This document shows, piece after piece, positions 1 through 64,000 of a DNA stretch of 64,000 nt. This stretch comes from Candidatus Sulfomarinibacter sp. (GTDB lineage: Bacteria; Acidobacteriota; Thermoanaerobaculia; Thermoanaerobaculales; Sulfomarinibacteraceae). Location of the stretch: NCBI GenBank assembly GCA_041560205.1, contig JBFFBV010000003.1:2211-66210 (forward strand). The letters run 5' to 3'. Made by a program: the position numbers and the translations under genes. The notes beneath the pieces were generated by a model. That model did not search any database. It was not told the origin of the DNA and worked only from the letters and a program-made list of their open reading frames with translations. Every line of letters starts with the position of its first letter. Position 1 is the stretch's first letter.

Positions 1-34
1 CTTCAGAATGCGGTCGACCGGCCCCAGTCTGAGA

Positions 35-1483
35 TCACGGCATCGATGCCGACCAGGCCCCCGTGTCACCCGATTCGAAACCGTCGGCGAAGAGCGGGAG
101 CGAGGGGTGGACGAGCTCGAAGACATAGACCGAGCCGTGGTTCGTGAAGCCCAGGTCGTCGTCCCCGTCGGCCCCGAAGACGGCGATGGAGTTGTCGATC
201 GCCACGGAGACCCCGAAGCGGTCTTCGTTATCGGCGTCCGACGCGGTCAGCTTGGCAGCCTCACCCCAGGCATTCGGCCCGCCCTGGTCGCGCAGGAAGA
301 CGTAGGCCGAGCCGGCGGCGGACAAGCCCCCGACATCGCCGAACTCGGCGCCGACGACCACGGCATCGCGATCGATGGCGACGGAGCGTCCGAAGTCGTC
401 CTTCGACCCGGCATCCGATGCAGTGAGCTTGGCAGCCTGTCCCCAGGCATCGTCGCCATCGAGATCGCGCTCGAAGACGTAGGCCTTTTCGCCGGTGGAG
501 CCCGCGACACCCACGACCAGGGAGTCACCGCTGATCACCACCGAGGCCCCGAACTCGTCGCCCGCCTCGATGTCCGACCCGGTGATCGTCGTCAGCGGGC
601 CCCAGGTGTCCGCGCCGCCCAGGTGCCGCATGAAGATGGAGGCCGAACCCATCCCGGGCAACCCGGGGTGGAGGTCGCCGACAGCTCCGACGACCACCGT
701 GTCGCCCTCGATGGCCACGGCCGTTCCGAACTCGTCCTTCTCTGCGGCGTCCGACGCCGTGAGCTTGGCCACCTGCCCCCAGGCGTCCGCGCCGCCTGAA
801 TCCCTCATGAAAACGTAGGCCGATCCCGCGTGATAGAGCCCGTTCGCGTTCTCCCACGCGGCACCGACGACCACGGTGTCGCCGCTGATGGCCACCGACA
901 GCCCGAAGCTGTCGCCGGCTTCGGCGTCGCCCGCCGTCAGCTTGGCCACCTCCCCCCAGGCGTTCGCCCCACCCTCGTCGCGCCTGAAGATGTAGGCCGA
1001 GCCGGCCTCGGAAAGGCCGTCCGGGCTGTGGTGGCGGGCCCCGACGACGGCGGTGTCGCCGCTGATCGCCACCGCGGATCCGAAATAATCGCACGAGGCG
1101 GTGTCCGATCCGATCAGCTTGGCGACCTGTGTCCAGCCTCCGGCGTCTCGGACGAAGACGGAGGCCGAGCCGGCGTTGGTTTCCGCGCCGTGGCTGTCCC
1201 GAAAGGCCCCCGCGATCAGGGTGCCGCCGTGGACCGCGACCGACGTCCCCAGGTGGTCCAGCTCGTCCGCGTCGATGTCGGTCAATTTTACGGTCTCGAA
1301 GGCCCCCAGGACCTCGAGCGCCGCCGGAGCGCCGGCGCGGGAGTCGGGGAGTGGTCGTCCCGGCCCGTTCCGGGTCGACCCGGGAGCTTGCAAAGGACCT
1401 CCACGGCCCGGCGCCGGGTCGATCAGGGCCGCGCCCAAGATCGCGCATCCCGCGGCCACAATCCGTCGCGTCCGCCTCTTCAT
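35..1483 (-). CDS. Secreted FG-GAP (integrin-alpha-like) repeat protein
   Basis: Lies inside ORF 35..1894(-). The ATG at 1483 gives a signal-peptide-like N-terminus, MKRRTRRIVAAGCAILGAAL. About 8 tandem ~50-aa units follow, of the form FGxSVAISGDTxVVGA...AGSAYVFxRDxGGxxAWxQxAKLTASD. C-terminus is DGFESGDTGAWS. Confidence 0.8.
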   Translation of the reverse strand: MKRRTRRIVAAGCAILGAALIDPAPGRGGPLQAPGSTRNGPGRPLPDSRAGAPAALEVLGAFETVKLTDIDADELDHLGTSVAVHGGTLIAGAFRDSHGAETNAGSASVFVRDAGGWTQVAKLIGSDTASCDYFGSAVAISGDTAVVGARHHSPDGLSEAGSAYIFRRDEGGANAWGEVAKLTAGDAEAGDSFGLSVAISGDTVVVGAAWENANGLYHAGSAYVFMRDSGGADAWGQVAKLTASDAAEKDEFGTAVAIEGDTVVVGAVGDLHPGLPGMGSASIFMRHLGGADTWGPLTTITGSDIEAGDEFGASVVISGDSLVVGVAGSTGEKAYVFERDLDGDDAWGQAAKLTASDAGSKDDFGRSVAIDRDAVVVGAEFGDVGGLSAAGSAYVFLRDQGGPNAWGEAAKLTASDADNEDRFGVSVAIDNSIAVFGADGDDDLGFTNHGSVYVFELVHPSLPLFADGFESGDTGAWSASMP

Positions 1484-1950
1484 CTGCCCGGAAGACCGAC
1501 ATCCCATGCTTCCCCCGGTGCGCGGCCGATGTTTTGCAGCCATCGGCAGTGCCGTTCGCTGGCACGGCGTCTCGGCGCACGGCCGACGCACCCAGCCCGA
1601 GACCGCCGCGTCACGCGTCGCGATCGACGTCACGCCTTCGATCTCGGGCCGACACGCGCTCGCAGAGTTCAAGAAATGTGCCACCCGAGGGCGTCGACGG
1701 AAGGCAGCCACGCACCGAGTAATTCCCGCGGTCCCGACCCGATTCTCGGTGGCTGCCGTGATGAGACACGGCACACTCTGTGCCACGCGGACCTGTGCCG
1801 TGACACAGACCGGCAACCCCCAAAAGTCACCCGGCGGCACCCCGAAGCGCGACGTGCCGGCCCATTTTCGAGGTCGCAAAACTCCCCTGAACAACGCTTT
1901 AGCCGACCCGCTTCCGGGCCCGCCCCAATCCCTCCCCGCGCCCCGCCCCC

Positions 1951-1966
1951 TGGCACAGATCTTGAT
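1951..1966 (+). promoter_or_regulatory. Weak sigma-54-like -24/-12 element upstream of the Cu/heme operon
   Basis: TGGCAC-agatc-TTGAtg about 140 nt upstream of the 2108 ATG. The -12 element is TTGA rather than TTGC, so the match is imperfect. Confidence 0.2.
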
Positions 1967-2107
1967 GCCCCGCGGGGCAACAACTCACCAGCTGGATCGG
2001 AGGCCCGGATGCCCACGGTGCGGCCCCGGGCCCACACCGGCGCGACACGACGAACCCGCGGCCGGGGCGCGCCCCGGTCGTGGCAGGGCGGTTCGGAAGG
2101 AGGATGC

Positions 2108-2602
2108 ATGGTTCACGCGATGCTCTGGTTGACCGCCCTCGTGTCCCTGTTCGCGATCTTCGCGATCCCGGTCGTTATCACCAACAACGACCTCCAGGTG
2201 CCCCTCCACCCCGGCGAGAGCGACCGCTGCCCGGTGTGCGGGATGCTGGTGGCCCCCCACCCCGACTGGGCCGCCCAGGTGCGGCACGGCGACGGCACGA
2301 CCGTCTTCTTCGACGGCTGCAAGGACCTCTTCAAGTATCTCCTGATGTTCGAGATCTACGCGCCGCGGCAGGACCGCCGGGACGTGGCCGCAGTCTTCGT
2401 CACCAACTATTACGACGGCGAGCTGATCGCCGCCCGCAGCGCATTCTTCGTCGCCGGCGGCGACGTCGACGGGCCGATGGGCGCGGAGCTCGTGCCCCAC
2501 CGCAGCATCGAGGCCGCCGAGGATTTCCTCAAGGACCACCACGGGCGCCGGATCCTGCGCTTCGAAGAGATCGACGAATCGGTGATTCGCGAAATGTACT
2601 GA
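2108..2602 (+). CDS. NosL-family copper-chaperone-like protein (membrane anchored)
   Basis: Last 164 aa of ORF 830..2602. ATG at 2108 is preceded by GGAAGGAGGA. N-terminal TM segment, then the DRCPVCGM motif followed by FFDGCKDLF, typical of the NosL family. Confidence 0.72.
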   Translation: MVHAMLWLTALVSLFAIFAIPVVITNNDLQVPLHPGESDRCPVCGMLVAPHPDWAAQVRHGDGTTVFFDGCKDLFKYLLMFEIYAPRQDRRDVAAVFVTNYYDGELIAARSAFFVAGGDVDGPMGAELVPHRSIEAAEDFLKDHHGRRILRFEEIDESVIREMY

Positions 2603-2619
2603 GGAAGGAGGAACTTCCG

Positions 2620-3402
2620 ATGCTTCGGCTCGATACCTCGCACGCGCTCGCCGCCCCTCCACCGCGTCGCCAACCCGCCCGCCTTCGCCCCGTCGCCGCG
2701 AGGGTCCGCGCCGACCCCGAGCCCCGTCCGGACCTGGTCGAGGCCCACCGGGTGAGCAAGCGCTTCGCTTCGCCGGGCCGCGCCGGCGTCGCCGCGGTCG
2801 ACGACGTCACCATCCGCATCCCCGAGCGTTCGATCACGCTGATCCAGGGCCCGAGCGGCTCCGGCAAGACGACCCTGCTCGCGGTCATCGGCTGCATGCT
2901 GCGGCCGACGGCCGGCCGGGTCACCGTGGCCGGCCGCGACATCACGCGGCTGTCGGAGGATCTGCTGGCCGACGTGCGAAGGCGCCACTTCGGCTTCGTG
3001 TTCCAGAGCCGCCACCTGATCCAGCGCGCGACCGCGCTCGAAAACGTGATGGTGCCGGGCCTCCCCTGCCCCGAGTTCAACGGCGACCTCCGGCTGCGCG
3101 CGCGCTCGCTGCTGGCGCGGCTCGGCCTCGAGGCGAAGGCCCACCGGCGCGTCCAGAGCCTCTCCGGCGGCGAGCAGCAGCGGGTGGCCATCGCGCGCGC
3201 GCTGGTCAACGACCCGGAGGTGCTGATCGCCGACGAGCCGACGGCCCACCTCGACTCCAGCTCGGGCTCCACGTTCATCCACCTCGCCTTCGAGCTGCTG
3301 GCTCGCGGCAAGTCCGTCATCGTGGCCAGCCACGACCCCGCCATCTGCAGCATCGATTCCTACACCCGGGTCTTCGAGCTGCGCGACGGCCACCTGGTCT
3401 GA
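2620..3402 (+). CDS. ABC transporter ATP-binding protein (MacB/LolD/FtsE-like)
   Basis: ATG at 2620 follows GAGGAAGGAGGAA. Walker A GPSGSGKTT, signature LSGGEQQRVAIARAL, Walker B VLIADEPT, and FVFQSRHLI...ALENV typical of the FtsX-partner ATPase clade. Confidence 0.9.
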   Translation: MLRLDTSHALAAPPPRRQPARLRPVAARVRADPEPRPDLVEAHRVSKRFASPGRAGVAAVDDVTIRIPERSITLIQGPSGSGKTTLLAVIGCMLRPTAGRVTVAGRDITRLSEDLLADVRRRHFGFVFQSRHLIQRATALENVMVPGLPCPEFNGDLRLRARSLLARLGLEAKAHRRVQSLSGGEQQRVAIARALVNDPEVLIADEPTAHLDSSSGSTFIHLAFELLARGKSVIVASHDPAICSIDSYTRVFELRDGHLV

Positions 3403-3414
3403 GGGGGTGACGGC

Positions 3415-4416
3415 GTGGTCCTCAGCCTCCCCGTCCTCGCCCTCCTCGGCTGCTCGGCGGTCGTCTGCGGCCTCACCGTCATGGCCGCGGCCGTCGGTAT
3501 GTCGGTCGCGATCGGCTGGGACCACCTCGACAGCGGGCCGGAGCAGCTGCTCCGCGAACGGCGCTGGTTCCTGGTCGAGGCGAGCCTGCGCCTGATCTTC
3601 GGCCTGCAGGTGTTTTCGCTCGTGCTCTTCGTCTTCGCCACCGACCACCTCGCGCCACTCTTCACCGGGGCGATGTGCGCGGTGGGCACCCTCAAGGCCA
3701 GCCAGATCGGTTTTCCGACCCTGCTCGTCAAGGTCGGGGTCTTCGCGCTCTGCGGCCTGTGGCTGGTCGCCGACAGCGTCAGCGCCGGCGCCGCGAGCAC
3801 CGGTCTGGTCCGCTTCAAGGTCGTCTCGCTGCTGGCGCTCGCCGCCGCGCTGGCGGGCGAGAACCTGCTCCAGATCCGCTACTTCCTCGACCTCGACCCG
3901 GACATCATCACGTCCTGCTGCGCGACGCTCTTCGACCGGGGGGCCGCCGGCATCGGCGCGGGCGTCGCGAGCATTTCGCCGACTCTGAGCCGGGCCGCGT
4001 TCTTCGGCGGCCTCGTGCTCACGGCCGTGGTCGGCATGCGCGCTTTCGGCAGCCGCCGCTTCGCCCTCGCCTACTCGGTCCTGGCCGCGGCCCTCGGCGC
4101 GATCTCGACCGTGGCGATCATGACCTGGATCGCTCCGGCTTACTACGAGCTCCCCACCCATCACTGTCCGCTCTGCCTGCTGGCCGCTGAGCACGGCTTC
4201 ATCGGGTATCCGCTCTACCTCTCGCTGGCGGCAGCCGTCATCACGGGCGTCGGCAGCGGGCTAGTTTCCGCTTTGCGGGCGATCGACCCTCTCCGCTGCA
4301 TCCGGCCGCAGGAGGAGCGAAAGCTCTGCACCGTGTCCCTCGCCTGCTTCGCGCTGGTCACCGGCATCGCGCTGTGGCCGATGGTGACCTCGCCCTTTCG
4401 AATGGAGGTCCTGTAA
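3415..4416 (+). CDS. Polytopic membrane protein of unknown function with CC and HHCPLC motifs
   Basis: GTG at 3415, 7 nt after GAGGGGG and 12 nt after the upstream stop. About 8 hydrophobic segments. Cys motifs: ITSCCATLF and ELPTHHCPLCLL. I do not recognise the family. Confidence 0.6.
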   Translation: MVLSLPVLALLGCSAVVCGLTVMAAAVGMSVAIGWDHLDSGPEQLLRERRWFLVEASLRLIFGLQVFSLVLFVFATDHLAPLFTGAMCAVGTLKASQIGFPTLLVKVGVFALCGLWLVADSVSAGAASTGLVRFKVVSLLALAAALAGENLLQIRYFLDLDPDIITSCCATLFDRGAAGIGAGVASISPTLSRAAFFGGLVLTAVVGMRAFGSRRFALAYSVLAAALGAISTVAIMTWIAPAYYELPTHHCPLCLLAAEHGFIGYPLYLSLAAAVITGVGSGLVSALRAIDPLRCIRPQEERKLCTVSLACFALVTGIALWPMVTSPFRMEVL

Positions 4417-4495
4417 GCGATGCTCACCGGCGGGGCCACCAACCCCGCCACAACGTCAACACCCTTCGCTGTGAAGGGCGCACCAGGGGGTGGTC

Positions 4496-5938
4496 ATGAA
4501 GCAATCGTCTCGATGCATACGCCTGGCGTTGCTCGGCGGTGTGATTCTGATCTTCGGAGTCGCCGAGTCCTTCGCCATACCGACCTTCGCGCGCCGCTAC
4601 GCCACGAGCTGCGCGACCTGCCACGAGGCCTACCCGCGCCTCAACGCCGTCGGCGACTCGTTCCGGATGATGGGCTTCCGCTTTCCGGACGACGAGCGCT
4701 ACCGCAAGGTGCAGCCGGTCGAGCTCGGCGACGAGGCCTACAAGCGGCTGTGGCCGAAGGCGCTGTGGCCGAGCCACGTCCCCGGGAGATCGCCCCTGGC
4801 GCTGGTCACGCGCTTCATGTTCGAGGTCGACCTCAACGGCAGCCGCCAGGCGGCGACCACCTTCCTGCTGCCGGAGGAGATCGAGCTCGTGTGGGCCGGC
4901 AACCTCGGCGAGAACATCGCCTTCTACGGTGACGTGATCTATCTGCAGAAGGACTTCGGCGGTAAGGACCCGGAATCCTGGGCCACCCTCAAGGCGTGGC
5001 TGCAGCTGCAGAGCCTGTTCGGGCGAGACCATCTCTTCAACCTGCGCATCGGCACCGTCGGTACCCAGACGATGGGGCTCTTCAACGCCCGCGACGCCAA
5101 CATCTACAGCACCCACTTCTACATCTACACCTCGTGGTTCATGCCGCGGCCCAACCTCGCCCAGGCCGGGTTGTCGGAGTTTGAGGGCAACAACTTCTCG
5201 ATCACACCGCAGCAGGGCTTCGAGCTCAACGGCCTCGGCAAGAGGTGGTTCTACGCTCTCGGCATCGTCAACGGCAACCTCCTGGTGCCCGCAGGGTCCC
5301 CTCCCCCGAGCGACATCAGCTTCGTCGGCTCGGGGCGGAACACCGACCACAAGGACCTCTACGCCAATGTCGTCTACAAGATCGGCGGCACCCAGTTCGA
5401 CCGCAGCAGCGAACAGCTGCCCGCCACGCTCGGCGCTTCCGGCTCGCAACACTGGCGCGACAACAGCCTCCGGCTCGCCCTCTTCGGCTACTCCGGCACG
5501 GCCGAGATCACGACCGTCGACCTCGAGGGCGGGACGTCGGTCGGGGAGGACGACTTCTGGCGGCTCGGCGTGGGGCTCCAGCACTATATCGGCGATTTCC
5601 AGTGGTCCGCGCAGTACACCGCCGGCAGCAACGACGATCCGTACGGCAGCCTCAGCGGGCAGGCGGTCGACTCGCGGACCTGGCACGTCGAAGCTCTCGG
5701 ATTCGCCTATCCGTGGCTGATGCTCTATGGGCGCTGGGAGGGGCTCGACCTGGACCTTCCGTCGGACGTCCCCGGCCTGGTGCCCGTCCAGGACATCGAA
5801 AAGATCGTCGCCGGGGCCAAGTTCATGATCCGGCCGAACGTGTTCTGCAACGTCGAAGGCACCTACTACACCGAAGGGGCCGAACTGGAGGCGGGCCTTG
5901 ACCAGACGCTCTTCATGCTGCTCGGCATCTCGTTCTGA
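4496..5938 (+). CDS. Outer-membrane beta-barrel protein with N-terminal CXXCH; Cyc2-like fused monoheme cytochrome-porin candidate
   Basis: ATG at 4496 follows CAGGGGG. Signal peptide MKQSSRCIRLALLGGVILIFGVAESFA. The mature N-terminus IPTFARRYATSCATCHEAYPRLNAVGDSFR carries a single CXXCH. The rest shows alternating amphipathic strands with aromatic girdles and ends in a terminal Phe (LLGISF). Confidence 0.6.
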   Translation: MKQSSRCIRLALLGGVILIFGVAESFAIPTFARRYATSCATCHEAYPRLNAVGDSFRMMGFRFPDDERYRKVQPVELGDEAYKRLWPKALWPSHVPGRSPLALVTRFMFEVDLNGSRQAATTFLLPEEIELVWAGNLGENIAFYGDVIYLQKDFGGKDPESWATLKAWLQLQSLFGRDHLFNLRIGTVGTQTMGLFNARDANIYSTHFYIYTSWFMPRPNLAQAGLSEFEGNNFSITPQQGFELNGLGKRWFYALGIVNGNLLVPAGSPPPSDISFVGSGRNTDHKDLYANVVYKIGGTQFDRSSEQLPATLGASGSQHWRDNSLRLALFGYSGTAEITTVDLEGGTSVGEDDFWRLGVGLQHYIGDFQWSAQYTAGSNDDPYGSLSGQAVDSRTWHVEALGFAYPWLMLYGRWEGLDLDLPSDVPGLVPVQDIEKIVAGAKFMIRPNVFCNVEGTYYTEGAELEAGLDQTLFMLLGISF

Positions 5939-6620
5939 GGCGCTCCGTTGCCTCGCCTCGGCCGTCCTGGCGGCGGCGGTGGTCCTCGGAGCGGCCCCGA
6001 TCGAGGGCTCCTGCCCGGGCTGCGGCTCCGTGTCCGGCACGGTCGCCGTCGAGCAGGCCTACATCCGCAGCGACGGCCCCAAGCACGACCGCGACGTCGT
6101 CGTCATGCTGTCGCCGACCGGAGCCGAGGCCCCGCCGGAGCCCGCGGCGCACGCGTCGATGGACCAGAGGGGTCTGATCTTCGTGCCGCACGTGCTGGCC
6201 GTGCCGAAGGGCGCGACCGTCACCTTCCTCAACAGCGACCGGGAGCAGCACAACGTCTACTTCCTCGACGACCGCACCGGCGACACCCTCGACATCGGCA
6301 CCTGGGGACCCGGGGTCAGCGTCGACCACAGCTTCGACACGCCCGGGATGGTCATCACCCTGTGCAAGCTCCACCTCGAGATGGCGGCCTACGTGGTGGT
6401 GTGTCCGAGCCCGTGGTTCGTGCAGGTCGCATTCGAGGACAACGACACGCCGCTTCGCTTCGAGATCGCCGACGTCCCGGCCGGCGAGTACGAGCTGACG
6501 GTGTGGCACAAGAAGCTCAAGCAGAAGGGAGGATCGTTGACGATCGACGTGCAACCCGAGAAGTCCACCGAGGTGGACCTTGTCATCACGAAGGCAAAGT
6601 ACGCCAGGGCAGCTCGCTGA
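5898..6620 (+). CDS. Type-1 copper cupredoxin (plastocyanin/'methylamine utilization'-like) with C-terminal Ig/CarboxypepD_reg-like domain
   Basis: TTG at 5898, 6 nt after GGAGG (5887-5891), overlapping the upstream gene by 41 nt. Signal-like LASAVLAAAVVLGAAP. T1Cu ligand pattern: HNV ... C-K-L-H-L-E-M. C-terminal FEIADVPAGEYELTVWHKK. Confidence 0.72.
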   Translation: MTRRSSCCSASRSEALRCLASAVLAAAVVLGAAPIEGSCPGCGSVSGTVAVEQAYIRSDGPKHDRDVVVMLSPTGAEAPPEPAAHASMDQRGLIFVPHVLAVPKGATVTFLNSDREQHNVYFLDDRTGDTLDIGTWGPGVSVDHSFDTPGMVITLCKLHLEMAAYVVVCPSPWFVQVAFEDNDTPLRFEIADVPAGEYELTVWHKKLKQKGGSLTIDVQPEKSTEVDLVITKAKYARAAR

Positions 6621-8604
6621 GGGCGGGCTCGCGGGATTCGGAGGCTGGGACCTGCGGTCGGCGGCTCGTCCGAGCGTGATCTGGCGCTGGTGGCCGGCCG
6701 CCGTCGTCGCGATGGCCTGTGTGGCCTTCTTCCAGGCGACACGGCCCGAGGTGGTCGTGGCGGCGTCGCCCCGAGAGGTCGAGATCATGGCGCGACAGTA
6801 CGCCTACGAGCCGCACCGCATAGTCGTCGACCCCGGCGACGAGGTCCACCTCCGGCTCGCCTCGACCGACGTCGTGCACGGCTTCTACCTCGAGGGGCAC
6901 GACATCGAGGCGGAGATCCGGCCGGGCTCGCTCACCGCCTGGGCCCGGCGCCCCTCCACCGGCGAGGATTTCCGCGAGCTCGAGGAGATCGTGTTCACCG
7001 CCGGCAGGCCCGGCAAGTACCGCTATCGCTGCTCGGTGACCTGCGGGACCCTCCACCCCTTCATGCAGGGCGAGATGATCGTGCGCCCGAACCTGCTCTA
7101 CCGGGCGTCGCTGATCGCGGCCTGCGGCCTGACCCTGGGCATCTTCGGTCTGATGATGACCGGCGCGTTGGGCAACGGCGTCTCCCGGGCTACGGGAAGT
7201 CCACCGTGCCGCCGGATCGACCTGCTGCGAGTGCTTCCCGGGCTGAGGTGGCTGGTGACGCGACGCTGGTTCCAGTTCGCCGTCGTCCTTCCCAACCTGC
7301 TGGTGCTCTTCTTCTTCGTCGTCGCCGGCTTCTTCGGCTCGCCGATCGGCAACCGCAACATCATCGTGACGATCGTCTGGATCCTGTGGTGGTTTCTCCT
7401 CATCACCGTCCTCGTTCCGGCCGGCGGCAGGGTGTGGTGCATGGCCTGCCCGGTCCCCTTCGCCGGCGAGTGGCTGGCGAGGCGCCGCCTGATCGGCGTC
7501 CGGCGCGAGGCCGAGAGATCGCGGTCCCTCCGCACCGGCGGCCTGAACCGCCGCTGGCCCCACCGTCTGTCGCGAATGTGGCTGCAGAACCTGCTCTTCC
7601 TCACCGTGTGCACCGTGTCGACCATCCTGGTCACCCGGCCCGCGCTGACAGCGGCGGTTCTCATGACGATGGTGGTGGCGGCCGTGGCGATGCACGCGCT
7701 CTACAAGAGACGGAGCTTCTGCAGGTACCTCTGTCCGCTCAACGCGTGGCTCAGCGTGTACTCGATGGCCTCGGCGACGGAAATCCGGCCCCGCGACACC
7801 GGTCTGTGTGCCGACTGCAGAGACCACTCCTGTGCCGGCGGGTCGGCCGAGGCCTGGGGCTGCCCGTGGATGGTCAACCCCTCCAAGCTCGACCGCAACA
7901 ACTACTGCGGCCTCTGCATGGAGTGCATCAAGGCCTGCCCCAACGACAACATGAGCCTTCACGCGCGCCCCGTATTCGCCGACGTGTCGATCCGCCGCCT
8001 CGACGAGGCCTTCATGGCCCTGATCATGATCGCTCTCGTGATCGCCTACACCGTCACGCTCCTCGGACCATGGGGCACGCCCCGCGAGTGGTCCAACGTC
8101 ACCGAGGTCGGCAACTGGGGAGGCTTCGCCCTCCACGCGTCGGTCGTGTGGCTGTGCGCCCTGGGGCTCGTCCCCGCGATCTGGTACGGCCTCTCGTGGC
8201 TGGCGCACCGGGTCGCGGGCACGAGCACCGTGTCCGTCCGCGAGATCTTCGTCCGCTCCACCTACCTCCTGGTGCCGGTCGGTCTGCTCGCGTGGATCGC
8301 CTTCAGCCTGCCCCTCATCATGCTCAACTGGACCCACATCGCCTCCTCGCTGTCGGACCCCCTGGGGTGGGGCTGGGACCTCTTCGGAACCGCCCGCCAG
8401 CACTGGAGCCCCCTCTACCCCGAGTGGATCCCCTCGCTCCAGGCCCCGCTGCTGCTGCTCGGTCTCGCAGTGGCCCTGGTGCGCGGTCACCGGGTGGCCC
8501 AGGGCCTCTTCGCCGATCCTTCGGCCGCCATCCGCAGCCTGATTCCGCACGGTCTGGCCTGCGCCGCCATCACCGCCGTCATGCTGCGGCTTTTCGTGGG
8601 ATGA
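6580..8604 (+). CDS. CuA-type (COX2-like) cupredoxin domain fused to NapH/NosH/MauN-like membrane polyferredoxin
   Basis: N-terminal TM WRWWPAAVVAMACVAFF. Cupredoxin with DVVHGFYL ... C-SVT-C-GTL-H-PF-M, which is the CuA ligand spacing. Then multiple TM segments with CMACP and CRYLCP (CX2-3CP) motifs, and two ferredoxin motifs (CADCRDHSC...CPW; CGLCMECIKACP). Start uncertain: TTG 6580 (SD GAGG; 41-nt overlap with the upstream gene), CTG 6652 (after GGAGG) or GTG 6676. Confidence 0.8.
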   Translation: MSSRRQSTPGQLAEGGLAGFGGWDLRSAARPSVIWRWWPAAVVAMACVAFFQATRPEVVVAASPREVEIMARQYAYEPHRIVVDPGDEVHLRLASTDVVHGFYLEGHDIEAEIRPGSLTAWARRPSTGEDFRELEEIVFTAGRPGKYRYRCSVTCGTLHPFMQGEMIVRPNLLYRASLIAACGLTLGIFGLMMTGALGNGVSRATGSPPCRRIDLLRVLPGLRWLVTRRWFQFAVVLPNLLVLFFFVVAGFFGSPIGNRNIIVTIVWILWWFLLITVLVPAGGRVWCMACPVPFAGEWLARRRLIGVRREAERSRSLRTGGLNRRWPHRLSRMWLQNLLFLTVCTVSTILVTRPALTAAVLMTMVVAAVAMHALYKRRSFCRYLCPLNAWLSVYSMASATEIRPRDTGLCADCRDHSCAGGSAEAWGCPWMVNPSKLDRNNYCGLCMECIKACPNDNMSLHARPVFADVSIRRLDEAFMALIMIALVIAYTVTLLGPWGTPREWSNVTEVGNWGGFALHASVVWLCALGLVPAIWYGLSWLAHRVAGTSTVSVREIFVRSTYLLVPVGLLAWIAFSLPLIMLNWTHIASSLSDPLGWGWDLFGTARQHWSPLYPEWIPSLQAPLLLLGLAVALVRGHRVAQGLFADPSAAIRSLIPHGLACAAITAVMLRLFVG

Positions 8605-8611
8605 GGAGGTC

Positions 8612-9559
8612 ATGAACAGCGAACGACTCGCCGCCGCGCTCGTGATCCTGCCGATGGTGGCCATCGTCACGGCCATCGCGTGGTTCGGCTGGCTCTCCGA
8701 GCGGGTTCTCGGCGCGCAAGAGACCGTCGTCTTCGATCTCACGGGGGTGGCCTCGGCCGGCGTCTGGACCCTCGGTCCCGTCAACGGCCTGAACTACTGG
8801 TGGCGTGACTTCCAGCCCGCGACCCTGCAGGTCACCGAGGGCGACGAGGTGGTCATCCACCTGAGGAGCGCCGACGTCTTCCACCGCTTCTACCTGCCGG
8901 CCTTCGAGGTCGGACCGGTGGCGATCGAGCCTGGCCACACCGTGACGGTCCGCTTCACGGCCGACCGTGCGGGCATCTATCAGTACTACTGCACATCGAT
9001 GTGCGGTGGCTGCCACTTCTACATGCGCGGGTGGATCGTCGTCAGCAGGGAGGGCGAAGATCCGGTCCAACCCCCGCCGATCATGTGCACCCTGTGCCGC
9101 CCGGATGACCTGCCACGCCCCACCAGCGAGAGCCTCGTCGACCGGGGCGCCTACCTCTACCTCGAAAAGGGCTGCGTGACCTGCCACGGCCCCGAGGGCC
9201 AGGGCGGAATCGTCAACCACAACTCGGCCAACAGCCCGGTGCCCGCGCACAACACGACCGCCGAAAAGCTCTTCCTCCGATCGCCGGAGGATGCCGAGGC
9301 CTTCATCCGACTGCTGGACGAGCACGACGACCTCGAAGCTCTCGAGGAGCCGCCGGAGATCGGCCTCTTTCCGGTCGTGCGCACCCGCTACGAGAACGCG
9401 AGGGAGATCGTCCGCAAGGGGCGGTACTCTTCGAAGCTCGACCCGGCCGGTCCGGAACCGCCGCTGCAGATGCCGGCATGGCAGCACATCGTGCGGGACC
9501 GGGAGATCGACGCGCTGTTGGTCTACTTCGTATCGCTCTATCCCTGGGAGGAGGGCTGA
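8612..9559 (+). CDS. CuA-type cupredoxin domain fused to class-I cytochrome c
   Basis: ATG 7 nt after the upstream stop. N-terminal TM. ADVFHRFYLP - x - C-TSM-C-GGC-H-FY-M has the spacing H-x35-C-x3-C-G-x2-H-x2-M seen in COX2 CuA sites. C-terminal half has CVTCH and a distal LQMPAW. Confidence 0.8.
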   Translation: MNSERLAAALVILPMVAIVTAIAWFGWLSERVLGAQETVVFDLTGVASAGVWTLGPVNGLNYWWRDFQPATLQVTEGDEVVIHLRSADVFHRFYLPAFEVGPVAIEPGHTVTVRFTADRAGIYQYYCTSMCGGCHFYMRGWIVVSREGEDPVQPPPIMCTLCRPDDLPRPTSESLVDRGAYLYLEKGCVTCHGPEGQGGIVNHNSANSPVPAHNTTAEKLFLRSPEDAEAFIRLLDEHDDLEALEEPPEIGLFPVVRTRYENAREIVRKGRYSSKLDPAGPEPPLQMPAWQHIVRDREIDALLVYFVSLYPWEEG

Positions 9560-9876
9560 TGACGAGAGGCTACAGGATCGTGATCGCCCTGGTGCTTCTC
9601 GAGGCTGTGACCGTGGCCGCCCTCAGCGTCGCCGGAAGCGCCGCGAGCCGCGTGGACGATCAGGCTCGGCAGTCCAACCGCCGCCTGGTCCGCGAGATGC
9701 TGCTCACCGACCTTGCCCTCAGCACCGGCACCAGCTATTGCCGCCACCCGTCGCAGACCGACCTCTTCGCGCCTTACGGCGACCACCCCTCGGCTATCGA
9801 GCACTTCCCGGCGGGATCCATCATGGCACCTCCGGCCGTCTCGACTCCCTCCACCGCAACCGGACCCGGACCATGA
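9559..9876 (+). CDS. Small single-TM protein, unknown function
   Basis: Its ATG overlaps the upstream TGA (cTGATGa). Its stop overlaps the next ATG (ATGA at 9873-9876). N-terminal TM IVIALVLLEAVTVAALSVAG. No recognisable family. Confidence 0.5.
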   Translation: MTRGYRIVIALVLLEAVTVAALSVAGSAASRVDDQARQSNRRLVREMLLTDLALSTGTSYCRHPSQTDLFAPYGDHPSAIEHFPAGSIMAPPAVSTPSTATGPGP

Positions 9877-11039
9877 GACGCCATCTTCGAATCCTCGACT
9901 TCGCCATCGCGAACCTGCGCCGCAGACCGGCGAAGTTTCTGGTCGTCGTTCTCGTCTACTCGATCCTGGTCGCAGCTCTCGCCTCGCTCATGATGTTCGT
10001 CGACGCCGTCCGGCGTGAGGCTCGCTCGCTCCTCGACGGGTCCCCCGAGATCATCGTGCAGAGCCTTCGCGGAGGCCGGCACGAGCTGATCCCGGTCGAG
10101 CGCGCCGATGCGATCCGGGCGATCCGCGGCGTCGGCAGCGTCACACCGCGGGTGTGGGGCTACTCCTACGACCCGCCGACCGGCGCGACCCTCACCTTCT
10201 GGGGCGCCGAATCCGTGCCCGACGAGTCCCTGGCTTTCGAGGATCAGGAGCTGTCGAGCGGTGAGCTCGTCGGCGGGTGCGTCATCGGGTCCGGGCTCGC
10301 CGACCTCCGCTTCCTGGGGGTCGGTGACCGCCTCCCTGTGAAGGGGTACGACGGGTCGCTGTTCGCGCCGAAGGTGGTCGGCATATTCGAAAGCTCTTCG
10401 TCAATTCTCACCAATGATCTCGTCGTCTGGCCGACCGACGACCTCCGCCGCGTCTTCGCTATCGACCCCGCCCTCGCAACCGATCTCGCCGTCGAGATCC
10501 ACAACCGCAACGAGATCGACACGGTCGCGGCGAAGATCCTCGACAGGTGGCCGGACGCGCGCGTCATCACCCGGGATCAGATCTTCGCCACCTACGACGC
10601 GGCCTTCGACTGGCGTGGAGGGCTGTGGGCCGCCTTCATGGCATGTTGCGTGGCCGCCTTCGCGATCCTGGTCTGGGACAAGGGAACGGGGCTCTCCGCC
10701 GAAGAGTACCGGACCATCGGTCTGCTCAGGGCCACCGGCTGGAAATCGCGGGAGGTCATGGAGCTCAGGGTTTTTGAAGGCGGGCTGGTCTCGCTCGTTG
10801 CATTCCTCACGGGGCTCATCATCGCCCAGATCCACCTGATCTGCTTCGACGGCTTCGTCTTCGCCCGTGTCATCAAGGGATGGTCGGTGCTCTTTCCCTC
10901 CTTCGAGATCGTGCCCGTTCTCGACCTCCCGACGCTCCTGATCTGCGGATCGCTGTCCCTCGTGCCCTACATCGCGGCCAACCTGGTGCCGTCCTGGAAG
11001 GCCTCCGTCACCGATCCAGACTCCGTGCTCCGAAGCTGA
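9873..11039 (+). CDS. ABC transporter permease, FtsX/MacB family
   Basis: Last 388 aa of ORF 9291..11039. N-terminus MRRHLRILDFAIANLRRRPAKF, a periplasmic MacB-like domain, and a C-terminal FtsX 3-TM bundle (RTIGLLRATGWKSREV). Confidence 0.85.
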   Translation: MRRHLRILDFAIANLRRRPAKFLVVVLVYSILVAALASLMMFVDAVRREARSLLDGSPEIIVQSLRGGRHELIPVERADAIRAIRGVGSVTPRVWGYSYDPPTGATLTFWGAESVPDESLAFEDQELSSGELVGGCVIGSGLADLRFLGVGDRLPVKGYDGSLFAPKVVGIFESSSSILTNDLVVWPTDDLRRVFAIDPALATDLAVEIHNRNEIDTVAAKILDRWPDARVITRDQIFATYDAAFDWRGGLWAAFMACCVAAFAILVWDKGTGLSAEEYRTIGLLRATGWKSREVMELRVFEGGLVSLVAFLTGLIIAQIHLICFDGFVFARVIKGWSVLFPSFEIVPVLDLPTLLICGSLSLVPYIAANLVPSWKASVTDPDSVLRS

Positions 11040-11051
11040 AGAGATCGATCG

Positions 11052-11486
11052 ATGCGCGCAGCTTCAATCCTCGCGACCGCAATTTTGATCATGGTTGCCT
11101 GCTCGCCCACCGCGCCGATGCACCAGCTGGTGGCGTCCGACGGCGACGCCGTTCGGATCTCCCTCCAGGAGGTGTCGGACGGCTCGGTCCACTTCTTCAC
11201 CTTCATCCACCGGGGGACGCGAGTGAACTTCCTCGTCCGGACGGACGGAGACGGCGCCCAGCACGCCCACCTGGACGCCTGCTATGCGTGCTATCGCTAC
11301 AAACAGGGATTCGTGGTCGAGGACGAAGCGTTGGTGTGTATCGCCTGCCGGCTCGAATACCGGCTCGAGGACGAGATCTGGGACTACATCGGCGCCTGCG
11401 CCCCGATCGAGATTCACGCGTCGTTGGAAGGCGGTGCGCTGGTCATCGACGAGGCGGTCCTCGAGCGCGCCGCCCGCTACTTCTGA
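11052..11486 (+). CDS. Cys-rich lipoprotein, DUF2318 (FtrD/FetA-like Fe-S/metal-binding) candidate
   Basis: Lipobox ILIMVAC. VHFFTF...NFLVRTDGDG...LDACYACYRYKQGF...LVCIACRL has two CxxC pairs in the arrangement I associate with DUF2318 proteins found next to FtsX/ABC genes. Confidence 0.6.
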   Translation: MRAASILATAILIMVACSPTAPMHQLVASDGDAVRISLQEVSDGSVHFFTFIHRGTRVNFLVRTDGDGAQHAHLDACYACYRYKQGFVVEDEALVCIACRLEYRLEDEIWDYIGACAPIEIHASLEGGALVIDEAVLERAARYF

Positions 11487-11519
11487 GGGACGCTCCCGAT
11501 CACTTTTCGGAGAGGGTTC

Positions 11520-12770
11520 CTAGATGACCGTCCCGTCCGGGATGACCGCGTTCTTGGCCACGACCACGATGCCGTCGCGGATCGCCCAGCCGTCGCCCTC
11601 GGCCTCCTCGATCCCGGCTTCGTTGCAGATGCGGACCTTGCGGCCGATGCGGGCGTTCTTGTCGATGATGGCGTTGCTGATCTCACAGCCCTCGCCGATG
11701 CCGGGCTCCGGCTCTCCTGGCTCCGGGGCCGGGTAGTGCGAGTCGATGCCCATGATCAGGGCGTTGCGGACCGTTGACTTCCGGATCACGCCGCGCAGGC
11801 CGACGACCGCGTTTTCGATCTCGGAGTCCTCGACCCTGGATCCGTCGGAGAGCAGCGCGCGGTCGAAGCGGCACCGGTGGAGCCTGGCTCCGGGGAGGTA
11901 GCGCGGACGAGTGTAGATCGGCCACGCCTGGTCGTGGAAGGAGAATTGCGGATCCTCTTCCACGAGGTCCATGTGGGCCTGGAAGAAGGCGCCGATGGTC
12001 CCGATGTCGCGCCAGTAGCCCTTGAAGAAGTGGGCCTGGACGCGGCGCTTGGAAACCTCGGCCGGGATGATGTCGCCGCCGAAGTCGACGAGCGCATTGT
12101 CCAGCGCCTCCACGAGCGCCTGCTTGCGGAAGATGTAGATCCCCATCGACGCGAGGTAGGGCAGATCGGAGGACACACCCTTGGCCTCGAGGAGGCTCGG
12201 CGCGACCTCCATCCCCGCTCTCTCTGCGGCGGTCGAGGGCTTCTCCCGGAACTCGACGATGCGCCCGCTCTCGTCGACCATCACCGCCCCGAAGCCGGCG
12301 ATCTCCTGGCTCGAGCACGGCTTGACGGCGATCGTGATGTCGGCTTCATGGTCGACGTGGTCCTGCAGGAGCTGGCGGTAGTCCATGCGGTACATGTGGT
12401 CGCCGGCGAGGATCAACACGTGCTCGCCCGGAAGCTGCGTGAAGATGTGGAGGTTCTGCCTGACGGCATCGGCGGTTCCCTGGAACCAGGTCTGGACCGT
12501 CGGCGTCTGCTGCGCGGCGAGGATCTGCACGTAACCGCGGGAGAAGGCGTCGAATCGATAGGTGCGTCCGATGTGGCGGTGGAGCGACACCGAGTTGAAC
12601 TGGGTGAGGACGTACATCCGCTCCATGCCCGAGTTGATCGCATTCGAGATCGGGATGTCGATCAGCCGGTACTTCCCCGCCACCGGCACGGCCGGCTTGC
12701 TCCGGCGGAGGGTCAGAGGCGCAAGTCGCGTGCCGCGGCCGCCGCCGAGGATCAAGACTGTGACGTCCAA
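11520..12770 (-). CDS. glgC: Glucose-1-phosphate adenylyltransferase
   Basis: Full-length ORF. N-terminus LILGGGRGTRLAPLTLRRSKPAVPVAGKYRLIDIPISN, and a left-handed beta-helix C-terminus (IGEGCEISNAIIDKNARIG). Confidence 0.92.
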   Translation of the reverse strand: MDVTVLILGGGRGTRLAPLTLRRSKPAVPVAGKYRLIDIPISNAINSGMERMYVLTQFNSVSLHRHIGRTYRFDAFSRGYVQILAAQQTPTVQTWFQGTADAVRQNLHIFTQLPGEHVLILAGDHMYRMDYRQLLQDHVDHEADITIAVKPCSSQEIAGFGAVMVDESGRIVEFREKPSTAAERAGMEVAPSLLEAKGVSSDLPYLASMGIYIFRKQALVEALDNALVDFGGDIIPAEVSKRRVQAHFFKGYWRDIGTIGAFFQAHMDLVEEDPQFSFHDQAWPIYTRPRYLPGARLHRCRFDRALLSDGSRVEDSEIENAVVGLRGVIRKSTVRNALIMGIDSHYPAPEPGEPEPGIGEGCEISNAIIDKNARIGRKVRICNEAGIEEAEGDGWAIRDGIVVVAKNAVIPDGTVI

Positions 12771-12853
12771 AGGCCTTCCTCCCGCGAGATTCCGGAGTCA
12801 GTGTAGCGGGTCCGGCTTCAGCTGCAAAGCTGAGATTCACGCGGTGGAATCGG

Positions 12854-13972
12854 CTACCGACCGCCGCGAAGGGCCGCCGCCGCCAGCGGCAGCAAGCCGC
12901 CCGATCCGAGGATTCGTGGACCGTCGGCGCGCATCTTGAGGGCCAGGAAGCGGGACATCAGGGAAGGATCCGCGGCGAGTGAACGCATCACCCGGCGCCG
13001 CAGCCGTGGCCGACCCTCGACGAGCAGAAGAAGGCGCGTGATCGCATTGGGATAGCGGCCGATACGGCGGTGGGCGGCAGCGTAGCGGCGCAGGTCGCCC
13101 GCAACGATCGACTCGACGAGAGCTCGAGCATGGTGAAACGAGAGGGCGAGCCCCTCGCCGGTAATGGCGTCGACGTATCCCGATGCATCGCCGACGAGTG
13201 CGAGCTTGCCGCGCACGACGGCGGAGCAGCGCTGTTCGAGGGGTCCCGCACCACGGTCTTTCGAGGCGACCGGTGCATCGGCGAGCCGCGTCTCGAGCTG
13301 CGGGAATCGTGCGAGCAGGTCGTCAAAGGACGCGGTGTCTCCGGACCACAGCAGCGCGACTCCGACGAGGTGATCCCCCACCGGGGTGACGTAGGCCTCG
13401 CAGCCGTCGGCCCAGGAGACCTCGACCCGATCGCACCACGGCTCGATTCCGAAATGTCGGCGGACGCCGAACCTCCGGCGTCGCGCCGGACGGCCGGCGA
13501 GACCCGACCACTCCCGGACCCGCGAGCCTCGGCCGTCGGCGCCGACCAGCCACCGCCCACCGAAGGGATCGTGATCAGTTTCGAATCCATCTTCCGTCAA
13601 CCCACCGACCCGCACTCCCCACCGCAGATCGACTCCGAGATCGTGGGCTCGCTGAATGAGAGCGCCGTGAAGAACGGTCCGGCGGATCCCGACACCCGGC
13701 TTCCCCGGGAACTCTCCCTCGGCCTCGAGCGCGCCGTCGATGTAGCGGATGCCGCGGAAAGGACGTGACTCCACGCTCCGCAAATCCACCCCGAGACCCT
13801 CCAGGTTCTCGACGCCGTCCGGCATGAGGCCCTCGCCACAGGCCTTGTCGATTGGTCCCCTTCCCGAGCGTTCCAGCACCACCACATCGAGCCCTTCGAG
13901 GCGCGCCGCGATCGCGGTGGCGAGCCCCGCGGGCCCTGCGCCCGCGACGACGAGATCTGCCTGTTCAGCCAT
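12854..13972 (-). CDS. FAD-dependent oxidoreductase/monooxygenase (geranylgeranyl-reductase-like; SrsC/FtpE-like position)
   Basis: ATG at 13972 (MAEQADLVVAGAGPAGLATAIAARLEGLDVVVLERS, dinucleotide-binding GxGxxG). Overlaps the upstream FAAL stop by 8 nt. Confidence 0.85.
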   Translation of the reverse strand: MAEQADLVVAGAGPAGLATAIAARLEGLDVVVLERSGRGPIDKACGEGLMPDGVENLEGLGVDLRSVESRPFRGIRYIDGALEAEGEFPGKPGVGIRRTVLHGALIQRAHDLGVDLRWGVRVGGLTEDGFETDHDPFGGRWLVGADGRGSRVREWSGLAGRPARRRRFGVRRHFGIEPWCDRVEVSWADGCEAYVTPVGDHLVGVALLWSGDTASFDDLLARFPQLETRLADAPVASKDRGAGPLEQRCSAVVRGKLALVGDASGYVDAITGEGLALSFHHARALVESIVAGDLRRYAAAHRRIGRYPNAITRLLLLVEGRPRLRRRVMRSLAADPSLMSRFLALKMRADGPRILGSGGLLPLAAAALRGGR

Positions 13973-15719
13973 GGCCCCGCCGACCTTCGGCTCGCGCCAT
14001 GGCGAGTGACGATCGCAAGGCGGCACCGACAAGCCGAAACGGCGTCACCGCAGCGGGCGGTGTGAGATTCCCCGATCGCCACCGGCGGAGCGCCTCCTGG
14101 CGGCGGATCTTCCCCGACGAGGTGCGGGGAAGAGTCCCCGCCTCGAGGACCTCGACGTGGTCCGCCTCGAGCCCGGTCGCGGCCAGCACCGATCGCGCCA
14201 CCTCCTCGGCCACCTCGACAAGGCGGTCGGGAGCCAGGCCCTTCCTCGCCTCGACCATGACGATCAGAGCCTCGGTGTCCGCTCCCTCGGGCATGAATGA
14301 CGCGGCCGCACAGCAGCCGGTGCGCACGCCGCTCACGGAGTCCGCGGCGTGCTCGACTTCGACCGGCGAGTGGTTGCGCCCGCGCAGGATGAGCACGTCC
14401 TTGGCGCGCCCCGTCAGATAGAGCTCCCCGTCGGCGACGAAGCCGAGGTCGCCGGTGTCGAGCCAGCCATCTCTGACGGCGCGGGCCGTCGCGCCTTCGA
14501 GCCCGAAGTAGCCCTCCATCAACGAGGGCCCGCGAACCTGCACGCGACCGACACGTCGTTCGGGCAGCTCACGTTGCTCACGATCAACGATCCGCAGCGA
14601 AAAGTCGGGCAGCGGCCGACCCACCGACACGATCTCCGATCCGCTCGCGTCGTCTCTCGCCTCGCCTTCTTCGGCCAGCGCCAGACGATCGAATCGCTTG
14701 CACACGAAGTTCCTGTCGATGCTGGAGAAGGTCACCGCGAGCGACGCCTCCGACAGCCCGTAGACCGGCGTCAGCGCCTCGGGACGAAAGCCCCAGGCGG
14801 CGAATCGACGCTGGAAGCGTCGCAGCACCTCGGCCGCTACCGGCTCGGCGCCGTTGAGGGCCACCCGCCAGGACGACAGGTCGACGCCCTCGAGCTCCTC
14901 GTCGCGGATGCGGTCGACGCACAGGCCGTAGGCGAAGTTGGGCGCCGGCGAGACAGTCGCCCGGAATCTCGAGATCGCACGGAGCCAGGACGCCGGTCGG
15001 GCGACGAAGAGCTCGGGCGGAATCAGGGTCAGGGTCGCGCCCCGCTCGAGCGCCGGGAAGACACAACCGATCAGGCCCATGTCGTGGTACAGCGGCAACC
15101 AGCTCGCGCCGCTGTGGACGACCCCGTTTCCGTCCGGCCAGAAAGCGTTGAGGCGGACGGTCTGCGCGACGACCGCACGGTGGCTGAGGGCGACCGGCTT
15201 TGGCTCGACCGTTGTGCCCGAGGAGAACTGCACGAGCGCGAGGTCGCCTTCCGCCGACGACACCGAGCACGGTTCGGCCCGTTGCAGCTCCTCGAGAGTG
15301 CGGCACCCCGCACTCGGCCGGGCCGCCTCGATCGCCGGGCCGAGGAGCCTGCGGACCCTTTGCTCCGCCAGCACAAGGTTGGCGTCGACCGCTCGGAGCA
15401 TCGCGGCCGTTCGATCGTGGTACGAATCGAGCCTGCCGAGCCGCACCGGTGGGTACAGCGGCACCGGTACCGCGCCCGCTTGCAGGATCCCGAAGAAGGC
15501 TTCGAAGAACTCCGCACAGGTCGGGTACACCAGGGCCACCCGGTCGCCGGGTGTGACGCCGCCGGCGAGGATCCGACCGGCGACCGCCCGCGCACGATCG
15601 TGGATCTCCGGCCACGGCAGCCATCTGGCACGCTCGCGCTGGTCGAGGATTCTCAGTCCTCCGTCCTCCGAGGCCGCCGCCAGCTCGAGCAGACGGTTGA
15701 TGGTCACCGCATCAGTCAT
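13965..15719 (-). CDS. Fatty acyl-AMP ligase (FAAL, FadD32-like)
   Basis: AMP-binding motifs (LVQFSSGTTVEPKPV; GDLGF; SSGKIRR). The N-terminal architecture is typical of FAALs. An ACP gene lies immediately upstream. Confidence 0.9.
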   Translation of the reverse strand: MTDAVTINRLLELAAASEDGGLRILDQRERARWLPWPEIHDRARAVAGRILAGGVTPGDRVALVYPTCAEFFEAFFGILQAGAVPVPLYPPVRLGRLDSYHDRTAAMLRAVDANLVLAEQRVRRLLGPAIEAARPSAGCRTLEELQRAEPCSVSSAEGDLALVQFSSGTTVEPKPVALSHRAVVAQTVRLNAFWPDGNGVVHSGASWLPLYHDMGLIGCVFPALERGATLTLIPPELFVARPASWLRAISRFRATVSPAPNFAYGLCVDRIRDEELEGVDLSSWRVALNGAEPVAAEVLRRFQRRFAAWGFRPEALTPVYGLSEASLAVTFSSIDRNFVCKRFDRLALAEEGEARDDASGSEIVSVGRPLPDFSLRIVDREQRELPERRVGRVQVRGPSLMEGYFGLEGATARAVRDGWLDTGDLGFVADGELYLTGRAKDVLILRGRNHSPVEVEHAADSVSGVRTGCCAAASFMPEGADTEALIVMVEARKGLAPDRLVEVAEEVARSVLAATGLEADHVEVLEAGTLPRTSSGKIRRQEALRRWRSGNLTPPAAVTPFRLVGAALRSSLAMARAEGRRGHG

Positions 15720-15954
15720 CGAGCTGCTCCCGGATCATGGCGACGAGCTCACCGACGGTCGTGACGACGGTCTCGTCGTCGAGGCACACCCGAAAGTGAT
15801 TCTCGACCTCGAGGGCCAGCGTCAGGCTTTTGAGCGAGTCGAGCTCGAGGTCCTCCACCAGCCGCAGCTCGGGGCGCAGCTCTCCATCCCAGCCGAGATG
15901 GGCACGCGCGACCTCGGCGACGGCGTCCAGGATCCACTGCTCGGAGACGCTCAT
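15712..15954 (-). CDS. Acyl carrier protein
   Basis: 80 aa from the ATG at 15954. Phosphopantetheine site LELDSLKSLTL. 8-nt overlap with the FAAL start and 4-nt overlap with the upstream methyltransferase. Confidence 0.85.
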   Translation of the reverse strand: MSVSEQWILDAVAEVARAHLGWDGELRPELRLVEDLELDSLKSLTLALEVENHFRVCLDDETVVTTVGELVAMIREQLDD

Positions 15955-16508
15955 CCTGCGCTCCTCGAGGCGAGGTCTCCGAGCGCTCCGTTCTCGACCC
16001 GGAGTCGTTCGCGAAGGAGCACCCCATTCGCGGCGCTGAAGATGATCGCCGTCAGCCACGCACCGTGGACCAGGGGAATCGAGAGGATCTCGAGCGCGAC
16101 CACCAGGTAGTTTGGATGTCGGAGCCAGCGGTAGGGTCCGTCGTTCACGAACTTCTCGCCCGGGACCACCAGAACGCGGGTCGTCCACCGTTCGCCAAGT
16201 GTGCTGAGCGTCCACCATCGAAGGGCGAGCGCCGCGACCAGGATCGAGACCGCCGCGACGGCCAGAGCCGGCCGCCACGGCCGCTCGAGCAGCCAGACCT
16301 CGGCGAGACACGCCAGGATGAACCCGGTGTGCAGCACGACCATCCATGGATAGTGGCCGGCCCCGACCTCGATCGCACCCCGCGCCCGCAGCGCACGTTC
16401 ATGGTGCCGGGACACGCGGAGCTCCCACAAACGCTGCACGGCGATGGCGGCGATCACCACCGTGTACGCAAGGCGCGAATCGATGCCGATCACCGTCCCA
16501 CCCATCAT
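15951..16508 (-). CDS. Isoprenylcysteine carboxyl methyltransferase-family membrane methyltransferase (SrsB/FtpB-like)
   Basis: Hydrophobic 185-aa protein with GPYRWLRHPNYLVVALEILSIPL, the ICMT/PEMT-family signature. Confidence 0.85.
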   Translation of the reverse strand: MMGGTVIGIDSRLAYTVVIAAIAVQRLWELRVSRHHERALRARGAIEVGAGHYPWMVVLHTGFILACLAEVWLLERPWRPALAVAAVSILVAALALRWWTLSTLGERWTTRVLVVPGEKFVNDGPYRWLRHPNYLVVALEILSIPLVHGAWLTAIIFSAANGVLLRERLRVENGALGDLASRSAG

Positions 16509-17569
16509 GCATCCCAGCTCAGGAGGACCAGCTCGGAGCAGAAGCCCGGTCCCATGGCGGTCATCAGCCCCAAGCTCTCCGCCGGCGGCGGCGACTCGAG
16601 AACCTCCTCCAGCACCAGGAGGACCGACGTCGACGAGAGGTTGCCGACCTCCCGCAGGGTCCTCCAGGCTCCATCGAGCGCCCCATCTGGAAGCTCCAAC
16701 GCCTCCTGCATCGCTTCCAGCACCCTCGGCCCTCCGGGATGCGTGATCCAGACCGCCACATCCTTCCTTTGCAGACCGTGCTCGTCGAGGAACGCGTCGA
16801 CATCCCGCCGCAGATAGCGGCGGACCATCTCGGGCACCTCGGCCGAGAGGACGATCTTGAATCCTCGCTCCGACACGTCCCAGCCCATGACCCTCTCGGT
16901 ATCGGGGTAGAAGGAAGAACAGCTGTCGACAATTCTCGGCCCGGTTGGAGACCTCTCCTCCCCCACCAGGACCGCGGCCGCTGCGCCGTCACCAAAGAGC
17001 CCGGAACCGATCAGGTTCTCCACCGACAGATCATCGCGCTGCAGCGTCAGCGAGCACAGCTCCACCGACAGCAACACGGCGACGTCCTTCGGGTGGCCCT
17101 TCAAATAGTCGGCGGCGCGCGCGACCCCGGCGGCCCCGGCGAGGCAACCGAGGCCGAAGATCGGCACCCGCTTCACGCGTGACGGCAGCGACAGGCGGTT
17201 CATCAGGCGGGCGTCGATTGACGGTGTGGCGACACCGGTCACCGTCGTGAAGAACAGCGCGTCGACGTCGTCGACCTCGAGTCCCGCGCGTTCGAGGGCC
17301 TGCGTCACCGCCTGGCCGCCGATCTCCTCCGCGACCCTGATCCAGTGGTCGTTGGCCTGGCCCCAGTTCTCGATTTTCAGGTATTCCTCCATCGGCAGGG
17401 CGAGGTGCCGGCCGCCGACCAGCACGTTGCGGTGGAGCTTCTCGATCCGTTCGACGTTGTGATAGCGCCCGGCCCACTGCTCGCGAAAAGCCGCCAGCAG
17501 CGTCTCCTGGTCGTAGTGGTGCTCCGGCAGCGCCGAACCGACGGCGGTGATTCTCACGACGCTTCGCAC
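16505..17569 (-). CDS. Type III polyketide synthase (chalcone-synthase superfamily)
   Basis: GTG at 17569 follows GGGAG. Active-site Cys context VPIFGLGCLAGAAG. C-terminal HPGGPRVL and GPGF motifs. Confidence 0.92.
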   Translation of the reverse strand: MRSVVRITAVGSALPEHHYDQETLLAAFREQWAGRYHNVERIEKLHRNVLVGGRHLALPMEEYLKIENWGQANDHWIRVAEEIGGQAVTQALERAGLEVDDVDALFFTTVTGVATPSIDARLMNRLSLPSRVKRVPIFGLGCLAGAAGVARAADYLKGHPKDVAVLLSVELCSLTLQRDDLSVENLIGSGLFGDGAAAAVLVGEERSPTGPRIVDSCSSFYPDTERVMGWDVSERGFKIVLSAEVPEMVRRYLRRDVDAFLDEHGLQRKDVAVWITHPGGPRVLEAMQEALELPDGALDGAWRTLREVGNLSSTSVLLVLEEVLESPPPAESLGLMTAMGPGFCSELVLLSWDA

Positions 17570-17737
17570 CCGACTCCCGGGGCGCCCCGCCCCGGTCCCA
17601 TGGATCTCGAAAATGCTTTCAGCCGTTCCATCGCCGTGTGCAACAGGGATGTGCGCCCGTGTATTGCTTCTCGATTCGCCGCCGGAACCTGGATCCGGCG
17701 CTCGCGAAGCCGCTGTTTCCGGTTAGCATGGGGCGCG

Positions 17738-19879
17738 ATGGCCGTGAGCGACAGGTCCCCCCGTTCGACGGAATGGATCCGTTCAGCGCTGGTCTCGGTG
17801 GCGGCGGTGGCCGTCACCGGCGTGGCCTGGCTTCTCGGATGGTTGCCGCCGATGGAACGCGTGACGGGCGACTTTCTCCTTCGCACGTCGACCACCGAAA
17901 GCGGCCGTGACCCGCAGGTGATCGCGGTTCTGATCGATGATCTGGCGGTCGACCGCCTGGGACCTCTTCCCTGGCCCCGCGACAGGTTGGCCGACCTGAT
18001 CGCCGCCGTTCATGATTCAGGCGCGACCGGCGTTGCCATCGATCTCATCCTTTCGGATGCAAGCACGGTCGAGGCCGATCGGGCCCTCGCCGAGGCGCTT
18101 GCAGGCTCGCCAAAGGTTTTGGCCGCCGCCTTCGACAAAGACGGCAAGTGGTTGCTTCCGATTCCCGCCCTCGGCGGCGCGGCATCCGCAGCCCACGCCT
18201 ACGGTGAGGTCGGCCCCGACGGCGTCGTTCGAACGGTCGCAGCCACCAAGCAAGCGCACGGTCTTTCCCTCCCCGCCCTGTCGCTCGCCGCTGCGAGGCT
18301 GGTGATGCCCGAGATCGCAATCGAGGCGGGAGTCGAGATCCGACCCGAGTTCCGACCGGCCCCTCAGTCCCTCCCGATCCTCAGCGCGGCGAGAATTCTC
18401 GACGGCTCATTCGATCGCAACGAGATTTCAGGGCGGCTCGTGTTCATCGGCCTCTCGGCGACCGGGGCCGGAGACCAGTTCGTCGTTCCCACGGGCCCGC
18501 GTCACGCGCCCGTACCGGGTGTGGTGGCGCACGCCTCGGCCGCGACCTCGATCATCCATGGCCGACTCCTTCGAGTTCTCGATTTCTGGTGGACTCTGGC
18601 CGCTGCGGTCATTCTCTCCTTCGGCGTCCAGGTGATCCGAAACCGCCGCGGCGCATTCGATATCGCCTCGTTCATGGGCCTCGCCGTCGGCCTCGTTCTG
18701 ATCGCGTCCGCCGCTGTCCGTTTCGGTCTGCTCTTGATGCCCGCGACGACGCTGCTCACAGCGGCCGTCATGTCGGCACTCCTCCGGGAAGCGATCGAAT
18801 CGCGGTCGGCCCGGCTCGAGAGCGGCCGCCTGCTGCAGGCGTTGCTCGAACACGTCGGTGCCACGCGATCTGCTGTACCACGCACCGCGCATACCCGTCT
18901 CGGAGCGCTGCGCCGTCTCCAGGAGCGTGTTCTGGAGGAGGACGCGACCCGCAGGGCCCTGCTCACGGGAATGGACGAAGGTGTCGTTTTGTGGAACGCG
19001 GCCGGCGAGGTGGTGCTCGCCAACCCGGCCGCGGAGCGGCTCTGGGGGAGTCTGGCGGAGCTCGGCGAGCTCGCGTCCGGCCCGGTAACACCCGATCCGC
19101 TCGTGGTGCCCCGCGGCGGTCGCCAGCTCGCGGTCGGACTGACCGACCTCGAGCGCGGCCGGCTCGCCATCATTCGGGACATCTCTGCCGAGCACGCGCT
19201 GGAGCGCCGTCGCCAGGAGATGCAGCGGCTCGTTTCCCACGAGCTCAAGACGCCGCTCGCCTCGATCGCCGGTTTCGGGGAAGCCCTCGAACGCTACGAG
19301 CTCTCCGCTGATGAGCAGCGGAGGGTCGCCGCGCTGATCCGCGGGGAGGCGGGACGCTTGCAGGAGATGGTGACGGTCTTTCTCGATCTCGAGCGCTTGG
19401 GTGGCGGCCACTGGGTCGGATCGACTGACGAGGTCGATTTCGGGCGGCTGGTCACATCCCGTCTCGAGGTCCTCGAGGCCGCGGCCAATGCCAGGGGTCT
19501 GGAGCTCCGTGCGTCCATCGAGGACGACTGCAAAGTCCACGGTGTGCCCGCCCTGCTCGATCGAGTGGTCGACAATCTGGTCGGCAACGCCATCAAATAT
19601 TCCGCCGAGGACACGTGGGTGGATATCGGAGTTGAGCGAGAGGGCGAGAACATCGTGATGCGCGTGCGCGACTGCGGGCCCGGAATTCCCGAGCAGCATC
19701 GACAGCGGATCTTCGACCGTTTCTACCGTATTCCCGGCTCACCCGGCGCCGGAGCCGGTCTGGGGCTTGCCCTCGCCAAGGAGGTGGTCGATTGGCACGG
19801 AGGATGCATAGAAATGGAGAGTGAGATCGGGGCCGGCAGCACCCTGATGGTCCGGCTGCCGGTCTCGGGGGAGACGTAG
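17738..19879 (+). CDS. CHASE2-PAS sensor histidine kinase
   Basis: ATG at 17738. CHASE2-like IAVLIDDLAVDRLGPLPWPRDRLADLI...GVAIDLILSD, TM cluster, PAS (MDEGVVLWNAAGEVVLANPAAERLWG), HisKA SHELKTPLASI, HATPase GLGLALAKEVV. Confidence 0.85.
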   Translation: MAVSDRSPRSTEWIRSALVSVAAVAVTGVAWLLGWLPPMERVTGDFLLRTSTTESGRDPQVIAVLIDDLAVDRLGPLPWPRDRLADLIAAVHDSGATGVAIDLILSDASTVEADRALAEALAGSPKVLAAAFDKDGKWLLPIPALGGAASAAHAYGEVGPDGVVRTVAATKQAHGLSLPALSLAAARLVMPEIAIEAGVEIRPEFRPAPQSLPILSAARILDGSFDRNEISGRLVFIGLSATGAGDQFVVPTGPRHAPVPGVVAHASAATSIIHGRLLRVLDFWWTLAAAVILSFGVQVIRNRRGAFDIASFMGLAVGLVLIASAAVRFGLLLMPATTLLTAAVMSALLREAIESRSARLESGRLLQALLEHVGATRSAVPRTAHTRLGALRRLQERVLEEDATRRALLTGMDEGVVLWNAAGEVVLANPAAERLWGSLAELGELASGPVTPDPLVVPRGGRQLAVGLTDLERGRLAIIRDISAEHALERRRQEMQRLVSHELKTPLASIAGFGEALERYELSADEQRRVAALIRGEAGRLQEMVTVFLDLERLGGGHWVGSTDEVDFGRLVTSRLEVLEAAANARGLELRASIEDDCKVHGVPALLDRVVDNLVGNAIKYSAEDTWVDIGVEREGENIVMRVRDCGPGIPEQHRQRIFDRFYRIPGSPGAGAGLGLALAKEVVDWHGGCIEMESEIGAGSTLMVRLPVSGET

Positions 19880-19882
19880 CCA

Positions 19883-21247
19883 GTGAAAGCGGCACGCATT
19901 CTCGTCGTCGACGACGACACGGCCATGCGCGAGATGATGGCCCTGGCCCTCGGCAAGGAAGGATTCGAGGTTCGCACGGCGGCGACGGCCGACGAGGCGC
20001 GAGAGGCTTTCGAGTCGACGAATTTCGACGTGATCGTCACCGACATCTATCTCGGAGACGGCACCGGCATCGAGCTCCTCGAGCACTCCGGCGAAGCCTG
20101 CCCCGACGCGAGGGTCATCCTCGTGACCGCCCACGGGACGGTCGAGACCGCCGCCTCGGCGCGCCGGCTCGGCGTCTTCGATTACCTCGCCAAGCCCTTC
20201 GAGGTGGAGACCCTGGTGACGCGGGTCCACGCGGCCATGCAGGCGGCCCCGGGGGGAGGCGCCGAGGTCGAGCTCGGCCCCGAGTCGATGATCGTCGGCA
20301 ACGATCCGTCGATCGTCGAGGTCTACAACGCCGTTGCGCGCGTCGCGCCGCTGCCGATACCGGTGCTCCTGCACGGCGAAACCGGCACCGGCAAGGAGCT
20401 GATCGCGCGGGCCCTCCACCGTTTCGGCGCCAACCCGGAGGCGCCCTTCGTTCCGCTGAATTGCGGCGCCATCCCGGAGAACCTGCTCGAGAGCGAGCTC
20501 TTCGGGCACCGCAGAGGATCGTTCACGGGGGCCGACCGAGACCACCGGGGTGCGATCGAGGCGGCTCGCGGGGGCACCCTCTTCCTCGACGAGGTCGGCG
20601 AGCTGCCCGCCGCCCTCCAGGTCAAGCTCCTGCGGTTCCTGCAATCCGGCGAGGTTCGGCCGGTGGGTGCGGAAAGCGCCGTCCAGGTCCCGGTCCGCAT
20701 CGTCGCTGCAACCAACCGCGATCTGCGGGCGGAGGTGGACGCCGGGGCCTTTCGCGAGGACTTCTTCTATCGGCTTTCAGCCTACGAGATCGTGCTGCCC
20801 CCGCTCCGCGAACGCCGATCCGACATCCCGCTGCTGGTCGAGCACTTTCGCCGCCGCCATCAGGAAAGGCTCGGTCTCGACCTCCAGCCCGCCAGCGACA
20901 AGGTCATTGCGGCGCTCGCGGCGCACCCGTGGCCCGGCAACGTGCGCGAACTCGAGCACGTCGTGCAGCGGGCGATCGTCGACAGCGGCTCCCTGGCCGA
21001 CCCGGAAAGCGTGCGCCCACTGTTGACCGCAAGCGGCGGGGAGCAGGTGCCGGCCAGGTCTCAGCCTGCCATCGGGGACGAGCTAAGCCTCGAGGAGCTC
21101 GAGAAGCTCCACATCGAAGCGGTGCTGCGCCGCTGCGGCGGAAATCGAACACGGGCGGCCGAGATCCTCGGCATCGAACGGAAATCCTTGTACCGAAAGG
21201 CCAAACGTCTGGGAATCGCCCTCGACGGCGAGGAGGTGGAATCATGA
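19883..21247 (+). CDS. Sigma-54-dependent response regulator (NtrC family)
   Basis: GTG 3 nt after the kinase stop. REC domain (ILVVDDD...D), AAA+ GETGTGKELIARALH, GAFREDFFYRL, C-terminal Fis-type HTH (RTRAAEILGIERKSLYRK). Confidence 0.92.
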   Translation: MKAARILVVDDDTAMREMMALALGKEGFEVRTAATADEAREAFESTNFDVIVTDIYLGDGTGIELLEHSGEACPDARVILVTAHGTVETAASARRLGVFDYLAKPFEVETLVTRVHAAMQAAPGGGAEVELGPESMIVGNDPSIVEVYNAVARVAPLPIPVLLHGETGTGKELIARALHRFGANPEAPFVPLNCGAIPENLLESELFGHRRGSFTGADRDHRGAIEAARGGTLFLDEVGELPAALQVKLLRFLQSGEVRPVGAESAVQVPVRIVAATNRDLRAEVDAGAFREDFFYRLSAYEIVLPPLRERRSDIPLLVEHFRRRHQERLGLDLQPASDKVIAALAAHPWPGNVRELEHVVQRAIVDSGSLADPESVRPLLTASGGEQVPARSQPAIGDELSLEELEKLHIEAVLRRCGGNRTRAAEILGIERKSLYRKAKRLGIALDGEEVES

Positions 21248-21972
21248 GATGGTCCATCGGCACCGTCGCATTGCTGCTCACGGCCCTGCCATTTGTTTTC
21301 GCAGCCGAGGCCCCGGCCAACCTCGAATACGACGTCGTTTCGGTCAAACGCCACCTGTTCCTCGAAACATCAGACGGCGAGAAGGCCGTCCACGCAGGAG
21401 AGCGCGTCCGCTCGGGAGACGTGCTTCGAACCGGCTCACGCTCGAAGACCGAGCTGGCGGCCCCCGCATTCGCCGCGCGCTTCGTCGTCGGATCGAAGAC
21501 GCGCTTCTCGCTCGCCCACGAACAGCCGGGCGTGCTGCTCGAGATCCAGCGCGGGAGCCTTCGCGCCATTTTCGGCACGCTCGGCGAAGGCGATCAGCGG
21601 GAACGTCTCGTCACGACCCCCTCGGCGGTGCTGGCCGTCCGCGGCACCGAGTACGGCCTCGAAGTCGAAAAGGACGGTGACACCTCGGTCGCGGTCTTCG
21701 AGGGAATCGTCGAGGTCTGGGAGGCGGCGGGCGTCGGCGAGCGTGTTCGCGTGCAGGCCGGAGAGTCGACCCGGGTCAGACGCGGCAAGGCGCCGTCGCG
21801 GCCAATGCTGCACGGGCTCTCGCCCGGAGATTGGGATCAAAGACGGCGCCGACCCGGCCAATCGATGGGTGGGGCACAGCAGGGGCCGGGAACGAGCATG
21901 GGCGGTCCGCAGGGAAGTGGAGGCTCACGTTCGTCGGGCTCGCAGGGTGGGTCCAAACGACGCGGCGGCTGA
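21244..21972 (+). CDS. Secreted FecR-domain protein with Gly/Ser/Gln-rich tail
   Basis: ATGA overlap with the regulator stop. Signal peptide MRWSIGTVALLLTALPFVFA. FecR-like core (VRSGDVLRTGSRSKTEL...VTTPSAVLAVRGTEYGLEV). Confidence 0.75.
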   Translation: MRWSIGTVALLLTALPFVFAAEAPANLEYDVVSVKRHLFLETSDGEKAVHAGERVRSGDVLRTGSRSKTELAAPAFAARFVVGSKTRFSLAHEQPGVLLEIQRGSLRAIFGTLGEGDQRERLVTTPSAVLAVRGTEYGLEVEKDGDTSVAVFEGIVEVWEAAGVGERVRVQAGESTRVRRGKAPSRPMLHGLSPGDWDQRRRRPGQSMGGAQQGPGTSMGGPQGSGGSRSSGSQGGSKRRGG

Positions 21973-21987
21973 GTCCCTTTGACACGA

Positions 21988-23178
21988 TCACGGGGCGGCG
22001 GTCTGCGTTCTTCGCAGGCGGAGCATCGCCACGACGGCCACCCAACAGGCCAGCAACATGAAAATCGATCCGGTACGGAACGGCCACGCGAAGCCGATCG
22101 TGCCGTAAACGACCTCACCCCAGAATGGGCCGACAATCCGGCCGAGACTCGACATGCCCTGGTAGACACCCATGACGCCACCCACCTCGTCCGGATCGAC
22201 CAGCTTGGAGGTGAAGGCCGAGAGCGACGGGTGGGCGACGCCTTGGCCGAGGGCCAGCACCGCCAGGACGGACAACAGAGGTCCGCGGCTGGACGCGTAC
22301 GGGAGCAACCCGAGCGATACGAAGCTGAGGGCGGTGCCCGCAACGATCAAACGGATCTCGCCGAACCGGGCGGCGAGATGACCCACCAGACCTCCCTGAA
22401 CCACGGCGCCCAGGACACCGGCATAGACGAAGAGCCAGGCGATGGTCGAGGTCTGGAAGCCGAAGCGCAGCCTGGCGAACTGGGCAAAGGTCGTTTCGAA
22501 GTTCGCGAAGGCGAAGATCGTGCAGAAGACCATCAGCAGGCAGAGACCGACCAGTGGATGTGACAGCGCCTCGGCGAGGCTGCTCAGGTTGAGTGGGTGG
22601 CGGCGCGCTTCGCGTCTGGCCTCCGGGGCGAGCGTCTCGGGGAGCCGGGTCAGCACCAGCACGAAGGCGATCAAGGATGCCGCGGCCGCACCGATTCCGG
22701 GCAGCCACGGCGCCACCGTCACCAGCAGGGCGCCGATCGCCGGGCCGAGGATGAAACCGAGCCCGAAGGCGGCGCCGATGATCCCCATCCCTCGTGCCCG
22801 GTCCTCCGGACCGGTGATGTCTGCAATCACTGCCTGTGCGGTGGAGATGTTCCCACCCGAAATGCCGTCGATGATCCGCGAGGCCAAGAGCATGCCGAGC
22901 GACCCTGCGATGCCGAAGAGGACATATCCAAAGGCGGAGCCCAGCAATGAAATCAGCAGGACAGGACGTCGTCCGACCCGGTCCGACAACCTTCCGAGAA
23001 TGGGCGCCGCAATGAACTGCATGATCGAGAACGACGCCATCAACAAACCGAAGATCACCGGCGACGGCCCGTACTGCTCGGCGTAAAGCGGCAGGATCGG
23101 AATCACGATGCCGAAGCCGACCAGATCGATGAAGACGATCAGGAAGATGATGCCGATCTTTGCTCTATGCTGTTTCAA
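21988..23178 (-). CDS. MFS transporter (TetA/DHA1-like efflux pump)
   Basis: 12-TM-like pattern. GRLSDRVGRRPVLLISL matches the MFS motif A context seen in TetA-class pumps. Confidence 0.88.
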   Translation of the reverse strand: MKQHRAKIGIIFLIVFIDLVGFGIVIPILPLYAEQYGPSPVIFGLLMASFSIMQFIAAPILGRLSDRVGRRPVLLISLLGSAFGYVLFGIAGSLGMLLASRIIDGISGGNISTAQAVIADITGPEDRARGMGIIGAAFGLGFILGPAIGALLVTVAPWLPGIGAAAASLIAFVLVLTRLPETLAPEARREARRHPLNLSSLAEALSHPLVGLCLLMVFCTIFAFANFETTFAQFARLRFGFQTSTIAWLFVYAGVLGAVVQGGLVGHLAARFGEIRLIVAGTALSFVSLGLLPYASSRGPLLSVLAVLALGQGVAHPSLSAFTSKLVDPDEVGGVMGVYQGMSSLGRIVGPFWGEVVYGTIGFAWPFRTGSIFMLLACWVAVVAMLRLRRTQTAAP

Positions 23179-23237
23179 GGACTTGGGTCCTCTCTTCGAA
23201 ATCGCTGTAGTTTACACGTGCTTCCGGTCTTTGGTTT

Positions 23238-23325
23238 TGAGGGCGTGAGGGGGTGAGGGCCTGCCCATCCGCAGAGATCTTTCAGACCCGCATCCCCGCA
23301 TTCCCCCATCCCCTCACTCCCTGCG
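23238..23325. repeat. Heptad-stutter hairpin element (TGAGGGC subfamily)
   Basis: TGAGGGCGTGAGGGGGTGAGGGCCTGCCCATCC ... CCCCATCCCCTCACTCCC. G-rich stutter arm and complementary C-rich arm. Ends 6 nt from the trkH stop. Confidence 0.7.
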
Positions 23326-23330
23326 AAGCG

Positions 23331-24767
23331 CTACCTGCGCCAGAACTCGCGGGAAAAGAGGGCGAGCAGGGTGAAGATCTCGAGGCGGCCGAAGAGCATG
23401 CAGCAGGCCAGCACGATCTTCACGACCCCGGGGAAGTGAGCGAAGTTGTCGTAGGCGCCGATCTCGCCGAGACCCGGACCGACGTTGCCGATCGAGGTCA
23501 GTCCGGCCGAGATCGCGGTCATCAGATCGTAGCCGTAAGCCGCCACCACTGCAGTGCCCGCCAGGGCAATCAACAGGTAGGCGGTGAGGAACGACCAGAT
23601 CCCCGACAGCACGGACTCGGAGACCACGGCGCCGCCGTACTTCACCGGCCGCACCGCGTGTGGATGAATGAGGCGGTGGAGGGTCGTGCGCAGGGAGGTG
23701 ATGGCGAGCAGGGCGCGCAAGCTCTTGATCCCTCCGCCGGTCGAGCCCGACATCCCGCCCAGCACCATCAAGCACAGCAGGACCAGCAGAGGCAGGGTGG
23801 CCCAAACTTCGAAGTCGGTCGTGCAATACCCGGTGGTGGTGAGGATGCTCACCGTCTGGAAGGCGGCGTGGCGAAGGCTGTCCGCAAGGCGCGCCCCGTC
23901 CTCGTGGACCGTCAGGAAGAGGATGATGGTGGCGACCACGATGACGCCGAGGAAATACCTGAGCTCGCTGTCGCGCCACACCTCCTTTGCGCGGCCGGTC
24001 AGGAGGCGGTAGTGGAGCACGAAGTTGATGCCGGCCAGCAGCATGAAAAAGATGACGATCCACTCCACCGTTGCCGAGCCGTACTCGCCAACCGACGTGT
24101 TGCGGGTCGAGAAACCGCCGGTCGCCAGGGTCGTGAACGAATGGCAGAGCGCATCGAACCAGCTGAGACCGGCGAGGCGGAGGGCGATCCACTCCGCGCC
24201 TGTAAAACCCACGTAGACCATCCACAGCGTGCGGGCAGTGGTTGCGAGCCGCGGCTTCACCTTGTCCGCGACCGGACCCGGTACCTCTGCCTTGAAGAGC
24301 TGCATGCCGCCGATCCCGAGCAGGGGGAGGATGGCGATGGTGAAAAGAATGATCCCCATTCCGCCGAGCCACTGACTCATGGCGCGCCACAGCAGGAGAG
24401 ACCTCGGGATGACGGTCGTGTCCCCGATCACGGTCGAACCCGTGGTGGTGAAGCCCGAGACCGACTCGAAGAGCGCGTCGACCGGTCCCAGAGCATCGGT
24501 CACGAGGTAGGGCACCGCACCGACGAGAGAGACCGCGATCCACGCGCCGCCGACGATCAGAAACCCGTCCCGTGGACGGATGTGCCGGTCGATCGGTGGC
24601 CGCACACCGACCAGCAACACACCGATGACGCCGGCCACCGCGATCGCCGCCACCCAGGGCTCGAGCGAATCGCGGAACACCAGGCTCGCTATCAGCGGCA
24701 GCACGAGAAAGGCGCAGTCCAGCAGCAGCAGCCAGCCGATCAGGTAGGTCGCGAAGCGGCGATTCAT
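23331..24767 (-). CDS. trkH: Trk-type K+ uptake protein TrkH
   Basis: ATG at 24767 (MNRRFATYLIGWLLLL). ESVSGFTTTGSTV and LATGGFSTRN selectivity-filter-like repeats. Confidence 0.9.
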   Translation of the reverse strand: MNRRFATYLIGWLLLLDCAFLVLPLIASLVFRDSLEPWVAAIAVAGVIGVLLVGVRPPIDRHIRPRDGFLIVGGAWIAVSLVGAVPYLVTDALGPVDALFESVSGFTTTGSTVIGDTTVIPRSLLLWRAMSQWLGGMGIILFTIAILPLLGIGGMQLFKAEVPGPVADKVKPRLATTARTLWMVYVGFTGAEWIALRLAGLSWFDALCHSFTTLATGGFSTRNTSVGEYGSATVEWIVIFFMLLAGINFVLHYRLLTGRAKEVWRDSELRYFLGVIVVATIILFLTVHEDGARLADSLRHAAFQTVSILTTTGYCTTDFEVWATLPLLVLLCLMVLGGMSGSTGGGIKSLRALLAITSLRTTLHRLIHPHAVRPVKYGGAVVSESVLSGIWSFLTAYLLIALAGTAVVAAYGYDLMTAISAGLTSIGNVGPGLGEIGAYDNFAHFPGVVKIVLACCMLFGRLEIFTLLALFSREFWRR

Positions 24768-24792
24768 GCCCGTCGCCTCACCCCGCCGCCCC

Positions 24793-26142
24793 TCAGGCCT
24801 CGAGAACGTCGTCGAGCCGACACGCCATCTCGGCGGTCGCGGCCACGATGACCTGGTCTCCGGGCTCGATCCGGTCGTCACCGCCGGGGATGAAGATCCG
24901 ATCGTCGCGCTGGACCGCGACCATGAGGATCCCGCGCGGCAGCCCGAGCGCGGAGAGCGGCGACGACACCAGACGGCTTCCTTCGGCCGCCTCGACCTCG
25001 AAGACCTCCACCGAGTCCTCGAGAAGGGCTGCGACCGACCTGATCCGGCCCTTGCGGGCGAAGTGGAGAGCGAGGCTCACCGACAGGAGGCGCGGCGAGA
25101 TGATGGCGTCGATGCCGAGGTCTCCGACCAAGCTCGAGAGTGCGGCGTTGTCGACCAACGCAAAGGTGTGCGCGGCGCCCATGCGGCCCGCCAGAAGACA
25201 GGCCACGACGTTCTCCTCGTGCCGGTCCGTGCAGGCGATAAAGCCCTCGACCCTCTCCGCACCTTCCTCGCGAAGGAGCTCTCGGTCGGTCGCGCTTCCG
25301 TGGACCACCAGGGTGTCCCCGAGATCGGCCGCCGCCCGGTCGCAGTCGGGCCGTCGTTCGTCGAAGAGCGTTACCGGAACCCCGGTCTCCTCGAGGCGAC
25401 GGGCGAGTGCCACGCCGATCCGCGTCGCACCAGCGACCATCACCCGCCGCTCGACGCCTCGGTGGAGCCCGAGCAGGACGAGCACGTTGTCGAGCTCGCC
25501 CGGGTCCATCGCGAAGTAGACCAGATCGCCGGCCCTGATCTCATCGTCGCCGAAGGGCACCCGCCACCGGCCATCACGGCGGATGGCGACCACCAGCATC
25601 GGCGTGGCGGGGAAAAGCAGCCTCAAATGTGACAGCAGCAGACCGGCAAACTCGCTGCCCGCCTTGATGTGAAAGCCTGCGATCAGCAGCTTGCCGTCGA
25701 AGAACGAGACGACGTCCACCGCACCGGGGACGGGCATCAACGACAGGATCTTCTCGACCGCAGCCATATCCGGATTGATGACGACACGCTCCTCGCCCGG
25801 CTCTCGGGCGATGCGGCGGAAACCCTCCTCGTGCCCGGTATCCCGCAGCCGCGCTGCGACGCGTGGCACCTTGAAGATCACCGAGCCCACGAGCGCCACC
25901 ACCATGTTGGCCTCGTCGGAATCGGTTGTGGCAAGCAGGAGCTCCGCGTTCTCGATGCCCGCGTTGATCAGTACGGGAATGGTCGCGCCGTTGCCGCAGA
26001 TGGTCTGGACGTCGAGCCGCTCGTTGAGGTCAGCGATGAGTTCGCGGCTCTGCTCCACCAGCAACACGTCGTGGCCGTCGCCCGAGAGCTTCTCTGCCAG
26101 GGTCGAGCCGACCAAGCCACCACCGACGACTACGACTCGCAT
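24793..26142 (-). CDS. trkA: Trk system NAD-binding protein TrkA
   Basis: ATG at 26142 (MRVVVVGGGLVGSTLAEKL). A second Rossmann repeat (VMVAGATRIGVALARRL) gives two RCK N+C modules. Confidence 0.9.
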   Translation of the reverse strand: MRVVVVGGGLVGSTLAEKLSGDGHDVLLVEQSRELIADLNERLDVQTICGNGATIPVLINAGIENAELLLATTDSDEANMVVALVGSVIFKVPRVAARLRDTGHEEGFRRIAREPGEERVVINPDMAAVEKILSLMPVPGAVDVVSFFDGKLLIAGFHIKAGSEFAGLLLSHLRLLFPATPMLVVAIRRDGRWRVPFGDDEIRAGDLVYFAMDPGELDNVLVLLGLHRGVERRVMVAGATRIGVALARRLEETGVPVTLFDERRPDCDRAAADLGDTLVVHGSATDRELLREEGAERVEGFIACTDRHEENVVACLLAGRMGAAHTFALVDNAALSSLVGDLGIDAIISPRLLSVSLALHFARKGRIRSVAALLEDSVEVFEVEAAEGSRLVSSPLSALGLPRGILMVAVQRDDRIFIPGGDDRIEPGDQVIVAATAEMACRLDDVLEA

Positions 26143-26203
26143 GTCAGGGCCTTCTGCCGAAAACCAGATCCAGGTGATCGATGAGTCATGGCGATGCAAG
26201 TAT

Positions 26204-26236
26204 AGCTGTCAGCTCTCAGCTGTCAGCAGTCAAAGC
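26204..26236. repeat. Short heptad stutter (CTGTCAG/CTCTCAG/CTGTCAG/CAGTCAA)
   Basis: AGCTGTCAGCTCTCAGCTGTCAGCAGTCAAAGC in the trkA upstream intergenic region. Confidence 0.5.
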
Positions 26237-26457
26237 CCAAGCTGCGACGTTTTCGCAGACACCGCGGTGGTCCGGCCTGTGTCATCCCCCAAGGTGTAAC
26301 CCATGTGCTGATACGATTCTGTTACCGATCTCCTGATACGGGACAGCTCACGCCCCAGGCTATCCATCTGGGGCCCCTCCGGGGCTTGAGAGCGTCACAA
26401 TTCCCTGGGAACAATCTTGAGTGGGAAGGGGAGCTGGCGGCTCATGCCCCCACCTTT

Positions 26458-26865
26458 CTACGGAAGCGCTCCGCCTTCGATCCACCTGCGATAGAGCTCG
26501 AGCTCGGCCTCGCGCAGCTTCTTAGAACCCGTCAAGGTGCGCGGCATCCCCTTGCCCTCCTTTGCAACGTGCTGCAGCTTGAGCCACAGGTAGGATCGAT
26601 CGGGGTCGCCCGGTTCGACCAGCGCCATCTCCGGCACCTGGATCGAGCGCGGACCGACCAGCCGTTCGTAGCCGAGCCCCGGATCCAGCACGAGCTTGGC
26701 CTTGGCCTCCTCCGACTCGTGGCAGCCGATGCAGTGGGCAATCACCAGCGGTTCGAGATGGGTGGCATAGGAGACCGGCTCCTCGATCGGCACCTCGGGC
26801 ACCCCGGTACCGCAGCCGGTGACGATCATCAGGACGATGCCAGCGCCGGTCGTGGCGGTCCGCAT
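26458..26865 (-). CDS. Lipoprotein with PSCyt1-type ('Planctomycete cytochrome c') domain
   Basis: ATG at 26865, 6 nt after GGAGG. Lipobox IVTGC. HLEPLVIAHCIGCH...GMP...LELYRRWIEGGA matches the PSCyt1 pattern. Confidence 0.7.
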   Translation of the reverse strand: MRTATTGAGIVLMIVTGCGTGVPEVPIEEPVSYATHLEPLVIAHCIGCHESEEAKAKLVLDPGLGYERLVGPRSIQVPEMALVEPGDPDRSYLWLKLQHVAKEGKGMPRTLTGSKKLREAELELYRRWIEGGALP

Positions 26866-26885
26866 CCCGACCCTCCAGGGCTCGC

Positions 26886-28640
26886 TCACGTCTCGCCCCG
26901 TCTGCGGATCATGCCGAACCTCGACGCACAGTCGATTCGCACGTCGAGGGGAGCCGGCACCCGGACGTGGCGCACGCTGCGGCTCTCCCAGATCGCTTCC
27001 TGCTCGTCAAACCACTCCCAGTCGATCCGACCGCGACCGTCGTGTTCGACCGACATGTAGAGGACCTGGTTGCTGAGCAGCCGGTGGAAAAAATGCGTCC
27101 CGTGGCTGAGGCTCGTGGGGGCGTCCTCGAGGGTCGCTTCGACGATGACCCGCGCGGACGAAATCTGGCCCCACTTCACCGGCACGCCGAAACGATCGTC
27201 GGTCGTGCCCCAGCGTCCGAGCCCGATGAAGATCCCGTGTCGGCCCTCTTCCACGAGGCCCCGATTGACCGCGTCCAGCTCTGAGGCCATCATCCGCGTG
27301 GCGCCTCGATCGAAGCTTTGCGGACGCAGGTAGACGACGTCGGTGAGGTCTTCTCGAGAGCCGTGACCGAGGCAGTTGTCCGAGGCGACGATGATCTCGG
27401 GCGCCTCGAGGTCGACCTCGCTCACCGGTGACCGTTCGCCCGGCGTCAACATCGGCCGTACCTGGAGAAAGGCGACCTCCATCGGCAGCGCATGCTCCCG
27501 GTCGAGATTCGCGGCGATCTCGATCTCGGCCTCGCCGTTGAACACGTTGCACGACAACTCGAGCAAATTTTCCATCAGCGGCGTGAAGGGAATGGTCTTC
27601 GACTCGAGGAGCGGGGCGAAGGTCAGGGCGCGAGGCCCGCGGCCGCCGATGCCCGAACGCAGCTGATTCGACGCCGGGTCGTAGGTCGAGGCGAGGTAGC
27701 TCAAGCTGCCATCGGCCTCGGCGTCCGCCAGGCCCGACCGCAGGAGACATGTCGTCTCGCGCACCGGATCGGGCGGCGGCGGGTCGCCGACGTTGACCGC
27801 CCAGAAGCTGTTCTGTGTGAAGTTCAGCAGGTCACCGGTGCTCTTGTACGGAGGCGGGGCGAGCGGCCGGTGGGGACAGTAGCTCCACACGTGGTCGCCG
27901 TCGGATATGGACTTCCCGAGTCCGAGGGCCAGGGACACCACGCCGTCCTCGCGGTCGTTGCCGGGCACCGGGTAGTGGTTGTACGACCTGGCGAGAGCGG
28001 AAAGGGTCGGGTAGAAGCGGCCGTCGTGGCGCGTACCCGTCACCTCCTGGACGATGACCGCCATCTGCTCTGCGTCGTCCGCCAGCCCGGCAGCACGGCG
28101 AGACACGACCGCATTGCCGAAGAAGGTCGAGGCCCATGCCAGCTTGATCGCTCCCGAAAGACGTCGATAGCGGGCGTCGTCGCGGGTCTCGGTGTTGGGG
28201 ATCATCTTCGAGGTGAAGATGCCGGCGAAGGCCCGCTGGTGCGCGTCTTCGAGATAGCTCGACGGCCTGATCGCGAGCGGATCGCGCATGACCGCGAGCA
28301 CAGCTCTGAGCTGCCCCCGAAGGCCTTCGGAGAGCTCCGCGTGCTGAAACTCCTGTGCCAGCTGGCTGTCCGGGAGCTCCTCCGCGACCACGTTCCAGAG
28401 GCGGTTCCGATCCATGAACTCGGCGAAGACCTCGGTCGCGATCACCACCGCGCGCGGCACCCCAACGGTCACGCCCTCGAATCTCGAGGCGTCGAATCGC
28501 GGCAAGATCTCGTCCTGGATCTGCTTCAGACCTACCGCCTTGCCGCCGACGCTGCCGGCGCCGAGACGCGCGATCGAGTGCTCGGATCCGAAGGTCTGGG
28601 GGTCAAACTTGGGAACGCCTGAATCCACGGTCGCATTCAT
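26886..28640 (-). CDS. PEP/pyruvate-binding (PPDK_N ATP-grasp) domain protein
   Basis: N-terminus GAGSVGGKAVGLKQI...AIRPSSYLEDA...MAVIVQEV is typical of the PPDK/PEP-synthase nucleotide-binding domain. I see no swivel-His or PEP-utilizer TIM domain. Confidence 0.72.
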   Translation of the reverse strand: MNATVDSGVPKFDPQTFGSEHSIARLGAGSVGGKAVGLKQIQDEILPRFDASRFEGVTVGVPRAVVIATEVFAEFMDRNRLWNVVAEELPDSQLAQEFQHAELSEGLRGQLRAVLAVMRDPLAIRPSSYLEDAHQRAFAGIFTSKMIPNTETRDDARYRRLSGAIKLAWASTFFGNAVVSRRAAGLADDAEQMAVIVQEVTGTRHDGRFYPTLSALARSYNHYPVPGNDREDGVVSLALGLGKSISDGDHVWSYCPHRPLAPPPYKSTGDLLNFTQNSFWAVNVGDPPPPDPVRETTCLLRSGLADAEADGSLSYLASTYDPASNQLRSGIGGRGPRALTFAPLLESKTIPFTPLMENLLELSCNVFNGEAEIEIAANLDREHALPMEVAFLQVRPMLTPGERSPVSEVDLEAPEIIVASDNCLGHGSREDLTDVVYLRPQSFDRGATRMMASELDAVNRGLVEEGRHGIFIGLGRWGTTDDRFGVPVKWGQISSARVIVEATLEDAPTSLSHGTHFFHRLLSNQVLYMSVEHDGRGRIDWEWFDEQEAIWESRSVRHVRVPAPLDVRIDCASRFGMIRRRGET

Positions 28641-28768
28641 GCGCGCAGCCTCTCCCTTCCCGAGCTCCTTGTCAACACCTCTCCGCCACTTCGCGCCCCT
28701 CCGGTCGGCTCCTCGTCATGGTTGGGAGACGCGGGGCCTGATATCGTGCCTCACGGGTTCATTTCACC

Positions 28769-30013
28769 GTGGACACGAGTTCCCCTGACCACCGGATCCG
28801 CACCCGCAGCGGGATGATTGTCGCTGTCCTCGCGGTGGTTGCGGCCCAGGCGGTGTTTCTCGCGTGGACCGTTCACGAGCGCGGTCTCTTCGAGTACATC
28901 GGCCTCGACTATCGCGGGTCCCGAACGGCGGGCGAAGAGATCCCAGAGCACGGCTTCGAAGCCGCCTATGATCCCGCCCTGGTCGAAGAATCGCAGCAAG
29001 AGATCTTCAACTCCTACACCAACGAGTCGAATCCGTACCGTCTCCCGTTTTACGTGGTCCCGGCCCCCTACCCGCCGCCGTTCACTTTGGCTTTCATTCC
29101 CTCCACCTGGCTCCCGCCCGTCCCGGGCTTCGTGGCGTGGACCATGTTTCACATGATCGTGCTTGCGCTTTACCCTCTCCGCCTGGCGAAGGCTTTCGAC
29201 GTCCCGAGACCTGGATGGTTGATCGTCGCGATCGTGCTGTCCTTCCCGGCCCTTTTCAACTTCATCATGGGGCAGTTCAGCGTGTGGCTCGTCGTGTTCT
29301 TCGGCGAGGCCCTCATCGCCTTCGACCGCAGGCGGGACCTGCTGGCTGGGCTTTGGCTCGGACTGTTGATCTGTAAACCGCAGACCCTGGTCCTCGTGGT
29401 GCCCGCACTGCTGATCGCCGGCAGGTTCAGGCTTGTCGCCGGGATGGTGGTCTCGATCGCCGCTCTTCTGGTTCCGACCCTCGTGTTCGACGGCGCGTGG
29501 CTCTCGAAATATCTGGGTGGACTCATCGATGCCGCGGGATCGACCGGCCAGGTGATGAACATCTTCCCCTCGACCATGACCAACTGGCGCGCTTTCGCCC
29601 TCAACGCCGCCAGAATCCATTCCCCGTGGTTTGTCTGGACTGTGACCGTCCCTGCAATGATCGGGACGGCTATTGTCAGTCTCCGGTGCTCCTTGGGCCT
29701 CCGCACCACCGAAGGCCTTCGAAACGGACGTGCCTGGCTGGGGCTCGCCGCCGGCACCTGCGCCTGCTCCTGGCACGCCCACGCGCACCAGGTCCTCCTG
29801 CTCGTGCCACCCCTGTTCATGGTCGTGGCATCCAGGCCGAAGCTCTTCGGTCTCGCAACGTGCATGCTCCTCGGGACTTCCGGCCTCTTCGTTGCAGCGG
29901 CCTTCCTGCTGGGCGTCGATCCGGCGCACGAGGTCCTCGGGCAATGTTTACTCGCCTTGCTGATTGTCGTGACAGCGTGGTGCGCCGCTGAGCTTTATTC
30001 GAGGGATCCCTGA
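28769..30013 (+). CDS. Polytopic membrane protein (possibly GT-C/DUF2029-like glycosyltransferase)
   Basis: 10 or more hydrophobic segments across 414 aa. Start is either GTG 28769 or ATG 28814 (MIVAVLAVVAAQAV). The family assignment is a weak impression only. Confidence 0.55.
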   Translation: MDTSSPDHRIRTRSGMIVAVLAVVAAQAVFLAWTVHERGLFEYIGLDYRGSRTAGEEIPEHGFEAAYDPALVEESQQEIFNSYTNESNPYRLPFYVVPAPYPPPFTLAFIPSTWLPPVPGFVAWTMFHMIVLALYPLRLAKAFDVPRPGWLIVAIVLSFPALFNFIMGQFSVWLVVFFGEALIAFDRRRDLLAGLWLGLLICKPQTLVLVVPALLIAGRFRLVAGMVVSIAALLVPTLVFDGAWLSKYLGGLIDAAGSTGQVMNIFPSTMTNWRAFALNAARIHSPWFVWTVTVPAMIGTAIVSLRCSLGLRTTEGLRNGRAWLGLAAGTCACSWHAHAHQVLLLVPPLFMVVASRPKLFGLATCMLLGTSGLFVAAAFLLGVDPAHEVLGQCLLALLIVVTAWCAAELYSRDP

Positions 30014-30127
30014 CGACCCGGGGCTTTTTGATGCGGCGCTGACCATCAACGGGAATACCGTGCACGGAGACGGAAACGGGCACGGGTATCTTCGCCCGTC
30101 CGGTGGCAAGGCGTTGCCGGGCGGCGT

Positions 30128-31588
30128 ATGGTGGCAGCGGAGGTGCGGATGAACGACGCATCGGGCCACTGGGACGCTGAGCTCTTCCGACGCGAAGGAC
30201 ACCGGATGGTGGATTGGATCGCCGAGTACCTCGACGGGGGCAACCGCGAGCACCCCGTGCTTTCCCGGGTCGAGCCGGGCGAAATCGCCAAGAGAATTCC
30301 GGACGAGATGCCCATCTCTGCGGAGGATCCCGAAGCCGTCTGGCGGGATTTCCTCGACATCATCTTGCCTGGCGTCACCCACTGGAACCACCCGGGTTTC
30401 ATGGCGTACTTCGGGATCACCGGCTCCGGTCCGGGAGTCCTCGGCGAGATGCTCTCGGCCGCGCTTGACGTCAACGGGATGCTGTGGCGCACGTGCCCCT
30501 CGGCCACCGAGCTGGAAATCAAGGTTCTCGAATGGATGCGGCGAGGCCTCGGGTTGCCGGACGACTTCTTCGGCTACCTCAACGACACGGCGTCAATCTC
30601 TTCCCTCCTGGCCCTGGCCGCGGCGCGCGAAGCCGCGGACCCTGCGGTCCGAAAGCACGGAATGAATGGACCCGCGTGGCGGGTCTACGCCTCCGACCAG
30701 GCCCACTCGTCGATCGCGAAGGCCTGTCTGACACTCGGCTTCGGACTCGACGGCTTCCGGGCCGTGCCGCACGACGCGGACTACCGAATGGATACGAAAG
30801 CGCTTTCCGAGATGGTGGCGGCGGATCGGGCCGAGGGCCACCGTCCGCTCGCCGTTGTGGCCACCGTCGGCACGACCTCGACGACATCCGTGGACCCATG
30901 CGTCGAAATCTCAGAGATTTGCATGCAAAACGATCTTTGGATGCATGTGGATGCTGCTTATGCAGGATCTACGGCTCTAAATGAGAGTTACAGGTGGTGT
31001 ATAGAAGGATGTGAACGCGCAGATTCCTTCAATTTTAACCCCCACAAATGGCTTTTCGTGCCAATTGATGCATCAGCGTTCTACACCCGGCGCCCCGAGA
31101 TCTTCAAAAGGGCCTTTTCGCTGGTGCCCGAGTACCTGACCACGCCCCTCAGCGGCCAGGTCGTCGATCTGATGGACTACGGCGTCCAGCTCGGCCGGCG
31201 TTTCCGGGCTCTCAAGCTGTGGTGGGTCCTGCGCTGCTTCGGGCTCGACGGGATCCGCGAGCGCCACCAGCGCCACATCACCATGGCCGCTGAGTTTGCC
31301 CGCTGGGTTGACGCCGAGCCCGCATTCGAGCGCATGGCTCCGCGCCCTTTCTCGGTGGTGTGCTTCCGTGCGCGGCCGCAAGGTCTCGAGGGAGACGCGC
31401 TCGACGCGTTCAATATGGAGTTGCTCGAGCGGGTCAACGCCTCTGGTGAGGTCTTCCTCTCCCACACCAAGCTCGACGACGGAGTTGCCCTCCGGCTGGC
31501 GATCGGCAATCTCGGAACCGTCGAAACGGACGTCGCTCGCTGCCGGGAGCTCCTCGCGGAGGGTCTGCAATGCCTCTCGAGCCGCTGA
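30128..31588 (+). CDS. Group II PLP-dependent decarboxylase (aromatic-L-amino-acid/tyrosine decarboxylase-like)
   Basis: HWNHPGFMAYFG, TSTTSVDP, HVDAAYAG and the PLP-lysine motif NPHKW. Alternative start ATG 30149. Confidence 0.9.
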   Translation: MVAAEVRMNDASGHWDAELFRREGHRMVDWIAEYLDGGNREHPVLSRVEPGEIAKRIPDEMPISAEDPEAVWRDFLDIILPGVTHWNHPGFMAYFGITGSGPGVLGEMLSAALDVNGMLWRTCPSATELEIKVLEWMRRGLGLPDDFFGYLNDTASISSLLALAAAREAADPAVRKHGMNGPAWRVYASDQAHSSIAKACLTLGFGLDGFRAVPHDADYRMDTKALSEMVAADRAEGHRPLAVVATVGTTSTTSVDPCVEISEICMQNDLWMHVDAAYAGSTALNESYRWCIEGCERADSFNFNPHKWLFVPIDASAFYTRRPEIFKRAFSLVPEYLTTPLSGQVVDLMDYGVQLGRRFRALKLWWVLRCFGLDGIRERHQRHITMAAEFARWVDAEPAFERMAPRPFSVVCFRARPQGLEGDALDAFNMELLERVNASGEVFLSHTKLDDGVALRLAIGNLGTVETDVARCRELLAEGLQCLSSR

Positions 31589-32457
31589 AGGACCGGGGAG
31601 GCCTGGCCGCGTCCCTGCGGGGTCTCGGAGTGCTCGCGATCGGATTCACGACCCTGCTCCCATTCAACCTGCTCCAGCTCCTCAGCCTGCTCCTCCTCCC
31701 CTTCTCCCGCAGCGCGTTTCGCGCGGTCAACAGGTGGTGCGCCGGCACCTGGTGGGGGTGGTGCGTCATCGGCGCCGAACGCATCAACGGCACCCGGATC
31801 ACCTTCACCGGCGATGACGTGCCGGCGAGAGAGAACGCCCTCCTGATCGCCAACCATCAGCAGATGCCGGACATCCCGGCAATCATGAAGTTCTGCAAGA
31901 CCAAGGACCGTCTCGGCGACATGAAGTACTTCGTCAAGAAGCAGCTCAAGTGGGTGCCGGGCATGGGCTGGGGCATGCAGTTTCTCGACTGCCTCTTCAT
32001 CGACCGCGACTGGGCGTCGGACCGCGAGCAGATTCGCCGCACCTTCGACCGTCTCGTGAGCGGCCGGGTCCCGGTTCACCTCGTGTCCTTCGTCGAAGGG
32101 ACCCGGTTCACGCTCCCCAAGCTCGAGGCTGCCCAGGCCTACGCCCGCGAGCACGGTCTGACCGTCACTCGCCACACCCTGGTTCCGCGCAGCAAGGGCT
32201 TCGCGGCCTCGGTGGAAGGTCTCCGCAGCCACGTTGCCGCAGTCTACGATCTCACGATCGCATACGAGGAGGGGGTGCCGACCCTGTGGCAGTACATCAA
32301 GGGTCTCGTGCAACGCATCCGCGTCCACGTTCGCCGTTTCCCGATCACCACCCTCCCCGATACCGCAGACGACCTTCGACAATGGCTGCTCGATCGCTGG
32401 TCCGAGAAGAACGATCTCCTCGAGCACTACTACGCCAACGGCTCGTTTCCAGATTGA
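31570..32457 (+). CDS. Lysophospholipid/1-acylglycerol-3-phosphate acyltransferase family protein (AGPAT3-5-like)
   Basis: HX4D motif NHQQMPD, FVEGTRF, and KKQLKWVPGMGWGMQF. Overlaps the decarboxylase gene by 19 nt. Confidence 0.85.
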   Translation: MPLEPLKDRGGLAASLRGLGVLAIGFTTLLPFNLLQLLSLLLLPFSRSAFRAVNRWCAGTWWGWCVIGAERINGTRITFTGDDVPARENALLIANHQQMPDIPAIMKFCKTKDRLGDMKYFVKKQLKWVPGMGWGMQFLDCLFIDRDWASDREQIRRTFDRLVSGRVPVHLVSFVEGTRFTLPKLEAAQAYAREHGLTVTRHTLVPRSKGFAASVEGLRSHVAAVYDLTIAYEEGVPTLWQYIKGLVQRIRVHVRRFPITTLPDTADDLRQWLLDRWSEKNDLLEHYYANGSFPD

Positions 32458-32461
32458 CCCG

Positions 32462-32857
32462 TCAGCCTTTTCGATTGATCAGCCTCCAGGTCATGGCCCG
32501 CACATCGTCGAAGGTCGAAAGCGTGCTTTCGGTTGTAGCGCGATTGATCGCCCCAGCATGCGCGAGGAGCCTCATGTGGCTGTCGACCTCTTTTGCCGAC
32601 GCGTCTGCAATTCGCCAGTGGTGGAATCGATCTCTGCCGGATCGGCCATGACCCTCAGAGAAGTTTGCTGGAACCGAGCTTGCTGAACGAATCACCTGAT
32701 CAGCGATCGACTTCAGCGGGGCTGGGACCTTCATCACAAGGGCGACGGCGTCGCCTGCAGCTTGAAGGGCCTTGTCATGGGCAATGAGAGTCGTGTGGTT
32801 GAGGGCGTCGTGACTCACCCCCGCCAGCGAGCAGGCTATGGCTGACCCCACTCCCAC
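32462..32857 (-). CDS. Four-helix-bundle protein (23S rRNA intervening-sequence protein family)
   Basis: QVIRSASSVPANFSEGHGR...ADASAKEVDSHMRLL matches the Q..RAa.Si..NIAEG ... GS..E pattern. Start uncertain (GTG 32857 or GTG 32818). Confidence 0.72.
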   Translation of the reverse strand: MGVGSAIACSLAGVSHDALNHTTLIAHDKALQAAGDAVALVMKVPAPLKSIADQVIRSASSVPANFSEGHGRSGRDRFHHWRIADASAKEVDSHMRLLAHAGAINRATTESTLSTFDDVRAMTWRLINRKG

Positions 32858-32866
32858 CCTTCCTTC

Positions 32867-34237
32867 TCAGCCGTTGCCTGCGGGTCGCTGCCAGCGGCGA
32901 GTTGACGCCCCGGGCGAACCATCTGCCGCCCCATTCTGGGGCTTTTCCGCGGGGTGGAAGAGACGTTTCGTCCACAGGTGGAGGACGACGCTGAGGGCGA
33001 GGAGGAGCGCGCCGGTCGCCTGGTGCGAGGTCGTGATGGTGACCTCGATCGTGGTCGGCGAGCCGACCGTTGCGAGACCCTGGGTCACGGCAAGGGCGGC
33101 GATGCCGAGGAAGACCTGGACACAGGTGACGATCACCATCAGCTTGCCGAGCTGCTCCACGGGCCTCGACCCGCGATACAGTCCCCAGGCCCGGACGCCA
33201 ACCATGACCGCCAGCAACACCACGATCGTGGCGAGCGAGATATGAACGATCACCAGGGACGACATGTGCCGTTGCGCGGCGCCAAGCACCAGCTGGAGAA
33301 TCAGGATGACGATGAGCCATCGCTGAAAGGTGAAGTCGTCCTTCGCCCTTCGCGAGCCCTCGGGCGCAGACGCGTCGAACCACAGGTTGCTCGTCACGAC
33401 TGCGATCGCGACCATCACACAGAGAAAGATCTGGCCCAGAACTCCGTGAACCAGGGCCAGCGCCACGCTCGGCGCCATGTCCGCCTCGGAGGTCGAAAGG
33501 GTGAATCCACCGGTCACCCGAAGACCACCCAGGACACCCTGCAGGACCACCAGCACGATCGCCGCCAATCCGAGGCGCCGGAGCCACGTGCGATCGTCGG
33601 TGCGCCACAAACGGATGGCGAGGGCAATGGTCGTCAGGCCGACGAGCGCCCCGAAGAGACGGTGAGCGTGCTCGTAGTAGATGCCGCCGGTCATGCGGGC
33701 GAGCGGGAACAGGAACATGTTCGAGCCGAAGCTGTTCGGCCAGTCGACGACCGCGAGGCCGGCCTCGTTGCTGGTCACCAGTCCACCGGCAACCACCAAC
33801 AGAAAGGTCGCCGCCACAGCGACCTTCGAGAACAGAGCTGTCCACCGGCGCGGGGCGGTTTCTTCCCCGACCGCTTCCGGGGCAGCCGCGAAACCACCAG
33901 CGATGAGGGCCACCACCACGATCGATCCCGGCACCCACCACAGGGCTGTTGGCACGACGCCGCCACCCTCTGCCGGTGTCAGCAGGCTCCCGAGAATCAG
34001 CAGGTTCAAAACCGCCGCCACACCACCCACAAGCACTCCGGCGAGCCAGCCACCGCCCGCGCGCGACCCGGTGAACCACCCCCAAACCGCCACTGCGGCG
34101 AGCATCAGGCCCAGCACCAGCCAGCTCGGAGCGATGACCGCGGGTAAGCGACAGAAATACGCGACCGCCCACATCGAGACGGTGGTGGCGAAAGCGAGGG
34201 GCAGGATCGAGCTGCGGTCGACTGTGGTCGTGGTCAT
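32867..34237 (-). CDS. COX15/CtaA-family (heme A synthase-like) membrane protein with N-terminal extension
   Basis: VVDWPNSFG...IYYEHAHRLFGALVG, VVLQGVLGGLRV, and LVHGVLGQIF / HQATGALL His-containing helices. Divergent from ctaB. Confidence 0.65.
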   Translation of the reverse strand: MTTTTVDRSSILPLAFATTVSMWAVAYFCRLPAVIAPSWLVLGLMLAAVAVWGWFTGSRAGGGWLAGVLVGGVAAVLNLLILGSLLTPAEGGGVVPTALWWVPGSIVVVALIAGGFAAAPEAVGEETAPRRWTALFSKVAVAATFLLVVAGGLVTSNEAGLAVVDWPNSFGSNMFLFPLARMTGGIYYEHAHRLFGALVGLTTIALAIRLWRTDDRTWLRRLGLAAIVLVVLQGVLGGLRVTGGFTLSTSEADMAPSVALALVHGVLGQIFLCVMVAIAVVTSNLWFDASAPEGSRRAKDDFTFQRWLIVILILQLVLGAAQRHMSSLVIVHISLATIVVLLAVMVGVRAWGLYRGSRPVEQLGKLMVIVTCVQVFLGIAALAVTQGLATVGSPTTIEVTITTSHQATGALLLALSVVLHLWTKRLFHPAEKPQNGAADGSPGASTRRWQRPAGNG

Positions 34238-34353
34238 GGCTCACCTCCGAGGCGCGACGGCAGCCGGGCCGCGTCGGTTATAATGCCCGGCGTCCACCGC
34301 CGCAGTGTGGTAACGAGCCGCAACACTATACACCGGTGGTTCACCTGCGTCGC

Positions 34354-35379
34354 ATGTACCAGATGAAGAAGGAGCGACAGATCTCATATCAGAAGACCTC
34401 CCATCAGGAGTCGGAGCCCGACACCGTGCGGTCCTTGATCTCGGATTATCTCGAGCTCGCCAAAGCGCGCCTGGGCGCCCTCGTCGTGTTGACGGCCTGC
34501 GTCGGCTACGTGCTGGGAGCTCGCGGTGAGATTTCGCTGCGGGGCTTGGCGGCCGCGGTCGTGGGGACCGCGCTCAGCGCATTCGGCGCCAACATCCTCA
34601 ACCAGTGGCGTGAGGCTGAGCGCGACAGCCTCATGCTCCGCACGCGCGAGCGGCCGCTGCCGGCGGGGAGAATCAGCGCGAGGGTGGCGGCATTTCTGGG
34701 CCTCATCACGGCCGCCGCCGGTCTCGTGATCCTCGCTTTCGGTACCAACTGGCTCACGACCCTCCTCTCGCTCTTCGTCATTCTCCTGTACGTCCTCGTC
34801 TACACGCCGCTCAAGGTGAAGACGCCCCTCAATACCGTCATCGGCGCGATCTGTGGCGCGGTGCCGCCGATGATGGGCTGGACCGCGGCCACGGGTCGCC
34901 TCGACGCGGGGGCCTGGATTCTCGGTGGAATTCTCTTCGCGTGGCAGATCCCCCACTTCCTCGCCCTCGCCTGGCTCTACCGCGAGGATTACGCTCGCGG
35001 CGGTTTCCGCATGCTGCCGGCGATCGACCGAGAGGGCCGTCTCACCGCACGACTCGCATTTCTCTACGCGGCGGCGTTGCTGCCGATTACGGCTGCCCTT
35101 AGCGCCTTTGGCGTGACCGGGGGCGCCTTTCTCGTGACCTCACAAGCGATCGGTGTTGCCTTCCTGGCGCTCGGCTGGATCTTCCTCAGGACGCGCAACA
35201 GGCCGGCTGCGCGTCGCCTCTTCCTGGCCAGCATCCTCTATCTCCCGGTCCTCCTGGGTCTGATGGTCGTCGACGTGGATGATCGCGCGGTCCGGGGCGG
35301 TGAGGTAACGGTCGCATCCTCGAATCCGACGACTTCGGGCGCCGAGGTCGTCACCGTTCATCCACACGAAGGGCTCTGA
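34354..35379 (+). CDS. ctaB: Protoheme IX farnesyltransferase (heme O synthase)
   Basis: UbiA-family motifs (NQWREAERDSLMLRTRERPLPAGR; YREDYARGGFRMLP). Start is ATG 34354 or 34363 within ORF 34336..35379. Confidence 0.88.
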   Translation: MYQMKKERQISYQKTSHQESEPDTVRSLISDYLELAKARLGALVVLTACVGYVLGARGEISLRGLAAAVVGTALSAFGANILNQWREAERDSLMLRTRERPLPAGRISARVAAFLGLITAAAGLVILAFGTNWLTTLLSLFVILLYVLVYTPLKVKTPLNTVIGAICGAVPPMMGWTAATGRLDAGAWILGGILFAWQIPHFLALAWLYREDYARGGFRMLPAIDREGRLTARLAFLYAAALLPITAALSAFGVTGGAFLVTSQAIGVAFLALGWIFLRTRNRPAARRLFLASILYLPVLLGLMVVDVDDRAVRGGEVTVASSNPTTSGAEVVTVHPHEGL

Positions 35380-35383
35380 GCTC

Positions 35384-36454
35384 GTGCGCGTGCCGGCCGT
35401 CATCCAAAGCGGTTGGTGGGTGGCTGTGGCGGCGGTCATCGTCAGCCTCGTGACGGCGTGGATCGTCACTGATCCACTTTCGAAACGCCCCCAGGATGAA
35501 GCACCCCGATCAGAGTTCGCTCTCGGCAAAGCCACGGTGCCGCGCGATCTCGTGGTGCGGGCGATGGCCACGGATGGGCTTTCCGTTCTCAGGGACCCGC
35601 CAACCATCACCCCGACCGATGTCGACCGGTGGAACGAGGAACAGCGAGGCAAGCTGTTGGTGCCGGACGACCGGGTGATCGGTGTCCATATCGCCGGTGA
35701 GGCGCGCGCCTATCCACTCCGGTTGATGCGCTGGCACGAGGTCGTCAACGACACGGTCGGCGGCGAGCCGCTCGCCGTCACCTACAGCCCCCTCTGTGAC
35801 AGTGTCGCGGTCTTCAGCCGGGCCGTTGGAGATGAGGTGGTCGAGCTCGGCGTCTCCGGCTACCTCTACAACTCCAACCCTTTGCTGTACGACCGCCGTC
35901 TCCATCCCGCGGCATCGCCCATGTGGTCCCAGCTCGACGGTGAGGTCGTTGCTGAACCGGACCCCGGTTTTTCGGACCCCCTCGCGCTCGGGGTCGCGGC
36001 ACTCGCGACATGGGGCGAGTGGCGCGAAAGACACCCGTCAACCCGCGTCCTTGCGCCGCTGCCGGAACTCAAGAAGCTCTACAAGAGAGACCCCTACCAC
36101 TCCTATTTCGGGTCGGACCTGCTGCACTTCCCGGTCAGGCCGTTGCCGCCCACGGAGCCGCGACGGCTCAAGGACCGGGTGGTCGTCGTGACGGTCGACG
36201 GCCACCACAAAGCCTTGGCGCTTCGCGACCTCGCGGCGGAGATCGGATCTGAAGTCGGTGCGGCAGTTGTGGAGATCGACAGTCTGCCGATTCGCGTCAC
36301 CTTCAGCGTCTCGCCGGGCACGGCAATCGTGGAACCGATGGCCGACCCGAACCGCCTGGAAGCGGTTCGCCACAGTTTCTGGTTTGCGTGGTACGCTCTC
36401 GGCGGAATGATTCCTGATACCGACGAATCTCCGGATTCGGCCGGATCGGGATGA
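35384..36454 (+). CDS. DUF3179-domain protein (membrane anchored)
   Basis: N-terminal TM. VIGVHIAGEARAYPLRLMRWHEVVNDTVGGEPLAVTYSPLCDS...GVSGYLYNSNPLLYDR is the DUF3179 pattern as I recall it. Confidence 0.78.
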   Translation: MRVPAVIQSGWWVAVAAVIVSLVTAWIVTDPLSKRPQDEAPRSEFALGKATVPRDLVVRAMATDGLSVLRDPPTITPTDVDRWNEEQRGKLLVPDDRVIGVHIAGEARAYPLRLMRWHEVVNDTVGGEPLAVTYSPLCDSVAVFSRAVGDEVVELGVSGYLYNSNPLLYDRRLHPAASPMWSQLDGEVVAEPDPGFSDPLALGVAALATWGEWRERHPSTRVLAPLPELKKLYKRDPYHSYFGSDLLHFPVRPLPPTEPRRLKDRVVVVTVDGHHKALALRDLAAEIGSEVGAAVVEIDSLPIRVTFSVSPGTAIVEPMADPNRLEAVRHSFWFAWYALGGMIPDTDESPDSAGSG

Positions 36455-36497
36455 GATCTCCAGGACCATTTACAATCACCACTCCGGGAGGAGTTCG

Positions 36498-38789
36498 ATG
36501 ACCGTGCAGATCGAGCAGTTCTCTTACGACGACGCCATCGTCCGCAAGTTCACGCTGATGACTTTCATCTGGGGCGCGGTCGGCATGCTGGTCGGCGTGA
36601 TCATCGCGCTGCAGCTCGCGGCACCGCTCTTCAACTTCGAGCTGCCCTGGATCTCCTTTGGACGGCTTCGGCCGCTCCACACCAACGCCGTCATCTTCGC
36701 CTTCGCAGGCAATGCCGTCTTCGCCGGTATCTATTACTCGATGCAGAGGCTGCTCAAAACGGCGATGTTCTCGCGGGCCTTGAGCGCGATCCATTTCTGG
36801 GGCTGGCAGGCGATCATCGTCGCCGCTGCCGTCACCCTGCCCCTCGGCATCACCCAGGGCAAGGAGTACGCCGAGCTGCAGTGGCCGATCGACATCGCGA
36901 TCGCGGTCGTCTGGGTGGTCTTCGCGATCAACGCCTTCGGCACCATCGCCATTCGACGTGAACGGCACATCTACGTCGCCATCTGGTTCTACATCGCCAC
37001 CATCGTCACCATCGCCATGCTCCACATTTTCAACAACCTGGTGGTGCCGGCCGGCCTGTGGCGCAGCTACCCCCTCTATGCCGGTGTCCAGGACGCCTTC
37101 ATGCAGTGGTGGTACGGCCACAACGCGGTCGGTTTCCTGCTGACGACGCCCTTCCTCGGCATGATGTACTACTTCATGCCGAAGGCGGCCAACCGGCCGG
37201 TCTTCTCCTACCGGCTGTCGATCATCCACTTCTGGTCGCTGGTCTTCATCTACATCTGGGCAGGGCCCCACCACCTCCACTACACGGCGCTGCCCGCCTG
37301 GGCGTCGACCCTCGGCATGCTGTTTTCGGTCATGCTGTGGATGCCGTCCTGGGGCGGCATGCTCAACGGCCTGCTGACCCTGCGCGGGGCCTGGGACAAG
37401 GTCGCCACAGACCCGGTGCTCAAGTTCTTCGTGGTCGCGGTGACCTTTTACGGCATGTCGACCTTCGAGGGGCCGCTGCTGTCGGTCAAGGCGGTCAATC
37501 TGCTCTCCCACTACACCGATTGGACGATCGCCCACGTCCATTCGGGGGCGCTCGGCTGGGTCGGATTTCTGACCTTCGGCATGATCTACTGGCTGCTGCC
37601 GCGCCTTTTCCAGGCCGAGCTCTGGAGCCGCAAGCTGGCTGAGGCGCACTTCTGGATCGGCACCATCGGCATCCTCCTCTACATCGTTGCCATCTATGCC
37701 GCCGGTCTGACCCAGGGCCTGATGTGGCTCGCCTTCGACGAGGAGGGATACCTCAAGTACGGCGACTTCGTCGAAAGCACCCTGCAGTTGATTCCGATGT
37801 ACTGGGTGCGGGTCATCGGCGGTGTCGCCTACCTGGCCGGCATTCTCATGTTGGGCGTCAACTTCTTCATGACGTGGAAGCGTCGTCCGTCGACCTACGA
37901 GGTGCCGGTTCACGAGGCGCCCGCGCTGGCGAAGGACTTCACCGATCATCCCGAGCCGGCCACCCCATTGCGGACCAGCGGCGCCCACGTCGCCGACCTG
38001 GCCTACAAACTCGACCGTCTCTTCTCGACCAACTGGCATCGGCGCTGGGAGCGGTTGCCGCTGAAGTTCACAGTCGCGGTGGTGATTGCGGTCGTCGTGG
38101 CATCGCTTTTCGAAATCATTCCGACCTTTCTCATCAAATCGAACGTGCCGACGATCGCGACGGTGACGCCTTACACGCCGCTGGAGCTCGCCGGTCGCGA
38201 CATTTACCTCGACGAGGGCTGTTACAACTGCCACTCGCAGATGATCCGGCCGATCCGCGCCGAGACCGAGCGCTACGGCGAGTACTCGAAACCGGGCGAA
38301 TTCGTCTGGGATCACCCTTTCCAGTGGGGCTCTCGCCGCATCGGGCCCGATCTGCAGCGCGTCGGAGGCAAGTATCCCGACCTGTGGCACGTCCGCCACA
38401 TGGACGACCCGCGGGCCATTACCGCCGGATCGATCATGCCCGCCTACCCATGGATGCTGACCACGCCAATCGATTTCGACTCCATCGAGCCGGTGATGCG
38501 CGCCCACCAGATCCTCGGTGTGCCCTACAGCGATGAAGAGATCGCCGGCGGCGAGGCCGCCGCGCGCGAGCAGGCGCTGGCGATCGCCAACGAAATCGTG
38601 GTCCAGGGGGGTCCCGACGGGCTGGCCGACAAGCAGATCGTCGCCCTCATCGCGTACCTCCAGCGTCTCGGCACCGACATCACGAAGCCGGAGCCTGTGG
38701 CGGTCGAGAAAGAGGTTGGGCCGCCAGAGGGGGCTGACGAGGCGGAGGCCGCAGAGGCGGCGGCCGATGAGGCGGAGGAGGCGTCATGA
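36498..38789 (+). CDS. ccoN: cbb3-type cytochrome c oxidase, fused subunits I and II (CcoN-CcoO)
   Basis: The CcoN core starts at FNFELPWISFGRLRPLHTNAVIFAF and runs about 470 aa. The CcoO module has GRDIYLDEGCYNCHSQMIRP...WGSRRIGPDLQRVGGKY...HMDDPR. Confidence 0.93.
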   Translation: MTVQIEQFSYDDAIVRKFTLMTFIWGAVGMLVGVIIALQLAAPLFNFELPWISFGRLRPLHTNAVIFAFAGNAVFAGIYYSMQRLLKTAMFSRALSAIHFWGWQAIIVAAAVTLPLGITQGKEYAELQWPIDIAIAVVWVVFAINAFGTIAIRRERHIYVAIWFYIATIVTIAMLHIFNNLVVPAGLWRSYPLYAGVQDAFMQWWYGHNAVGFLLTTPFLGMMYYFMPKAANRPVFSYRLSIIHFWSLVFIYIWAGPHHLHYTALPAWASTLGMLFSVMLWMPSWGGMLNGLLTLRGAWDKVATDPVLKFFVVAVTFYGMSTFEGPLLSVKAVNLLSHYTDWTIAHVHSGALGWVGFLTFGMIYWLLPRLFQAELWSRKLAEAHFWIGTIGILLYIVAIYAAGLTQGLMWLAFDEEGYLKYGDFVESTLQLIPMYWVRVIGGVAYLAGILMLGVNFFMTWKRRPSTYEVPVHEAPALAKDFTDHPEPATPLRTSGAHVADLAYKLDRLFSTNWHRRWERLPLKFTVAVVIAVVVASLFEIIPTFLIKSNVPTIATVTPYTPLELAGRDIYLDEGCYNCHSQMIRPIRAETERYGEYSKPGEFVWDHPFQWGSRRIGPDLQRVGGKYPDLWHVRHMDDPRAITAGSIMPAYPWMLTTPIDFDSIEPVMRAHQILGVPYSDEEIAGGEAAAREQALAIANEIVVQGGPDGLADKQIVALIAYLQRLGTDITKPEPVAVEKEVGPPEGADEAEAAEAAADEAEEAS

Positions 38790-38995
38790 GCCTCACGGAC
38801 GTCATGAGCGCCGCCGGGCTCTCCTCGTGGACCGAGGTGGCCCTGATCCTCTGCTTGATCACCTTTGCGGCCATCGTCTTCTGGGTCTTCGTCGTGCGCA
38901 GCAAACCGTCGTGGGAGCACCAGCGGTCGCTGCCGCTCGAAGAAAACGGAGGCACGGACGTCCACGCCGCCGCGAAAGGAGGCGACCTGTCGTGA
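38786..38995 (+). CDS. ccoQ: cbb3 oxidase small subunit CcoQ/FixQ-like
   Basis: ATGA overlap with ccoNO. Single TM (EVALILCLITFAAIVFWVFVVRSK). Sits between ccoO and ccoP. Confidence 0.7.
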   Translation: MSLTDVMSAAGLSSWTEVALILCLITFAAIVFWVFVVRSKPSWEHQRSLPLEENGGTDVHAAAKGGDLS

Positions 38996-39666
38996 ATACG
39001 GAAAACCTCGATCAGCAGCGCGCAGCCAGCGATCAGGACCACCTGCTGGATCACAACTACGACGGTATTCAGGAATACGACAATCCCCTGCCGAGGTGGT
39101 GGTTGGCGCTCTTCTGGGCGACCATCATCTTCACGCCGCTCTACATCCTGTACTTCCACTTCGGCGGCGGCATGCTCGCCATCGAACGCTATGACCAGGA
39201 GATGATCGCCTTTTACGACAAACAGGCGGAGCAGCTCCTGGCACTGGGAGAAATCAGCGAGAACACGCTCGTGGATCTCATGGCCGACGACAGCATGATG
39301 AACGGCGGCAAGAAGATCTTTCAGGCCAAATGCGCCACCTGCCACGGGATGTTCGGCGAGGGCGGCATCGGCCCCAACCTGACCGACGACTATTGGCTGC
39401 ACGGAGCGCAGCTGATGGACGTCTACGCCACGGTCCGCGACGGCGTCACCGCCAAAGGCATGCTGGCCTGGGAGCGCCAGCTGCGCCCCGCCGAGCTCAT
39501 GGCCGTGAGCTCCTACGTCGGAACGATGCTCGGCACAGAACCTCCAAATCCCAAACCGCCGCAGGGAGACCTGCAGGTCCGCCTGACGCCCGCGCCAGCC
39601 GACCAAGCCGAGGCGACACGCGAGCAGCCCGCCGAGGGAGCGGTGGTGGAGCCCGCCAGCTCCTGA
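38992..39666 (+). CDS. ccoP: cbb3 oxidase subunit III CcoP, monoheme variant
   Basis: GTGA overlap with ccoQ. HNYDGIQEYDNPLPRWWLALFWATIIF is the FixP N-terminal motif. Only one CXXCH (CATCH) in 224 aa. Confidence 0.85.
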   Translation: MNTENLDQQRAASDQDHLLDHNYDGIQEYDNPLPRWWLALFWATIIFTPLYILYFHFGGGMLAIERYDQEMIAFYDKQAEQLLALGEISENTLVDLMADDSMMNGGKKIFQAKCATCHGMFGEGGIGPNLTDDYWLHGAQLMDVYATVRDGVTAKGMLAWERQLRPAELMAVSSYVGTMLGTEPPNPKPPQGDLQVRLTPAPADQAEATREQPAEGAVVEPASS

Positions 39667-39673
39667 ACGTGTC

Positions 39674-41077
39674 GTGGCCGTTTCGTCCAACGCCCCGGAA
39701 GCTCAGGAGAGGGTCCTCTCGACCCTCAACCGTGACGGCTCGCGCCGCTGGATCCGGCCCAAGCTCTCCAAGGGCAAACACTACCGGCGACGGCTCTTCA
39801 CCGCCTGGGGCCTGATCGCGATCTTCACCCTGATCCCGATTCTCAAGCTGGGTGGCAAGCCCCTCATGCTCTTCGACATTCCCAGACGGGAGTTCATCTT
39901 CTTTGGCGCGACGTTTCTGCCGACCGATACGTTCTTGCTGATGCTTCTCCTGTTCAGCATTTTTATCGGCATCTTCTTGATCACTGCGGTGCTGGGCCGG
40001 GTGTGGTGCGGCTGGGCCTGCCCGCAGACCGTCTACATGGAGTACCTCTACCGGCCGCTCGAGAAGCTCATCGAAGGGGGCCGGAACCGGCAGATCGAGC
40101 TCGACCGCAGCGGTCCGGACGGTCGCCGACTCGTGAAGTACATGGTCTTCTTTGCCGTGTCCGCCTTCCTCGCCAACACCTTTCTCGCCTATTTCGTCGG
40201 TTGGGACCGGCTGTTGGGATGGATGACGAGCCCGCCGACCCGCCACCCGGTGGCTTTCGCGGTGATGCTCGGGACCACCCTCCTGATGTTCTTCGACTTC
40301 GCCTGGTTCCGCGAACAGACCTGTATCGTCGCCTGTCCCTACGGACGGCTGCAATCGGTTCTCCTCGACCGCCATTCGCTGATCGTCGGCTACGACAAGA
40401 ACCGTGGCGAACCGCGCGCAAAGTGGCGCACGAAGGAGGAACGAACGGCGGGTGACTGTATCGACTGCCACCTCTGCGTCAGCACGTGCCCCACCGGTAT
40501 CGACATCCGCGAAGGCCTGCAGATGGAGTGCATCGCATGCACGCAGTGCATTGACGCCTGCGACGAAGTCATGGACCGAGTCGGCCTCGATCGCGGCCTC
40601 ATCCGCTACACCTCGCAGGCCGAGCTGGAAAGCGGCAAACGCGCATTTTTCCGCCCGCGGGTTTTCGTCTACTCCGCCATCCTGCTCGTGATGTTCGGCG
40701 CCTTCGGATTCTCGCTCGCCGGCAAGCAGACGGCCGACGTGACGCTTCTGCGCGGGCTCGGATCGCCCTTCACTGTGCTTCAGAGCGGCGAGGTCTCGAA
40801 CCAGATTCGCATCAAGATCGCCAACCGGACATCGCAGAAGCGCTCGTACCTGATCGAGCTCGATGGGGTCGAGGGCATGACGCTGATTGCACCCGAGAAC
40901 CCCCTGACGGTAGGGCCCGGCGAAACCGAGATGACGGCCGCCTTCATCACCGCGCCCCCATCGGTCTTTGCGGGCGGCGAAGCCGGCATCACCCTGAAGA
41001 TCGGCGACGGCGTCGATTTCACCACCGAGCTCCGGTACCGGATTCTCGGCCCGTCCAAAGCAGGCGCCGGACCATGA
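39674..41077 (+). CDS. ccoG: Cytochrome c oxidase accessory protein CcoG/FixG (polyferredoxin)
   Basis: RVWCGWACPQTVY, FREQTCIVACPYGRLQ, and CIDCHLCVSTCPTGIDIR...CIACTQCIDACD. Confidence 0.9.
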   Translation: MAVSSNAPEAQERVLSTLNRDGSRRWIRPKLSKGKHYRRRLFTAWGLIAIFTLIPILKLGGKPLMLFDIPRREFIFFGATFLPTDTFLLMLLLFSIFIGIFLITAVLGRVWCGWACPQTVYMEYLYRPLEKLIEGGRNRQIELDRSGPDGRRLVKYMVFFAVSAFLANTFLAYFVGWDRLLGWMTSPPTRHPVAFAVMLGTTLLMFFDFAWFREQTCIVACPYGRLQSVLLDRHSLIVGYDKNRGEPRAKWRTKEERTAGDCIDCHLCVSTCPTGIDIREGLQMECIACTQCIDACDEVMDRVGLDRGLIRYTSQAELESGKRAFFRPRVFVYSAILLVMFGAFGFSLAGKQTADVTLLRGLGSPFTVLQSGEVSNQIRIKIANRTSQKRSYLIELDGVEGMTLIAPENPLTVGPGETEMTAAFITAPPSVFAGGEAGITLKIGDGVDFTTELRYRILGPSKAGAGP

Positions 41078-41568
41078 AGCAGGGCAGCCTCTGGCCTTGG
41101 GTCATCGGCGTCGCACTGACCGTGCACGTCGTTGGATCGTTGGTGGTGGTCGCAATCGCCACCTCGGATTCGTCGGTCGCCGTCGAGGAGGACTACTACC
41201 GGAAGGCGGTCCACTGGGACGAAAAGCGAGCCCAGGAACGGACCAACACCGAGCTCGGATGGTCGCTCACCTTCGAGGTCACGCCACCGACGCGGCCCGG
41301 CGACTCCCCAGTGGTGGCAGTTCGCCTGGCGGACGGCGATGGCATTCCGTTGAGCGGCGCGGCGGTTCGTGTCGAGTCCTTTCACAAGGCGCGCAGCGCC
41401 GACGTCATTCGGATTCCGTTCGTCGCCGCTGAGGAGGCCGGCCTCTACACGGCCTCGCCCGCCATGCGGCGCAACGGACTCTGGGAGCTGCGCTTCACCG
41501 TCGATTACACCGGCGACCGCTTCACCCATACCGAGACCCGGCACCTCTATGTCGAGGGCAGTTGGTGA
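41074..41568 (+). CDS. ccoH: FixH/CcoH-family protein
   Basis: ATGA overlap with ccoG. N-terminal TM, then SVAVEEDYYRKAVHWDEK, typical of FixH. Confidence 0.78.
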   Translation: MKQGSLWPWVIGVALTVHVVGSLVVVAIATSDSSVAVEEDYYRKAVHWDEKRAQERTNTELGWSLTFEVTPPTRPGDSPVVAVRLADGDGIPLSGAAVRVESFHKARSADVIRIPFVAAEEAGLYTASPAMRRNGLWELRFTVDYTGDRFTHTETRHLYVEGSW

Positions 41569-42326
41569 TGGCCCCGCTGTTGCTGACCGTTTTCGTGGCG
41601 AGCTTGGTCGGATCGCTGCACTGCATCGGCATGTGCGGGCCATTCGTGGCTTTCTACTCGGGCGCCGACTCATCGGGCGGCGCGCGTCGCCTGCTCAGTC
41701 ACGCCGCCTACTCGGGCGGGAGGCTTTTGACCTATGCGGTATTTGGTGTGGCGGCGGGCGCCGTCGGCGCGGCACTCGACGTTGCCGGCTCGTTGGCAGG
41801 ATTGCAGCGCATCGCCGCGATCCTTGCGGGCATCACCATGATCGCCTGGGGCATTCTGGCGTTGCTCCAGATCCGCGGCGTGCGGATCTTCCGTCACGGG
41901 TCCGGCGACGGGCGCATCGCACGCAGCCTGCGCCGTGGTTTTTCGCTGGTCAGTGACAAGCCACCGATAATCCGCGCCGCGGTGGTCGGCTTGTTGTCGG
42001 GCGTCCTGCCCTGCGGATGGCTGTGGGCCTTCGTCGTGACCGCTGCCGGCACTGGAAATTGGGCGAAAGGCGCTTTGGTCATGGTCGCCTTCTGGGCGGG
42101 AACGGTGCCGGCGCTGCTCGGCGTGGGCCTCGGCGCTCAGCTTTTGAGCGCGCCACTGCGTCGTCACGTGCCCGTCATCACCGCCGTTCTGCTGGTCTGT
42201 CTCGGCCTCTATGCCATCCTCGGCCGCCCCACCTCGGTCGACGCCGCGATCAGCAAACACCAGCACTCCCAAGCTGAGGTTCCCTCACCAAACGAGGCGG
42301 CCAGCACCTGCTGTGACGACGAATAG
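41568..42326 (+). CDS. TauE/SafE-DsbD_2-type membrane protein commonly linked to ccoGHIS
   Basis: ATG overlaps the ccoH stop (TGATG). SLHCIGMCGPF motif in TM1 and a second LPCGW motif. Six hydrophobic segments. Confidence 0.72.
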   Translation: MAPLLLTVFVASLVGSLHCIGMCGPFVAFYSGADSSGGARRLLSHAAYSGGRLLTYAVFGVAAGAVGAALDVAGSLAGLQRIAAILAGITMIAWGILALLQIRGVRIFRHGSGDGRIARSLRRGFSLVSDKPPIIRAAVVGLLSGVLPCGWLWAFVVTAAGTGNWAKGALVMVAFWAGTVPALLGVGLGAQLLSAPLRRHVPVITAVLLVCLGLYAILGRPTSVDAAISKHQHSQAEVPSPNEAASTCCDDE

Positions 42327-42404
42327 GGCCTGAGGGCGTGCGGACCTGAGGGCCTGCCCGCCCGACCCCACGGACTCCGTATCTTCCTCAAGCCCTCAAG
42401 CCTC
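42327..42404. repeat. Heptad-stutter hairpin element (TGAGGGC subfamily)
   Basis: GGGCCTGAGGGCGTGCGGACCTGAGGGCCTGCCCGCCCGACCCCACGGACT...CTCAAGCCCTCAAGCC. Shares the core TGAGGGCCTGCCCGCCC.ACCCCACGGACT with 63303-63398 (inverted there). Starts right after the TauE-like stop and overlaps the MaoC stop. Confidence 0.75.
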
Positions 42405-42797
42405 CACCATCACAACTGCTTCGCCTTCGAGGACGAGCTTGTCGTCCTGGTTGGTGCACACCGTGGAGAGCGTGACGATCGGTTTGTCCTCGCGAACTTT
42501 CAGAACCTCGATAGTGGCGGTCAAGGTGTCACCTGGGAAGACCGGCAGCTTGAATTTCAAGGTCTGGCTCAGATACACGGTCCCCGGCCCCGGCAGGTCA
42601 TTGGCGATGGTCGCCGAGATCAGCCCTGCGGAAATCATCCCGTGCGCGATGCGGCGTCCGAAACGCGTGCCGGCGGCGAAGTCGTCGTCGAGGTGAACCG
42701 GGTTGGTGTCCGTCGTGACATCCGCAAAGGCGCGGATCGTGTCGTCCGTGACGGTCATGGAGCGCGACGCGCTGTCACCTGGCTTCAGGGCCGGCAT
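42396..42797 (-). CDS. MaoC-like (R)-specific enoyl-CoA hydratase/dehydratase
   Basis: ATG at 42797 follows GAAGGAGG. Hot-dog fold motif DTNPVHLDDDFAAGTRFGRRIAHGM. Confidence 0.85.
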   Translation of the reverse strand: MPALKPGDSASRSMTVTDDTIRAFADVTTDTNPVHLDDDFAAGTRFGRRIAHGMISAGLISATIANDLPGPGTVYLSQTLKFKLPVFPGDTLTATIEVLKVREDKPIVTLSTVCTNQDDKLVLEGEAVVMVEA

Positions 42798-42798
42798 C

Positions 42799-43512
42799 TC
42801 AACCTCCTTCGTCACCCGATACGATGCCTTCGATCTCGGACAGATCGGCGATTTCATAGGTCGGCTTCGGGTAACCGTCCAAGGGCAGGCCGTTCGGGTT
42901 GAACCAGCAGGTGTCGATCCCGTAGTTCACTCCCGCGGCGACGTCAGAGCTCAGGCTGTCGCCGATCATCAGCACTTCCGACTTCGGTGGATTGCCCATC
43001 CGGGAGAATGCCTCGTCCATGTACTCCGGCTGAGGCTTGGCGACACCGATCTCGTCCGAGATCACCACATCCTCGAAGAAGTTTCGAATCGACGACCGGG
43101 CAAAGCGCGCACGCTGGACGACCGCGATGCCGTTGGTCGCCAGCAGGAGTTTGTGACGCGACGAGAAATCGCGAACCGCGGCCTCGGCCCCGGGAAGGAG
43201 CTGGGTCTGGAGGCCGAGGTCCTTCATGAATTGGTCGTTGAATGCCTCAGCGTCGACGTCGACTCCGAGCTCGTCGAAGAGGCGTTTGAAACGCACGACC
43301 CGAAGGTGCTCCAGATCGATTTCGCCACCTTCGAAGCGACCCCACAGGTCGGCGCTGATGGCCTTGTAGACGTCGTGAAGATGCGGCGAGTACTCGATCC
43401 CGTGGGTCCTCGTGGTCATCTGCAAGGCCGTCGTTTCACCCGCGTGGAAATCGAAGAGGGTGCCGTCGGCGTCGAAGATGAGCCATTGGTAGCGAGACCT
43501 CGGTTCCGTCAT
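42799..43512 (-). CDS. HAD-IA family hydrolase (YjjG/nucleotidase-like)
   Basis: Motif I FDADGTLFD, motif II LLATNG, motif III/IV MIGDSLSSDV. Confidence 0.85.
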   Translation of the reverse strand: MTEPRSRYQWLIFDADGTLFDFHAGETTALQMTTRTHGIEYSPHLHDVYKAISADLWGRFEGGEIDLEHLRVVRFKRLFDELGVDVDAEAFNDQFMKDLGLQTQLLPGAEAAVRDFSSRHKLLLATNGIAVVQRARFARSSIRNFFEDVVISDEIGVAKPQPEYMDEAFSRMGNPPKSEVLMIGDSLSSDVAAGVNYGIDTCWFNPNGLPLDGYPKPTYEIADLSEIEGIVSGDEGG

Positions 43513-43552
43513 GCGGTCAGTGTAGCTGGTACGACCCTCCGGACACGTCGCG

Positions 43553-44011
43553 TCAATCGCCCTCGAGGGTTCTTCTCATGATGACGTACTCGGATTCATC
43601 GAAGCCGCAGCGGCGATAAGCGTCGATCGCGCGCCGGTTCGCACTGTGGGCGTAGAGGCGCAGATCGATCGCTCCGGCAGCTCGCGCCGCCTCCGCCACC
43701 GTGTCGAGCAGGAGATCGACCAGACCGCGCCCGCGGTGCTCGGGCACGATGAAGAGACTCTGAACCCACCAATAGTGCCTGCCGTTGAAGTTGCTCCACT
43801 CCCTGACCGCAGAGGTACTGGCGACCACCTCCCCGTCCGCGCTCACCGCCAGCCAGTAGGTCGCAACGGACGGGTCCTCGAGACCGGCGAGCACACCTCG
43901 CCTGACACCTGCCGCATCGATATCCAGCCCCTCGGCCTCACGCGCCTCGTCGAGGGTGAAGTCAACGATCGTGTCGAGATCGGTCAACCCGGCCTGACGA
44001 ATCGTGTACAT
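43553..44011 (-). CDS. GNAT-family N-acetyltransferase
   Basis: ATG at 44011 (MYTIRQAGLTD). Acetyl-CoA motif SLFIVPEHRGRGLVDLLL. Confidence 0.8.
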   Translation of the reverse strand: MYTIRQAGLTDLDTIVDFTLDEAREAEGLDIDAAGVRRGVLAGLEDPSVATYWLAVSADGEVVASTSAVREWSNFNGRHYWWVQSLFIVPEHRGRGLVDLLLDTVAEAARAAGAIDLRLYAHSANRRAIDAYRRCGFDESEYVIMRRTLEGD

Positions 44012-44130
44012 AGCCCAGATGAATATCACTTCTCCTGGGAGATCTGAAGCAAGTTCCGGCGGGTGTCGTCGAGGACAGCGAGAATCGCCGAACCGACATC
44101 AGGAAGATCTCGTATCTCGAAAGCGCTAAA

Positions 44131-44313
44131 TCATTCGGCCGTGGCCGAAACCGAGGAGCTTTTGCCAGTGGGGCAGAAGTAGACAACAGAGGTCTTCTGT
44201 ATGAATGGCACCCCCTGTGCTCTCGCGTATACCTCGTGAAGTTCGTTTTCGCAGTGAGGGCACACGGGCGCAAGATCTCACCTTGTGACGATCGCGAATG
44301 GTCTGTCACTCAT
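44131..44313 (-). pseudogene. Interrupted small zinc-ribbon ORF (in-frame TGA at 44278-44280)
   Basis: ATG at 44313, 9 nt after GGAGG. Translation: MSDRPFAIVTR-TGA-DLAPVCPHCENELHEVYARAQGVPFIQKTSVVYFCPTGK... The CPHCENEL motif resembles CPLCETEL in the neighbouring gene. Alternative GTG start just before CPHC. Confidence 0.25.
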
Positions 44314-44582
44314 CGGTGATCACCTCCGCGACTTCGTGTCAGATACTGCGCTCGATATCACAGGGAATCCTGGATCGTTCATTGAACGGAATACAAACCC
44401 AACAACATCATCAAGAGGCCTGCGAAAGAGATGGCCGCATGTCTTTTGGCCAGCTCAATTCGAGAAAAGAGTGAGTAGATCGAGACGGCCGGCACGAAGA
44501 GAACCCAGAATCCCAGACGTGTGCTCTCGGTGAAAGGGACGCAACGAACAGCCCGACTCGTGCTTCGATGACTGTCGTTGCC

Positions 44583-44915
44583 CTATCGTCTGGACAGGAG
44601 AAAACCAACTCCTACGCCAACCAGGACCCCGAGACCAACTGCACCGAAACTCGATGTTGAGGCACTGCAGCTTGGCTTCCGTGCCGCCCTGAGCCGATCG
44701 AGCGCTTCACGTCCGTCTTCAACACGGCGCTGCAATTCGGCGACATGGTTGTCTCTGATTTTTCGTCGCCCGTCCGGGGACATCAGCCACGACACGTGAG
44801 TACTCAATCCACACCGCCTGCATTGCCAGTATTCCTGGCTGGCCGGCATGTCTGGTGCGCCCGAACATCGCTTCAATTCGGTTTCACACAGCGGGCAGGT
44901 TGTTTCTTGGGCCAT
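44583..44915 (-). CDS. Small zinc-ribbon protein with C-terminal TM anchor (unknown function)
   Basis: ATG at 44915, 6-7 nt after GAGGA. CPLC-x19-CRRC zinc ribbon, a charged helical middle, and tail FGAVGLGVLVGVGVGFLL. Lies in a low-GC islet. The reading frame stays open for 66 further codons after its TAG. Confidence 0.5.
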   Translation of the reverse strand: MAQETTCPLCETELKRCSGAPDMPASQEYWQCRRCGLSTHVSWLMSPDGRRKIRDNHVAELQRRVEDGREALDRLRAARKPSCSASTSSFGAVGLGVLVGVGVGFLLSRR

Positions 44916-45258
44916 GTCGGTTCCTCATGAACGCACGCCGAAACCCGAAGGTATTGCGGCTGCTCCCCGCCTTACTCCATTTGGCGACCCTGAAAATCTG
45001 GCTGGAAACGTGCTCGGAGAATGAAATAACAGCCGGCGTCACATCGAGCTCTTCTCGACGCAAGTCTCCTCCTCTCAGATTAACCGATGCTCAAAGGGAT
45101 CCGCATGCGGGTTGGTATGTCTGCAGCTGCGCACTCTCAAGGCACGGGTGTTCGCGTGTTCATCAAGTGGTCTCTGGCTGGTGGTGGGTATCCATAGGGC
45201 TCGTGACGCGGCGGCCTCACAATGCTGCCTTCGAATATCAACACGGCCGGAAAAGGTT

Positions 45259-45705
45259 TCAGGCCTCGTGTCGATCGACCACGCTCAGCTCCAGAACCAC
45301 CCGGCCCCAGCCGCCGCACTGGACGCCAACATCGAAACACCCGGCTCGCTTGAAACGCATCTCGTTCGGATCCACTCCCGCGTAGACGAGCTCGTTCGAG
45401 GCGAAAATCAGACCGGTGGCCGCGTGCAGGGCGTAAATGCACACCTTCTTCGGACACTTCTTTGTCAAGGGGTTGCCGGCGCCGTCAAAGTAGAACTTCT
45501 CGCCCACCTCGTGCTGGCTGTTGCACCCGTGGGAATCGATCACCTCGACCACGATCGTCTTGCCCATCAGCTTTGGCACTTTTTCGAGGACATCTGCATT
45601 CCTTGGGTTCTCTCGAAAGATCTCCATCTCCTCCCCGGTATAGCCGAGGTGCCTCTTCATGATCTTCCACTTCGTCGTTTTCCAAACGGCATCCTTGATC
45701 CCCAT
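45259..45705 (-). CDS. Cys-rich TIGR04076-like protein with N-terminal extension
   Basis: ATG at 45705 follows GGAGG. IVVEVIDSHGCNSQHEVGEKFYFDG...CPKKVCIYALHAA...AGCFDVGVQCGGWGRVVLEL resembles the TIGR04076 family as I recall it. Confidence 0.6.
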   Translation of the reverse strand: MGIKDAVWKTTKWKIMKRHLGYTGEEMEIFRENPRNADVLEKVPKLMGKTIVVEVIDSHGCNSQHEVGEKFYFDGAGNPLTKKCPKKVCIYALHAATGLIFASNELVYAGVDPNEMRFKRAGCFDVGVQCGGWGRVVLELSVVDRHEA

Positions 45706-45832
45706 GGCTGCCTCCAGTTCCAGTGTTGATGATCGGAGCCATGGTACTCCGAGCTCGAGATGAAAAGCCCATGAATAACTCACCGCCTCAGGTCGAGAGG
45801 TAGTGGGATACCGCCATGAGAGAATCGCCCCC

Positions 45833-48235
45833 ATGTCTGTGAGCTGCGATCACTGCAGTCTGCCGGTGCCGGCAGGGTTGGTGGAGGACGGGGCCGAGCT
45901 CCAGTTTTGCTGCAATGGCTGCCGGGTGGCCTACGAGGTGATCCACGAGCACGGGCTCGACGGCTACTACGACATCAAGGCGCGCATCGAGGTTCCCGCG
46001 CAGGCGGCGCAGCGGTCGGGCAGGGGCTTCGCCGAGTTCGACGATCCGGCCTTCCACGAGCTCTACTGCCGAAGGCTGCCCTCAGGGCTCGAGACGGTCG
46101 AGCTGTACCTCGAAGGGGTCCACTGCGCCGCCTGTGTGTGGCTGGTCGAAAAGGCGACCGTGGTCGTCGATGGCGTTGCCGAGGTGCGCCTTGATCTCGG
46201 TCGATCGCTCGCGACGGTCACCTGGAGCCCGGAAACCACGCCCCTCTCAGAGGTGGCGCGCTTCCTCGATTCGATCGGCTACGCGCCGCACCCCTTCCGC
46301 GGGGTCGAGGCGCGCGACATGGCGCGGCGCGAGGAGCGTGCACTGCTCATCCGCATCGCGGTGGCCGGCGCCATCGCCGGCAACGTGATGCTGATAGCCT
46401 TCGCGCTCTACGGCGGCCATTTCCACGGCATCAAGGACGAGTTCAGGACGCTTTTCCGCTGGGTCAGCCTGGGCCTCGCCACGCCCTCGGTGCTGTGGTG
46501 CGCCTCGGTTTTCTACCGCGGTGCCTGGGGGGCACTCAAGACCAAAAGTCTCCACATGGACCTGCCGATTGCTATCGGCGTTCTCGCCGGCTTCATCCAG
46601 GGTGCCATCAACACCATCCGCGACGCGGGCGAGGTGTACTTCGATTCGGTGACGGCCCTGATCTTCTTCCTCCTGGTCGGTCGTTTCCTGCAACGGAGAC
46701 AGCAACGCAAGGCGGCGAGCTCGACCGAGCTCCTCTTCTCGCTCGCTCCGACGACCGCGCGGCTGATCGACCGAGAGGGCGTCCGAGACGTCCCGCTCGA
46801 GGCCCTCGCCTCCGGCGCCACGGTCGAGGTGCGCGCCGGGGAGTCGATCCCAGCAGACGGCATGGTTGTCGAGGGTTTCTCGACCCTCGACCGATCGCTA
46901 CTCACGGGTGAGTCGGCTCCCGAGCCCGTCGCCGTCGGAGAACCCGTCCACGCCGGCACCGTCAACCTCGGCAGCCGGCTGGTGGTCGAGGTTCGGGCGA
47001 CCGGAGAGGACACGCGCGTCGGTCGCCTCATGCGCCTGGTCGAAGAGGGCGCCATGCGACGCGCCCCCGTTGTTCTCCTGGCGGACCGGATCTCGGGCTG
47101 GTTCGTGGCCGTCGTCCTCGCACTCGCGGCTCTGACAGTCACCGTCTGGCTGAGGCTCGACCCCGAGCACGCGGTCGAGCACGCAGTCGCACTCCTCATC
47201 GTGAGCTGCCCCTGCGCCCTCGGTCTCGCCACCCCGTTGGCCGTCAGCGCCGCCATCGGCCGCGCCGCCCGCAGGCAGATTCTGATCAAGGGAGGCGATG
47301 CCCTGGAGAATCTTGCCCGACCCGGCCGCATGCTTCTCGACAAGACTGGAACGATCACCGAGGGACGGCTGGCGGTGGTCCGCTGGTGGGGCGACGCCAG
47401 TGTCAAGCCGTTGGTGGCATCACTCGAGCAGCATTCGGCCCACCCCGTGGCTCGGGCTCTCGCCGCCATCGCACCCGTCGAAGATCTGCCTGAAGCGTCC
47501 GAGGTCGAGGAGATCATGGGGGTCGGGATCAGCGGCGTCTGCAACGGTCGGAGGATCATGATCGCTTCGATCGCCCACGTCGAGAGTGAATTCGGAGGAC
47601 TCCCGGTTGGCGCCGCTTCGGCCACGGAGGAGTTCGCCACCGAAGGTCTGAGCCCCGTGGCGGTCACGGTCGACCAGCAGGTGGTCGCCGTCGCAGGGAT
47701 CGGCGACCCCTTGCGCACCGACAGCGCGGCTTCGGTTGCCGCCATCCGCGACGACGGATGGCGGGTCGAAATCCTTTCCGGGGACCACCCGACGGTCGTG
47801 TGGTCGGTCGCCGAACAGATTGGCATCGAAGCGACCGCAGCGCATGGTGGGGTCGCGCCCGAGCAAAAGCTCGAAGCGGTGCGGATGGGATCGGAGGAAG
47901 AGACGACCGCGATGGTCGGCGACGGTGTCAACGACGCCGCTGCGTTGGCCGCTGCCACGGTCGGTATCGGCGTTCATGGTGGTGCCGAGGCGGCGCTCGC
48001 CGCCGCGGACGTCTACCTCGCCCGTCCCGGGCTCGCGCCGGTGGTCGAGCTTCTCGAAGGCGCTCGAAAGACCCTGGGAGTCATCCGCCGTAATCTCGTC
48101 TTCTCGCTGACCTACAACGTGATTGCCGTGAGCTTCGCCATCACCGGCCACATGAGTCCGATCATGGCGGCGATCCTGATGCCGCTCAGCAGCATGACCG
48201 TGGTGCTGAGTTCGTATCGGGCGAAAACGTTTTAA
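45833..48235 (+). CDS. ccoI: Copper-translocating P1B-type ATPase CcoI/FixI
   Basis: ATG at 45833. N-terminus CDHCSLPVP...FCCNGCRVAYEVI, TM CPC motif (SCPCALGLATP), DKTGTITEG, and GDGVNDAAAL. Confidence 0.92.
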   Translation: MSVSCDHCSLPVPAGLVEDGAELQFCCNGCRVAYEVIHEHGLDGYYDIKARIEVPAQAAQRSGRGFAEFDDPAFHELYCRRLPSGLETVELYLEGVHCAACVWLVEKATVVVDGVAEVRLDLGRSLATVTWSPETTPLSEVARFLDSIGYAPHPFRGVEARDMARREERALLIRIAVAGAIAGNVMLIAFALYGGHFHGIKDEFRTLFRWVSLGLATPSVLWCASVFYRGAWGALKTKSLHMDLPIAIGVLAGFIQGAINTIRDAGEVYFDSVTALIFFLLVGRFLQRRQQRKAASSTELLFSLAPTTARLIDREGVRDVPLEALASGATVEVRAGESIPADGMVVEGFSTLDRSLLTGESAPEPVAVGEPVHAGTVNLGSRLVVEVRATGEDTRVGRLMRLVEEGAMRRAPVVLLADRISGWFVAVVLALAALTVTVWLRLDPEHAVEHAVALLIVSCPCALGLATPLAVSAAIGRAARRQILIKGGDALENLARPGRMLLDKTGTITEGRLAVVRWWGDASVKPLVASLEQHSAHPVARALAAIAPVEDLPEASEVEEIMGVGISGVCNGRRIMIASIAHVESEFGGLPVGAASATEEFATEGLSPVAVTVDQQVVAVAGIGDPLRTDSAASVAAIRDDGWRVEILSGDHPTVVWSVAEQIGIEATAAHGGVAPEQKLEAVRMGSEEETTAMVGDGVNDAAALAAATVGIGVHGGAEAALAAADVYLARPGLAPVVELLEGARKTLGVIRRNLVFSLTYNVIAVSFAITGHMSPIMAAILMPLSSMTVVLSSYRAKTF

Positions 48236-48280
48236 GGTTCGAGGCTCGAGGCTTGGGGATTGGGACTTGGGACGTGGGGC
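48236..48280. repeat. Heptad stutter directly after the ccoI stop
   Basis: GGTTCGAGGCTCGAGGCTTGGGGATTGGGACTTGGGACGTGGGGC: degenerate 7-mer tandem units. Confidence 0.55.
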
Positions 48281-48303
48281 CTGATCGCAGTTAAAATGTC
48301 CGC

Positions 48304-48489
48304 GTGTCTGCCGTTTACATAGCTCTTCCGTTTGCGTTGTTGCTGGCATTGCTGTTCCTCGCGTTGTTCATCTGGTCGGTGAGGTCCGGGCAGATGGACG
48401 ATCTGGAAACGCCGGCCCACCGCATTCTCGGCGAGGACGAGGAGCGCAAGGCCCCGGCCGAGAACGACAACCAGCCTCCGACAGACTGA
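48304..48489 (+). CDS. ccoS: cbb3 oxidase maturation protein CcoS/FixS
   Basis: 61 aa. [38 protein letters not shown] matches the CcoS pattern. Sits directly after ccoI. Confidence 0.8.
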
Positions 48490-48803
48490 GCTCTTGAGTC
48501 CATCCGCATCTCGGTGTAACCACGGTCACCGATCCGCACAATAGAAGCTCAAGGAGGTCTTCGTATGTGGCGTTCTCCTCCCGTTCCCCGGAGAACCGAC
48601 CGGAAGCGCCCTGATCCGGTCAAGGGAGATGTGACTCGTCCTGCCGGAAGACCCAGCCCCAACACCATCTATTCAACCTCATAACAACCCCCCCACCCCC
48701 TGACCGTAACGGCGTCCGGGCGCCGTGGCGGTCTCTTCCATCGGCCTTCCGCCTCGCAACCGCACATTCCGCGCAGGAGGCCAGTCGGCGATTCGTCAAC
48801 GCA

Positions 48804-48952
48804 AGTAAAGGGTGAGGAAGTAAAGGGTAAAGGGTGAAGAAGTAGAGGATAAGGAGCCGATATTCTGGCGGGCGTGGGTGGGCCTAACCCTTTGCTCTTG
48901 ACTCTTTACTGGTTTTGGCGGGTCGGCTAAACTCTTTACTCTTAACTTTTTA
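48804..48952. repeat. Heptad-stutter hairpin element (TAAAGGG / CTCTTTAC subfamily)
   Basis: Left arm GTAAAGGGTGAGGAAGTAAAGGGTAAAGGGTGAAGAAGTAGAGG. Right arm CCCTTTGCTCTTGACTCTTTACTGG...ACTCTTTACTCTTAACTTTTTAC. Abuts and overlaps the queA stop. Confidence 0.75.
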
Positions 48953-49978
48953 CACAATGAGCATCGCGTCGCCGTAGGAGAAGAAGCGGTAGCGTTTTGC
49001 GACGGCTTCGGCGTACGCGGACAGAATCCGGTCTCGGCCCGCGAAGGCGCTGACGAGCATCAGCAGGGTCGATCGCGGTAAGTGGAAGTTTGTCAACAAC
49101 GCGCCGACGCCGCGGAATTGGAAGCCGGGAGTGATGAAGATGCGGGTCCACCCTTCACCGGGCTGCACCCGTCCCTCACCCACCGCCAGAGCACCTTCGA
49201 GCGCTCGGACCGACGTGGTCCCGACACAAACGATGCGGCGTTCGTCATCAAGAGCGCGGTTGACGGCCGCTGCGGTCTGCTCCGAAAAGCGGTACCACTC
49301 CTCGTGCATCTCGTGGTCGGCGATGTCTTCGACCGACACCGGGCGAAAGGTGCCGAGGCCGACGTGGAGGGTCAGGGTCGCGATCTCGACCCCGACGTCC
49401 CGGATCCCATCCAGGAGACCCTCGGTGAAGTGCAGGCCCGCAGTCGGTGCCGCAACCGCGCCTGGGATCGATGCATAGACCGTCTGGTAGTCCTGCATGT
49501 CCGACGCCTTCCCGCCTCTCGGCCTCCCGATGTAGGGCGGCAGCGGCATCTCGCCGATGCGATCCAGCCGCTCCAGGTCCAACGGCGGATCGAATCGCAT
49601 GAGCCAACGTCCCTCGCCACGACGCTCTTCGGGGACGGCCGCACCGCCGTCTCCGAGCTCGAGCTGCTCACCGATGCGTGCGCGCGCCGAAGGCCGCAGC
49701 AAGGTTTCCCAATGTTTTTCTCCGGCCTTTCTCAGAAGCAGGAGCTCGAATGTGCGGCCGGTCGGGCGGCGGGTATAGAGACGCGCCGGGATCACGCGCG
49801 TGTTGTTGAGCAACAGGAGTTCGTCGGACCGCAAGTGCCCGACGATGTCACCGATATCGCGGTGTTTCAGACCGCCACCCGAACGGTCGAGCACGAGCAG
49901 CCGGGATTCCCCTCGCGGCACCGGGATCTGCGCGATCAGCTCGCGCGGCAGCTCGAAATCGAAATCGTCCGTTCTCAT
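48950..49978 (-). CDS. queA: S-adenosylmethionine:tRNA ribosyltransferase-isomerase
   Basis: ATG at 49978 (MRTDDFDFELPRELIAQIPV). ...GAVAAPTAGLHFT... and a C-terminal RFFSYGDAMLI. Confidence 0.93.
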   Translation of the reverse strand: MRTDDFDFELPRELIAQIPVPRGESRLLVLDRSGGGLKHRDIGDIVGHLRSDELLLLNNTRVIPARLYTRRPTGRTFELLLLRKAGEKHWETLLRPSARARIGEQLELGDGGAAVPEERRGEGRWLMRFDPPLDLERLDRIGEMPLPPYIGRPRGGKASDMQDYQTVYASIPGAVAAPTAGLHFTEGLLDGIRDVGVEIATLTLHVGLGTFRPVSVEDIADHEMHEEWYRFSEQTAAAVNRALDDERRIVCVGTTSVRALEGALAVGEGRVQPGEGWTRIFITPGFQFRGVGALLTNFHLPRSTLLMLVSAFAGRDRILSAYAEAVAKRYRFFSYGDAMLIV

Positions 49979-50104
49979 CCGCGCGCATTCTACCGCCCAC
50001 CCACCCATCCGGATGCCCGATACACGATGCAAGATGCAGGGCCGCCCACCTACCCCGATTCACCTTTGCCGTCCTGCGACGGAGAAGGGACTAGAATCAG
50101 GCCC

Positions 50105-50494
50105 GTGAAAAAGCCAAGGGGTCACAGGCTTGGCCGTCGCGCCGAGTGGGCCGCCCTGCTGCTGTTGTTGGCCAAGGGCTACCGACCGCGCCACCGAAAC
50201 TGGCGCGGGGCCGGTGGCGAGCTCGACCTGGTCATGCAGCACCGTGACACGATTGTCTTCGTCGAGGTCAAGGCGAGGTCAGACGACCTTTTCGGAGGGG
50301 CTGCGGCAGGGCTGAACGCGAAGAAGGAAAAGATCCTGGCTCGCACCGCGTCGGCCTATCTCGGTCGTTTCGGACTGTGGGGCAGGCCATGCCGCTATGA
50401 CCTCGTGACCTTCGAAAAGGTTGGAGAGATCTTTCCCTGGCGGATCCGTCATTACAGGAACGTCTTGCAGCCCAATCTCGGACGACAGTTCTGA
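50105..50494 (+). CDS. yraN: YraN-family (UPF0102) endonuclease-like protein
   Basis: GTG at 50105. GRRAEWAALLLLLAKGYRPRHRNWR...GELDLVMQHRDTIVFVEVKAR. Confidence 0.85.
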   Translation: MKKPRGHRLGRRAEWAALLLLLAKGYRPRHRNWRGAGGELDLVMQHRDTIVFVEVKARSDDLFGGAAAGLNAKKEKILARTASAYLGRFGLWGRPCRYDLVTFEKVGEIFPWRIRHYRNVLQPNLGRQF

Positions 50495-50504
50495 TTCAAA
50501 GCGC

Positions 50505-50527
50505 AGGGGCGGCACCATGCCGCCCCT
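50505..50527 (+). terminator. Hairpin downstream of yraN (possible terminator)
   Basis: AGGGGCGGCA-cca-TGCCGCCCCT, a perfect 10-bp stem 11 nt after the yraN stop. No U-run follows. Confidence 0.35.
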
Positions 50528-50610
50528 ACCGGTGACCCGCTTCACAGAACTGTGAGGGCGGGAGCTGCTGGCCGCGGCGGAGTCAGGAGCGGAGCCGGGT
50601 CCAGCCGTTT

Positions 50611-50733
50611 CTGTCATCCCGACCGAGGTCCGCCACGGCCCGAGTGGAAGGATCTGTAAGTCACTGGCATCCCTCGTCTGTCCAGGCCATCCCCACAGAT
50701 CCCTCCGCTCGCGACGCTCGGGCGGGATGACAG
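50611..50733. repeat. 123-bp palindromic (MITE/REP-like) element
   Basis: Perfect 11-bp terminal inverted repeat CTGTCATCCCG / CGGGATGACAG. The two halves are inverted copies of about CTGTCATCCCG.CCGAG...GGA.GGATCTGT. Intergenic, between yraN and the RND gene. Confidence 0.65.
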
Positions 50734-50756
50734 GGTTGAAAAGTGCGGCGCGATAT

Positions 50757-53700
50757 TCAACCCTCCGCTGTGGTGACCTGTCGGCTGACCCTGACGTCCT
50801 CGCCTGCAGTGCCAAACAGTTCCTTGAGGTCCTCCAGGATCCGATACAGCACCGGCACCAGGATCAGCGTGATCGCGGTCGCGAAGACGATGCCGTAGCC
50901 GAGGCTGACGGCCATCGGGATCAGAAAGCGCGCCTGCATGCTAGTCTCGAAGATCATCGGCGTGAGACCGAGGAAGGTGGTCGCGGTGGTCAGCATGATC
51001 GGCCGGAAGCGACGCACGCCGGCCTCGGTGATCGCCAGATCGACCGAGCTTCCGCCCTCCCGCATCCGGTTGACGAGGTCGACCAGGATCAGGGAGTCGT
51101 TGACCACCACCCCGGTCAGGGCGACCATCCCGAACATCGACAACATGGTCAGGTCGAGGCCCATGATCAGATGCCCGAAGACCGCGCCGACGAGTCCGAA
51201 GGGGATCGCCGACATGATGATCAACGGCTGAGAGTACGACCGGAACGGAATCGCCAGCAGGGCGAAGATCGCCAGCTGGGCGACGAGGAAGTTGAGGCGG
51301 AGGCTGCCCAGGCTCTCGCTCTGCTCGCGCTGCTCACCCTCGAAGTCGTAGGCGAGGCCCGGAAAATCATGCACGAGCTGCGGCAGCACGGTCGATCGGA
51401 GGTCGCGATTGATCTCGTTCGCGTTGGCCTGCGCTTCCTCGACATCGGCGGTGACGGTCACCACCCGCCGACGGTCGGTGCGGTTGATGACCGCGTAGCC
51501 GCGGCCCTCTTCGACGGTGGCGACGGTGGGGAACGGGACCTCGCTGCCGTCGGGCAGCCGCACCCGCATGCGCTCGATATCTCCCAGCGACCGCCGCTGC
51601 TCCTCTGGATACCGCACCATCACGCGGATATCGTCGCGGCCCCGCTGAATTCGCTGCACCTCCTGGCCATAGAATCCGGCCCGGACTTGCCTGGCGAGGT
51701 CGGCGAGCGTCAAGCCCGCGGCGCGGCCCTCGGCGGTCAGCGAAAGCCTGAGCTCCTTCTTGCCGGGCAGGAACGAATCGGCGACGTCCTTGGTGCCGGG
51801 GTAGGTGGCGATGATGCCCTTGAGCCGTTCGACCGCGGCCAAGAGAGTGTTGAAATCTCGGTGGGCGAGTTGCACGCTGATCGCGTCGCCGGCAGAGAAC
51901 AGGTTGGACTGGAAGGTCAGCGACACCGCCCCGGGCACCTCGCCGACGAGTTGCCGCCAACGGCTGACCAGATCCGCGGAGCCGATGGTGCGATCCTCCG
52001 CGCCCAGCAACTCGACGTTGACCTCGCCGAGGTTTGACGAATCGCCGCCCGAGACCGCGGGACCCATCGGCCCTCTGCGACGCAGCGACGGTTGCTGACC
52101 GATGGTCGTGGAGATGTGGCGCACCACCGATGGCGCGCGCTCCGGCTGTTGCTCGTCGTACTCGCGTGCGATCTGTTTGGCGGCGGCTTCGATGCGAGCG
52201 AGTGCGGCCTCGGTCGCCTCGGCCGGCGTTCCCTGCGGCATCGTCAGTGCGGCGATCATGTTGTCGGCATCGACCCGCGGCATCAGGCTGAACTTGAGGA
52301 AGCCTCCGATGACCAGTGACAGGCTGACGAAGAGGAAGACGAGCGCCAGGGCCACAGTCAGGTAACGCCACTCGAGGGCGAAACGAAGCGACGCCTTGTA
52401 CGGGACGTTGATCCACCATTGAAGCCCCTGCTGGACGAGCTTCTGCGCTCGTTCGATCGGCGCCATCACACTGCGGGGTATGCGCTGGAACAGAGATTTC
52501 TCGCCGGACAGGTGGGCGGGAAGGATGAGCAGGGCTTCGACCAGCGACATCAGCAGCACCGCGATCACCACGATCGGGATCTGGCGCATGATCTTGCCCA
52601 TGGTTCCCGACACGAAGAGAAGCGGGGCGAACGCGGCGACCGTGGTGATGATGGCGAAGGTCACCGGCATCGCCATCTCTCGGACGCCGATGATGGCGGC
52701 GTCGAGCGCTTTCATCCCCGCCTCGAGATAGTTGAAGATGTTCTCTCCGACGACGATCGCGTCGTCGACGACGATGCCGAGGACGACGATGAAGGCGAAG
52801 AGCGAGATCATGTTGATGGTGACGTCGAAGTAGGGCATCAACCACAGGCCGCCGAGGAAGGAGATCAGCATCCCCATGGTGGTCCAGACGGCGAGTCGCA
52901 GGTCGAGGAAGAGCGCGAGGCACGCGAACACCAGCAGCAGGCCCAACCGGGCGTTGCGCAGCAGCAGGCCGATGCGCTGCTTCAGGATGATCGAATCATC
53001 GTCCCAGGTGTCCACCGAAACGCCAGCCGGGAGCCGAGGTTCGAGCTCTTCGATGTAATCCTTGGTCGCGCTGGCGACTGCCAATGCGCCCTCCTTGCCG
53101 ACTCGATAGACCTGGATCAGGGCCGCGCGGCGGCCGTCGAAACGGGTCGTCGTGTCGGTGTCTTCGAAACCGTCGATGACGGTCGCGACATCCGAGAGCG
53201 TGACCCGTGTGCCGTCGGGCCGGGTGACGACGACGATGCCCTCGAACTCGCGGCCGCGGTAGAGCTGTCCCTTGGTCCTGAGGAGGATTTCGCCACCGAG
53301 GGTCTTGACCGCACCTCCGGGGAGATCGAGCGAGGAGGCTCCCACCGCGTTCGCCACCTGGTCGAAGCTGAGCCCGTAGCGGCGCAGCGCTTCCTCCGAG
53401 ACCTCGATCGAGATTTCGTAGTTTCGTACCCCAGCCGTCTCGACCTGGGAGATACCCTCGATCGCGGTCAGCTCGTCACGCACCCGCTCGGAAAGCGTCT
53501 TCAAGGTCTTTTCCGAAGCTCGACCGTGGAGCACGATCGAGATCACGCGACGGCGGGTCTCCCCTTCCGCCACCACCGGTTTTTCGGTCTCCGCGGGAAA
53601 GGTCTCGATGCGATCGACAGCCGCTTTGACCTCGTCGAGCACCTTGCGGTTGTCGGCGTCCTCGTCGAGCTCCACCGTCACGGTTCCCAGGTTCTCCGCG

Positions 53701-53966
53701 GCAGTCGAGCGGATCCGTTTGATGCCTTCGATCGACGCGATCGCCTCCTCGACGCGCACGCACACACCCTCTTCGGCCTCGGCCGGCGACGCGCCCCTGT
53801 ACGGCACACGGATCGTGATGATGTCGGTTTCGAGCTCCGGGAAGACCTCGATGACGACGCTCATCAACGACAGCGCACCGGCGACCAGGATGAAGATCAT
53901 CAGAATGTTGGCCGCCACGTGATTACCGGCAAACCAGGCGAGCGGTCCGCGACGACCGTCCCTCAT
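50757..53966 (-). CDS. RND efflux transporter permease (AcrB/CzcA superfamily)
   Basis: 1069 aa. N-terminus FAGNHVAANILMIFILVAG. Duplicated 6-TM plus large periplasmic loop architecture. Confidence 0.93.
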   Translation of the reverse strand: MRDGRRGPLAWFAGNHVAANILMIFILVAGALSLMSVVIEVFPELETDIITIRVPYRGASPAEAEEGVCVRVEEAIASIEGIKRIRSTAAENLGTVTVELDEDADNRKVLDEVKAAVDRIETFPAETEKPVVAEGETRRRVISIVLHGRASEKTLKTLSERVRDELTAIEGISQVETAGVRNYEISIEVSEEALRRYGLSFDQVANAVGASSLDLPGGAVKTLGGEILLRTKGQLYRGREFEGIVVVTRPDGTRVTLSDVATVIDGFEDTDTTTRFDGRRAALIQVYRVGKEGALAVASATKDYIEELEPRLPAGVSVDTWDDDSIILKQRIGLLLRNARLGLLLVFACLALFLDLRLAVWTTMGMLISFLGGLWLMPYFDVTINMISLFAFIVVLGIVVDDAIVVGENIFNYLEAGMKALDAAIIGVREMAMPVTFAIITTVAAFAPLLFVSGTMGKIMRQIPIVVIAVLLMSLVEALLILPAHLSGEKSLFQRIPRSVMAPIERAQKLVQQGLQWWINVPYKASLRFALEWRYLTVALALVFLFVSLSLVIGGFLKFSLMPRVDADNMIAALTMPQGTPAEATEAALARIEAAAKQIAREYDEQQPERAPSVVRHISTTIGQQPSLRRRGPMGPAVSGGDSSNLGEVNVELLGAEDRTIGSADLVSRWRQLVGEVPGAVSLTFQSNLFSAGDAISVQLAHRDFNTLLAAVERLKGIIATYPGTKDVADSFLPGKKELRLSLTAEGRAAGLTLADLARQVRAGFYGQEVQRIQRGRDDIRVMVRYPEEQRRSLGDIERMRVRLPDGSEVPFPTVATVEEGRGYAVINRTDRRRVVTVTADVEEAQANANEINRDLRSTVLPQLVHDFPGLAYDFEGEQREQSESLGSLRLNFLVAQLAIFALLAIPFRSYSQPLIIMSAIPFGLVGAVFGHLIMGLDLTMLSMFGMVALTGVVVNDSLILVDLVNRMREGGSSVDLAITEAGVRRFRPIMLTTATTFLGLTPMIFETSMQARFLIPMAVSLGYGIVFATAITLILVPVLYRILEDLKELFGTAGEDVRVSRQVTTAEG

Positions 53967-55195
53967 GCCGAGCCTCCGTCGCCTTCGGTCTCTGGCGCTG
54001 GTGCTTCATCGGGCGATCCTCGGAGAGATCCAGCCTCGGCCTCGGGATCGCCTTCGCTGAGACGCAGGGCCATCCCATCGGTGACCGCGTCCAGTGGCGT
54101 CAGCACGATCAGATCGCCGCTGTCGAGCCCTGATGTGACCAGCGCCGACTCGCGATCGGATCTCGCGACCTGGACATCACGGATGTCCATCGCACCGTCG
54201 CTGAAGACCCAGACCCTGTCGCCCTCATGGACGGCATACCGAGGCACCGCCACCACATCGGCCAGCGTCCGTCCAAAGATCGTGACGTTGACGAAGGTGC
54301 CAGGCAAGAGCGCCGGTCGTTCGCGGTTGGAGTCGTACGGTTTCTCGACCTCCACCACAACGTGCACCATGCGCGACGTCTGGTCGACCTCTGCTTCCAT
54401 CCGCTTGACCCGACCCTTCCACGTGAAGCTCATACCACCAAACTCCGCCGTCACCTCGGCCTCGGGCCCGGAACCGCCAGCGCGAGTCGGGACACTGAAC
54501 CACGCCATCTCGCGGCTGTCGAGGGGCACCCTGACTTCAACGGCGTCGGTCCCGTACACTCGCGCCAGGCGTGCGCCCATTGTCACGAATTGACCGACAT
54601 CGATACTTTCACTCACCACGACGCCGTCGAAGGGCAGGGAGATCCTGGTCCGCTCGAGGTTGAGCTCGGTCACCGCGAGGTCTGCCCCGGCAGCCTCGAG
54701 CTCGGCTCGAGCCTGCCGGATCTGCGGCTCGCGCACAACCAGCCCTGAAGGCGGCTCCTCGCCAGGATGCAGCTCATCCCACTCCTGCCTCGCCACCTCG
54801 GCTTCAGCCTCCTCGCGCTGCAGATTGACGCGCGCCCGAGCAACCGCCGCCCGGGCGCGCTCGACAGCGAGCTCGTAGTCACGCGGCTCGATCACGACCA
54901 ACGTCTCCCCGGCCTCGAAGAATCCACCCGCGACCAGTGACTGACTCACGGAGACGACCTTCCCGCCGACCTGGGGAACGATGTCGACCGCGACCTTCGC
55001 TACCACTTCACCGTGACCCGAGACCGCCACCGGGATGTCGGCCGCAGACGCGGTCATCACTTCAACCAGCGGTCCCTGCGGCGGGCTTTCCTGGCGCGGC
55101 GGCGCCTTTCGGGCTGAGGCGATCAACGCGGCAGCAGCCACGCCGGCAAGGAGGACGATGATCGGCACCACCATTTTGAGGACTCTTGGAGACAT
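53963..55195 (-). CDS. RND efflux periplasmic adaptor (membrane fusion protein)
   Basis: ATG at 55195 overlaps the upstream stop (TGATG). N-terminal TM. Coiled-coil hairpin (VARARVNLQREEAEAEVARQ...IRQARAELEAAGADLAVTELNLERT). 4-nt overlap with the RND gene. Confidence 0.88.
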   Translation of the reverse strand: MSPRVLKMVVPIIVLLAGVAAAALIASARKAPPRQESPPQGPLVEVMTASAADIPVAVSGHGEVVAKVAVDIVPQVGGKVVSVSQSLVAGGFFEAGETLVVIEPRDYELAVERARAAVARARVNLQREEAEAEVARQEWDELHPGEEPPSGLVVREPQIRQARAELEAAGADLAVTELNLERTRISLPFDGVVVSESIDVGQFVTMGARLARVYGTDAVEVRVPLDSREMAWFSVPTRAGGSGPEAEVTAEFGGMSFTWKGRVKRMEAEVDQTSRMVHVVVEVEKPYDSNRERPALLPGTFVNVTIFGRTLADVVAVPRYAVHEGDRVWVFSDGAMDIRDVQVARSDRESALVTSGLDSGDLIVLTPLDAVTDGMALRLSEGDPEAEAGSLRGSPDEAPAPETEGDGGSA

Positions 55196-56721
55196 CAGGA
55201 CACCTCTGACAGTTGTGGGTTTTGAGTTTTGATTTTCGATTCGGACTCTTCTGGCTTGGCCTGCGCGACGGTCCCTTCGGCGCTCGCGGCCTGGATCGTA
55301 GCGCCGTCCGTCCCCCAATCGCCGCCCAGCGCGAGGAAGAGATCGATGCGGGAGTTCCACACGTCGCTGGTGGCGTTGATGAACGCTTGCTCCGCGAGTC
55401 GCAGGCGTCGCTCGGTTTCGAGAACCGTCAGCAGGGTGCCGACCCCTCGCTGGTAGCGCTCCTTGGCGAGGCGGTCCGCCGCCCGCGCCTCGGTCACCCG
55501 TTGGTTTGAAAATTCATAGTTCTCGCGCGAGGATGCGTTCAGAACCAATGCCTCTTCGACCTCCCGAAGCGCATTCAGGACCGCTCCCGCGTAGACCGCC
55601 CCAGCTTGTTCGGCGCGGGCCTCCGCCGCATCGACATCCGCCCGGCGTTGGCCACCCGTAAAGAGCGGACCGATCAGGTTCGCGACTGCGTTGTAGACCA
55701 GACCGTCCGAGATCGTCAGATCGTTCAGCTTGTCGGAGGAAGCTCCCACCGAACCGGTCAGGCTGAGGTCCGGGTAGAGACTCGCCATCGCTGCGCCGAC
55801 GCCGTAGGTCGCGGCAGCGAGCCGCATCTCCGCCTGACGAAGGTCAGGCCGGCGATCGAGCAGCTCGGCCGGCAGGCCGAGCGGCACCGGTTCGAGCGAC
55901 GGCAGCTGGGCCAGGGAGTCTGGCAGGGCCTCTCCGCTGCCCGGACGGCGGCCGACCAGGACGTCCAGCGCCAGCCGGGCCTGCTCCAGGGCGCCGGCGA
56001 TGACCGCTTCCGAGGCGCGAGCCGATGAGTAGTTTTCCCGCGCGAGATAGAGCTCGAGCGCCTCGGCAATGCCGGCGCGATATCGACGCTCGACGGTTCG
56101 CAGGGTCGACTCCCAGCTGGCGGTGATCTGACGATTAATGTCCAGCGCCCACTCGGCCGTCGCCACCAGCACCCGAGCCCGCACCACGCCGGCGACAACC
56201 GAGTGCAGCACGGCCTGTTGCGCAGCTTCCTCCGCCAGCAGGTTCGACCACGCCGACTGTTGTGTTCGCTTCAGCCTTCCGAAGAGGTCAGCCTGCCACG
56301 AGATGTTGAAATCGTATGAGTAGGTGGTGGATTCGATCTGCTGGCGGCCGATATTTGGCAGCACGAAGGAAATCTGCTGTGTCGAGCCATCCACGCCATA
56401 GCCCAACTGAGGCAATCGGGCACCGCCCGCGCGGCGGAGTGCGGCTTCCGCTTCCATGACTCGTGCCGCCGCCGCCCGGAGGTCAGGGTTGTTCTCGAGG
56501 GCGAGCTCCACGAGTTCGGTGGTCTTGACATCTCCAAACTCTCGCCACCACGGCGTCACCTCCGGCAGCTCAGCGTCACTCTGGTGTGCGGCATATTTCC
56601 ATGAATCGGAGACGTCGGCCGCGGAGTTCGGGCGCTCCGGCTCGGGTCCGAGTGTGCAGCCGACCGTGAGCGCCAGCGCGGCGGACATGGTGATCATGAA
56701 AGAGGTTCGTCGATCAATCAT
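55195..56721 (-). CDS. Outer-membrane efflux lipoprotein (TolC/NodT family)
   Basis: ATG at 56721. Lipobox LALTVGC. Two OEP repeats. The first 227 codons of ORF 55195..57402 overlap tetR and are rejected. Confidence 0.88.
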   Translation of the reverse strand: MIDRRTSFMITMSAALALTVGCTLGPEPERPNSAADVSDSWKYAAHQSDAELPEVTPWWREFGDVKTTELVELALENNPDLRAAAARVMEAEAALRRAGGARLPQLGYGVDGSTQQISFVLPNIGRQQIESTTYSYDFNISWQADLFGRLKRTQQSAWSNLLAEEAAQQAVLHSVVAGVVRARVLVATAEWALDINRQITASWESTLRTVERRYRAGIAEALELYLARENYSSARASEAVIAGALEQARLALDVLVGRRPGSGEALPDSLAQLPSLEPVPLGLPAELLDRRPDLRQAEMRLAAATYGVGAAMASLYPDLSLTGSVGASSDKLNDLTISDGLVYNAVANLIGPLFTGGQRRADVDAAEARAEQAGAVYAGAVLNALREVEEALVLNASSRENYEFSNQRVTEARAADRLAKERYQRGVGTLLTVLETERRLRLAEQAFINATSDVWNSRIDLFLALGGDWGTDGATIQAASAEGTVAQAKPEESESKIKTQNPQLSEVS

Positions 56722-57425
56722 GGTCCGACCTCCGATGTGATGCTCTCGTCCGAGGCCTCGGCTGGCACCCGTGCACAGGCATGGATACCTCCCGCGGCAA
56801 AACGCACGAAATGGGGAATATATTCGGCAGGGCCGGTCGGAATGACATGGGACCGGTCCCGCGAGGCAAACAGGTGGTGTGCCCTGAGGGCGTGCAGTAA
56901 CTGGCCGACCATGGCCATGATGCACAGCCGGGCATCCGTGGCTTCGAGCCGCGGACCGGAGGCTTCGAGCGCAACCAGAGATTTCTCGAGGATCGGATGG
57001 ATGAACTCCGAGAGGAACACATCGCGCGGGAGTCGCGGATCGAACATCTCCCGCGACACCAGGGCCATGAAATGGCGGCCCCGGCCTGCATCTACCAACG
57101 GGTCGATGAAACCTTCGGCGAAAGAGCGCAGGAACTCCTCGAGCGTCGGCGCCGGCGTGCGCTGGATGAGCTCGTCGAGCACCGACAGCCTCTGCCTGCG
57201 CAGTTCCTGCAGCATCGACCGGAAGGTTTCGAGGTACAGCTTGTCTTTTCCGCCGAAGTGGTAGTTGACCGAAGCCACGTTGCATTCGGCCTCGGTCGTG
57301 ATATCCCGCACCGACGTCGCGTCGAAACCTCTCTCGGCAAACAGCTTCTGGGCCGCCAGGAGGATCCGATCTCGGGTGTCCTCGCACTCTCGTGTCTTGC
57401 ATTCATGGGTGACCCGTCCGTTCAT
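56718..57425 (-). CDS. TetR/AcrR-family transcriptional regulator
   Basis: ATG at 57425 follows GGGAG. HTH ILLAAQKLFAERGFDATSVRDITTEAECNVASVNYHFGGKDKLY. ATGA overlap with the OMF gene. Confidence 0.9.
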   Translation of the reverse strand: MNGRVTHECKTRECEDTRDRILLAAQKLFAERGFDATSVRDITTEAECNVASVNYHFGGKDKLYLETFRSMLQELRRQRLSVLDELIQRTPAPTLEEFLRSFAEGFIDPLVDAGRGRHFMALVSREMFDPRLPRDVFLSEFIHPILEKSLVALEASGPRLEATDARLCIMAMVGQLLHALRAHHLFASRDRSHVIPTGPAEYIPHFVRFAAGGIHACARVPAEASDESITSEVGP

Positions 57426-57441
57426 TGAGACTCCCAACAAA

Positions 57442-57483
57442 TGTTTCAAACAAAAATATTAAACAGATGTTTTAATTTGTCAA
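57442..57483 (-). promoter_or_regulatory. Sigma-70-like promoter plus two AAACA/TGTTT palindromes (candidate TetR operators) for the tetR-OMF-MFP-RND operon
   Basis: Only strongly AT-rich stretch in the region. On the minus strand: TTGACA (57483-57478), 16-17 nt spacer, TAATAT/AATATT (about 57461-57455). Palindromes AAACA-GA-TGTTT (57461-57472) and TGTTT-C-AAACA (57442-57452) overlap the spacer and the leader. Confidence 0.55.
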
Positions 57484-57801
57484 GGTTGTGATGGCACTTC
57501 TGGCATCAACGCGACCTTCTCCCAACTCGATTCCGGAGAGTGCCACCGCTGACGATGTTTGGCCTCGGCAGGAAGGCCTTGTGGAATGGACTCTCGCCAA
57601 AATCGTCACCAGTGGCACGTACGGTAGCGCGCCCATTCGACCGATGATTCGGCGCGCTGCAAGTGCATTGGCAGAACAGCCCGTTGACCGGAGGTGCCTG
57701 GCTCCCTCCGTGACGATGTCCTCATCGTCACGGAGGCGTGCCTGGCATCCTCTCGGCGAGCGCGATCGGAGAAGGTCGCGTAGAATTCGCCGACCCCGCC
57801 C

Positions 57802-59007
57802 ATGAACACTGGGACGGGCACGGGTATCATGCCCGCCATGCACAATGACCTGGCTTCGCGCCGCTGGCTGATCCTCGCCTCGACCGTGCTCAGTTTTCTC
57901 GCCGTCGGCGTGACCTTTTTCGCGGTGCCGGCACTGGCGGCCGAGCTGCTGACACGATTTGGCCTCAGCCACTTCGCGATCGGGGTGCTGATGGGAGCCA
58001 TCGGGGTGCCGGCGATCGTGCTCTCGATTCCTCTCGGGGCGGCGGTCGATCGCTGGCCGGCGCGGGCTGCGGGAAACATCTCGCTCGCCCTGATGCTCGT
58101 CGGCTCGATACTCTTCGCGCTCGCGCCGAGCTACGCGGTACTGCTGGTCGGGCGCATCATCTTCGGCCTCGGTGGCCTGGTCATCAACCTCCTGCTCGCG
58201 AGGCTGGTGACGACCGCCTTTGCCGGACGAGAGCTGTCATTGGCGATGGGCGTGTTCAACGCCGTCTACCCGGCGAGTATGATCATCATGTTCACCCTGC
58301 ACCCGCGACTCCTCGACTGGCTCGGGTGGCGGGGCGAGCTGATGGCACTGGCCTTCGTGGTGCTGGTGGCGATGCCGTTTCACAACATCGCGGTGCCGAG
58401 GAACCTACGCGGCGAAGCCGCAACTGGAGATGTCAGCCGCGAGCGCTGGATCAACCGACCGCTAGCAGGGCTGGCCGTCTCCTGGATGCTGTTTTTCGCC
58501 GCCTACGCCTCGATCTTCACCTTCGCGCCCGAGTGGGCGGGCGGCGGCGCCTCGGCCCTGCTGATCGGCAGCCTGATCGCGTGGGTCGCGATCGTCCTGA
58601 GCCCGGCGGTTGGAACCCTCATCGACCGCACCGGACGCGCGTCTCGATGGCTGCTCGGCGGACAGCTCCTCCTGGCCGCAGTGCTGACGGCCATGGCGAC
58701 GTCGGTCATCCCACCGATCGTGGCGATGCTTCTCATCGGAGTGACCTTCGCGACAGTGTCGACGTCCACATACTCGATGCCGGCGGTGATCGTGCCTCCG
58801 GCGAGAATCGGCTTCGCCTTCGGCTTCATCACCGCCTTTTCGAACCTCGGCAACCTCGTCGGACCGGCCGTGGCGGGAGCGATCCGGGATCGGACCCAGG
58901 GTTGGACTCCGGCGTGGGCGGTTTTCGCCGCCCTGGCCGTCGTCGGCGCCATCGCGGCCCTCTACCTGCCTGTCACAAGAAATCGAGCTGCGGAAGCTTC
59001 GGAATGA
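57802..59007 (+). CDS. MFS transporter
   Basis: 12 hydrophobic segments. GAAVDRWPARAAG is motif-A-like. Start uncertain (57802, 57829 or 57838). Confidence 0.8.
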   Translation: MNTGTGTGIMPAMHNDLASRRWLILASTVLSFLAVGVTFFAVPALAAELLTRFGLSHFAIGVLMGAIGVPAIVLSIPLGAAVDRWPARAAGNISLALMLVGSILFALAPSYAVLLVGRIIFGLGGLVINLLLARLVTTAFAGRELSLAMGVFNAVYPASMIIMFTLHPRLLDWLGWRGELMALAFVVLVAMPFHNIAVPRNLRGEAATGDVSRERWINRPLAGLAVSWMLFFAAYASIFTFAPEWAGGGASALLIGSLIAWVAIVLSPAVGTLIDRTGRASRWLLGGQLLLAAVLTAMATSVIPPIVAMLLIGVTFATVSTSTYSMPAVIVPPARIGFAFGFITAFSNLGNLVGPAVAGAIRDRTQGWTPAWAVFAALAVVGAIAALYLPVTRNRAAEASE

Positions 59008-59803
59008 GGCGCTCTTCGTAGGCGCGTTGGAGAAAGAAACCGACGGCCTTTCTCCCCTTTTCGCCGTAGTCCACGGTCAGCTCGTTGACGTACATCCCGA
59101 CAAACTGGTCCGCCTTGGCCCGGTCGAGCCCGCGGCCGTAGTCGAGCGCGTAGTCGAGCGCCTGGTCGCGGTTTGCGAGCGAGTACTCGATCGACTGCTT
59201 GAGGAGCGCCGCGACTGAAGTGCACATCTCGTCGCCGAGATCGCGTCGGATCACGTTCCCGCCCAGTGGAAGGGGCAAGCCATCGGTCTCCTCTGCCCAC
59301 CAAACGCCCAGGTCGACGATCTTGTGAAAGCCCTCGTCTTCCCAGGTCAACTGGCCTTCGTGGATCACCACCCCAGCATCGACCTCTCCCGAGCTGACCG
59401 CCGGCATGATCTCGTCGAAGGAGCGGGTCACCGTCTGGAGTGCGGGGTTCCACATCTTGAGGGCGAGCGACGCGGAGGTCAGCCGACCCGGAATCGCCAC
59501 CGTGATCGAAGCCAGCTCTTCGGCGTTCACCGGTTCCCGCGCCACCAGGACCGGACCGTAGCCGTCACCCATCGAGGCCCCGGACCCGAGCAACGCGTAC
59601 CTGTCGTCGAGATGCGCGTAGGCGTGGATCGACACCGCGGTCACCTCGTAGGTCCCATCGAAGGCCTCGCGGTTGAGGGTCTCGATGTCGGAGAGCACGT
59701 GCTCGAAGCGCAGCTCGCCGGTGTCGATCAGCCCCTTGGCCAGCGCATAGAACATGAACGCGTCATCCGAATCCGGCGAGTGCGCAACGCGAATTGTCGT
59801 CAT
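58973..59803 (-). CDS. MqnA/MqnD-family (futalosine-pathway menaquinone biosynthesis, SBP-fold) protein
   Basis: ATG at 59803 (MTTIRVAHSPDSDDAFMFYAL). Periplasmic-binding-protein-like fold pattern. The 3' end overlaps the convergent MFS gene by 35 nt. Confidence 0.72.
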   Translation of the reverse strand: MTTIRVAHSPDSDDAFMFYALAKGLIDTGELRFEHVLSDIETLNREAFDGTYEVTAVSIHAYAHLDDRYALLGSGASMGDGYGPVLVAREPVNAEELASITVAIPGRLTSASLALKMWNPALQTVTRSFDEIMPAVSSGEVDAGVVIHEGQLTWEDEGFHKIVDLGVWWAEETDGLPLPLGGNVIRRDLGDEMCTSVAALLKQSIEYSLANRDQALDYALDYGRGLDRAKADQFVGMYVNELTVDYGEKGRKAVGFFLQRAYEERLIPKLPQLDFL

Positions 59804-59853
59804 TGATCCTCCAGAGCCCCTCAGGGGAGTCGGCATTCTAGCGCAGCGCAGAT

Positions 59854-59959
59854 GGTTGAGGGTTCAGAGTTAAGGGTCAAGGGTCAAGGGTTGAGAAGTG
59901 AGCTGGAGCGTTGCATCATCTCCCGTCGAAACCATGTTTCCCGATCTCGTCTTAACTCT

Positions 59960-59977
<18 letters not shown>
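59854..59977. repeat. Heptad-stutter hairpin element (TCAAGGG / CTCTTTAC subfamily)
   Basis: Left arm GGTTGAGGGTTCAGAGTTAAGGGTCAAGGGTCAAGGGTTGAGAAGTGAGC. Right arm CTTAACTCTTTACTGCTCACTCTTGAC. The right arm covers the last 6 codons and the stop of pgi. Confidence 0.75.
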
Positions 59978-61675
<1,698 letters not shown>

Positions 61676-61751
61676 CGTTCCTCCCAGTTGGAACATGACG
61701 AGGATATCTTCGATCGAGAAGTACGGCTACAGCAGAGCCGCCCCGTGTCCT

Positions 61752-61880
61752 AAGGTCCTGGGGTCCTGGGGTCTTGCGGGCTTGGGGTCCCGGGGTCTTG
61801 GTGATCCTGGCTGTTACGGTCTCATGGCCTCATGACCTCACGACCTCATGACCTCAAGACCTGGGTGGGAGGGTGGGTGG
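61752..61880. repeat. Heptad-stutter hairpin element (GGGGTCC / TGACCTC subfamily)
   Basis: Left arm AAGGTCCTGGGGTCCTGGGGTCTTGCGGGCTTGGGGTCCCGGGGTCTTGG. Right arm CTCATGGCCTCATGACCTCACGACCTCATGACCTCAAGACCTGG. Ends 4 nt from the stop of the glutamate-cysteine-ligase-like gene. Confidence 0.75.
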
Positions 61881-61883
61881 AAA

Positions 61884-63251
61884 TCAGCTGCTCGCCCACT
61901 TGAGCGCGCGCGCCGGGTCCTCCGCCAGGAGCTCCAGGACCTCGTCCGTCGGCATGCGGCCCCGGGCGGTGTAGCGCTCGAGGTAAGCTTCGACCGCCGC
62001 GACAGCTTCGTCGTCGACGTAGCCTGCCGGGAGCGACCGCACGCCCTCGAGACCGATCTGCCACAGCCCGAAGGCGAGCTCCCGGAGCATGGGATCACGA
62101 ACACCGTCCATCGCGGCCTTTCGCCACAGCGTGGGTAGCTGAGCACGGATACCGCTCAGGAGACCGAGGGCCTTCCTGCGGGCTCCTTCCTCATAGAGGA
62201 GAGCGGCCATCAATGTGACCGGGACCGAGCGCCACCGATCGGGCAAGGCCTCGCCCGCCCGCAGCTCGAGGAAGCCTCTCGGCCTCACTTCGAAGAACAA
62301 GGTCGTGAGGTGGTAGTCGAGGTCGTCGGCGGTCGGCCACCCCCAGCGCGGGTGGCCTTCGCGAATCCATTTATCGAAACCACAACCGGGGCAGCCGGGC
62401 TCGAAGTGCTCATCGGACACGCGGAAGATCATCACATCCGCCTCGATCGCCGCTTGCCCCCACTCGCCGCGCGGATCATCTCCCGGCCCTTCCACGAGCA
62501 GGCGTGGGAAGCCGCTGCGGGTCGGATCGAGTTCCTGCCACGCACGCGCGCGGCTGCACACCGCGCCGAGCCCCGGGCTCGACGCGAAGCTGGCGGTCAG
62601 GAGAGGGCTTGCCAGGTTGGCGACCAGCCACCGCTCCTGCCACACGCCCTCCGGGCCGAGATCGAGGTTGATCTGCAGGCTCGCGGTATGCCGCATCATC
62701 ACGGCACCCCAGTGCCCCCGCTGACGGTAGTAGGCAGCCTGGGCCGTGTACCTTCCCGCGCGGAGCTGCTGTGGCACGGTCTCGACATCGTGCCAGACGT
62801 CGATTCCGAGAGCCGCGAGCGAGACATTGTGGCGTTCGAAAGCAGCCCGCAGCCGCCCGAGGACATCTCCGACATCGATGCACGCCGCGGCGACGCTCGG
62901 GTACACAGCGGTGGAGTGCTCCACCTGCGCCCCGGGTTCGAAGGTCAGCCTTCCTCCGCCCTCGACCGGGTACTCGATCGGGCCCGGCTGGCGACTGCTT
63001 CGGGGGCCGATGCGGTCATCGGAGGCAGCCAGCTCATCGACCACCTCGAGAACGCCGGTCGCATCCGGCTGGGTCAGGAGCAGCCTTCCCTGCGGCCGAC
63101 CCCTGGCGTCGCGGACGATGGGGAAAAACTCGGGCTCCAATCCGATCCCTCCGAGGACCTCCTCCCGAGCTGGGTCGGGAAAGGCCCTCTGTCCCGCGCG
63201 ATGTCGCGCCTCGTCCAGCGAGATGGCGGCCCTGGGATCTTGAGTCGGCAT
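61884..63251 (-). CDS. Glutamate-cysteine ligase family protein (GCS2/EgtA-like)
   Basis: GLEPEFFPIV, EPGAQVEHST and MRHTASLQINLD are typical of carboxylate-amine ligase / gamma-GCS family 2. Confidence 0.72.
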   Translation of the reverse strand: MPTQDPRAAISLDEARHRAGQRAFPDPAREEVLGGIGLEPEFFPIVRDARGRPQGRLLLTQPDATGVLEVVDELAASDDRIGPRSSRQPGPIEYPVEGGGRLTFEPGAQVEHSTAVYPSVAAACIDVGDVLGRLRAAFERHNVSLAALGIDVWHDVETVPQQLRAGRYTAQAAYYRQRGHWGAVMMRHTASLQINLDLGPEGVWQERWLVANLASPLLTASFASSPGLGAVCSRARAWQELDPTRSGFPRLLVEGPGDDPRGEWGQAAIEADVMIFRVSDEHFEPGCPGCGFDKWIREGHPRWGWPTADDLDYHLTTLFFEVRPRGFLELRAGEALPDRWRSVPVTLMAALLYEEGARRKALGLLSGIRAQLPTLWRKAAMDGVRDPMLRELAFGLWQIGLEGVRSLPAGYVDDEAVAAVEAYLERYTARGRMPTDEVLELLAEDPARALKWASS

Positions 63252-63302
63252 GAGCCTCCTTCGACGTCACGGAACGATACACCCCCCGGGTGGCGATGCC
63301 AA

Positions 63303-63398
63303 CCGCTGAGGGCGTGGGGGCGTGAGGGCTTGAGGTCAAGGCAAGCAAGTCCGTGGGGGTGGGCGGGCAGGCCCTCAGGACCTCAGGTCCTCAAGTCC
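63303..63398. repeat. Heptad-stutter hairpin element (TGAGGGC subfamily, inverted copy)
   Basis: CTGAGGGCGTGGGGGCGTGAGGGCTTGAGGTCAAGG...AGTCCGTGGGGGTGGGCGGGCAGGCCCTCAGGACCTCAGGTCCTCAAG. The reverse complement of its core matches 42345-42377. Confidence 0.75.
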
Positions 63399-63403
63399 AA
63401 CAA

Positions 63404-63429
63404 AAAGGCGCGGCCGAAGCCGCGCCTTT
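63404..63429 (-). terminator. Rho-independent terminator of the tetraheme cytochrome gene
   Basis: Perfect 11-bp stem AAAGGCGCGGC/GCCGCGCCTTT with a CGAA loop. On the minus strand it is followed by TTTTTGTTGG, 30 nt after the stop. Confidence 0.8.
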
Positions 63430-63458
63430 GAAGTCGTTGGTCAATTCCCTGCGACGTG

Positions 63459-63917
63459 CTACTCCGTCTTGTGCTCGTGAATGGCAGCGCGGTTTTCGAC
63501 GTTGTCCTCAAACACGACCTTCTTGGAGTGGTCCTCGCCGGTGTGGCAACCGTCGCAGGTTTCCTGAGTTGGAATGATGAGGCCGTTGGCGATCGAAGCG
63601 TCGCGATCCTTCATGATGCTCATCTTCTTGTAGTCGTTGCCGGGACCGTGACAGGCTTCGCACTGGACGCCTGGCATCTCCTCGCTTGCATTCGTCGCAT
63701 GGCACTTCAGGCAGTCCGCCGAAAACTCACGTTCGGTCGATGCCTTCGCATCATCGGTCGCCTTGGCATGGGTTGTCTGCTCCCATGACGCAAACTGCAC
63801 CTTGTGGCACATCTTACACTTCGCGGCGCCCACGTACTCGTGTTCCTGGGCCTGGGCGCCGGACGCGAACGCCACCACAACCAGAGTCATCGCGATCCAC
63901 AGGGTCTGTTTCCTCAT
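63459..63917 (-). CDS. Small periplasmic tetraheme cytochrome c
   Basis: ATG at 63917, 6 nt after GGAGG. Signal peptide MRKQTLWIAMTLVVVAFASGAQA. Four CXXCH motifs (CKMCH, CLKCH, CEACH, CDGCH) in about 130 mature residues. Confidence 0.85.
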   Translation of the reverse strand: MRKQTLWIAMTLVVVAFASGAQAQEHEYVGAAKCKMCHKVQFASWEQTTHAKATDDAKASTEREFSADCLKCHATNASEEMPGVQCEACHGPGNDYKKMSIMKDRDASIANGLIIPTQETCDGCHTGEDHSKKVVFEDNVENRAAIHEHKTE

Positions 63918-64000
63918 CGACATCCTCCATCTTCTCCGGTACGGCCTTGCCGGCCCCCCGGGGTCAGTCGAATCTACCATCGTCTCAACGCGTGTTCAAG

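Follow-up and report, generated by a model that had tools for sequence, protein, structure and literature searches.

Gene-less hairpin elements with arms of 6–8-nt tandem repeats in a Candidatus Sulfomarinibacter genome and their probable relation to S23p cassettes

Arrays of tandem heptamers have been recorded in cyanobacteria (among them the STRR heptamers), Xanthomonas, Geobacter, and Beggiatoa, none of them with an accepted function. The Xanthomonas and Nostoc heptamers (GGGNATC / GGGGAYT) are enriched between genes, prefer four units, are found at most 50 bp from stop codons, are underrepresented where genes diverge, form 70–75 convergent inverted pairs per Xanthomonas genome, and fold into G-quadruplexes (G4) in vitro; no connection was made there between the repeats and S23p proteins (PF05635) (Rehm et al. 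2015, PMC4692102). Geobacter metallireducens carries paired 'global regulator binding sites', that is, three to five tandem 7–9-nt units in pairs on opposite strands at variable distance, mostly intergenic and in dozens of copies, which were read as IHF/HU sites and reported with no link to S23p or stop codons (Aklujkar et al. 2009, PMC2700814). The IVS of Coxiella burnetii encloses an S23p gene in a ~28-bp stem of terminal inverted repeats, with GACAGAT heptamers upstream of the S23p start that vary in number between strains and of which the first is an RNase III cut site (Warrier et al. 2016, PMC4990558). Finally, marine Beggiatoaceae have TAACTGA direct repeats, mostly just upstream of start codons, with one inverted case (MacGregor 2015, PMC4679880). 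Our full-text literature searches found no paper joining intergenic heptamer hairpins to S23p.

The stretch analyzed here, 64,000 nucleotides of a Candidatus Sulfomarinibacter sp. (hereafter designated the window; G000:C3:2211–66210), belongs to a draft genome (G000) of 4.68 Mb in 184 contigs with 64% G+C and 93% completeness, which recurs in marine and sediment metagenomes of several studies. A sequence-only reading had listed eight arrays in it and taken them for one genome-specific, undescribed, REP/BIME-like family that probably acts as terminators or mRNA-stabilizing hairpins. Its structural description proved good, and its functional label mostly wrong. The class is in fact published, although unexplained: the window elements are a new member of the heptamer repeats that include Xanthomonas/Nostoc GGGNATC, the Geobacter paired sites, and the Coxiella IVS (PMC4692102, PMC2700814, PMC4990558). 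New here are a strictly oriented G-triplet head and sites that persist while their units turn over.

Likeness to the Xanthomonas/Nostoc heptamers extends to intergenic enrichment, about four units, convergent pairs near stops, and G-quadruplex-prone sequence; tandem units within the 5–11-nt range of that class are enriched in non-coding DNA, and fewer pairs lie between divergent genes. Moreover, Xanthomonas campestris encodes the pentameric S23p protein XCC0516 (PDB 2GSC), which the G000 copies match (E 1e-24). Unlike Xanthomonas and Nostoc, however, G000 has not one family but at least five unrelated ones of 6, 7, and 8 nt, so that the notion of a single family falls, and several of its units lack G runs, with a separate G-triplet head instead. 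Stems of at least 20 bp made of tandem-heptamer terminal inverted repeats are common to the Coxiella IVS and the G000 elements and cassettes, whereas the G000 elements are situated in the spacers of protein genes or at gene ends instead of in helix 25 or 45 of 23S rRNA, and the window copies are gene-less. The Geobacter class TCTCCGTS[Y] resembles in sequence the CCGTCT hexamers of G000. The TAACTGA arrays of Beggiatoaceae are likewise short, intergenic, and phylogenetically patchy, but they are direct repeats of one unit, whereas convergent pairs behind stop codons dominate here.

Like REP/BIME sequences, the elements are imperfect palindromes that lie outside genes in large numbers, at gene 3′ ends. 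REPs, however, copy one conserved palindrome, whereas the elements of G000 have periodic arms and locus-unique loops, and none of the five Y1-transposase (Y1_Tnp) genes is flanked by arrays, for which reason the proposed REP/BIME likeness and a RAYT/REP link were both rejected. One of these five genes, RAYT-like, lies at G000:C72:20500–21400 amid another kind of repeat: a tandem unit of 43 nt together with a palindrome of the CCGGGGCTCACGCCCCGGG type, which also occurs in other spacers (e.g. C6:11546–11891). These repeats have the look of a classical REP system distinct from the array elements.

Array elements in the window

Arrays were detected with Tandem Repeats Finder and checked by direct reading of the sequence, and gene positions are those of a crude codon-usage gene caller made for this analysis, which called 87% of the genome coding and 13% intergenic. 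Period-7/8 arrays were present at all eight sites listed earlier, as claimed. Convergent array pairs occupy six of them (23238, 42327, 48804, 59854, 61752, and 63303), in the order G- or purine-rich array, spacer, and complementary C-rich array, which bears out the expectation that most copies could form imperfect hairpins. Solo arrays occupy the other two (26204 and 48236), and a ninth array, also solo, was found at 55211–55236. The elements and the neighboring features that concern them are as follows.

23238–23325: paired hairpin, TGAGGGCN family; 5′ arm (TGAGGGCG)x3, then C-triplet head at ~23260–23272; C-rich 3′ arm, end 5 nt before the stop of gene 23331–24881 (minus strand); fold z −3.25
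26204–26236: solo (AGCTGTC)x4, upstream of the start of a minus-strand gene with its end at ~26199; unit similar to those in the S23p cassette arms at G000:C80:20016
32489–32788, minus strand: PF05635 gene (S23p / 23S rRNA IVS protein, Avd-like), subfamily 2, 54.7 bits, above cut-off (G000:C3:34699–34998); no flanking arrays detectable; usual start context apparently mutated
42325–42404: paired hairpin, TGAGGGCN family, in a convergent spacer; C-triplet head at ~42353–42369; adjoins the stop at 42324–42326 and overlaps the 3′ end of gene 42396–42857 (minus strand)
48235–48280: solo G-rich arrays (AGGCTCG)x2.7 and (CTTGGGA)x3.9, beginning at the stop codon of gene 45803–48235 (plus strand)
48804–48953: paired hairpin, RGTNAAG family; purine-rich 5′ arm; G-triplet head at 48870–48883 ahead of the 3′ arm; outer end extends into the queA stop at 48950
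55211–55236: solo (AGTTTTG)x3.7, GARTTNN family, within the terminal ~14 codons of the TolC-like ORF 55195–57402 (minus strand), whose tail reads ...SKIKTQNPQLSEVS
59854–59983: paired hairpin, RGTNAAG family; 3′ arm (59950–59977) gives the last six codons and stop of pgi (59960–61696, minus strand)
61752–61880: paired hairpin, GGGGTCYT family; arms (GGTCCTGG)x7 and (CTCATGAC)x5; G-triplet run at 61862–61880 after the 3′ arm; end 3 nt before the stop of gene 61884–63251 (minus strand)
63303–63398: paired hairpin, TGAGGGCN family; G-triplet head at 63355–63371; flanked by the terminator at 63405–63430 and by the next gene's promoter region
63405–63430, minus strand: canonical intrinsic terminator with 8-bp GC stem, TTCG loop, and T run

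Six of the eight listed sites lie on a stop codon or a few bases from one, and to this extent the claim that the elements abut stop codons stands; the array at 26204 is upstream of a start codon instead. The elements sit in free DNA directly behind stop codons, at times providing the stop, and the stutter does supply C-terminal codons, as proposed, in pgi (the last six codons and the stop) and in the TolC-like tail. At 55193–55197, beside the in-frame heptamer array, the TolC-like stop and the probable ATG of the minus-strand gene that follows share bases; this overlap suggests translational coupling of the two genes. The shared core TGAGGGCCTGCCC(G/A)(C/T)CC and its extension to ...CCCCACGGACT were found as claimed and equal the G-triplet head. 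Folding of the single window elements is uneven and strand-dependent (z from +0.1 to −4.4). The terminator at 63405–63430 is conserved in every relative compared and directly adjoins the variable 63303 hairpin.

The number of units changes by slippage, as had been supposed: 15 nt, close to two units, are missing at 48803 from a contig of a different sediment study. Other metagenome contigs aligned to the window have joints between elements that look like assembly chimeras formed via the shared arrays. An Rfam scan of the window and seven cassette loci matched zero families, an exact-protein look-up of two neighboring genes returned no record, and relatives of queA among the contigs searched were just ~50%-identity matches from many phyla, of no use for synteny.

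Anatomy, placement, and turnover of the elements

Genome-wide, ~550 intergenic arrays of period 6–8 and at least 81 strict hairpins were found. The intergenic 13% of the genome contains 60% of the period-7, 52% of the period-8, and 41% of the period-6 arrays, and just 11–15% of those with periods 9 and 12; any array at all is present in 383 of 2251 spacers (17%). A reverse-complement partner within 200 nt accompanied 261 of the 656 merged intergenic arrays, as against 14 in the reversed-sequence control and 52 in the complement control. The (GTNAAGR)x3 motif occurred 98 times and (CCGTNN)x3-CCGT 155 times in G000, compared with 0 and 1 for their reversed controls. The arrays fall mainly into the following unit families.

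CCGTNN hexamers: 124 arrays
TGAGGNNN / GGGGTCYT octamers: 82 arrays
GATGCNN: 61 arrays
GARTTNN: 47 arrays
RGTNAAG: 45 arrays

The design is constant: two convergent arrays, with about four 6–8-nt units (~30 nt) per arm, around a ~40-nt locus-unique spacer. The 162 arms of the 81 strict pairs have a median of 4.0 units (interquartile range 3.5–4.7) and measure 27–33 nt whatever the period, and the spacer between them has a median of 38 nt. Within the units, a 4–5-nt core is kept and variation is confined to fixed positions (1–3 free positions), a pattern unlike neutral decay. Polarity is strict as well. Where a downstream partner exists, the G-rich arm is the 5′ one in 44 of 51 period-7 and 23 of 25 period-8 arrays, and the C-rich arm is the 5′ one in 31 of 32 hexamer arrays. 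The CCGTNN hexamers, with this polarity opposite to that of the 7/8-nt families, also have no head and no cognate S23p cassette in G000. In the 7/8-nt families, a G-triplet head (GGGYGGGYGGG) often occupies the inner edge of an arm: CCCNCCC appears within the loop just in its first 20 nt (17 of 52 elements), and GGGNGGG just in its last 20 nt (17 of 52) or directly downstream (9), the reverse arrangement being seen 0 times in loops and once in flanks. The loops themselves are locus-specific: of 67, only 12 have a match elsewhere, in each case to a head or a contig-end duplicate. What is repeated is therefore the half-element (head plus array) and not a MITE-like whole copy; a MITE was rejected because interiors are locus-unique and not conserved.

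The genome-wide search also confirmed further copies and a bias to gene 3′ ends. The adjacent 3′ end lies at a median of 11 nt from the strict pairs (within 10 nt in 40 of 81) and the adjacent 5′ end at 58 nt; the element includes the stop codon at 15 of 85 such 3′ ends. Divergent spacers, which make up 23% of all spacers, hold 10 of the 81 pairs. With a mean length of 102 nt, the pairs fold at −45 kcal/mol on average, compared with −29 kcal/mol for shuffles (median z −5.1), so that the expected excess of stability over shuffled sequence holds for the strict pairs, whereas it is uneven for the window elements.

The assignment of the elements as terminators failed. No T tract follows the 3′ arms, a consensus scan found no terminator-like site inside elements, and the 63303 element is downstream of a canonical terminator. 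Although the two strands of a single element may differ in folding by up to 28 kcal/mol via G-U pairs, the sign of the difference has no relation to gene direction or GC skew, and neither sense nor antisense was favored among the strict pairs (24 vs 21, p = 0.7). An intrinsic terminator was rejected on these grounds (no T tract, no sense-strand bias), and the folding lends no support to selection at the RNA level. The RNA data, two runs of shallow undirected contigs possibly containing DNA, are too thin to show transcript ends.

Comparison with relatives showed that neither the units nor their sites are genome-specific, as had been assumed. The same unit families were found in each of the 24 genus genomes sampled, and a second family of the order shares the design. 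GARTTNN x4 was present in 24 of 24 genus genomes (60–600 matches) and, outside the genus, in 2 of the 16 genomes from the other family; (CCGTNN)x3-CCGT was present in 22 of 24 (1–106 matches) and reached ~500 matches in one genus of the second family. Synteny around pgi is kept in relatives at ~75% DNA identity, and three orthologous spacers are occupied by arrays in 11 of 14, 13 of 15, and 8 of 11 genomes, with many different units. Occupied sites thus persist while the unit sequence turns over between species. The spacer orthologous to 59837–59959 contains a conserved ~300-nt insert (starting ...GATGGTGGGCTGAAGCCCACCCTACGG...) between repeat arms in three relatives (G024, G005, and G017), with no S23p match in this insert.

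Unit families shared with S23p cassettes

The arms of the window's unit families also bracket PF05635 genes elsewhere in G000 and across the order. PF05635 (S23p), a small protein that first became known through ribosomal RNA insertions, is a pentameric four-helix bundle regarded as a homologue of the Avd protein of diversity-generating retroelements (DGR) (PMC10053308). G000 has 15 PF05635 genes above the curated cut-off, three of them with an internal stop, and at least six of the 15 lie between arrays whose unit families also occur in the window, as follows.

C63:1581 (C63:1581–1892): S23p gene flanked by RGTNAAG units
C58:16440: S23p gene flanked by TGAGGGCN units
C3:99197: S23p gene flanked by GGGGTCYT units
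C43:18601: S23p gene flanked by GATGCNN units, plus a G-triplet head
C178:1374: S23p gene flanked by GARTTNN units
C80:20016: S23p gene flanked by AGCYGTT units

Such a repeat-armed PF05635 cassette has the design of the protein-coding 23S rRNA IVS. At the nine array sites of the window, no PF05635 gene, nor any other, lies between arms; the sites are therefore classed as gene-less relatives and not as cassettes. Among 41 cassettes sampled across the order, nearly all have tandem arrays on both sides, mostly mutually complementary. S23p clades in the protein tree follow the unit families across species: protein identity correlates with unit distance (Spearman rho −0.31, matched by 0 of 300 permutations), and units are shared by 75–83% of S23p pairs with at least 60% identity, compared with 6–11% below 60%. 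This co-variation fades below 60% identity, and it may reflect co-inheritance alone.

Occurrence of the gene is patchy, with 0 to 68 PF05635 copies per genome. One relative (G008) has at least 12 copies of equal bit score on many contigs, with ORFs of 155–156 aa, a sign that one cassette may recently have spread in a burst; another (G010) has a frameshifted S23p gene in the spacer orthologous to 59837–59959. In a third (G040), S23p genes lie amid long CCGTNN-type arrays that are direct, not inverted, the sole genome in which such cassettes were seen. The S23p clade cognate to GARTTNN was found in 12 of the 24 genus genomes, whereas the arrays are in all 24; three of the 12 genomes without this clade are at least 95% complete, and one relative (G012) has arrays and zero PF05635 matches. 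An S23p gene is thus not needed to keep the arrays.

Two further observations concern the S23p genes themselves. Those of subfamily 2 at C12:66997, C28:18825, C9:5192, and C70:10830 share a conserved ~130-nt upstream leader with no Rfam family, in which a perfect 20-nt inverted repeat (GGTCACCTCCGGGTCGTTCA ... complement) surrounds a second hairpin and runs up to the start codon. The GARTTNN-linked clade has two or three paralogues 1.6–5 kb apart in eight relatives (G013:C376, G011:C16, G006:C12, G015:C1, G024:C24, G021:C38, G008:C1, and G003:C75), which may represent a conserved multi-copy locus.

Several other sources of such elements were considered. A diversity-generating retroelement was rejected, because G000 has no reverse transcriptase match (PF00078) and the S23p cassettes are single genes among housekeeping genes. 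Telomerase- or RT-like templated addition would fit the polarity and was dropped with the same absence of a reverse transcriptase from the assembly. Integron attC-like sites were dropped because the neighbors are housekeeping genes and not cassettes.

Origin and significance of the elements

Collectively, we judge that the sites, which are gene-less repeat-armed hairpin elements, are probably selfish or nearly neutral derivatives or partners of S23p cassettes, and not terminators built by the host. Neither an exact empty site nor a target duplication was recovered, so that their mobility is one that we infer. When transcribed, they would form long imperfect stems that, by analogy with the Coxiella IVS, may be cut by RNase III, and such cleavage would separate or destabilize the neighboring transcripts. 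Neither RNase III (PF14622, PF00636) nor 23S rRNA was found in the 93%-complete assembly. The rnc gene is single-copy in 25 of the 26 high-quality genomes searched, the one without being G000, and both gaps therefore probably stem from assembly; for the same reason, the idea of a lineage without RNase III that tolerates long hairpins was rejected.

The elements could instead be REP-like hairpins selected by the host, that is, slippage-built 3′ stems that terminate transcription or protect mRNA from 3′ exonucleases and at which S23p genes land. Stable stems close to stop codons would be so explained, as would the occupation of the same spacers across species despite sequence change, which is expected under selection for structure. 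This reading is nevertheless unlikely, since T tracts are absent, the 63303 element follows a canonical terminator that is itself conserved, folding favors neither strand (24 sense vs 21 antisense), and divergent genes border 10 of the 81 strict pairs. Structure alone, moreover, leaves the strict polarity and the oriented head unexplained, and the unit families are those of S23p cassettes and co-vary with the protein clade. The symmetry of the elements and their lack of transcription-strand bias would suit sites acting as DNA, either by cooperative binding (nucleoid/IHF/HU-type or ribbon-helix-helix proteins) or as G-quadruplexes or cruciforms in replication, recombination, or genome stability. 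Strictly placed G3N1G3N1G3 heads are typical quadruplex-forming motifs, Xanthomonas units form G4 in vitro (Rehm et al., PMC4692102), the unit pattern is a conserved 4–5-nt core with 1–3 free positions, and regulator binding was proposed for the Geobacter paired sites (Aklujkar et al., PMC2700814). We hold this to be less likely still: a single host factor could not read many unrelated units in one genome, the GARTTNN and GATGCNN units have no G runs, the position behind stop codons and not in promoters speaks against regulator sites, and no candidate protein besides S23p was found.

Least probable, and in our view very improbable, is a mutational by-product, in which 6–8-nt slippage (LSSR) yields the arrays, quasi-palindrome correction the inverted pairs, and chance neighborhood the link to S23p. 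Heptamers are the commonest long SSR in many genomes, with polymerase slippage proposed as the cause, according to the account of Mrazek et al. 2007 given in PMC4679880, and both the unit-number polymorphism at 48803 and the locus-specific spacers agree with such an origin. However, the kept core and variation at fixed positions are unlike neutral decay, polarity and head orientation are strict, the same families are common to 24 species, and nearly all of the 41 sampled S23p genes are flanked by arrays on both sides, compared with 17% of all spacers that hold any array.

Returning to elements derived from or partnered with S23p cassettes, we tentatively suggest, as a possibility well short of an even chance, that each S23p clade recognizes its own arm units, one per subunit of the pentamer, and acts in trans on gene-less hairpins with the same unit. 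Such a pairing of units with the five subunits of the ring would account for the preferred number of four to five units. If this is true, the cassettes and the gene-less elements would form an autonomous/non-autonomous system that depends on an Avd-like protein and lacks a reverse transcriptase, and the G-triplet head would be their common handle.

For annotation, the elements matter because they create or replace stop codons and C-terminal tails, as in pgi and the TolC-like gene, and they break metagenome assemblies. A satisfactory model has to account for arms of about four units, for the strict polarity and the orientation of the G-triplet head, for spacers unique to each locus, and for sites that persist while their units change. 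PF05635 is a large family of solved structure for which no role is known except in the Avd protein of DGRs, and G000 offers a clean case, with several unit families that each have a matching S23p cassette. Recognition of the units by S23p, if true, would provide a function both for the PF05635 family and for heptamer repeats known since 1990.
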